NCBI GenBank assembly: GCA_000320545.1
Contig: ADNK01000771.1
Location: forward strand, 1-41,657
Direction of reading: 5' to 3'
DNA: 41,657 nt
Source of the DNA: Bigelowiella natans CCMP2755
Lineage: Eukaryota > Protista > Cercozoa
In this document: one piece after another, positions 1-41,657 of the stretch
Numbering within the stretch: position 1 is the first letter of the stretch
Layout of the letters: each line of letters begins with the position of its first letter
The notes under the pieces: generated by a model
What the model saw: the letters and a program-made list of their open reading frames with translations, nothing else
Told to the model about the DNA's origin: nothing
The model's database searches: none
Position numbers and translations under genes: made by a program

Positions 1-1092
1 AATGCTTTTTCTACCATTGTGATTCTTCTCCCTTTCTCCTACATAGTGTTAAAATATGAATAACATAATTCGCTGCATAGGCTAAGGAAGAGCAAAGGTT
101 GTTGAAAGAAGAAAAGAGACACGCAAAGGTAGTAGTACAAAACAATTAAACGAATAAATAATGCTACTTTCAAACGCTTACCAAGAAGATATATTGCCCC
201 GATCCATCATCGCCAAGGAACCAAATTATCATATTAAGAGGCTGTAGTTGAGAGGGGTGGCGAGAAGATGTCGAAATTTCCTCTCAAAATCCATCAGCAA
301 ATATAGCTACTTTTCTCTCCTCCGTGATCTTCACCATATCTTGTTACAGGAAGAGAGAAATACACTGACAAGAACGTATAATATTCGGCCACTTTCCGTG
401 GACGAGGTGGTGTTTGTAGCAATACGATGGTAACGATAACGATGTTGATAAACTACTCAATACTATTGCGCCAGGTTATCAACGCAAAGGCTTCCCAACA
501 AGCCAATATGTACGCGGTAATAGCAAACGACGTCTTATAGTGTAGGAAGATGGAGATTGAAAGAAAATATATCCTATCATTCATGCCCTCGCACACGCAA
601 AGATAGAGGGTGGGTGGGGTCGGGGGGGAGTGCGATGAAGGAGGCATGGTGTTGGGAGAGAATACAGAACCTCTAGAATTAATTGTCTGATCAATTTTTA
701 CCGTGAGGATCCTCAAAATCTTCGTTAATTAAAAGTAAAAATGATCCGTGTCGCCCATCATTACTTGATTCATCTTCTTCATTAGATGCAACTCCAGAAA
801 CAATACCAACAACAGGTGATAACGCTGCTGTTGGTAGTACAAAGGCACCTCTCCCTATTTTACGAAAAATACGATGAGCCACACTCATTTTTTTTTAAGA
901 AACAGCTATGAGGAAATAGCAATTTAATCTAGCGATGCGATCAGGATGGACGAAAATCATATGGGCATTCGCTAATATCGATATACGATCTCGCACTAAT
1001 TTGAATACTTTTGTACCTATCACACTCGTAAACACTACCGATAGCGGACCTTTGAAGTCAGAATTAGCCGACAACAAGTGACATGATCTCAT
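1..1092 (-). CDS. Hypothetical multi-exon protein, runs off the left edge (5' end uncertain)
   Basis: Phase-compatible GT-AG exons on the minus strand, e.g. 241-182 (PLNMIIWFLGDDGSGQYIFL, donor gtaagc) joined to 38-1 (EKGRRITMVEKA). Further plausible exons lie at about 540-463, 888-705 and 1092-895. No family recognised. Confidence 0.4.
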
Positions 1093-1452
1093 CTATTCCA
1101 ACTTTTGTTTCCTTTAATTCAGATGGGTCAGGGACATCATTCAGCTGCCCATTCACCTCTTAGCGGGGGGAGAAGGAGCACAAGTCGCAGATATTGAACA
1201 AAAAAATGAAACGTGATGGCTTATCTAGTATTGTTTTGATCATATGAGAAGGTACGCCAACACATTGTGCATATGCGTTTAATATGTGCGCTACATACAA
1301 TACCTGACAGCCAAATCATCGCATGGCAACATGCGAGCTATCTAGCTGTATGCAATATTCACGTGCATGCGCTCTACCGGGCCTCTGCAGCACTTGACGC
1401 CTATCATCCAGTGTAGGATCAAATGATTGCTCGCTTCGCATACAGCTATAGC

Positions 1453-1455
<3 letters not shown>

Positions 1456-1487
<32 letters not shown>
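1456..1487. repeat. (TA)14-TG-TA microsatellite abutting a repeat-family end
   Basis: Read directly; it is immediately followed by AGACGGATG at 1488. Confidence 0.9.
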
Positions 1488-1897
1488 AGACGGATGTAAT
1501 TAATCAATTAAATTTGCTCAATAGTTATCCTTATGTAGCTGTGCAATGCAGCGGCTAATATACATATACGATGTACACATATATTTTCGGCGACTGTTTT
1601 GGTGTATCGATCCGAATGCAGCAGCTGGCCTGTGCTATATGCATGGCAAAATGGCGTGGCACACGCATCGTAGCAACGCCCACAAAGAGCACTGGCCTAA
1701 GTAGCATATGCTGCACGAAAGGCCCTGGCCTGTATGTATGTGACCGTATTTTGTTCACACGCGCATGCCGCAGCTAGGCTAAGGCATGCACATATCTACA
1801 TATATGCAAACGCAACTTTGGCGCTGTAACCGCAGCTTTGCAGAGCTACAATAGGATGACGATTTCACGAATTTAACTTATTCATCACATCCGTCTC
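1488..1897. mobile_element. Degenerate element with two outward-facing copies of the GAGACGGATG-terminated repeat family (1488-1558 and about 1805-1897)
   Basis: 1488-1558 and the reverse complement of 1805-1897 both align by eye to 5776-5860 (GAGACGGATGTRATGAA...TCATCCYAATGTAGCTGTGCAA...GCGGCTACAGCGC). Confidence 0.7.
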
Positions 1898-2035
1898 ATA
1901 TGAATATTACATGCATGCAGGCACATACGCACGGTACAGATGTCTGCTGCAAATACCATGATATTTTAAAAAAAAATCTCATTTAGATTCCAGCTGCACG
2001 GTATTCCATCCACAATAAAACGCATATCGACACTC

Positions 2036-3020
2036 TTAAAATTTCGGTCCTCTGCTCCTTCCCGTATACTTGGAATTGTGTTTCGTCTGAGGCGAACAAG
2101 TGAACATTGTTACGAAGATGGCCACAATCTGTTTCACAATGCCAAACAGTTACCTTCTTCCCTGCAAGTCTAGCACTTTCTTTTTTCTTCTGGATCCACT
2201 GCCTTGACTTTACCTTCAAAATTTAGTCGTGGTAGCAGTAGTAGTAGTAGCAGTAGTAGTAGTAGTAGGTAGTGTGATGAGGAGGAGAAAGGAGGAGTAA
2301 ATCGATGGAGTGTCATTTAAATTATCATGATTAAAGGTGCAACCGGTACTCGCATCCCTTTGCCATTTCTCCTTCGTCTGCCAGTGCTGGAAAAAAAAGC
2401 AGAATTTAATTTCCGTGGCCTTCCCTCCTTCATCAAGTATGGTTTTGTCTTGCTGACCTCTTGCTACTAGTAAATAAGACCGTGTCTCCTCCCCCTCCGA
2501 CTTCTTTTCCTTCCTCTTGCATTCCTACGATGATGATTTTCCAGCATCGTAACAATGTGTGAATATAATCAAGGGAAGAAGAAAGCCATTAGGCAAGGAC
2601 TAAGAGTAGCACCTTTCGGAATCTGGACCCTTGTGTTGGGTTCCCCAGCGACAAGACATAAAAAATACCTAAAAATCTCATCGTTGACTACTCACATCAT
2701 CATTTTGAGCATGAGGGTTAAGTCGAGTTACTTCTTAGCCTTGGTGGAATTCGGATAATCAACCACAAGCCCACCCGAAAATCCAGCAGCCTGGGCCTAC
2801 AAAATGGTAGCCATCATAGACCATCCATTAGAAACTGAAACAGCCTCCTCAGAGTGTTTGCTAGTCAATTACCGCATTTGTTATCATTGTAACTTGCTGA
2901 GCATGTTCAGGATAAAATTGCATCACAGCTCGTGCTCCCTTCGTCAAACACCGGTATAAGGAGGTGAAGAATGCCTTTGATAAATAGATGTTAAGATTCT
3001 CTCCAATTTGCAGTTTCGTG

Positions 3021-3103
<83 letters not shown>

Positions 3104-3977
3104 CTGTTATTTTGTTCAAACCTTCAGTCTTTTTTTCGGCACATGATGGCTTTTGTCTGCCTGGCAAAGCCACTGAATCACACTTATGCTAAAAAAATTA
3201 TTTAATAAGATACAGCATCAGGTACAGAATCGATTTTGAACAAAACATCTGGAAACTGTATTATGTAACCTTATGCACGCATCGAAGGACCCGGGACGAA
3301 ACATCAGGCCATCTCCCTACCGAAGACAGGGATTTACGGTGTGGATTACTTTTCAAGCTGGAAGAAATCTTACAGCGTCTGCGTAGATAAGATCCCCCAT
3401 AACTTCTCTCTCTATGGCAACGCCTGTTATATATATGTGGTTTCATTTCATTCTTGTCTTGTAAAATGCTACCTATACCGTTGTAGTTACCTAACATGGC
3501 CTTGCTGATATCCAAACCTACCCAAACGTGCTCGTTCTCAGTCAAAACCTCTCCACTGAGCCCAGACCTTTTCCGGATTATTTATCGGTCAAACAAGAAC
3601 AATCGCCAATATGATCGTCGTGGTCACTACCCGCATCCGATGTCTAGAATGTGGCAGGGATGGTCCGGAAGATTCAAAAGCTCCATTGCTCTGATCGTTG
3701 GAAAAATTCATCACGACTTCACAAGATTGTTCGCTGTGCCATCTCACCTTTCCGACATTTTGCTTTGAATTTCCATCATCCGAGTACTATTTGTAGCGAT
3801 AACCACTCAGACCGGGCTTGTAAGGGGGGGGACGTGATTAGTAACCTGTAGGCGTACTTCTTCGCCTCCATTTCGTCATAGAACTATTAAGTTAAAAATT
3901 AGTACCAATATGAGATTTTGAATAGAATAATCGAATACGATGTCAGGGGGGTTTAGATGCTCGGGACGCCTGGACAT
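2036..3977 (-). CDS. BUD23: 18S rRNA (guanine-N7)-methyltransferase BUD23/WBSCR22, about 15-16 exons
   Basis: Spliced translation [13 protein letters not shown]|[13 protein letters not shown]|[13 protein letters not shown]|[20 protein letters not shown]|[25 protein letters not shown]...[19 protein letters not shown]...QFYPE...[23 protein letters not shown]...[11 protein letters not shown]...[15 protein letters not shown] at 3977, stop at 2036-2038. The exons at about 2340-2480 are uncertain. Confidence 0.95.
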
Positions 3978-4455
3978 CTTGACCGGCCCTCAGCAGGGAA
4001 GGAGGGGGGGAACGTGCTCGGCGAAATTTGGCGTTATTACCTCTCGGAGAGAAATTCAACGGCCAAGTTGCGACAGCGACATCCATATTTTGGTATTTTT
4101 CCTATCGTTTGAAATTCTATTTTTGTAATAACGACAAAGACTTTTTCTTGACGCAATGCAGGTTTCACAAGTATTTATATTTCTGAAATCGAATACGTAA
4201 TCCAGGTAATATCGAATACCAAAATCAAAAATCAATTTCAATTTCATCAAATTCCACATCATCACACGTTTACGACATGAATTTACGGCTGCATCAGGAG
4301 AAAAATGATCAGGGCTTGAAAGAAAATACATGCCATTACGTGATGCCGACATGTCAGAATATCAACCACTGTAAACCGAACAGTTTCCACTTCAAGCAGC
4401 CCCAGCCCCCACCAGTGGCAGCGAGACGCCTCAGCGCTGTTCTTCTCCACGAAGT
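3978..4455. promoter_or_regulatory. Probable bidirectional promoter region (BUD23 / WD40)
   Basis: 478 bp separate the two divergent start codons. Positional inference only. Confidence 0.4.
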
Positions 4456-5397
4456 ATGGGCTGCACTTATGGCAAGGAAGGGCCTCACTCTGTAAAATGT
4501 CTGAAGATGATGGACGGTGCTAGATTTGTGACCTTCAGTCCTGAAGGAACAATTATAGCAACAGGCCAACGAGCTGATGTTCAACTTATTCCATTTGGTC
4601 GAGATTCCAAGTTGAAACGGTCGGAAAGTTTATCTGGGCATAAAAAGATTGTAACTTGCGCAGATTTTCACCCTATGAAGAGTTACGAACTTGCAAGTGG
4701 ATCTGGGGATAATTGCATAATTATTTGGGATGTGTCCAATGGACAACCTAAAAGAAAGATGATTGGACATGGACAATGGGTTTCCGCTGTAAAGTATTCG
4801 CATGAAGGGGATCGGCTGGCCTCTGCTTCGTGGGATAACTTTTGTCGGGTTTGGAACGTGGTTGACGGAACTTGCATGTTCGCGCTTTCGGGTCACACTG
4901 ATCATGTCCGTTCCATCGCGTTTTCTCCAGACAGTTCCTATCTTTTAACTGGCGCTGAGGATAGCAAATGCATTCTTTGGTCTTCGAAGGATGGAAAACT
5001 GAAGAGGACTTTTAAGCAACAACACAGTTCAGATGTGCTATGCTGCTGTTTTTCACCTTTGGGCAAGATTGCGGCCAGTTCCTCACAGGATAATACCATA
5101 CGTATTTGGAGCGTTGAGACAGGAAAATGCACGAAGACCTTACGTGGACACTCGAGCATGGTCAGAAACATCGCATTCTCCCCTGATGGACTTTCTCTGG
5201 CTTCCGCCAGTGATGATTACACAATCCGCGTTTGGAATACTAAAGATTGGACTCAACCATCGATAATAATCCGAACAAGTACCGTCAATGAGTACGTTAA
5301 GTATTCACCGGACGGAAAAACACTAGCATCTATTTCTGGAACTGACCAAGTTCGTTTATGGACCGCTCCGAAACCAATTGATTACTCAACCGTTTGA
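4456..5397 (+). CDS. WD40-repeat beta-propeller protein, single exon, 313 aa
   Basis: About 7 canonical GH...WD-type repeats (e.g. LSGHKKIVTCADFHP...LASGSGDNCIIIWD; LRGHSSMVRNIAFSPDGLSLASASDDYTIRVWN). The N-terminus is MGCTYGK. Confidence 0.92.
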   Translation: MGCTYGKEGPHSVKCLKMMDGARFVTFSPEGTIIATGQRADVQLIPFGRDSKLKRSESLSGHKKIVTCADFHPMKSYELASGSGDNCIIIWDVSNGQPKRKMIGHGQWVSAVKYSHEGDRLASASWDNFCRVWNVVDGTCMFALSGHTDHVRSIAFSPDSSYLLTGAEDSKCILWSSKDGKLKRTFKQQHSSDVLCCCFSPLGKIAASSSQDNTIRIWSVETGKCTKTLRGHSSMVRNIAFSPDGLSLASASDDYTIRVWNTKDWTQPSIIIRTSTVNEYVKYSPDGKTLASISGTDQVRLWTAPKPIDYSTV

Positions 5398-5775
5398 ATG
5401 TCTTCTTAAAGTTCCAACACCATAATCATTTGAAGATCGAATCTTTTTCGAGAAGTTATCGTACGGGAATGCGGTGTTGTTTGTGGGTATGTATGACTCA
5501 CATGCGCGTGGTAGTGATGAGGGTACATTAGAGTACTAAGTTTCTATTCTACAATACGCCATGCAAGCGAATTAACTATATCGTTACACACATTCATGTG
5601 GTACGTACACGCAGCCGTATACATGCGTCTACCGCAGCATGTGCATTGGCAGCAGTAGGCTTTTGCTAATTTATTCGTACATTAGTAGGCACGGGTGATG
5701 TACATTTCTTTTCTTGACATTTAGATTTTTATTGTAGACATAGCAATGCACACACACACACACATGTATGTGTAG

Positions 5776-6890
5776 GAGACGGATGTGATGAAATGTTCAA
5801 ATTTTTTCAATGGTCATCCCAATGTAGCTGTGCAATGCAGCGGCTACAGCGCTTAAATTGTGTCTGTTTGTTTCCTTGGTCACGTGTTGCATGCATGAAA
5901 ATGCATCGTGATTTGGTCTAGCATGTCGCGCATTGCGCGCAGCTTTGCGACTTGTTTTTTCTGCAGTTGTGAGATGCGCAGTCTCATCGTTGCGATCCAT
6001 GCTCAGAGTGTCCTTGCACCGCCGACTCAGTTTGATCACGACCAAATTGCTTGGAGCGGAACACCCTGCAACACGTGCTGCAAGCAATGTTGGAAGAATA
6101 GGCGCGGGTGGCACAGTGGCGGCAGGCACAAGCAGCGATGTGCTGCGACTTGCGTGTCGCAGGCACAGAACTCGCCTGCACTTGCAGCCTCTTGCTGCGT
6201 GCTCATCGCAGCCTGCAAACGCCCGCAGATCTCTCTGCCGTTGCAGCTGGCTGCTCAAGCAAGCACTTCGCGCGCTGAGTGCAAAGCACTCCAACAAGCA
6301 AGACACCAAAAAATGAATTGAACGCACACAACAATGAAACGATCATGCGGATCGCTGCATCCAACTTCAAAACAAACTGGTGCCAAGAGGGAACAAAGGC
6401 CATGCATTTGAAGAAACTTGGTTTCATGCCTGGCTCTCGCACAACAGGAATCACATTGAAGCTGCCAAGCATTGCCACATCATGGATGCGCGCCATCTGT
6501 GGTGTTGGCAACCTTGGAACTTTTTTGCTGTCCAGAGGACAACGCACAAAATTGGAAGCAATGTGCGACACATGCAACACATGCCAAGACATTGTGGACC
6601 ACATTCTGCAATGCAGAAAATGCGGACCACAGAGACTCAGAATCAACAAACAACTGACGGCCATCGTGGATCGCGACGATGAGACTGCGCGTCTCACAAC
6701 CGCAGAAAAAGCAACTCGCAAAGCTGCGCGCAAAGCACGACATGCTGGACCAAATCATGATGCATTTTCATGCATGCAACACGTGACCAAGGAAACAAAC
6801 AGACACAATTTGAGCGCTGTGGCCGCTGCATTGCACAGCTGCATTGGGATGACCATTGAAAAAATTTGAACATTTCATTGCATCCGTCTC
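5776..6890. mobile_element. Transposon relic with about 225-bp inverted arms (5776-6000 / 6666-6890), containing the 3' end of a non-LTR (LINE-like) ORF; almost no TpA
   Basis: The arms align without gaps, with 15 mismatches in 225 bp (hand count). Both ends read GAGACGGATG inward. The internal plus-strand frame carries a CCHC knuckle. Confidence 0.8.
6279..6869 (+). pseudogene. C-terminal fragment of a non-LTR retrotransposon ORF2 (CCHC zinc-knuckle region), hypermutated
   Basis: WMRAICGVGNLGTFLLSRGQRTKLEAMCDTCNTCQDIVDHILQCRKCGPQR resembles the LINE post-RT motif (RLRTGHxxLxxYLxRIG...CxxC-x7-8-HxxxxCxxY). There is no Tyr in 196 aa. Confidence 0.55.
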
Positions 6891-7361
6891 ATGCATGTGT
6901 GACGTGTGCCAACATCACATTGTCCATCATTTTCATGACTCGACCACGTCACATGGCAGCCGGCGCCAATGTGCGCTCACATGGTTGCGATGCTGATTGA
7001 CAATGAACATGCGGCGGCCGCCAGCATGTAGCTGCGGTGTCGTGCCACGATGCACTGGTTGATTGCCATCCAAAAGGACTCATGCATGTGCCGCATTGCA
7101 GAAAACATGTTCATGCAACCATGTCATGTGACCATGTTCACTCGAAGAAAGAAGCAAGCAAAACATGTGTCGTTTTCTGAGTCGTTGCTTACAATTTTGA
7201 AATTTGCAACAGCCATGCATGCAAGTCGTGCTAGTATGCGTACAACATGTTTACGTTATTGGGATGCGATGTAAATGAAAACGAAGCAAATATTTAGGCC
7301 ATATAGCACAGTTATGATGCAAGAGGCCTTGCAGGAACTATATTTATTACCCTCTTCATAT

Positions 7362-8267
7362 CTAGACTATAAACTCGCAAGCAAGAAACATGTGATCGGA
7401 AGGATAAAATTTACCATCAAATTTTGCATACTCCTCAGGGTTCACTAATTCCTTTGGAATGCTCCATGATTCAGTTCCCCATATGTGCGCATTGTCCGGT
7501 TGTAGGCTAAATTATAAGTATACAGAGTGCATGCAGTAAGAGGGTATGCAGCAGCAGCAGCAGCGTCTACACAGTCAGTTGGGCTTATTGTGAGGTCATT
7601 ACCCCTGTGAAAAAATGTAGTCTATTCGTGACTTTGGTGTCCAAGAGCTGAAAGTCCATCCTACACGGAAACCAGCAAGCTTAAGATAACGAGTTTGATT
7701 ATTCTGGATTGTAAACGACATATATGTGTGCATATTGCTTTGTGACGCAGTGCCCAGCAATTACACACACACACACACACACAACACACATACACATACA
7801 CAGTAACACACATACGTGATAAGTTACTACCAGCTTCAGAGGGGTTCAAGGATCGCCAGCAATCCTTGGTTTCAACATCAGTCACATATAGTTTATAGCA
7901 ATAATTTCAATACAAATCAGACCATGTATAGGAAAACTTATAAGTGCATTCCGCGAATAACTTCCAGCGCCTCAACCGACGCGATCGATGGCTTGCTATG
8001 TTTTTGTGTGAGTTATATAAAACGCCCCCCCCCCCCAAGGGAGCGGGGCCATCTTCACGAAGATGACGGTTCGGAGCACTGTCGCTGAGTGATTGATGAT
8101 TCACACCTTGAAGCCATGGCGTTGAATGAACAACGGGTCTTCCTGCTCTAAGACTGCATTAAAATCTCCAACCAATACCTGCAATCAGTCATTATCTCTT
8201 CCCAATCAGGCATCTGAAAGAGGTCAATCGTATTGCGACAGACACCCCTCTACCTACTCACCCATCC

Positions 8268-8302
<35 letters not shown>

Positions 8303-8940
8303 CACATCACATATATTTATGGAGCACTAAAGCAACAAGCACCCCCCTTTCTGTACCACCTTTGGGCCATCAAAGCTCTTGACGTACTTGGCGATTTCTT
8401 CCAATGTCCTATAATGTGAGAATACATAAGCCGTGTAGCATTCGCTTACTCGCCCTCTCCTCCTCCTCCTTCTTCTCCTCTCCTCCTCCTCCCTCTCATA
8501 TCTTATAGCGTGGAGGAGACCTTGTTCTTGCAGACAGAGAGAGGGAGAGATGGGTCACGAACGCATGGACATCCCCGATCGGAGAGGCCACCACTGCGTG
8601 CAGAACGACTCTCTGATGAAAATCAGCTTGGTCCAAAATGTCCCTCGTGAGCTAAAGAGGGGAAGGAGGGAGGAGGAGGGAGCCATGAGTTGAATTTAAC
8701 ATTCGGGAGAATAGTAGTATTAGTAGTCGCAGCAATAGCAGCAGTAGCAGTGACAGTAGTAAGTAGAAGTAAATATGCCTGAGAATGACAGCACAACCCC
8801 ATATGAATCAATCACACCTCGAGGTAATCTGTTGCAAGGATCGGATATCGAGAGAATATGGCCAAACCCTACATCATTTGGTGGTGGTGGTGACGGTGGT
8901 AAGATGTGTGTAACACATCCATCCCGTTGTAGTAGTGGTA

Positions 8941-8987
<47 letters not shown>

Positions 8988-9203
8988 TGTTGTTGTCAGA
9001 CAGAACAAGAGCACCAATATCGGGTGGTTGATAAGGTCATTCGTCATGCTTACCAAAACATGATTTGCAAATTTAGGAGAAGGAGGAGGAGGAGGAGGGG
9101 ATGATCATTCTTCTTCTTGTTCTTACTTCCTGATGCAATTCGTTGCCTTGATCGAAGAACATCGCTGGTTCAAAGACAAACTGAAATCTAGAGAAAAGAG
9201 AGG

Positions 9204-9247
<44 letters not shown>

Positions 9248-10934
9248 AGCAAAACATGTTAAAGGCGAGCACCGCAACGCGTAGGGGTGAATGGACTGGT
9301 AGTAATAATACACTATCCTCTTAATTATTGCGGTATACGATCATATATGCCTCCTCTTTCTCTTCTAATCAAGCTAAAACTCTGCACTTAACAATAATTA
9401 TAATAATAATACTAACAATAATAATCCATTTGATACAATACATCCACGCATTATCTATCTATGCACAGCAGACTACTACTACTACCCTGGCAGCATTTTC
9501 CGCAGGTCCTCCACCTGGTGCTTCCCGAGGAGGAGCGTCTCTGGCGACGATGTGGATGATGATGATGATGATGATGATGACGATGGTTCAGCCATACCCA
9601 GAGAGGAAGATGACCACGGATACTTCACCGATCGCACTTCCTGCACGCCAGGGAGGAGGAAGAGAAGAAGACCACGACGACGATGAGGAAGGAGGAAGGA
9701 GGAAATAACAAAACATCTCTTAGTCAGGGAACTCAGAGTCAGGAAATGCTGTCTCTAGCTGCCGACATTTGTGCACTTGTTCAAGTATTTATGAGCTGGT
9801 TATAACTCGAATTATCGGTGCTGCTGCTGCTGCTGCTGTTTTCGAATACTTTATACTCGTATGATGTTTATGCATAAAGTCACTAGAACAGCAATAAGTC
9901 ACAGTAACAGTAATAGTAGCAGTAGTAATAATAATTATAATAATAGTAAAGATAGCAACGACCTGGAACCCGATAATATCTGGGAGAATTTTACCGAACT
10001 CCTTCTTGAGCAATGGTATTCTGATGGGTGTCGTTGTCGTCATCGTCGTCAATTTCATTGATACGCAACAATTTGCAAGACTCCTCTATTATAAAGTACT
10101 GCACATGGTGCGCTTTTTTTGGTGTTCGTTCATCAAAGACGACCTTAGCTTCCAGTGATTAAAGTTCCATATATTCGCACTTACGACACTGATCGTCTTG
10201 TGGCTACTTTTCTGCTCATTGAGAAGTCGTTGGAGTAGTAGAGGAAAGAAGTAGTATTAGAAGCCGCAGTCATTCAAACCCACGCCTCAGAGACACAAGC
10301 AGCCGCGCAATTACAGCCTACCTTTTCCTCTTCCATCGAAAGTTGATGAGCGACATTCACTCCAGGCACGTAGAACTAAATAATTTGCGGTAGGTATTCA
10401 TTATTCTGTAACGTAACCTCGATGATGCATCCATTCACAGAATACAGCTTTTTAGAATAAATGGCCGGCTTATTACTTCTACTTACTACAACTACTACTC
10501 ACGTATACTCACTACCACTCACTACTTTTACCTTCACGAGCGACATGAAGCCGTTTGAATCTTTAGCTATTTCTGATCTTACCTGTGGATCACGACGACG
10601 ACCGATAGTTTATATTCACATGTCCTGTGTCATCATCATCATCATATTATGCAGGAGGAGAGAACCACGTACCGTCAATTCCCTGTCTTGTCCAGGAACA
10701 TCATATGTTATATTTAGCTTGATACGCGTCTCCACGATCTGTATAGGAATCTCTCAGTTGTTCGTACACTAAGAATGGTGGTTTATTTAAACAACAGCAG
10801 CCGCCGCTCTCTTGGCCATACTAAATGCTTTTTTATTTTTTGTGTTTTCCCTCTTAGAGTTACCTTCTCTTCTCTTACATTGAAGTCCGTTTTAGCGCGC
10901 ACAATGCGATACTAAATTTGTTTTTTGGTATATT

Positions 10935-10970
<36 letters not shown>

Positions 10971-11657
10971 GTCACAGGACATGATGTCACAGAACATGTA
11001 GAATTTCAAAGTATAGAAAATAACCATTCTACCATACTATCATAATTTTGGCCCTAAATCCAGTATATTAGTGCCAAAATCGCAAGCTTTTGTCTTTTTG
11101 CTTTTATCTTTCTTTTGCATCTACTACTACTACTACTACTACTACTCTAGAGGTATGACTTACAGCAATTCGAAACCTTGAAAGTGTTAGCATTATTTAC
11201 CTGATCCGTCTCCTCATCGTAAACTACCATCCTGTGGTATCTAGGAACTACGGACTGTGGATGATATGATGACAGAGAACATGTCATATACTGTTGTTTT
11301 TCAGTTGATGATGATGATATCGGAAGAGGAGACTTTCGGGAAGGGAAGCTTTACGAGGCCATCAAGGAGTAATTCTAAATTTACCGATACTCCGTGGGTC
11401 GAATGAACCTCTTTTCCCGCTTGGACATTGGTGACTCGAAGGCCAGAAGGACTCCGCCACAATTTCGCAGCTCGCAGTTCTGTCTCGCTTTGCTCTAGAG
11501 CGAACTCTATAAAAGGACCCTCTATTTCCAGCCCAAACTTCTCGGACAATTTCAAAGAGGTTGCGCCATCTCGCGACGGATGAACCTCGTCGCCGTCTTG
11601 TTGCGTAGCCGCAGAGGCGAGCAAGAGGAAGACGATAGCCCCTCTTCGCGGAGCCAT
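7362..11657 (-). CDS. Endonuclease/exonuclease/phosphatase (EEP) family protein with N-terminal signal peptide, about 16 exons
   Basis: Phase-compatible exons give the EEP motifs in order: SANIWNFNHW (about 10145-10190), PDIIGFQ|EVR (about 9963-10020), E|GLAIFSRYPI (about 8819-8869), FVTHLSL (about 8540), LVGDFN (about 8160-8178), SRIDYIF (about 7610-7640), YPSDH (7362-7506). Exon 1 (11657-11334) starts MAPRRGAIVFLLLASAA. Confidence 0.88.
9207..9243. repeat. (AG)n intronic microsatellite (one of many)
   Basis: Read directly. Similar tracts occur at 10938-10968, about 27740-27772, 29236-29286, 31858-31941, 36716-36751 and 39889-39920. Confidence 0.9.
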
Positions 11658-12070
11658 AATTTGCTGTCAGGAGCACGGTCAGTCTAAATGCGTAAATACA
11701 CCGAAAACAGCTGCAATATTTAGACTGCGACAACAAATGCATACCGGAGCTTCTAGAGTTTTCTCTGCGAGAGCCTCATCAATTGTGCAGAATGGCATAG
11801 TGTTTTGCAGAAAAAGCAGCAGTGATTAATTAATTAATTAATCGGGTTAATAGTCGTAAAAAGTCGCGGAAATCTCTGATGATGGTGGTTGCTCCTTTTG
11901 CCTTCGAGTAGCTAGTACGTGCCAGGACATTGGCAAACACACACTGAGGAGGAGGAGAAGTAAGGAGGAAAAGGAGAAGGAGAAGAAGGAGGTTGACTCT
12001 CAAATAGAATAGAGCAGCGTAATTCTATTGAGGGGAACTCATCAGTTCCCCGAAGTAGAGGGATTAATTT
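11658..12070. promoter_or_regulatory. Probable bidirectional promoter (EEP / RING) containing a perfect 20-bp palindrome at 11824-11843
   Basis: 413 bp separate the divergent ATGs. GATTAATTAATTAATTAATC is self-complementary. Confidence 0.4.
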
Positions 12071-15000
12071 ATGGATCACATCAAAGATGTGATACAGTTC
12101 CTTGTGGGAAGAGAGGTGGGGGCTGGAGGAGGCGCAAACACGCCATTGACATCCACAATTGAATTGGTCGTTCGCTTACTCGAAGCATTTGCGCCACCAG
12201 AAGGGTCCTTTGTTCGTAGTTTTCCTGTTTTGTGCAGCGGTGTAGGTACAGTGCTCACTGTGTCAGGGTTTAGCATGTTGCGACGGTTAGGCATTCCTGT
12301 CTTGCTCGTAGTACAGACAACAGCCAAACCGCTGGCAGCTTGCTCTGCCCTGGCCAGTGGTGGTTTGCTGATGCAGCATTCTCTCTCATACACTTGGCAA
12401 ATATCACTACTTCGGTCGCTTGCCGAGCTTGTAGCAGGAACCGGTCTATTTGCAGGAGGTGTCATCCTTTCACAGCCACTCGGAGGCTTATTGAGGATGA
12501 GTCCTTCCAAGGTTACTGGAGCTACCTTGTGTGCGAACGGCTGTTTTGCCACCGCGGCTTTTGTGGACGTCGCTCTAAGAATGCGCACAGCAGGGAGAAG
12601 CTCAACAGGAATCGCCCTCGCCTCATTAGCAGCCTATGTCATAGGGTTGCAAACAGCTGTTGGGATCGAGATGGTAGCAGAAGTACACGTACTCAGACCC
12701 ATGGTTTACAGAGCTATTCAATGTATATCCCGACTTGGGGGTCTTGCAGCACGGGGCATCTCCAGAACGGTATGCATGTTGATGGATATTACCATGAAAT
12801 CACTTCGATTTGTGTGGCAAAAGCTCGTCAAACCTGTCGGAAGCGCACTGATATCAATACTCGGTTCGCTTTGGAGAACCGTAGTGAAGCCTGTGTTGAT
12901 ATTCCTGAAAAATGCGATAGTAAAGATCTTTACGTGTCTATACAAGGCCCTCGACTACACACTTAATACCGCTATCAGCCTGGCCGGTTTGCTTTGGAGA
13001 ACCGTAGTGAAGCCTGTGTTGATGTTCCTGAAAAATGCGGTAGTAAAGATCTTTACGTGTCTATACAAGGTCCTCGACTACACACTTAGAACCGCTAGCA
13101 GCCTGGCAAATATCTTATGGCGATCGATTCTTAAACCCGTGTTGACTATCATAGCGGACATAGCGTCGGAGGGCTATGCTGCAATGCGAGACGGTCTCAT
13201 ATACACGTTTAGGGTTATTGCGAGAGTGAGCAGTTACTTGTGGAGTTCCATCATCAGACCCACCCTTACCACCGTAGCGAATGTGGTGGGTAGAGTCTGG
13301 AGCTGGTTATCGAGACGATGTACCCAGATTTGCAATGTGGCTTGGACTGCGATTCTCAGGCCTCTATTCAGAGCAGTAACAAACGTTGCTGTCGAAGGAA
13401 CGCGACTACTCTGGCAGGGACTCAGAAACGCTCTGGCTGCTACTCAGGTGTAATAAGTATATGCTTGCAACCAGCGCTCATAATAACGTTGTCACTAGAA
13501 GTATTTGGCAATCAATACTCCACTATGTATTTGGGTTATAACCTAGCGATATACTCGAATGATGAGGAATCCTCTCTTACTCACATACCGTTTGAATTTT
13601 CAGAGATTCGGCCGAGAATTCATGCGGATGACAACGTATCTTTCTGCCAAACTCTTTCGACTCGCAAGCCGTGTTGTGCGCCTCTTGAAACGCTGGGTAG
13701 TGATTCCGGTGACGAAGTTCCTCAGCAAAGCGCTGCGATTCGGACTTGTCGTCGCTTGGCCAACGTTAATGTCAGCCATCTCTACCAAATTCATTTACTC
13801 AGCGTACTCCGCCGAGGGATTTGCCTCGAGGTTATGCTTTTCACTAGCTGCCGTCTCCTCAATCTCAGCCTCATTATGCCTTATCGGCAGAGCTGTGGTA
13901 CATTGCTGCAGATCTCTCCCTGCCATTAATGTCCTTTTCCCCTTGCGGCACCAGTACCTGCTAGAGGATGCATTCTCTTCCTGGGGTCGAAGATTGAGTT
14001 CGCTGGGTACTTGGGTCATCCTCCGTCAGGATGCGTTTGTGCTGGATTTGCTCTTCTACGCTACTTACATCTCGATATCCACCTGCCGAGATATCACAGC
14101 AGCGTTGGCTTCTTTGCTTCGCAAGGCGTTCGACCACCTTCACAACATCTTGGCCAACACTGCGAGAGGGATATACCGTCTCTCGACGTACATCTTCTCG
14201 GTTTTCTGGGGGGCAATGAGGCGTGTTGCAAACGTGGTCTTTAGGGCGTTACTGTTCATCTGGGAAGAGCCTGTTTTATCGTCCACCTGCTCGTGTATTG
14301 CCCTGGCGTCTGTGTACTTGCTATGGTCAGGGCGCCTGCAGCTGCCGCCTTTAGTGACCAGCTCAGTGCTCAAACTCTACGGGAGCATCACCTCCGACAT
14401 TCCCAAATATGCCTGGCGAAGTGCTGATGATCTTTTCATGTTGTTGCGACGTTTTTTCTCGTCTGACCTGCCAGCGATGCTTTCAACCAGCGCCGCTGCG
14501 GCGACTGCATCTCTCCGCGCACCGTGGATACGTTGCAAGGACCTCTCCAAGAGATTTTACAATTTGGACGCCATGTCGCACTTCGAAAACGCTCGATTCG
14601 CATCTGCAGTCTATGTAATTATGACGACAAGTGCTAGGGTAGCCTCCTTGGGGAGTCGCTTGAACGACGAAACCGTCGCGGCAGTGACTGTCACCGTGGC
14701 GGGGATGACGAAAGCTATTTTCCTGCCTGTGCTCGTCCTCGGATCGATTTCTAGATTCGGTGGGGCTGCCGCTGTATTAGCTGGCGAGTTTATTGCGGCG
14801 CCAATCAGTGTTATCTACGTCGGAACCACCCTCGTCGCTCTTCTTTACGAGCTACACCAACGGAGAAGCGGTCGTGGTGAACAAGGCCTACGTCGCAGGG
14901 CAGCACCAGTACATCCCTCTGCAGGTTTTCGAAGAAGTGTTGAAGAAAAGAAAGGATCCATCCTAAAGAACCTCCCCGAACCTGTTCGCATCTACTACAA

Positions 15001-15310
15001 TGCAAATTGCATCATTTGCTCGGACCCAATCGGAATAGACGAGAATGAGGCCAAGCTGATTCTCAAGGCCGAACGAATCCAAGTAACGAATTCTAAAAAC
15101 TCCATGGGCAATACCGTAGAAGGAAAGCAAAAGGAGGCAGAAAGTTCAGCGAAGACGGTGGAACAGAAACCGGTGAAACAACCGGTGCATGCCCTTCCTT
15201 GTGGACATATTTTTCACGCGGTCTGCATCACTCAATGGCTTGCTGTCAAATCTAGGTGTCCACTTTGTCTTCGAGACGTCAATCCGGGTATCAGCACGTT
15301 CCTGCTCTGA
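12071..15310 (+). CDS. Multi-pass membrane protein with C-terminal RING-H2 finger (putative E3 ligase), 2 exons (12071-13447, 13547-15310), about 1046 aa
   Basis: Two long ORFs are joined in frame by a 99-bp intron (CAG|gtgtaa...acctag|CGA). The C-terminus reads CIIC...LPCGHIFHAVCITQWLAVKSRCPLC, and there are many hydrophobic segments. Confidence 0.85.
12868..13113 (+). repeat. In-frame tandem duplication, 123 bp (41 aa) x2
   Basis: Units start at 12868 and 12991 (GCTTTGGAGAACCGTAGTGAAGCC...), encoding LWRTVVKPVL(I/M)FLKNA(I/V)VKIFTCLYK(A/V)LDYTL. Confidence 0.95.
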
Positions 15311-15439
15311 TCGATGAACAGGCTCGATCATTAATAATAAAAGCTTACCTTGTACGCTGCCGCTGAATTTCGACATTTGAAATGAGGTAACTACTTACGA
15401 GACAAAAGCTGAAGTGTGCTGAACGTAGTCAAATGGACA

Positions 15440-15664
15440 CACAATGGGAGAACATTTTTTCAATTGTCATCCTAATGTAGCTGTGCACAGAGGCGGCAAC
15501 AGCGCTAAGATTGTGTTTGTTTGTTTCAGCAATTACGTGCTTTATGTTTGCAAATTCTACATAATGTGTGACACAGATGTAATGAATATATTAGATTTCT
15601 TCAATTGTCATCCTAATGCAGCTATACAAAGCTGCGGCTACAGCGAACTGCATTGGTTTGTTTC
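15440..15664 (-). mobile_element. Two tandem degenerate copies of the same repeat-family end (about 15440-15528 and about 15574-15664)
   Basis: Both contain TTCAATTGTCATCCTAATG(T/C)AGCT...GCGGC(A/T)ACAGCG, matching 5800-5850. Minus-strand translations are SAVAASVHSYIRMTIEK and AVAAALYSCIRMTIEEI*. Confidence 0.75.
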
Positions 15665-16226
15665 CGTGTGCCATTGATGTACGTCATGTCGTCTGTGCAC
15701 GACATGCGGTAGTCGAAACAAGAAGACGACCAAACGACAGACGATGCAACGTGCTGAGCGCAACAACAATGAAAACTATAAAACGCAACGGCAGCAGCTC
15801 ACAGCGCTGCAACGAGCGAGTACATGATGCTGTGGTTGTACGTTGTACGTATACGTTTGGTTCAGCCGATCAAATAATTTCAATGAAAACCGGCAATGGG
15901 ACAAAATCAGTGCAACTGGCTAGCAGTAGGGACATGCCTAGCTAGGCCGCTCAGAGCTAGTGAACGCTTGTGAACTCATGCTAGTATGCAAACATCTCTA
16001 GCCACTTGATGTGCACATACTGCAAGTCACTATGCACGTGCCGGCGGGTGCGCACACATGCGCCGAGCTAGCGAGATCAAACTGCTTAATTTGCATGCAT
16101 GGACGCGATGCAAAAACGACAGATGCAATGAAATATCTTACGTTGGCATCAACAAAAAGCCAAGATACATGCTCGTAATGTACATGATGTGAAATGTTAA
16201 CAATCTCAATTACTGGCCTCTTTGTC

Positions 16227-18200
16227 CTATTTACTTTTTTGTTTTCTTCTTCTTGCTCTTGCTCTTGCCTTTCTTGCTCTTGCCCTTCTTTTTCTTCTTT
16301 TCCTTTTTTTCTCCGGGAGGCTTATTCGGAAGGCTGTAAGAGAAATTTGTAAGCGCGCATGCAGATATACTAACAAGCACGGACTCCAGTAACTTGATTA
16401 TTTCTTTCGAAGAAGGGCAAAACGAAAATACTTACCCGAATAAAAGATTTGGCAACTCCTGCTTCTGCTTCTCAGTCAATTCAAGGTTAGGCGCTAGCAA
16501 GGCCCTCTCTAAATTTCCACGTTTCACATGAATTCCGTGTCTTGCCTAGTAAAAATGCAAGGTATTCTTCATCGTTTCTTCTTTCTCCCATATGAGTACT
16601 TCCAAGATGAATAAATAACTACCAGTTTCAACTTAATGAGGTCACAATGGAGTCTTCCTTCCGCCTTTTCAGCTTGGATGGTTTCATCTATCGAATCCCC
16701 GTATGTTCTATGTCCTGAAGCACGATTTCCATACCTGGAAGGACCCCAATCAGTTCTAAAAACTTGCGAATAATCACGATTATCAGAAAAATCGTTTCGA
16801 CTTCTTACATTGACATTGGCTGGAAGGGCGAGAAGCTTATGGGATCCCGCGCGGGCCCTCTAATGTGACCAAGACTAGTTGCTAGTGTCCGGCTAGACGT
16901 ACTCCCCCTCGGGTTTGGGACGATAGGCGATGAAAGGCTTTTCCTGATTGGGAGTTTTCCCGAGTCTCCTCCTCCTTCTCCTTCTTTTCCATTGGCAACG
17001 TTGGCATTGTTGTCAGCCACGGATGGTAGCTGGGTCATCCCTGGGACCACATTCGCAGTTCCGGGCCTAGAATCATTTGGCATCCTCCATCTATTCTCCG
17101 TGTATTTCATGCCGCCCTCAAGTTGCTTCGCACCCGCGGAGCGCATTGCATTGCGTTCCTAAGAGATTTAGTGGCGTTTTTCCCCCCCGTCGTCGTTTGT
17201 AAAGGGAGTGCATTTGCAATGACAAGGACAACACGGTTCACGACAGCAGAGTAACTGCATCACCTTGGCTGATATTCTAGGCCTCGCTAACCCTTCTTCT
17301 TCATCATCGTCGCCCTCGCTATCGTCACCCTAATTGAACCAAGATCGAGAAGATGAGTATGTGTGGAGATGGCATGGTATAGACACAAAGCTTTGTGCAC
17401 ATGAAACTAGTGCCAACCCTTTCGATGGCCTCACTCCAGGCGTCCTGAATCCAAAACTGTTTTTTCCCCAGGTCGCTGTGTGTAGGGCCACTCCTAGAGG
17501 TAGAATGGACCAATGTGCTAAGTACGTTTTTGACACATTCATTAAGATCACTTACCGTAACTTCATCATTGCAGGATTTGTTGCAAAAATTGTTTCTTGT
17601 CGCCATGCTGCTTCCTCATCAAAACGAGCAAGTTGTCTTGACCATTGACCCAAAAGCCGTTCAGTGTGTCGCTTCAATCTACTTTGCTCTGCTTCACGTC
17701 TCCTGTTTTGTAGCCAAACCTAATAATGCCGATCAATGCAAAGTATTCATTACTACTTGCCATAGTCGTTGTGTAGTCAAACGGTTTATAATTGGATGAG
17801 ATGAGAAAGGTGCAGGACCTCATCCGCAGCATTTTTGTCAGATTTGAAATTATTTCTCAAGGAATGTACAAACTCGTTGGGATCATTGTGCACAGGAGCC
17901 TATAATAGGGGAAAGCGAGTTGAATTAGAGCTGTCTCAAGCATTTACAGCAATTGGATACCGTTACCTGGCGAAATCGAGGATAATTTGAGGACTTCATG
18001 ACAGGAGTTGTTCTCGGCCTGTAGGGATTCATCCCTACTCCTATTATTGGTCAGAAAAAGTTTTTTTTTAGTTAATGGAATAAAATAACTAAAGTTTATT
18101 CTAACAGACCTTTCTCTACGTTCTCCCGACTGGTCCCGACCCTTTGAGCATGAGACTGGAAAAGATCGCGGGTACGGAAACGCTGAACACGCTTCAGATT
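16227..18200 (-). CDS. Hypothetical multi-exon protein with Lys-rich C-terminal tail (5' end uncertain, may extend to about 19100)
   Basis: Phase-compatible exons 17719-17556 (VWLQNRRREAEQSRLKRHTERLLGQWSRQLARFDEEAAWRQE..., donor gtaagt), about 17158-16809, 16734-16623, 16545-16436 and 16333-16227 (GEKKEKKKKKGKSKKGKSKSKKKKTKSK*). Confidence 0.65.
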
Positions 18201-19379
18201 TATTCTACTGAGGTTTCTTGGCCTTACATATGAACAAAAACGGATCAACTTCTCAGCTCTTAGTGTACCATTTTGCAGAAGCGAGATAAGATATAAATCA
18301 GGGAAAACTCAGCAGTAGCGAACTTCGAACACGAGACACAAGATGAATCTCATCAATTCTACGCCACACCTGTATTTGTTAACACTTGTGTACTGGTTCT
18401 TCGGGTCGCCATACAAATCGCTGCCCCCACCGTGCCTCATCTGCACACTTTCTTGGTTTCTTGCTTAAAAGAATAAAGAATATGGATTCGAAATCGGACC
18501 ACACCGAGGGGGAGGATGACTTGAGGAAAACGAAACGAAATGTCACCTAGAATCCGTTGTATTTTATTACTGCGACATGACTAAGTAGGGCTCTCAACGC
18601 CATAAACTCCGGCGGTTTTGTACGAGAATCGTGAAGGCGACAAACAAAAGCCGTTCTTGCTGCAGTTTCTTTTTTGCACTCTCAGAATCCAGAACACTTA
18701 ATACCGGGGAAATTCACAAAACCCGGGAATCCCCGTCATTCTTCTCACCCTAAGCGATTCATGAGAAGCCTTAGGAGTCAAGGACGCCTTTAATTTTACG
18801 TATGGAGACAAATTATAAGGGCTGAAATTTTGGTAAATGCTGGAGATTTATTCCCTTTTCAATAGTTTTTATGTGAATACTCGACCTGAAAATCGGAAAC
18901 TCTACCGAAAGGCTACCCAACACAGACATGCGCTTACTGCCATTGGCTTTCGTTCTCCTCGCCCATGCTGCAGCGGGGTCCCTCGTGCAATCAAGGCTTG
19001 CCAGGGCCAACATGAAACAGGTCCGATTTTTAACTTAGTCTTGGAGTGGATTGTTGTTGCAATGCAGGCAGATTCGCACTTTGAGTCTCAGTTCGTCACC
19101 GAGTACCCACCATTTCCTCTCCTGATAATCTATCGACGAGGCCAACATTTTGATGTGCAAGCATGTCTCATTCGAAAAATATATCTATCAACGAATCCAG
19201 AATCGAAATATTGGTTCCTACGTACATGTATACTGCATTTACGCCATTATTTGTTTCGAATAAATTGAAGCTCGCGTTGGTGTTAACGAATGTGTGTGAA
19301 AGGGTAGCAAACATTATCACAACAAAGACCGGCAAATAAAATTAGCAACTAAAAAAAAATAAAGGTAAAATCTGCAAAG

Positions 19380-20403
19380 TTGAGATCTTTCCGAAGGGCA
19401 GCTCGGTGGCGTCCTCGCCGGCATTGTATCGGCGCAGAGAAGGATTCTACAATCAAGGAAGTTTCAAGGTGTGTCACTCACTCCCTAACATCATATATCC
19501 GATTAATCAGCGTTATTGTTTTTTGGCAGTCGAAGATCGTTCATGAGTATTGCTGGGGCTTCAGTGCCGCTACTTATGATACGCCAACAAGCCGATGCAT
19601 ACGACGGGAGTACGTCGTTATTACCACCTTTTAAATATTTTATTCTAAGTTTCGTTCTATTAGGCACGCCCACAGTGCCAGTTGAAGTAACGAGATGGGA
19701 GGATGTAAGCTGTCCTGGTAAGGAAGTATTTCTTGTTTGATGGTTCTCTGAAACATCATCACTTTCATTGTTTAATATTCATTTTGAACAATAATAATGA
19801 TGTTCACATCTAAAATATTAACATACTGTATCAGCTGGATCACCCTCGAAGATGCGATGCATTCGTGTCTACGCTAAAGTAAACAATAAGTTTAAAAAGC
19901 TTGCGCCGGCTTCGGAGCTCTATGGGTAGGAAATCTAGTCGATTCCGCAATGATTATGTTGTTGAAATGTGTATACACGGAATATGATCTACAGGTATGT
20001 CGAGTACGACGACGGCAATCCTGCTTTATGGAACGATGATGTGAAACGTATCGCCAACATACAAAACATAAAACCAGGAGAGCAAGAGGTATTTTTTCAT
20101 GCCAGGAGTACTCAGCTCCACAAGGCTGTAAAACTTGGGATTGTCTTCACGACCTTTATATGCAGGTATCCTTCGACCTGCAACTTCGGAAATTAGCAGG
20201 CTTGACTGGAAAAGAAGATCTACTTTTCAAAAAACTCACCGCAAGGTAACATTAGACAAAATTTGTGAGCACGATGGCGACCATTTAATAGAGTTTACAT
20301 GTGATTATCATTACAGGATGTACTTCAGCAATATGTACTCAGCTAAACCGCTAGGAGTTGTGGATTGTGATGAAGTAGACTCTGCTGAGTGTGAGGAACC
20401 GTG
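19380..20403 (+). CDS. Hypothetical multi-exon protein (start uncertain)
   Basis: Candidate exons with GT-AG borders, e.g. YVEYDDGNPALWNDDVKRIANIQNIKPGEQE|VSFDLQLRKLAGLTGKEDLLFKKLTA|...MYFSNMYSAKPLGVVDCDEVDSAECEEP*. No family recognised. Confidence 0.45.
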
Positions 20404-20644
20404 ATCCACATCGATGATATGTGATGAAAATGCATAGGAGCGGTACACCGGGTGCTCGCGTCACCCAATACTAGAATGGCTGTCAGTCTCCTTGGTGACA
20501 GTAGTAAAGAGATTGACGAACTAACATGGGTCATTGCAATGCCTATCAAGTCTAGATACGATGTAAAGCATCCTTTTGCCCTTATGTTTTGTCTTTCATG
20601 AATTGTTGCTCCACAACAACAACAATATAACAATACACAGTAGA

Positions 20645-21720
20645 GTCACTTGCATTGCAACATGTCCAGTGCATCAGAAGAAAATGCTAACGCATGCATT
20701 CGCTTTCCTGCAGTTACCAGCACGCTAGCACGTGTTCTGCAATGATTGCATGCAGCATGCATGTTTGCACATTTGAATGCGCATGCATGAATGAATGAAT
20801 GAACGAAGTGATTCCAATGTACCAATGCGGAGCTAAAATGAGAGCCATGCATGCCCATGGATGGGATCACAATGGCTTGTGATGGGATTGTCATGCAATC
20901 TCATCCACGCCCTCCTTTGTGTGCTCCTCAATCAACAAAGTCCACCATGGAAACAATGGAAAGATCGATGATGGTTTGTTTCACATTCGCCGACCATGGC
21001 ACACTCAAACAATGACATCAGACCGATGACCTGCAGGGAAATGAGCCCGCGCTAGCACGCGAGGACAAACAACTGGCGTTGAAAGGATCTTGTTCATGCG
21101 CAGCCGTTTGATGAGGAGGAGGAAGAACAAGAAGTGTCTCGTGAATGAACGAACAAGTGAACAAGTGAACGGATGAAGTGGTTCCGCAACTGGGGATCTG
21201 AAAGGATCATCGGAGTGGTGCTGACACATCCACACCCCAAACAAACAGCTTGCTAGCTTGCCAGAAGGAAAATTACAAAATTGAAAGAAAGAAAGGAACA
21301 AAGAAACTTTGTTGATTGACTGCTGATGCTGTGGAATGCTGCTGCTAGAATGCCAGAATGCATGCATGAGTCGTCGTGCTGCACAGCTAGCGCATATTGG
21401 TCACAGCTTGTAGACGACATGCGATGCATGAGACATGTGAGCTAGCTAGCATGCTAGCATGTACTTGCGTACAACGACAAGCTACATGGATCCATCGATC
21501 GATGCATGCAACGCATGCGCAAAAAATGCAAAAAATGAAAAATGTGCAGGTGCGTCAAGGCACACTAGCTAGCACATAGCAGTCGTGTGTGCGCACATCT
21601 GACATGTCTAGATGTGTCGGAGTGTCAATCAGGAATCACACCAGGCGAAACTAGATCCTTTGTGTGTGTGCATTGTTTTTCATCACTGTTACACGGATAG
21701 CTGGCTAGATAGAACAAGCT
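20645..21720. repeat. TpA-depleted, CA/TG-rich intergenic island (probable decayed repeat/TE)
   Basis: 12 TA in 20645-21420 and only one in 20836-21253. No coding homology recognised. Confidence 0.55.
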
Positions 21721-22095
21721 CTATTAGAGCTGCTGGACAGGTTTTAACTGGCGGCGCGTCGCTATCGATCCGAAACATGACCAGAATCTTATGCTATCTT
21801 ATGCGTATGCTTCGTTGTATCTATCATACAGGCGACTGTCGTAATGGTATGTATATACGATATATGTACGTTTCTTCCTCAAGATAAACACCGAGTACAT
21901 GTTCACATTTAAGCAAGCTGTACGAGATTAACACATTCTCCCTGACTATTCCTTCTACAATTCGCCGATAACATCCTGCTTCCTTTCTACTTAGAAGCTT
22001 CACCAACCTTTACAGATCTTAAGCACAACATGACAAGACAAGCTGCATCGTTTCTCAACGGATATAGCTACTGTCGAGCACAGAAATGCTAATAC

Positions 22096-23454
22096 TTAAG
22101 CCCACCATGGCTTTTCGCCGGTGCGGAAGTCCGTCTCGGTCCAAGGGGAGAGAAGAATCTTTCCGTTATCGTCCTCTACGTGTGCGAGTTGAAGAGGACG
22201 AGGAGCAGGTCCACGGACTACGTGTCCATCAGGAGCGTACTGGGATCCATGGCAAGGGCATTTGAACTTGTTAGATGCTGCATCCCATGGCACAACGCAT
22301 CCAAGGTGGGTGCAAATAGCGTTTAGACCGTAAGAGTTGAGGGTGCTTCCGTCATCATTAACGATGAGGTAGGTTGGGTCACCCTTGATTCCCTGTACTA
22401 GGTCGCGAGCATTCTTCTTGTGTGACTGTGGTGAGCAAATTTTACATGAAAATGTCAATTCCCTGTTTTGATACTGTCCAACTTATAAATTTGTGTTTTG
22501 CTTTGCTTGAAATCAACACGTATGGCATGTAATTACAGAGTATTCTTTCAATGTGCACATTCATTCCTCTGATTATTCAGATGGTTGACTTCTTACCTTA
22601 AACCACGACTCAGCGGAAACAGGGTTTCCAAGAGCGTCAAGAGCTCCAACAGCTCCACCACCTCCACCGGTTTGTGGAGGGTAGAAATAGTATAGATAGC
22701 ACCCACCAGCGGATGCAACAACAGGAGCAACGGCAGCTGCAACAACCAAAAAAAAATGAGATGACTGATAAAAGCAGCAGGGCAGTGCAGTCTGGATGCC
22801 AAAACCAACTTCTCCCTGTTTCTCTCTCTCACACACACACACACTCACAACCGCACGTACATCCAGCGTGCATTAGTTGCCCTCCTAGATATCATCACGA
22901 AACATACGCGTTAACCGAAAAGAAGCTTACCAAGAACGAGGTTGTTCATAAGTTTCCTCTTGCCCATATCAGGAACCATATCAGGCTGAGAGAAAACATT
23001 CATCATTTAAATCTTCGGTAGAAAAATGCACGTGTCAGGACACACCCATGACAGCATAACTATAACCCCTCATCTTTCCATCATAATTTATCTAAAAATG
23101 ATTCGACTACGTTGGAAAGGAAAGCTTGAGCAACAGCCTTCCTTGAGCTAGATGGAAGCTGATTTCGCGAAACCCTGCTTACAGCGTTTTGAAACGATGT
23201 ACGAGGAGCAGCGATCTGAGAATTCAAATCGTACTTAGGCAAATTTTTAAGGTAGAGCTGCATTTATTTTATGTTATATAATGGCCACGTGAACAGCTGC
23301 GCCGATGCATAAAATAAAACACCACCTTTCCCCTGACAGCAGAGAGCTGGAGGGATCCTTCCTGTGTTCTGTTGACAGCAACGGAGTACAGAAGGACGCC
23401 TACAAGAAGGGCATTGACCGCAATAGAGAGGAGAAGGGAGCGTGACTGCGCCAT
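22096..23454 (-). CDS. petC: Cytochrome b6f Rieske iron-sulfur subunit precursor with bipartite plastid-targeting leader; exons 23454-23326, 23215-23111, 22985-22931, 22736-22597, 22425-22096 (252 aa)
   Basis: Rieske boxes [10 protein letters not shown] and CPCHGSQY, the [11 protein letters not shown] start of the mature protein, and a signal peptide [26 protein letters not shown] followed by a Ser/Arg-rich transit peptide. All introns are GT-AG and in phase. Confidence 0.97.
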
Positions 23455-24416
23455 CGTTCTGCAATGTATAAATTGTGGGTATCGCTTTCCTGGCGCGTCT
23501 ACGTCTACGATCGGTCGAGATTCGGGATTGCGTAGTGACAAAACGCCGTAGGAAAAATCCAGAATTAGATACATTTACTAGTCGCAGTAATAAATTCAAA
23601 TATACCTGAGGGGTTTGGGTGGTTTGAAACGGACCTCTGGAGTCGTAGACCATTCAGAGCCGGTTCTTTTCCAAATAAATTAAACTTTAATACATCGGTC
23701 CCTAAGGATCTAGGGGATTTATGTTTTGAATTATCTTATTTATTTATGACGCATTCATGATATGTAGCGAATCACCAGATTTTATCAGGCCCGAGTTTTT
23801 TGATCCTACAATTGGACAGGCGGCCAAACTTGTGGCTGAATTTCGTCGATTGAAAAGTCACCAAGAAGTCAAAATAATGGAGTAATTACCCTTCAAAAGT
23901 ACACCGAAATTGAAACTACCGGATATTAGGGGGCAATTACAAAAAATCCTCCAATTTAATGATAAAATGAAAACGGCAATAGCGGTATTACATATTGACA
24001 AAGAATTCTGACTAAAATTTAGCATGATAATAGAGTCATTGTCGTTTTTCAATCCAAAAATGGATCGTGCTCTTGTGGATCCTTGTCGTGTATTTTTTCG
24101 ACAAATATTTTCCTCATCTCCAGAGAGACTCGAAGCCACAGCTACATCTTCGTATCCTAAGGATTCTTGCGTCGTCCCACGTATTGATTCCGCGCTGTGA
24201 GATCGAGTTGGGTTTATACAGTAAGCGGAGATATTACCATGTCGCAGTGCATTAGTATCTTGTATTTTATGCGAAGAAACATATCCAAGGAGCATCAAGC
24301 ACGTCACTCCATCCCCTTACCTCTGGTTGTGATTCTGCTTCTGACGTATCGTAGCCCCGACGCGTACCGCACAAGTTGCATTTAACAAGTTGTGTGTTGT
24401 ATAAAATAGTCAAAAA
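23455..24416. promoter_or_regulatory. Divergent intergenic/5' region shared by petC and mevalonate kinase
   Basis: 962 bp between the divergent ATGs. Positional inference only. Confidence 0.35.
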
Positions 24417-26178
24417 ATGGGAGAAGAAAAAAAGTCATCGAAGAATATCGGATTCGGAAAGCTCATCCTATTTGGAGAGCACTTCGTTGTTTACAAGGTG
24501 CGCAAATCAGAGGTATACCTCTGCATACTCGCTAACACATTCGTCACTACAGGTGCCTGCTCTGGTTGCAGCCGTCAAGGCAGCCACTGAATGCAAAGTG
24601 GAGGTGAGGAATGTTAGTTGCAGCTTCAAGTGTCGGTGTACTAATAGATTTTACATTTTTTATATTTCTGTTTCCAGCTATCTTCTAAGACAACCGAATC
24701 TGAAGATGGGGCCTGGTCAAGTGGGCTACTGGTAATCCATTTACGATAATATTAATTTTATTCGGATGATATCTTCCACGCCAGCTGCTGTATCTCCATC
24801 GAGGAGGATAAAAGAAGGGGTGTGTGTGTGTGTGCTAGGTGGCGTGGCTACGATATTACCTCAAGTATTTTCTTCATATTCTAGATTGAGGACAATCGCC
24901 CAGCAGTCCCCGGATACAAGCGCAAGAAACGTGATGAAATGATTGAGGTTCTTGTCTCCGATAACAACCTTGTTGGTGTCAAACTTCTATCTCTTTGGAA
25001 TGAGAAAAAAGGAAACCTTTCGGCATATCTAATTTATTCTCTCTCCCTCGCTCTCTCTCTCTCAGGCAACCAAACTGGTTCTTAAGCACTTCAAGGTTGA
25101 CCACGAGAAGCGAGGAGTGAAGGTGTGCTTCCCTGCCGTACCTCTAATTAAATACTTATCGCTTTGCAAAGCGCTTGAGAAACCCAAATCCAAGAATAAA
25201 TCATTTCCAAATTGACATGGAATCATCACGTGAACCAGATCACCTTGGGCGGAGATTTGTGCGCGGTATCTGGAATTGGAGCGTCTGCGAGCAATGCTGT
25301 GTCGTTGTCTCGTGCCCTGGCTGATGCGCTTGGTTGCACCACACACACAAACACACGCACAAACATACACACACATAACCTGGCATACATATGTACTATG
25401 TGTGCTTGAGGAAACAATTCTATTAAAGACTTTCGTGCATTTGATACCAAGTTCATGCGATGTTCCTATTTTCATATTCCATTCAATATTTTGGCGATGA
25501 CAGGCATGGAGCTGACAGAGGAAGAAATCAATCGTGCAGGCTATGAGGGCGAGAAGGTATTAGTAATAGTAGTACATCTTCTAGTTCTACTGGGATGGGA
25601 ACGTGACAACTTCATGTGACATGTAGCAGCATGATTGCTAAAGTGTGTTTCGTCTACTCGTTTTTGTTTGCTGAGTAGGGCTACCACGGCACTCCTTCCG
25701 GCATCGACAACACCGCTGCCACATATGGAGGGGTTCTTAGCTTCTGTCGCACGGTCCGTTACCCTGATACGTGTAAGAAATAGGGGGAGGGAGTCAGTGT
25801 CAAAGGCATAGTCTGGCCACTCAATTCTCTAACTATTAAAAGAAGAATGTTTTTTCTCATCCATTCTGTAATCATCGTCTCCTGAGCGTGGTACCGACCC
25901 TTCCTGCTTCTCGTAAATGCTACCATTGTCATACTTTCCACCTGACGAAGTCTTTTTTGTTCTCTTTATTCAATATTTGCAATGTGCTTCCATTCGGCCG
26001 TAAATCAGGACGGAGATCCTAAATTCGAAATCAAAAAGTCAGTAATAATACACATGCGGAATATTCATGATTTATATGCATGTTTGTCATCGTCGTACGT
26101 GCCAGCTGGTTGCTTTGACTTATGTTTCTTCCGGTTCGCTGTATTTTTCTCTATTTCTTCGGTGCTTTGTTGCATATA

Positions 26179-26215
<37 letters not shown>

Positions 26216-27734
26216 CCTTGTTTTGTAAGCTGGTCTGTGCTACTTGCGTCAAGATATTACTTGTCTCCCAAAGAAGTGACACGAAGAAAATATCATCAGG
26301 TTGCCTTCTCCTTGCCGCATCGTGTACGCTTCAACCGGCATCACCTCATCAACTACGAAAGTTGTGGGCGACGTAAGGAAAAAGAAAGAGGCTGACCCTG
26401 AATGGTGTGTACCGAGAAGGAGGAGGAGGAGGAGGAGGAGGGGAACTCTTTACTTGCCATAACGTTTCAGCGACGATAGCATCGAGATGTCCACCAAATT
26501 ATTTATTACTAGCGTTCCTTCTGTCGAGTAGTATCGCCGCTCTCCTCCTCCTCCTTCTCCTCCTGATACACTTCGCATTGCGTTTTATCTGTCCGTCTAT
26601 GTATCATCCATCTATCTGTATCTACAGGTTTGACAAGCTGTTGGTACAGTACAAAAAGGTGTACGAGGAGGCTGACAAGGCTCTGGAGCAAGGTGGGTGG
26701 TCATGCAAGCCGAGTAGTGTTCAACGTGCTGTATGAAATAGGACTAGAAGTAGTAGTTGAACTACTAGTAGAGTAATTCCCATAGCCAAAGGAAGATGAG
26801 GTGGTGACGTTATGTTTTTCATTATTTCGAGGTGAGGAGTAACAATAGCTTAACCTCATCATCTTCGTCCCCCTATTATCCCTTCTCCTCCCACACGAAG
26901 TTACTCATCGCCAACCCCCCCCCTTTTCTAGGCGACTGGAAGAAGGTTGGAGAGCTCGCAGATGAAAACCACAAGCTTCTGCAGCAGCTTACGGTTGGTG
27001 TTTGTGGTGAAAATAGTAGAAATGTTTGTGGAAGGAGTAGTGGTGGGGTAGTAATAGTAAGAATGGTAGAAGAGATAGCGATAAAAAAGAGTTGAAGTGT
27101 GTTGGGGATGATATTAGGTGAGCTGCAAGGAACTTGACGACCTCGTCGATGCCGCCAAAAAGGTCAGAAGATGAGACGTGCGAAGAAGATGACCCTGTAA
27201 TAGTTATATCGAAAGAACCTCCCACACTTACCTGTCACCATATCTTTCCACCTTATCATATTGACCGATATTTTGATCGCACCCTTCCACGTCATCCATT
27301 TTTTATTGTTGTATCTCGCCATCATCACAACCGTCGTTTTCTTCTTCCTTGGTGTCGTCACCATCGTATGTCAGTGTGTTGTCAAAGTTATTTAAAATCT
27401 TCCACTAAAATGATAGGCTGGCGCCACCGGGGCAAAAATGGCCGGGACAGGGCGTGGAGGGCTCATGTAGGATTGATAGTTGTAGTATTTTCAGTGTTTG
27501 CAGTTGTCATCGTTGTTAGGTTGGTGCGGTCATCTTGCGGTTTACTGCTGGGAACTTTTTCATCATTTCTTAAATAACATCAGTAGCAGCAGGAGAACCA
27601 TCACCATCTTGATTTATACCTTCCTGACCTTACGCCTTTACTGTTCTTGTGCGTTTTTACAGGTGGGCGATTTGCCTCGATGAGAAGTCTCAGAACGAGG
27701 TTGCAAAAGAACTTGTCGCAAAACCTTCCAGCTC

Positions 27735-27773
<39 letters not shown>

Positions 27774-27904
27774 CGCTCGCTCTTCTCAATCTGTTTGACA
27801 TGGATCTAGGCGTTTTTCTTTTCTTGACTAGTCATTCATCTTCATAGGTTTTTGACGCGCTCTCTAAGATTGCTCCGCAAGCTTGGAAAACCGAGTTCGC
27901 GTGA
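24417..27904 (+). CDS. MVK: Mevalonate kinase (GHMP family), 16 exons, 325 aa
   Basis: Exons 24417-24497, 24553-24603, 24678-24731, 24885-24947, 25066-25122, 25239-25332, 25504-25556, 25679-25753, 26009-26037, 26300-26404, 26628-26692, 26932-26993, 27118-27162, 27417-27466, 27663-27699 and 27848-27904 splice in frame. Motifs: GKLILFGEHFVVY, SGIGASAS, YHGTPSGIDNTAATYGG, GAKMAGTGRGG. Confidence 0.95.
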
Positions 27905-28789
27905 GGCAGCAATGTTGTAAAAGTCTAGTTTGGGTGAGGAAAAAATTAGAGGGAGAATCCAGGCAGTACAATTTAGGATGACGACAAGACTTCAAGGCCG
28001 TTGCTCTTCACAGTACTAACATCATCATGCTAAAAACCGTGGCCAAAAGTGGATTGCGTATGCTCATCTGCTCAGCATTGGATTGAATTAGGCCTGCACA
28101 GTGTGCATGTCATTTCGCTGTTTAACCGAAATACTTGCACTCACTAGCTCACAGCATTTGTGTTCAGTCCATTTTTTGATTGTCAAATCGCTGCACATGT
28201 AAATGAATCTTGGCGCTCGTGCGTAACATCATTTGCTCGCGTGTGCTCTCGAGGCGGGGACACGTTGGCTGTCAATCATTGGGCAGTACGTGGTACCAAA
28301 TGTGCATGCGAGGCTCTCTAGAGCTGTCGTCAAAGTACTAATACTCTGCACGCACTAGCTGTCGCCTGACAGAATCAACGCTGTTGATAGTGATACATTT
28401 CATGTGTCGCAGTACACTCACAACGTGCGTGCAAGTTAGAAGCTAGCCGCATGAGGCTCGATCCCCAATGCAAGTAATTCATGCGTGTGTGTGTAATGCT
28501 GTAGTAGTAAGACAAACATGCATTATGAACACATGCTGATGAAACTATGTTAAGTGCAATCTTGCTTCTGCATGCCAATATGTTGGCGTTCCAACTCCGT
28601 GGCCCGGACGTGCATTAGCAGCATGATTCGAAGGCAAAGTTGCATGATCCCGATGGCCTTTTGCTATTGTTCGGTGCTATGCATGTTGCAATATTTGAAT
28701 ACAGAAAGTATGGCGCGAAGAAATCAGACACCTGCAAAGGATTACTACATTCAAAGCTACTAAAACCATGTTTGACACTTGCTCCTCAA

Positions 28790-29236
28790 CTACTTAGTTG
28801 GAACGCTGGCCTTGATTTCCCCATGAACTTCATTAAGCTCTTTCGCACCGGCAACATGAAGACTTTCCTTTGCACGGTTGCCTGCAAGTAGTAAATTGGA
28901 GTGAGAACAAATGAGCACTAAACTCGTAGAAATGCCTCTCTTGCAACTGAAGCCCAGTTAAGGAAAGGAAGAGAATGTGAGTGGGGAGTAGGAAGGTCTC
29001 TCTAATTACATTCGCCAATGACGACGACGATTGTGAGGAAGGTTACAAACGCCACGAAGACAATTGCGTATACAATAAGTGTTTCCGTCTGACCCACAGC
29101 CTGTGCAGCGAAAAGAGCTGCCCAGGATAGAGCAAGGAGAATATAGGCGACGATAAACACTGCAGTTACTGCACCTAACGGTCATTGCTCATATCAGCTT
29201 ACTCGTCGTAAAAATACGTATGAGTACACAAGCAGG

Positions 29237-29291
<55 letters not shown>

Positions 29292-29778
29292 TACAATGAG
29301 TGAACAGCTGAAAACAGTTGCTAGCATCGTTAAAATACACCCCATTGTTTGCACGATAGCCCTTGATAGCTCAGAACGCCAGTAACCTTATCCCTGTAGC
29401 AGCACATTGGCTCGCTCTATTGCATGTTAAACATGAATCATTTAAGAAGGGAGTGGTGAGTAGAGAAGTGATATGACTGAGCTTCGTGAAGTATAGTTTC
29501 TAAACAAATGCAAAATAATTCCTGCCAAAATAATAACACTTGTTGGGGACAGAAAGGAAGAAATACTACTTCGAGGGGATCCTCCCCAGCACGGCGGGTG
29601 GTGGACATCATGTCGGCTAATCCCTTCTTCGGTTCCTTAAAGATGCATACATTATATGAGTTGATAGCAGGCGAGATACGAAGCACGAATGAATTAGAAG
29701 CACCTTCTTCTCCCCTATCTCTTCCTTCTCTTGCATCTGGAACTTTTTCTCTTCTAATGGCTCGATTTTTACTTCCAT
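28790..29778 (-). CDS. Hypothetical membrane protein, multi-exon
   Basis: MEVKIEPLEEKKFQMQEKEEIGEKK|EPKKGLADMMSTTRRAGEDPLE..., plus a hydrophobic exon GAVTAVFIVAYILLALSWAALFAAQAVGQTETLIVYAIVFVAFVTFLTIVVVIG (about 29180-29010). Some junctions and the last exon are unresolved. Confidence 0.55.
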
Positions 29779-30676
29779 AGTTGCCTACAAAGGCGATAAA
29801 GAGAGAGAGGAGAGCTCAAAGGAACAGTGATTGGGTTACTATTGGCCGGGAAAGACCTGCGTGCGTGGCTGCTCGATATAAGTACGGATAGGGGGGAAGG
29901 AAGAAGACGGCGAGTGAGTCAGTTCTATTAGCTCCGATGCCAACTCATGAACGCCTTCCATTTTCATGGGATATTTGCTTTGTCCGTCTGCTTGTTGGTA
30001 TAAATCCTCGGCAGAATTCTTCCTGTTCGAAATATTCTGGAAGTCGAAGATGCTCTGGATCGGTAGCCGTGCAGGAGCTTCAGCTGTTTACGGGAACGCA
30101 TACGATTTTCTGCTGCCGTCATGGCCTTCGTTCGATATCCGGAATAAAATCGAGAAAACACACCGGTGTTTGCATAATACATTGATTGTTCTGATTCCAT
30201 GTGCTGCATTGGGCCGCTTTTGGGTTTTGAGACATAGCAGAATCCATGTCTTTAATAACAATCCTAGTGCAAGGAGAGCCAACTCGAATTAAAACCGGCC
30301 AACCCAAGACAGTATTTATCAAAGGAGTATAAGCAAACAGCGTTGGTTATTGCTGTAATTAGAAAACGAAGGCTAACAAGCGCCCTGCGACAATTATGAA
30401 GAGGCAGCAGCAGGTGAGATCGAAATAAAAAAAGTCATGCTTGTATCGTGCACAGAACAAACGAAGAACACTTCCGATGGAAATTCAACACAGACGGCTG
30501 AGATTTTACAGGGCGATTTGTGTCCGAATCACATCGTACGACACATCTTAGCAACAAACTCCCCTTTGTGCAGTGTTCGGAACACATCAACGGGCTGCGG
30601 CACTGCTCCGACCAGGTGACAGACACCCGTGGCGACGATATTCCTTGAACACAAGCACACTTACACGATTGCAGCG

Positions 30677-31859
30677 ATGGGAGCCTGCTCCAGCAATAAA
30701 GTAGACGACGATAGGATCGAGACCACAAATATGAAGGTCTATCGCCCTAGCGGGGTCCCCCCTCCTCTCCCCAGAACGAAAAGGTAGGCAGCCATTGATT
30801 CGAATAGCGAAATTTTACTGTAGAATTCAGAATCAAATTCCTTTGTTTTTATCCTCTATCATCATATGCTGCTCTTTCCAATCAACATACAGAGACGAGA
30901 AAAACATTACCCCATTGGATGTTGATGGAGACGAAGTTAACGTAGTGAAGCTAAGGGACTTCCTAAAAACAAATGGTCAACAGCGGTCTTGTTTCTCTTC
31001 TTCCTCCTCCTCCACTCCGTCTATGACTACGCCACTGCAGCACTACGTCTATCAACAACATAACGATAGTGAAGACCAGAAGGGTAACTCGGAGCGCAGG
31101 GAGAGGTATCGAAAAACATCCCTGGGACCTTGTGCACCTGAGAAAGAAACACACAGCCCTGCTGTCCAGTTCACAATGATTAACTACTGTATTGTTGAAA
31201 TTCTGCTGCTAGGTACGAAGAGATTGTACGCTGCATCAGTTTATTGGAGGAAGTATACAGCTGTGTGGAGCCGGCCGACAAGTAAATACTTCGATAATAT
31301 GACCAAAAGATATGTGTTTCACTTTCTCATGATGTATCCATCACCTTCCATGTCTCATGCAATACGATATTTGATTGATTCCCGGTTGTAACAATGCAAC
31401 CTATGCAGACGAGCTCGGGAAGTAGACCGAACTGCAGCAAGTAGGGCAGGAACCCAGCTTACATACGGGGAGATTAGCCCCTACGGTATGTGGTGTGTGT
31501 GTATCTGTGTGTTGTGTGTGTGATTTCGTTACAAAATAACCAGATAATAAATTACAAGTTCGTTGCTTCATTGCTTCTTCTTCTTCTTCCTCCTCCTCTT
31601 CTTCTCTTGATTGTAGGCGTAGAAGTCATGATGGATAGCTTTCACATGAATGCAAGACAGGCAACGGCCATGGTCGACATAGGTTGTGGAGCTGGAAAGC
31701 TTGCCATCCAGTGCTTCGAGCAGTTCCCGAACCTCAAACATGGTCCGTATCCTCACATTCTCTTCCACTACTCATATCATAACTAGTGTTTGTATTATCA
31801 CATAAATGTATTTTGTTGTGTGTGTGTGTATGTGTGTGTGTGTGTGTGTGCAAGTGAAA

Positions 31860-31919
<60 letters not shown>

Positions 31920-33152
31920 TAGAGAAAGAGAGAGAGAGAGGAGGGGGGGGGGAGAGTTGGGAGAAAAAAGTAAAATGTTTGACTATAGTAACCAATATTC
32001 GTGCGCCTGTGTTGCTCCATTTTAATATGCAGTGATTGGAATCGAAATAAGCCGCGACCGCTTTCGGCTGTGCAGAACAGCACTCGGGCGGTACGCAAAG
32101 ATCCTGGAGAAGCAGAAGACGAAGAGAATTCTCTGCAAGATGTGTGTAAATGCAAATGTGCTTGATTGAGTCCGAATCCACATCTGACTCATTCGGTTGT
32201 CTACCTTGTACTCATATGTCTTCACACTTTCCTTGTTTAATGCGTTATGTCTTTTTTTCCCATTCCATACGCAGAGATACAGACCTTTTACATTCTCATG
32301 ATAATCGTGTCCTCAAGACGCTCGACCTTGTTACTATAAACAACGACGATGAGGACGATGATCCTTATTATGTACATGATGAGGAGCTTAAGATTGGAGC
32401 TCTCATGGCCTCGGAGAAAAAGGATCAGTACGATGAGGAGGAAGAAAACCACGAGAGTAAATCACTTCCCCAGCAACATCTCCCTCAGTATCGGCAGCCA
32501 ACGTCCAAACGAAGCAAGGAGAAGATTATGAAAAAGAACAAGAAAAAGCAGAGGAGCGGGAAGACAAAGAAGGATTTTGACCTCTCCCAAAGATGTCTGG
32601 AATTCCACTGCCAGGACGTAGGATGCTTGGCTGCAAAGATAGCGGAAGTTGAACCAACAGTGGTGATCATGGACGTCGCGTTCCTGGACATGCCTGTTGC
32701 CCTTGGGCGCGTGCTAATGTCGCTACCACTGGGGGCTCGTGTACTTAGCTACGAGAACATCCGCCGCAAGTGGCCTCTCAGCTTTTTCCCCTTTGTTGGT
32801 GAGTATTATTTCCGCATGAAGCGATGTGCAGCTCTATGATAGCGATACCGATATATGGGTGTTAGTAGTAGCGGCTGTGGTGTAGATGAAAGAAAGATGA
32901 CGGTGTGATGATACAATGATGTTATTACTCACACTATTTGTTAATATTATAGAAATTAACAAGGGACATCACTATCCAACAAGCTGGCAGGCAGGGGTAG
33001 GCCACATCTTCTTCACGTGGGTGAAATGCCTTCCTGCTGCTAATGAACCTACGAGCAGAAGGAAGAAGACTGCAGCCTTCGCCGCACGTCGAGGACGTTC
33101 CTGGCCAGCAACCCGCAGCAACGACGACATCAACTGTGACTATACGGCATGA
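30677..33152 (+). CDS. DOT1-like class I SAM-dependent methyltransferase, multi-exon
   Basis: In-phase exons give LTYGEISPY|G (31409-31485), MVDIGCGAGKLAIQ (31617-31742), VIGIEISRDRF (32033-32090) and a late YPTSW motif (32953-33152), the motif order seen in DOT1-family proteins. The putative start MGACSSNK at 30677 is less certain. Confidence 0.7.
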
Positions 33153-33203
33153 TAAATGCATTTAATCCGCACGTTTACATGCAGTTCTAGACACGCACGC
33201 ATG

Positions 33204-33302
33204 CACATCCACACTGCAGCTACCGATGCGCATGACGACGCATCCGTATAGCAGAGCTCACATCCACACTCTAGCAGTGCAGCTACCGATACGCATGACG
33301 AC
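33204..33302. repeat. Short imperfect direct repeat (33204-33239 / 33259-33302)
   Basis: CACATCCACAC...TGCAGCTACCGAT(G/A)CGCATGACGAC occurs twice; the second copy has a 7-8 bp insertion. Confidence 0.8.
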
Positions 33303-33429
33303 AGACGGCGCAGCTTGCTGTCTGGCTAATTACTGTGTCTATTTTGCTACGCTTGTTCGAGTTGTGAGCACATCACTGCAACAAGGCGATGATGACGGCA
33401 TTGACACACTGCGTGCACAGCAATGGTAA

Positions 33430-33881
33430 CTCAATGCAATTTTGCGTCTTGAAGATTGTCATGAATCAAGCTAGCAAGTGCCACCATGAGCATGTCCGCA
33501 AGGGGAGATGCGCATGACAATTGCAAGCAAGAACAGAGTGCATGTCACACATGTAGTGCATGTGTTGTTCACTGTGAACCGGAGACTAGAAAAAAGTGTT
33601 TCTGTGTCAGGTAGAGTTACAGAATGCAGTTCTTTGAACACAACTGCTTCTAGAGCTCAGTCAAGCATCCATGTTGCACCTAGGCATGTGAATTCTTTGC
33701 ATCCAGCTTCGTGTTTCTCATCTTCGATGTCCATTTTTCTCCAGAATTCTTGCCACCTTTGAAGATCCAAACTTGGTGCCAAATGAGCCCACCCTCTGGT
33801 TTGTACTCTTTGGAGAGCCACATTCTTGGGATGTGAAATGAAGCATCTAGACCCGCATGTCGCAAGGACGATGATCATGTA
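33430..33881. repeat. TpA-depleted island containing a Tyr-free degenerate coding-like fragment (33657-33878, minus)
   Basis: 10 TA in about 450 bp, 8 of them in TAG. Confidence 0.55.
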
Positions 33882-34029
33882 GGTCGTTGCGGAAACAGGT
33901 GCCGATTTTTAAAAATATGACAGCTTATTTCTTGTCGTTCTTGAAACATAGCAAGACTTTTCTCTTCTAGCCGTTTGCTACATGATCATCGTCTTAGATC
34001 TAGATCTATGTACTTTGGATTGGAAAATT

Positions 34030-34640
34030 TTATAAAATTGTCCTGCGTATGATTTTTCGTGAAGCTTTTCGTCGCAGGGACAAAATCCATTTAGGAAAGT
34101 CGTTCGACTGAGTTGTCGCAGGGACAAAATCCAGACCAACTTCGGGCTGCTTTTGAGCACCGTTCATCGGATCAGTACAGAAGAATGGGCCGTCTTTTCC
34201 GAAGGGCATTCTCTGATGGGGGGCGGAGAGCTGGTCATATATTAACAATAACAACACTTTCCGGGGCATGTTGATGCACACAAGCGTTCTAGCACATTTG
34301 CCAAATTTCGTTTTTCCGCAGGGAAGTTGGAGCGCCAAAAAGACGTGCTGAGGTCGGTGACCCCTACAACCCTCCTAAGCTCGGGGACTACTAAAGTACC
34401 AGCTTTGACGAAGCAGGAGTGTGGTGGAGACGAGGATCTCCTCGCCTCACTCCAATCTGCAGTTGTTGACTCGATGCTGGACATTTGGGGTACTGCTCAC
34501 CAGTGCACGTTGAGCAGCATGAACATACATTCGCGCGTGGATCTTAAAGCTTCACCGCCTTATCTTTGTATCGTTGCCGCTACCTTGTCAGGCGTTCGAC
34601 AACCTGTTGGTCCCTTAATGAACCTCCAATCTTCCATCCG
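34030..34640 (-). CDS. Possible small hypothetical gene
   Basis: Candidate terminal exon after catcag (RMPFGKDGPFFCTDPMNG...RKIIRRTIL*) and upstream GT/AG-bounded open segments. The strand is not secure. Confidence 0.25.
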
Positions 34641-34722
34641 TGGGTTGAGGGGTACGATGAAATTCTTAGTTAAATTGCGATGCGTTCGTGTTTAGAAGCT
34701 ACCATACCTACCTCAGTGCTAT

Positions 34723-34798
34723 TATTTATATGTCTCCCTACCAAATCTTAATGTAATAGCTATTTATATGTCTCCCTGCCAAATCTTAATGTAATAAC
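34723..34798. repeat. 38-bp tandem duplication
   Basis: TATTTATATGTCTCCCT(A/G)CCAAATCTTAATGTAATA(G/A)C x2. Confidence 0.9.
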
Positions 34799-34976
34799 CC
34801 TATCGCAGGTGTATTTTCCACTAGCAATTTGGTGGTAATGGCAGCCAGTAGTGCACAATACATAAGCTAACATGTAAATGGTAGAGCATGCACTATTTTC
34901 TCATATGCTGCTGATGCTGCTGATAGTGATTGGATATCTCTGGTGGTCGATAGTAAAAATTATGTGTTACTACTAA

Positions 34977-36696
34977 ATGCAGCCAGTTGTTCTCGGCCGT
35001 CCGTTCGATTTCGACCTGGGCGACACCGTAAACAACAATCAAAAAGAGGGGGGGCAGAATCAGATGCGAAATCGAAGCAAAGCTACAGCCCCGTCGTTCC
35101 TGAACTTCAACGTGATTAAGGTCGCCCATCCTTTCATTGGAGTAGGAGAAGAACGAATATCAGTGATTACATAATTTTTCTTTCTTCCTCTTCTTTCCAA
35201 CACATGCCGATTTCACCCCAATCACTTGAGGAACCAATCCGAGTAGATCAAAGTTAGTTGTTTCTCTGTTCTTTTTTACTCCGATATATTATCCAATAGC
35301 TCCTGCTTTTTCGACGCATCATAGCTACTTATATTGCACTACTACCACTACTACTACCACTACTATATCCGCAAAGGTTGATATGGAACACGTTGCAGAA
35401 GCTGATATTAAGGTAGCAAGGGTGATAGATAGTAGAAGACAACCGAGTAGGAAGATCGACGAGAGAGCGAAGAAGAAATGATCCTTCCTCAAGACAGGGT
35501 TGGCGGTGACGGGAAGGGACTTACACAACATGAGTCAACACATAAATTGGTTCATCATGTACCAGTCTGCAGTCGAGGAGGTTCGGACGATGGCGGGCAG
35601 GAATGGCATCGCCACCTGCATTGTCACGGAAGGCTTTTCTCCAGCAAATCTTGAGGAAGAGCTCAAAAACGCTGGTAATAGAAAAAGCGACCACGGATGA
35701 TCAGCAAGATGAGTAACGAAGGAGAACAAAAATGAAGGAGTGAATAATGTCGAACAACGACACGAAGCAAACTAATAACGGCATGTTGTTGGGTGTGAGT
35801 AAACACCTGCCGACCACTACTGCCTTCCTGCTCCTCCTCCTCCTCCTCCTCCTCCTCCTCCTCCACATTTGTTTTTTGCTTTTGAGATAAACCATCAAAG
35901 ATATTTCTTCGCATCGTTGAAACATAACAAAGCAGCGCTACGATTGCTTTCCTTCTCTTGATATCGAATCAACCCTGTTTGCAGGCTTCGAGCTGGCAGC
36001 TTCACAATGGGGTTTGGCAAAAATCCTGCAACCACCCCTCAATAACGTCGACAACAGCAATAGTAGCAGCAGTAGCAGCAGTAGCAGCAGCATAGGTCAA
36101 CTAGAGGACGGAGAGGAAGAGGAGCAAGGGAATGTGGAGGGGGCTGAAGAGGGTGGAGAAGTACAAGGTGATGATGCAAGCAACAACACTGCTGCTCGGC
36201 GGCAGCGACGGCGTCCTCTTTCTTCATCTCCTGCTCAAATGCAGTGTTGTGCATCATCATCGTCAAAGGGGGGGCAGGAAAGATCATCTAGCATGCAGCT
36301 GAGAGAACAGCAGTACATAATTAGAAAGGTGACTACTGTCTTAGCTTCCTCCCCCCCCCCCCTTTCCCCCTTCTCCTCGGCACAAATGCTACACACCAGC
36401 AGCAGTTTATGAGCACGTGTCTAATAATGATAATAACTTAGGCTATTGCTTCCGACGAAGAGAAGGTACGGAGGCTTTGGCGAACGGAGATTGTACCCGG
36501 CGAGGACGTTGTGACGTGGATGCAGTGCACAGAGAACCGACCCTTTTATGAGTCGTACGTAGCGGAAGATAGGGATACAGCTGACATTGTGCGTGCGTTG
36601 TTGTAGTAGTAGTAGTAGTAGTAGTAGTAGTACCGACAGTGACAATAACCAATATCTCATAAGAGTCTCTGTGTCGCTGTGTGTGTATATGTGTGC

Positions 36697-36754
<58 letters not shown>

Positions 36755-37094
36755 CTCCTCCACCTCTCTTCTCTCGCTAGACAGCACTGTTAAATTCATC
36801 ATAATCATCGCAACCCACACCTATCCACCCATCCACCCATCCGCCTATCCACCCACCAGGTTGCTTCTGGGGCCATGATTCGGTACAGCAGTGAGATATT
36901 CGTGCTTGCAACCGCAATCACGGACTATCGATATCGTCATAGAGGTGATGGTGGTGGCTGCTGCAGCACGTATTATTCATGTTTGCAGCTTGGAGAACAA
37001 GAAGAAGAAGAAGAAGAAGAATAGAGGAGGGAGGGGAAGAAGCTGTTAGCGGTGATGGGATGAATCTTCACTTTCTTCTCCTCCTCCGCCTTCG

Positions 37095-37128
<34 letters not shown>

Positions 37129-37845
37129 GATCCGGACTCTGGCTTTTTAAAAGGAATCTACTCATCACTGACCAAAGCGCGGATTGAGGAGGCCATAGAG
37201 GAGGGGGCGAAGGCGATTGTTGTCCAGGTGCTGGCATCTTCTTTGCTGCTGCTGTTACATATTACTCTTGCTGCTGCCCGTAAGATCTTGTTCTTGTGTG
37301 CGTATTGATCCCCTCCCCCGCTGTCCCTCTTTCTTCTCTTCTCTTCTTTCACAAAAAGGCGGACGATACCACCTCAGCGCCAATATTGTGTCACAAAATG
37401 GTCGCACAACCCACCCGCCCCAAATCAACAACCATCAGATATATCGAGCGCACGCACAAAATGCATGCCTTTGCTTTCCATGATTCCTATTACTAATAAG
37501 TGCTCCTGATGCCATACGAGATGCTGCGATATGCACGGGATTAATACGTTGAACATGGTTCTAGCGCTCCCTTCATTCTCCTCTCTTCATTCTCCTCTCT
37601 TCCTCTCTCTCTTCCTCTTCTTCCATTTTGCATCAAAGAAGCGCACACACACACACGCACGCACACTCACATATTTATAGGGTTTCCATGATGTTCTTGG
37701 GCAGCCGATGAGAGTATACGTACGATATAGCCAATGGCCTGTGTGTGCCGCTGCAATGCTCATTAGACATTGTTTAGACGAGATCTCATCCCTTGTAGAC
37801 AGTGCCTATAGGCTTATTTTGAAAGGAAGAAGAAAGCCTAGATGA
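34977..37845 (+). CDS. GNAT-family N-acetyltransferase, multi-exon (start uncertain)
   Basis: In-phase exons 36442-36588, 36860-36944, 37154-37227, 37359-37400 and 37681-37845 give IFVLATAITDYRYRHRG|IYSSLTKARIEEAIEEGAKAIVVQ|ADDTTSAPILCHKM|GF, which contains the GNAT acetyl-CoA-binding motif A and the C-terminal GF motif. Confidence 0.78.
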
Positions 37846-38527
37846 TGACGACGACGACGATAGAAAAAAAAAGTTAAATCATTACTGTCCAGGGTGGCAC
37901 TCAGCCGTTGCTGTAATATCTTTGCTCTACATATTGTGGCTTCACCCGCACGCCGTGCGCATGGATAACTGCTTAGTGGCAGGCAAGGTGAAATATCGGA
38001 TAGGACAGAATGAACGTACTGCAAACATCACTTGAACGATACAAGTAAGCACAACCTCTAGCAATGCACGTGTTGCTGCCAGTCATGGAACAATAATAAC
38101 TGTAGGGCGCACCAATAAGATATCTTCTTATAGTCTGAGTAGGGCCTATACTCACTAAATATGGTTAATTATCACATTACATGTACAAAATCTAGAAAGG
38201 CTAGATGCACAAATTGCGCACATCCTGCGCGATCGCATCGAGAAGTGAAATATGTACGGTGCGTGTGTGTGAATTATATATAATTTTTTCATTAACTTCA
38301 TACATGCGCTAAATTAGCTGCGCGCAATTAGTAGACGAAATGGAAGAATATATATGCCTGAAATTCTCTCCAGTAAAAAAGAGAACGCTTATGTTTCTGG
38401 ATAACAAGGTGCCCCAATGAGCTAGCTAATATGCATCGACGCATGAAATCGACATCCAACCAAGTAATAATGATCACATGTCAAGAGAAACAAGGCAATC
38501 AATCAAATAGAACGATATAGTTTAGCT

Positions 38528-38728
38528 TCATACAAGGTTGCTTATGAAGTTCCGCATCTTTGCCGTCCCTTCGGCGCCTTCTTTTGCAAGCAGTGGCCAT
38601 CCTGAAGCCCAGATGTGCATTGCTCTAGGAACGTACATCACATACATGCATGAGATGGTATTTCCCGCTCTATTAGGATCCGCTCACATGCAGCAAATTG
38701 ATTGATTTTACACAGGAGCATACACCCG

Positions 38729-38764
<36 letters not shown>

Positions 38765-39827
38765 ATGTGTGCGAATATACACATATTTTTTTAAATTTGT
38801 ACACACACCTGGTATCCTCCACATGGGTACACATATCCGGCTTGAGCCTGATAGTGAAAAATACAGATAGCACGACGAGAAGGAGGGCAACAACAATAAA
38901 CAACTAGAATAACGACAACAACTGTTCTATGCAGTTCAACACCGATGTTCTCCCACCACATTCCGACATCATCCATATTATTGTTATTATCACATTCCGA
39001 CATCATCCATATTATTGTTATTATTATCAGTATGATTATGTTAATAATGATACTGCCACCACCTTTTCACAAACATCTTAATCTGGGGACTCAGTATCTC
39101 ACGCCCTCCGGAGAATACGAGTGTCTTTGGTAGTCGGCTAAGCTGTTGTGTGTTTGCTCGCATCACTGATACAAGCGGATGTGAGACGGAGAACCGACTG
39201 CTACTGCTGCTGCTGCTGCTGCTGCTGCTGTTGATTCCATTGCTACTAGTGGTGCTGCTGCTACTATTCTGATGATCATCACTTCTGCTATACTTGTTCT
39301 CCCCCACCTCCCCCTCATATGTTTCAGGTCCCTTCGTCTGCTCACAGTTTTTCTCCTCCCCCTCTTCTTCTCTCTCACGGCTGCCGTAGACGTAGCTTCG
39401 ACTCATTTCAGCCAATTCTGAGAACAACAGAGAGATGAGGTGATAAATAATAAGATGACAACGGTGCGATATCGATATATAACAGTTCATAAGGGATTAC
39501 GTTAGGATTGGGGGGGGGGGGCCTTTCTCTCGCATAGAAACGGAGAAAACGCACAGAAAACACACACACACGCGCGCGCGCGCGCGTACACGTACACGTC
39601 TACAAGTGCATCATCATATGCAACCCCTAATGTTGTCCTTGGTGACAAGCATGATGATGGCGGGGAGAGCTGTAAATCGAGACTTACTACTTTGATGGGG
39701 TTGTCGGCAGCCTAACTAGGTGAATGGTGATGAGGATGCTGCTGCCGCAGCTACCTTGTTTTCTGAGAAAATCCGCATATTTCGTACTTTCCAGGTGTGC
39801 ACTGGGGAGGCTAGCAGTACGAACAAA

Positions 39828-39859
<32 letters not shown>

Positions 39860-39884
39860 CTGGCATTCGCCTTCGAGTTACATC

Positions 39885-39925
<41 letters not shown>

Positions 39926-40223
39926 TCTCCCTCCTCTTTCTCTCTCTCGCACACACGGATATTGATTATCTGTGTGTGTAGGCGTGCATGCTTACCATGA
40001 ATCTGCGATCACGGCTAAATGCTTGCTACTGTGCTAAGGAGGCTTCTAGCACCGCGGCAGTACTCAAACGGCAAATGACGACGACAACAACATACTACTA
40101 CTGGTACTGCATGAACCTTTCTCCGGAAGGATCAACCCAGGGAGAGATCAGGATCAACCCATCTGCAGATCTTAAGCTTTCTTCTTGCGCACGGAGTAGA
40201 ACTGCAACCGACAGCCCTCCTGC

Positions 40224-40255
<32 letters not shown>

Positions 40256-40532
40256 GTACACTTGTGTGTGTGTGTGTGTTTGTGCGCTTAGAACACGACA
40301 GGTAGTAGTAGTAGCAGTTTGAGAAGAAGAATAAGTTCAATGTTACGTTACTCCTACTACTACTCCTCCTCCATCATATTTCCTACTGCTACCACTGCCG
40401 CTCCTACTACTACCCCCGGCTGAGTCTCCTGCAAGGACGATGCTACGTGAGCAGTGAAACAACGCCCATTTGTAGACTTCCAGAGCCTTTAGTTTCGCAT
40501 TACCGAATAATCGAAGACCAGCCACAACACCA

Positions 40533-40568
<36 letters not shown>

Positions 40569-41181
40569 AAATACAAGCAAGCATATTCATACACGGCTTT
40601 ATTAGATCCAAGTACATCATAAATGTGCGAGATGTAAAGGCTGTTGTTCGTCAGCATCATCACCATCATCATCATCCCTTTCTCAGCTGTATATCATATT
40701 ATGCTATTCATCATTTGCAAGTAGTAATAGTAATATTAGTAGCAGCAGCAGCAGTTCCAGCAACAAATTACCTGGTTCAGCGCTACAGGAAACTTGTATT
40801 CAGGAGCGAGACTATACTCAACCTTTTAGAGGAGGAGGAGGAAAATAAAGAAGAGAAAACGCAAAGGACATGATAAGAAAGGGAGGGGGGCGCACAAACA
40901 TCATCCATTTCCATCGCCGTCGCATTCAAAATTATGATGATTTTCCAGAAGGACAGGTGCATGAAGTGTGATCTGTCCTCCCTCCTCCTCCCCCCTATTC
41001 TTCTTCTTTTTCTTCATGATCCTCATCTCTCCTCCCATGACAGCGACTACTACTACTACTACTACTACCGAGAGGATGCCGAAGGGTACGTCTGGGCGGT
41101 GCTTGCGCATTTCGAGGCACAACTTATAGAACTGCGGTAGGTACATCTCTGCATTACCTTGAATAGTTACGACGACGACAC

Positions 41182-41216
<35 letters not shown>

Positions 41217-41657
41217 AAGCGGAGGAGGAGGTTGCTTCCTAATCATTGTCATTACAATAATGCAGTAACGAAATGCTAGCTGTGTATTATACTGATCGCC
41301 TCATACTCGACGACACGCATCTATAGATAAACATGTGCATAATATACACACAGTACCAATGCAGTAGGCCCCTCCGTGGAAGTAGAGAACAAGGTTCACG
41401 TCCTGCGGGTTGTGTGCCTCATCTAGCGAGAAGAACGTACAGGGTACGCCATGGCAGCTCAGCGCCTTGCAATATCTGAGATGCATCAAAAGAAAGAGAG
41501 AAGAAAGAAGAAGAAGAGGGCGGTTAGACAGCAGCATTCATGATCGCAGCACGAAGAACAAAGCACACACAACAAATAATCGAATATAGTAAAGACATGT
41601 GCCTATTTCATAACGATGGAATAGGCGGGAGGACTCTGGCGAAAGGGGGGGGGGGGG
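38528..41657 (-). CDS. Hormone-sensitive lipase (alpha/beta hydrolase_3) family esterase, 5' part beyond the window
   Basis: VLYFHGGAYCIG (about 41355-41400), VEYSLAPEYKFPVALNQ (about 40770-40820), IVLAGDSAGG (about 40415-40490), LILISPWVD (about 40110-40200), LPKTLVFSGGREIL (about 39065-39190), MHIW catalytic-His region and stop at 38528-38530. Confidence 0.88.
39571..39586. repeat. (CG)8 alternating tract within a CA/CG run in a lipase intron
   Basis: CACACACACACGCGCGCGCGCGCGCGTACAC read directly. Confidence 0.85.

Follow-up and report, generated by a model that had tools for sequence, protein, structure and literature searches.

A TG/CA/TA mosaic tract beside a LINE fragment in Bigelowiella natans, best read as a minor footprint of TpA hypermutation

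The in-phase dinucleotide mosaic at positions 5747-5774 of a 41,657-nt stretch of Bigelowiella natans CCMP2755 DNA (contig ADNK01000771.1, hereafter the window) is best read as a minor footprint, and a small corollary, of the TpA hypermutation already published for this organism. It lies against a copy of a LINE family with 3' ends at TA/YR steps, which we identify as one target of the process. Evidence from sequence only suggests that conversion went on after integration of this copy, on one genomic strand over its inverted arms. For the mosaic itself, we give even weight for and against a history in which the element landed in a compound (CA)n(TA)m target, the TA part of which was later partly converted. 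TpA-specific hypermutation itself was already described; the locus at 5747-5774 adds modestly to it.

Tracts at the ends of a LINE family

Direct reading confirmed the composition and position of the three tracts that an earlier note on this DNA had placed at the ends of the GAGACGGATG family. Positions 1456-1483 are (TA)14, followed by TG, TA and then AGACGGATG; positions 5747-5774 run into GGAGACGGATG; and positions 6892-6901 stand immediately 3' of CATCCGTCTCA. The units of all three tracts share one phase, each tract touches a family end, and the (TA)14 and (CA)8 cores were listed by TRF. The tracts and their parts were as follows (none has an assigned strand):

5747-5774: in-phase YR tract TG (CA)8 TG TA TG TG TA, a microsatellite next to the inverted LINE fragment, on its 3' side, where the TpA-poor island has its soft left edge
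5749-5764: (CA)8 block, more probably CA from the outset or grown by slippage than the product of eight independent conversions
5765-5774: junction-proximal TG TA TG TG TA, candidate partly converted TA units, the three converted units all + strand A→G like the arms
6892-6901: right tail TG CA TG TG TG, with TG as the junction unit where five other family ends have TA
1456-1487: (TA)14 TG TA, in TpA-normal DNA, next to copy 1 on the 3' side of its inverted arm

None of 1000 dinucleotide-preserving shuffles of the island produced 14 or more in-phase units of TA, TG or CA (the maximum was 9), so the tract at 5747-5774 is real repeat DNA and not chance composition. The window held 29 in-phase TA/TG/CA tracts of at least six units, together 1.5% of its bases, and three of the six family ends in the window abutted one of them, so the association of ends with tracts is not random. 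Microsatellite density was very high (116 TRF rows), and tracts mixing TG and CA in phase were found in TpA-normal DNA too (7719, 26171, 38639 and 40221, and 3157-3194 of L002). In the tract census, a long mosaic with TA in the minority was exclusive, within the window, to the tract at the edge of the island 5775-7230. The earlier note had called this tract the equivalent of the one at copy 1; the DNA outward of 1456-1487 and that outward of 5747-5774 are unrelated, so the equivalence stands by position and falls by descent.

The family is a non-LTR (LINE) retrotransposon with an APE endonuclease and a reverse transcriptase; in sense orientation its 3' end reads ...CATCCGTCTCA, of which GAGACGGATG is the reverse complement. 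The motif occurs in the window at 1487, 1888, 5776 and 6881, with a 23-nt core in common, and a scan of metagenome contigs with this core returned two contigs. In viral contigs, the core 21-mer gave no match and a 17-mer of the end motif gave 59 matches, none with the family, which we take as chance matches. In the metagenome copy L001, with its family end at 195, a 1158-aa ORF (216-3692, minus strand) runs up to that end and carries an endonuclease domain (Exo_endo_phos_2, aa 116-231, E = 1e-17) and a reverse transcriptase domain (RVT_1, aa 527-747, E = 2.4e-16), with a weak, distant relation of the RT region to R2 proteins in the PDB. An ORF2 with an APE-type endonuclease followed by RT and reaching the family end identifies the family as a non-LTR retrotransposon, and the stretch 6004-6891 of copy 2 aligned in sense orientation to the 3' region of L001. 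Ten family ends had in common ...CATCCGTCT(CA) while their 5' reach varied, as in 5'-truncated LINE copies with a shared 3' end. Directly after ...CCGTCTCA, five of these ends have TA, four have TG or CA and one has TC, so that nine of the ten have a YR unit. Long tracts were found at two of the ten ends only (c1L and c2L) and do not characterise the family; the earlier note's wording of tails or targets was apt, as the tracts adjoin retroelement 3' ends. Insertion flanks were YR repeats or too short to call target-site duplications.

The 190 nt that flank the LINE 3' end in L001 (1-190) are packed with CTAG/GCTAGC, with 13 CTAG in the first 500 nt, and look like a TpA-purged region in which surviving TAs are solely in CTAG context. 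TpA o/e along L001 was uneven, from 0.13-0.3 at 250-1000, near the 3' end of ORF2, to ~1.0 at 3000-3500, and the terminal 100 nt retains TAs.

Copies 1 and 2 in the window are 5'-truncated 3' fragments joined head-to-head, with 3' junctions or tails facing outward; a third locus was found by BLAST within the window. The elements, and the DNA beyond copy 2, were annotated as:

1488-1898, no strand assigned: copy 1, short, two LINE 3' ends joined head-to-head (arms of ~90 nt); TA-rich, TpA o/e 1.17
5775-6003, minus strand: left arm of copy 2, an inverted 5'-truncated LINE 3' fragment of ~229 nt, 93% identical to the right arm; 4/5 arm-stage TAs kept
6004-6891, plus strand: right part of copy 2, a 5'-truncated sense LINE 3' fragment of 888 nt, with the ORF2 C-terminal region and 3' end
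6902-7230, no strand assigned: TpA-poor DNA beyond the element, TpA o/e 0.09, extending ~330-340 bp past it
15447-15668, minus strand: third locus, two 3'-end fragments in direct orientation (c3a 15447-15527, c3b 15569-15668), their ends without a long YR tract

Within 6004-6891 a single TpA was found, at 6099 inside the extra segment 6079-6315, and none in the part alignable to L001. This segment of ~236 nt, without a counterpart in L001, lies between two well-aligned ORF2 C-terminal segments and was either gained by copy 2 or lost from L001.

The 229-nt inverted arms had initially been read as those of a TA-targeting TIR transposon or MITE, and this was dropped once the APE and RT ORF2 of L001 was found to run into the supposed TIR. 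A TIR DNA transposon or MITE of Tc1/mariner-Stowaway type that targets TA, with TA target microsatellites as its flanks, now seems to us a highly improbable identity for the family: the apparent terminal inverted repeats of 80-229 nt and the TA adjoining the ends are what such an element would have, but the repeat is the 3' end of an element bearing APE and RT ORF2, arm lengths are unequal in one copy (229 against 888 nt) and the ends at the third locus are in direct orientation. No transposase was found for the GAGACGGATG family, nor true TIRs bounding a transposase gene or a deletion derivative of one.

Waldo, Mino and Dong are examples of site-specific LINEs that integrate in simple repeats. 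Microsatellite-associated non-LTR retrotransposons (PMC4640811) resemble the present family in their APE and RT ORF2, 5' truncation and 3' junction in a simple repeat. Unlike them, only two of the ten ends of the present family are in long arrays, a TA/YR step being apparently preferred over a strict repeat, and its recurrent head-to-head 3'-end pairs are unusual. Such pairs were seen in three independent places (1488-1898 and 5775-6891 of the window, and 2131-2593 of L002), with interiors unrelated or different. As a speculation, each of the two nicked strands of a palindromic TA/(TA)n target might have served as primer on the 3' end of the LINE RNA, which would give such pairs.

A TpA-poor island and the published hypermutation

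Mutation-accumulation lines of Bigelowiella natans acquired almost exclusively TpA→TpG/CpA changes, at ~1000x background, in an integrated giant virus and virophage (Mettrop et al., bioRxiv 10.64898/2026.01.13.699255). The same preprint reported 124 TpA-poor, CpA+TpG-rich clusters in the genome, an enrichment of RT and endonuclease-RT Pfams in TpA-poor CDS, and an ADAT2-like deaminase as the proposed agent (bioRxiv 10.64898/2026.01.13.699255). In the window, the island at 5775-7230 had o/e values of 0.07-0.08 for TpA, 1.74 for CA, 1.98 for TG and 0.85 for CpG, against 0.77, 1.20, 1.19 and 0.85 for the window as a whole, and about 90% of TpA in the copy 2 island is now TpG or CpA. The island is a footprint of the TpA-specific A:T→G:C hypermutation shown in Bigelowiella natans. 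Its dinucleotide values (TpA 0.08, CA 1.74, TG 1.98) lie within the cut-offs of the preprint for a hypermutation footprint, and the A→G/T→C transitions at TpA that belong to such a footprint were found at all nine L001 TA sites and in the six polarised arm changes described below. At ~1.4-1.5 kb the island does not reach the preprint's definition of a cluster, at least three consecutive 1-kb windows, which is a size rule of that scan and not of the process. TpA loss, CpA and TpG gain, a local rise in GC and A→G/T→C at TpA are common to both, as are poor activity on TAG/CTA, targets of retroelement type and a genome GC of 44.9% (44.85% in the window, 44.87% in the published nuclear genome; bioRxiv 10.64898/2026.01.13.699255). 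As differences, the preprint measured the integrated giant virus and virophage and scanned 1-kb windows and CDS; its text has no microsatellites (0 occurrences), LINE tails or strand patches.

The left edge of the island is soft, with surviving TAs at 5767, 5773, 5825, 5845 and 5854, and the TA-free core starts after 5919. Five of the seven surviving island TAs are in TAG/CTA context, which fits the few TAG hits in Table S2 of the preprint, where by our own count ~34 hits were in TAT, ~33 in ATA and three, in the NCLDV region, in TAG (bioRxiv 10.64898/2026.01.13.699255). The many TAT and ATA hits make a (TA)n array a good substrate. Beyond the element, 6902-7230 holds two TAs, and since this TpA-poor DNA is outside the element, the island is not coextensive with the LINE copy. 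BLAST against the window returned no relatives of the 6892-7240 flank or of the other islands. The stretch 6902-7230 could be an older hypermutated insertion that received copy 2. An uninterrupted 313-aa WD40-repeat ORF (4456-5397), with best database relatives at ≤45% identity, lies 350 bp upstream of the island. Three exact-protein look-ups gave no match, and a search for tRNAs was negative.

Two weaker TpA-poor islands were found in the window, at ~20721-21380 and ~33341-33900. In these and in 5775-7230, CATG was 1.4-1.9x over first-order expectation and CACA/TGTG was without excess; in background DNA, TATA was 1.35x over-represented and CATG stood at 0.98. Converted TATA is therefore expected as mixed mosaics and not as runs, and it is the loss of TA that directly makes the islands rich in CATG/TGCA. 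We rejected the islands as dsRNA-forming hairpins, as the other two are without long inverted repeats.

Direction and level of the changes

The direction of change is TA→TG/CA, as the earlier note had proposed. Outgroups keep TA where copy 2 has TG or CA: all nine L001 TA sites aligned to copy 2 were changed there, to CA at 6017 and 6037 and to TG at seven sites (6621-6879). Five more sites have TG in one of these two copies and CA in the other, a discordance that points to a TA ancestor. Of six ancestral-TA columns in the terminal 100 nt, the right arm of copy 2 (c2R) kept none and c2L two, while six of the seven other ends kept four or five and c3a two (gaps and other bases). The TA content of the tails (0/5, 2/14 and 15/16) parallels TA retention in their arms (0, 2 and 5 of 6). 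In these ends, TA-poor tails thus go with TA-poor arms, in line with the relation between tail composition and TpA depletion of the attached copy on which the earlier note had proposed a check.

The opposite polarity, by which a fungal-type RIP (CpA→TpA) turned a CA/TG-rich ancestor into the TA-rich copy 1 and its flank, is barely conceivable. Copy 1 is indeed TA-rich (o/e 1.17) and copy 2 TA-poor, and these two copies alone would fit either direction; yet TA is the majority state over 7-9 independent ends, the discordant TG/CA sites require a TA ancestor, a TpA o/e of 0.07 is far under any natural baseline, and de novo mutations, as measured, are AT→GC at TpA (bioRxiv 10.64898/2026.01.13.699255). 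What RIP has in common with the process seen here is that repeated or foreign DNA is hypermutated region by region, through transitions at a particular dinucleotide, and that islands of skewed dinucleotide content are left behind. It differs in that RIP creates TpA by C→T at CpA, whereas in the island TpA was destroyed by A→G/T→C. Fungal RIP, with its TpA excess in the mutated copy, was rejected on this opposite polarity, as given by the outgroups.

When the differences between the arms of copy 2 were polarised with L001, five TpA→TpG changes were assigned to the right arm and one to the left. Read on the + strand of the window, every one of the six is A→G, although the arms are inverted (binomial p = 0.03). 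One genomic strand was thus hit in both inverted arms, which places these changes in DNA after the arms had formed and excludes for them RNA editing before reverse transcription; one-strand conversion after integration in turn points to action at the DNA level with local strand patches. The claim of the earlier note for mutation of DNA and against RNA editing was therefore upheld, and mutation-accumulation data agree with it (bioRxiv 10.64898/2026.01.13.699255). Comparison of copy 2 with L001 revealed a CA patch followed by a TG patch, and the family mini-tract at 6569-6574 reads CA CA TG in copy 2 and TG TG TG in L001. In the right arm, three of eight A→G changes were at CpA or ApA instead of TpA. 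Mismatches between the arms (5775-6003 against 6662-6891) included 6/16 of the type CpG↔TpG/CpA, so ordinary CpG decay also supplies TG and CA.

An ADAR-like A-to-I editing of the LINE RNA, its tail included, before reverse transcription would have given TG units that were inherited at integration. TG exceeds CA in the sense orientation of both L001 and copy 2, and TA→TG fell on the sense strand at 7/7 sites in the 3' part of copy 2, as such editing would have it. We nevertheless find this very hard to credit, and for changes made after arm formation it is already contradicted: the inverted arm was altered on the same genomic strand, that is, on the opposite strand of the retroelement. TA→CA at 6017 and 6037, and the CA units in both tails, also speak against it, as do the extension of the island 340 bp beyond the element and the de novo changes gained by non-retro viral DNA in mutation-accumulation lines (bioRxiv 10.64898/2026.01.13.699255). 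Footprints of ADAR and APOBEC resemble the island in their clustered transitions in retroelement copies and in a preference for T, or U in RNA, as the base before the edited A; the island differs from them in that it was acquired after integration, on one genomic strand over inverted arms, and reaches into non-element DNA.

History of the tract at 5747-5774

With the element and one junction unit deleted, the pre-insertion tract was rebuilt as ~18 units, TG (CA)8 TG TA TG TG TA CA TG TG TG. The evidence on the history of the tails came from ten family ends. Target-primed reverse transcription would have started at TA steps or TA-containing microsatellites, and the likeliest landing site of the LINE here is a compound (CA)n(TA)m microsatellite. 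TA units by both junctions would then have been partly converted in place, mostly by + strand A→G as in the arms, to leave TG TA TG TG TA at the left junction and TG CA TG TG TG at the right one. The (CA)8 block would have been CA beforehand, or have grown by slippage.

Several observations bear on this sequence of events. At the right junction, beside an arm without any retained TA, the unit is TG, in a place where the family has TA more often than any other unit. Converted proximal units are seven TG to one CA, in agreement with the + strand bias of the arms, and TG outnumbers CA by 13:1 in the arms and proximal tails together, whereas the distal block has one TG to eight CA (Fisher p = 1.6e-4). 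Under independent 50:50 conversion, a run of at least eight like units has a probability of 0.012-0.043; an independent-unit null is unsafe ground for rejecting conversion of the (CA)8 block, and we down-weighted this argument because some short-range strand clustering exists. In the adjoining 150 nt of arm, 4/5 TAs were kept, whereas full conversion implies 12/14 lost in the tract (p = 0.017). Arrays that compound TA with a TG or CA block are common in TpA-normal DNA of the window (3026-3102, 7762-7802, 26171 and 40221-40278). The earlier reading of every unit as a former TA fits the junction-proximal units and the right tail, and the run probability, the TG:CA bias and the TA retention of the arm go against it for the (CA)8 block.

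That all 14 left and five right units go back to a pure (TA)n tail or target, every unit other than TA being a product of hypermutation and (CA)8 the result of one or a few short-range, single-strand clustered events, is unlikely, though a reading with real support. The reconstructed ~18 units match the usual size of (TA)n in the window (14-22 units), TAT and ATA are often hit and same-line pairs ≤10 bp apart share a strand (bioRxiv 10.64898/2026.01.13.699255), neighbouring units were converted alike in the mini-tract 6569-6574, and the long TA-minority mosaic is confined within the window to this island. Its difficulties are the run of CA units itself, which on top of its low probability is contrary to the local TG bias; the TAs retained in the neighbouring arm; the enrichment of islands in CATG and not CACA/TGTG; the plentiful pure (CA)n arrays in TpA-normal DNA; and the place of the tract at the soft edge of the island, whose TA-free core begins only past 5919. 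Still, (CA)8 could be the product of a single clustered event that struck TA units on the other strand. We consider it improbable, on the other hand, that hypermutation touched no unit and that an ordinary compound (CA)n(TG/TA)m microsatellite lies next to the element by chance: the richness of the genome in microsatellites, the in-phase TG/CA/TA mixtures in TpA-normal DNA and the soft-edge location with its surviving TAs (5767 to 5854) would allow it, but TG stands at the right junction, beside an arm that lost all its TAs, and five of the nine other ends have TA there, the TA content of tails tracks TA retention in arms, and half of the six window ends abut YR tracts that cover just 1.5% of the window.

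Same-strand clustering, as seen in the Table S2 pairs, at 6569-6574 and in the CA-then-TG patches of copy 2, is an observation against the compound target. In Table S2, three same-line mutation pairs were ≤10 bp apart, all of them on a single strand (bioRxiv 10.64898/2026.01.13.699255), and a runs test by hand on line 3 of that table was not significant (18 runs, ~22 expected, z ~ -1.2).

The locus, with a partly converted compound target as our preferred history, raises the corollary that (TA)n microsatellites in hypermutable DNA should decay to TG/CA mosaics, for which 5747-5774 alone gives mixed evidence; if it were true genome-wide, TG/CA mosaic tracts would be convenient dosimeters of hypermutation. 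The earlier note had gone further and suggested that some (CA)n/(TG)n and CATG/TGCA-rich tracts of this genome originated as (TA)n. The CATG/TGCA richness of islands does come from TA loss. The ~10 pure (CA)n/(TG)n arrays of the window, in contrast, were all in TpA-normal DNA (flank TpA o/e 0.56-1.39), and in the (TA)22/(TG)16 compound at 3026-3102 the two blocks are one base out of phase and the TA block is intact. A general (TA)n origin of (CA)n/(TG)n arrays is not shown and had no support from the window. That (TA)n arrays in hypermutable DNA are rewritten blockwise, by short-range (~10-16 nt), single-strand clustered TpA deamination, is a doubtful proposition. If true, (CA)n/(TG)n and CATG/TGCA-rich tracts would be born from a defence-like hypermutation, and the processivity and strand choice of the enzyme could be read directly from converted microsatellites.

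Two long (TA)n arrays in TpA-normal DNA (26171-26212 and 40221-40248) share an initial TG CA with the tract at 5747, which may reflect decay at the edges of TA arrays or coincidence.

Follow-up and report, generated by a model that had tools for sequence, protein, structure and literature searches.

Polarised loss of TpA dinucleotides in two head-to-head retrotransposon copies of Bigelowiella natans

The system closest to the one treated here has been described in Bigelowiella natans itself. In a mutation-accumulation experiment with strain RCC623 (Mettrop et al., version April 2026; bioRxiv 10.64898/2026.01.13.699255), 230 of 231 de novo single-nucleotide mutations in integrated giant-virus and virophage regions were A>G or T>C, nearly all of them at TpA, and the mutation rate in the affected regions was approximately 1000 times the genomic background. 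The process acts on single-copy, transcriptionally silent DNA, and an ADAT2-like candidate deaminase, Bn78255, has been named. Affected regions are recognised by rho TpA <= 0.43 together with rho CpA+TpG >= 1.52, a cluster being defined as at least three consecutive 1-kb windows. Furthermore, 324 low-TpA coding sequences were reported, enriched in reverse transcriptase, endonuclease-RT and DDE domains. The direct evidence in that study comes from the giant-virus and virophage regions, whereas retrotransposons are implicated by Pfam enrichment only. The conversion of TpA to TpG/CpA in B. natans, and its direction, are accordingly already known from this 2026 preprint.

Outside B. natans, RIP of Neurospora and other fungi likewise produces dinucleotide-specific transitions that disable transposons, leaves compositional islands and leaks into flanking sequence. 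RIP changes CpA to TpA by C>T and enriches TpA, whereas at the locus described below TpA is destroyed (A>G / T>C). Moreover, RIP needs duplicated sequence and hits both copies, whereas here one near-identical copy has been largely spared, and the published B. natans targets include single-copy DNA. Deaminase hypermutation of repeats is also known from ADAR hyper-editing and from APOBEC3. ADAR makes A>G changes with a preference for a 5' U, and inverted repeats like the arms described below are its classic substrate, but it acts on RNA and belongs to metazoans, whereas the present record lies in genomic DNA and, at the family level, on both strands. APOBEC3, which edits retroelement cDNA, makes C>U changes, seen as G>A. 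The genomic record here also reaches a flank that does not look transcribed.

The window, a stretch of 41,657 nt from B. natans CCMP2755 (contig ADNK01000771.1), has a GC content of 0.4485 and a TpA content of 5.9%, compared to the preprint's B. natans values of 0.449 and 6.0%. An unbiased repeat search returned an inverted repeat at 5771-5999 / 6667-6895 (229 nt, 93% complementary, spacing 667 nt), which is the single inverted pair found over 4500-8200. Base-by-base comparison of 5776-6000 with 6890-6666 gave 15 mismatches in 225 positions. Two of these are transversions (5932 and 5951) and 13 are transitions (5786, 5787, 5825, 5845, 5854, 5908, 5919, 5929, 5955, 5965, 5975, 5991 and 6000), all but the one at 5955, that is 12/13, lying in YR dinucleotides. 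The left arm contains four TpA (5825, 5845, 5854 and 5919) and the right arm none; at all four positions the reverse-complemented right arm reads CA. Six differences oppose CG to TG/CA (5908, 5929, 5965, 5975, 5991 and 6000). At 5786-87 the left arm reads TG and the reverse-complemented right arm CA, whereas the copies elsewhere in the window at 1497-98 and 15580-81 read TA. This pattern is far beyond chance. The original prediction had given the same counts of mismatches, transitions and YR sites, the same four TA/CA sites, the same states at 5786-87 (with the second TA placed at about 15580) and the same six CG differences, five of which have now been polarised; all were reproduced exactly.

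The arms are copies of the 3' end of a non-LTR retrotransposon with a (TA)n tail; both are 5'-truncated, and they lie head-to-head, meeting at about 6000-6004 (Table 1). In BLAST comparisons with the metagenomic relative L004, homology of the left copy (minus strand) extends to 6004 and that of the right copy (plus strand) begins at 6004. Positions 1773-2004 of L004 match 6004-5773 of the window (90.5%), while its positions 1335-1409 align with 6004-6078 and 1409-2003 with 6291-6892. The 212 GC-rich nt between the latter two blocks (6079-6290) are missing from L004, whose frame is uninterrupted there, and are either an insertion in the right copy or a variable region. The only TpA of the right copy, at 6099, is found within these extra 212 nt; its element-homologous part contains none. 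The body of the element ends in CATCCGTCTC, followed by the (TA)n tail. The relatives L001 and L003 and the window copy at 1488-1557 also end in CCGTCTC followed by (TA)n, the tails of L001 and L003 reading ATATAT.

Table 1. Coordinates of the two retrotransposon copies, their surroundings and the short family copies in the window
Feature	Position	Strand	Description
Left copy (L), 3' tail	5747..5775	-	In-phase TA/CA/TG mosaic, no CG; read as partly converted (TA)n
Left copy (L)	5776..6004	-	5'-truncated 3' end: last ~68 codons, TGA stop, ~20-nt UTR ending CCGTCTC
Right copy (R)	6004..6890	+	~670 nt of the element's 3' part plus 212 extra nt (6079-6290)
Open frame in right copy	6279..6872	+	196 aa plus TGA stop; C-terminal region of the element's ORF2
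Right copy (R), 3' tail	6891..6908	+	A TG CA TG TG TG ...; read as converted (TA)n
Right flank	6909..7190		No homology to the element; nearly TpA-free
Short family copy (3' end)	1456..1557	-	Body 1488-1557; TAA stop; TA at the site homologous to 5786-87
Short family copy (3' end)	1807..1901	+	TAA stop; CA at the site homologous to 5786-87
Two adjoining short family copies (3' end)	15454-15546, 15569-15645	-	Second copy: TA at 15580-81, TAA stop

The assignment to non-LTR (LINE-like) retrotransposons follows from an RVT_1 domain in the L004 ORF, from copies of 70-890 nt that share their 3' end and from the (TA)n tail. The RVT_1 domain (E = 7.6e-17) is located in a 633-aa frame of L004, whose protein is 85% identical; L004 is the one locus returned by a metagenome scan with a four-sequence alignment, and the sequence examined starts inside the RT domain. 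The open frame of the right copy contains a CxxC...H...C knuckle and not a single tyrosine. In database searches it comes closest to the B. natans model Bigna1|71843 (85% identity), while relatives in ENA reach 55-63%; a Pfam search with the same frame brought up no meaningful domain, baeRF_family2 (E = 0.017) falling short of the cut-off. The combination of an ORF2 encoding RT with a Cys/His knuckle at its C-terminus is shared with microsatellite-tailed or microsatellite-targeting non-LTR retrotransposons. Bigna1|71843 is listed in Tables S6 and S8 of the preprint (bioRxiv 10.64898/2026.01.13.699255), and this homolog together with the RVT_1 domain of L004 identifies the target as foreign or mobile DNA. 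The four further short pieces in the window have only the last 70-95 nt in common, and such sharing of the 3' end is what 5' truncation of non-LTR retrotransposons produces.

Microsatellite-tailed or microsatellite-targeting non-LTR retrotransposons and L1 twin priming likewise show 5' truncation, simple-repeat 3' tails and inverted insertion junctions. In L1 twin priming the inverted piece is copied from a region farther upstream on one and the same RNA, whereas both pieces here are 3' ends, each carrying its own tail. This would imply two priming events, and we infer that they took place, simultaneously or successively, at one palindromic (TA)n target. An origin of the arms by DNA fold-back, or by any DNA-level inverted duplication, was considered and rejected, as the arms are distal ends and each is followed by its own outward-pointing tail. 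The original prediction had placed the mutation in the genome after duplication. The duplication part of that claim has to be given up, since the arms are two retrotransposon insertions; mutation in place after the two copies had split is plausible. Should the two copies have been inserted independently, from different source copies, the R-specific hits could predate insertion.

The tails differ in their state. The 14 YR units in the tail of the left copy comprise eight CA, four TG and two TA. The short copy at 1488-1557 retains an intact (TA)14-15 tail at 1456-1487, and this copy serves as an unmutated internal control. Long perfect (TA)n microsatellites are also found at 3026-3102, 26171-26212 and 40221-40248; one of them adjoins (TG)16, and TGCA precedes two of them. 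They may represent further targets of the (TA)n-tailed family or tails left by it.

The right copy is located in a pronounced compositional island. The interval 6001-7000 contains a single TpA (o/e 0.02) and has a CpA+TpG o/e of 1.83, while 5920-7190 (1.27 kb) contains two TpA compared to 74 expected from base composition, or 57 from the usual TpA ratio of the window. The TpA-free gap at 6099-7029 is 930 nt long, the median gap being 10 nt (P ~1e-21). [quoted passage not shown] The composition signature is thus the one described by Mettrop et al., with rho TpA of 0.02 and rho CpA+TpG of 1.83 in the island, although the 1.3-kb island falls short of their cluster definition of three consecutive 1-kb windows. 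Depletion runs about 280 nt beyond the right copy: 6896-7190 (295 nt) contains one TpA, together with 39 TG and 36 CA, whereas neighbouring normal flanks have 33-34 TpA in 341-410 nt. This right flank could, however, belong to an older element that was mutated separately, and would then not speak for action in place. Perfect (TA)12-22 microsatellites are intact elsewhere in the window, indicating that the process is regional and not genome-wide.

Some further features of the window and its relatives are recorded here. [quoted passage not shown] The interval 4456-5397, some 400 nt upstream of the left copy, encodes an intact 313-aa WD40 beta-propeller frame starting MGC; its TpA o/e of ~0.55 looks like ordinary coding depletion and not like the island signature. 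A protein search with this frame brought up WD40 matches of a generic kind, and exact look-ups with this protein and with P0001 yielded no entry. The ORF at 12071-13453, a 460-aa frame, contains a 123-nt tandem duplication at 12862-13107 (94% identity), such that the hydrophobic protein carries a 41-residue segment twice. It is adjoined by a 583-aa frame at 13559-15310 that ends in a RING-like Cys/His motif. In L004, the flank at 1990-2195 is packed with GCTAGCTAGC repeats, and this CTAG-rich sequence persists beside the TpA-depleted ORF (o/e 0.15-0.26).

Seven TpA survive in or beside the island. Six of them (5773, 5825, 5845, 5919, 6099 and 7029) are in TAG/CTA contexts, three in TGTAGC, and the seventh (5854) is in a TTAA context. 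In Table S2 of the preprint, A>G in T-A-G is rare (four events), while T>C in C-T-A occurred about 17 times (bioRxiv 10.64898/2026.01.13.699255). A protective TAG context was considered and discarded, as the right copy's own hits include TAG sites; nothing firm follows from these contexts.

The differences between the arms were polarised using L004 as the close outgroup and L001-L003 as distant ones (L001 and L002 for the arm differences). The comparison is based on nine copies instead of a family tree for the whole genome, and six of these copies measure 70-95 nt. L and R differ from each other at 17 positions, and from L004 at 22 and 30; they are each other's closest relatives, which makes L004 a valid close outgroup. 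The ancestor of L and R reconstructed in this way had five TpA in the arm. R has lost all five, L has lost one and retains four. The losses on the R branch (6747, 6812, 6821, 6841 and 6880) are all TA>TG on the sense (+) strand, and the tail of R has one further TpA change at 6893. The loss on the L branch, at window coordinate 5787, is TA>CA in the sense of L. Changes from CA or TG to TA number zero on the R, L and L004 branches and on the stem. TpA sites on the R branch were hit in excess of other A/T sites (Fisher p = 1.3e-4). A point against a TpA-specific process is that four AT>GC changes on this branch fall outside TpA (two in CpA, one in TpG and one in ApA).

The individual sites agree with this polarity. 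At 5825 and 5845, TA is found in L004 and in both distant outgroups; at 5854 it is found in L004 and L001, L002 reading TT; at 5919 it is found in L004 only, L001 and L002 reading CG. At 5786-87 the nine copies show TA three times, CA five times, TG once and CG never. This count bears on the statement in the original prediction that only a TA ancestor explains the states at this site in one step each. That statement was too strong, since a CG ancestor would do so equally; it is the lack of CG in all nine copies that excludes the latter. At the protein level, a tyrosine (TAC) in L, P0001, P0002 and P0003 has become cysteine (TGC) in R. The 5919 site encodes arginine in L and in the distant relatives P0002/P0003 and glycine (GGA) in R; glycine is also found in P0001, where it is read as a recurrent hit. 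Four copies terminate with TAA, the depleted ones with TGA. The direction from TA to TG/CA that had been predicted is therefore supported both by outgroup polarisation and by the published mutation-accumulation experiment. The prediction had set this direction against a history with TA arising on terminal branches, or with no excess of change at TpA. The shallow branches show no TA gain and the R branch shows the TpA excess of p = 1.3e-4, within a set of nine copies whose deepest node is ambiguous.

At the level of the family, the TpA o/e is 0.73 in L001, which has a normal composition, 0.31-0.34 in the partly depleted L002 and L003, and 0.15-0.32 in the L004 ORF. Over 530 aligned nt, L001 has 35 TpA, none of which is kept in R, where TG is found at 13 and CA at 10 of these sites; the dinucleotides AT, AA and TT are 39-47% conserved over the same stretch. 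Fitch parsimony is ambiguous at the deepest node and places 14 CA/TG>TA changes on the L001 branch. Deep-node parsimony was abandoned as a test of polarity, being ambiguous under saturated parallel losses, and was replaced by a test of TG-versus-CA discordance. If an ancestral TA is lost independently, two depleted lineages should often disagree, one having TG and the other CA. The two depleted lineages disagreed at 5/16 sites with TA in L001, compared to 2/78 control sites (p = 0.0013). Conversely, none of the 78 sites with CA or TG in L001 has TA in R or L002. The discordance, which is the sole argument on this point, argues that the apparent gains on the L001 branch would be parallel TA losses elsewhere.

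Three of the six CG-versus-TG/CA differences between the arms are CpG gains on R (6666 and 6675, CA>CG; 6701, TG>CG), and read strand-symmetrically all three are CpA>CpG. The differences at 6737 (on R) and 5975 (on L) represent ordinary loss of CpG, and that at 5908 is polarised neither way. With two CpG losses and three gains among the 15 differences, and a CpG o/e of 0.81 in the island compared to 0.85 in the window, the arms do not have the character of CpG methylation decay. In Table S2 of the preprint, T>C occurs three times within A-T-G (bioRxiv 10.64898/2026.01.13.699255), such that rare CpA>CpG changes are found in both data sets. We read these changes as rare off-target hits that may become visible once TpA is exhausted, CpA being a putative minor secondary target.

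The strand on which the hits lie requires separate consideration. The five hits of R and the one of L that followed their split are all A>G on the + strand of the window (binomial p = 0.03), and the arms show no hits on both strands because their inverted orientation places all six on the + strand as A>G. The original prediction that mutation hits both strands thus does not hold for the arms (6/6 A>G on +), but it does hold for the family (13 TG to 10 CA) and for the published de novo data. A hand count in Table S2 of the preprint of neighbouring mutations within 1 kb in the same line gave approximately 22 same-strand and 19 opposite-strand pairs. A strand-coherent, processive deamination was rejected on this ground, as ~22 versus 19 pairs amounts to no coherence. 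The bias of six out of six towards the + strand is probably chance.

Taken together, we consider it very likely that a regional mutator acting at the DNA level on TpA, giving TpG or CpA, produced the present state of the locus, most TpA having been lost before L and R split, after which R lost five and L one. The mutator published for B. natans acts on certain regions of foreign or transposon DNA, where it turns TpA into TpG or CpA, presumably by deaminating adenine, a 5' T being strongly and a 5' C weakly preferred. The common source of L and R had already been stripped of most of its TpA. After divergence, R lost its remaining five TpA and had its (TA)n tail scrambled, while L lost one; R now sits in a 1.3-kb TpA-free island that extends into non-homologous flank. 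The anatomy of the copies, the polarity of the changes and their specificity for TpA are observed at this locus. That the hits after the split occurred in place, that the two copies arose at one (TA)n target and that the enzyme is a deaminase is inferred. That the process acts on DNA, and at what rate de novo, is taken from the preprint (bioRxiv 10.64898/2026.01.13.699255). Calculated from its numbers, the rate in active regions is ~1.1e-5 per TpA per generation, corresponding to a half-life of ~6e4 generations, which readily accounts for complete erasure of TpA. The hypermutation of Mettrop et al. and the changes reported here have the same target (TpA), the same products (TpG/CpA) and the same direction. 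Furthermore, their low-TpA gene lists, in which reverse transcriptase is over-represented, contain Bigna1|71843, to which the element is most closely related. What the paired copies add is a polarised natural record on an evolutionary timescale, with unequal fates of two copies located ~1 kb apart.

The opposite direction would be taken by a RIP-like process or by deamination of methyl-cytosine, with CA, TG or CG ancestral and TA gained by C-to-T change in the left arm and in the TA-rich relatives. Nine of the 13 transitions do have T in the left arm and C in the right, as RIP of the left arm predicts, a CG ancestor would yield the states at 5786-87 in one step each, and deep-node parsimony gives the 14 CA/TG>TA changes on the L001 branch. 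However, the outgroups have TA at the four left-arm sites (5825 and 5845 in L004 and both distant relatives, 5854 in L004 and L001, 5919 in L004 only), CG is absent from 5786-87 in all copies, and the conservation of Tyr, Arg and the TAA stop favours TA. The discordance of 5/16 versus 2/78 can arise only through a TA intermediate. The island shows no depletion of CpG (o/e 0.81), CpG losses make up only 2/15 differences, and de novo mutations in B. natans go from TA to TG/CA (bioRxiv 10.64898/2026.01.13.699255). Nor is the signature of fungal-type RIP found, with a TpA o/e of 0.02, a CpA+TpG o/e of 1.83 and no CA>TA change on R, L, L004 or the stem. On this evidence a RIP-like origin appears largely refuted and is very improbable. 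Selection on the element instead of a mutator, for example to avoid UA-cleaving RNases or TAA/TAG stops, is also conceivable in principle. Avoidance of UpA is common in RNA viruses and in mRNAs, and without TA two of the three stop codons vanish and open frames become longer in all six frames. Such selection would nevertheless have to explain why the non-coding tails and the non-homologous flank are depleted to the same degree, why the losses alter conserved residues (Tyr to Cys, Arg to Gly) and why a 5'-truncated dead copy, which is beyond such selection, was affected at all. With a mutational origin directly demonstrated (bioRxiv 10.64898/2026.01.13.699255), we regard selection as an extremely improbable explanation.

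A stronger competitor concerns not the direction but the time and the substrate of the changes in R. These may have been made before integration, either by A-to-I editing of the element's RNA (ADAR-like, with a 5' U) or by mutation of another source copy. The sense strand of the R branch has nine A>G and one T>C, with 5' neighbours T (six), C (two) and A (one), the transitions on the L004 branch are A>G only (seven to zero), TG on the sense strand is the commoner product in both tails, and the arms are products of retrotransposition and not of DNA duplication. Part of this bias is explained by the A-rich coding strand (202 A versus 108 T). Furthermore, the TpA-free state extends for ~280 nt into flanking DNA that lacks homology to the element and contains TG and CA in about the same number, the older shared losses lie on both strands (13 TG to 10 CA), the hit on the left copy is T>C in the sense of that copy, and the published process acts on single-copy, transcriptionally silent DNA (bioRxiv 10.64898/2026.01.13.699255). 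An origin of the R changes before integration is thus unlikely, and the regional DNA-level mutator is preferred.

Within this preferred reading, the two copies bear on how the mutator finds its target. Although near-identical and only ~1 kb apart, R has lost 5/5 and L 1/5 of their shared ancestral TpA (Fisher p = 0.048, a small sample). This unequal loss, together with the TpA-free flank, gives a hint of positional targeting. It is possible, and we put it forward tentatively, that targeting is set by position, such as a bounded chromatin or transcription domain, and not by homology. A domain boundary inside the left arm at ~5920 was considered and dropped, since the ancestor of L and R was without TpA in 5920-5999 and the stretch is uninformative. 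Given the published rate in active regions, the surviving TpA of the left copy would imply a rate that is orders of magnitude lower there. If the positional reading is true, the mechanism would part from that of RIP, and paired copies of this kind would serve as natural probes of domain boundaries.

With a mutator that specifically removes TpA from invading DNA, a form of eukaryotic genome defence has newly come to light that is opposite in direction to fungal RIP. The locus described here adds an independent confirmation of this direction drawn from sequence only, on an evolutionary timescale and in a retrotransposon instead of a virus. It also adds evidence that CpA may be a minor secondary target of the B. 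natans process, and a hint that the mutator may be directed by position.
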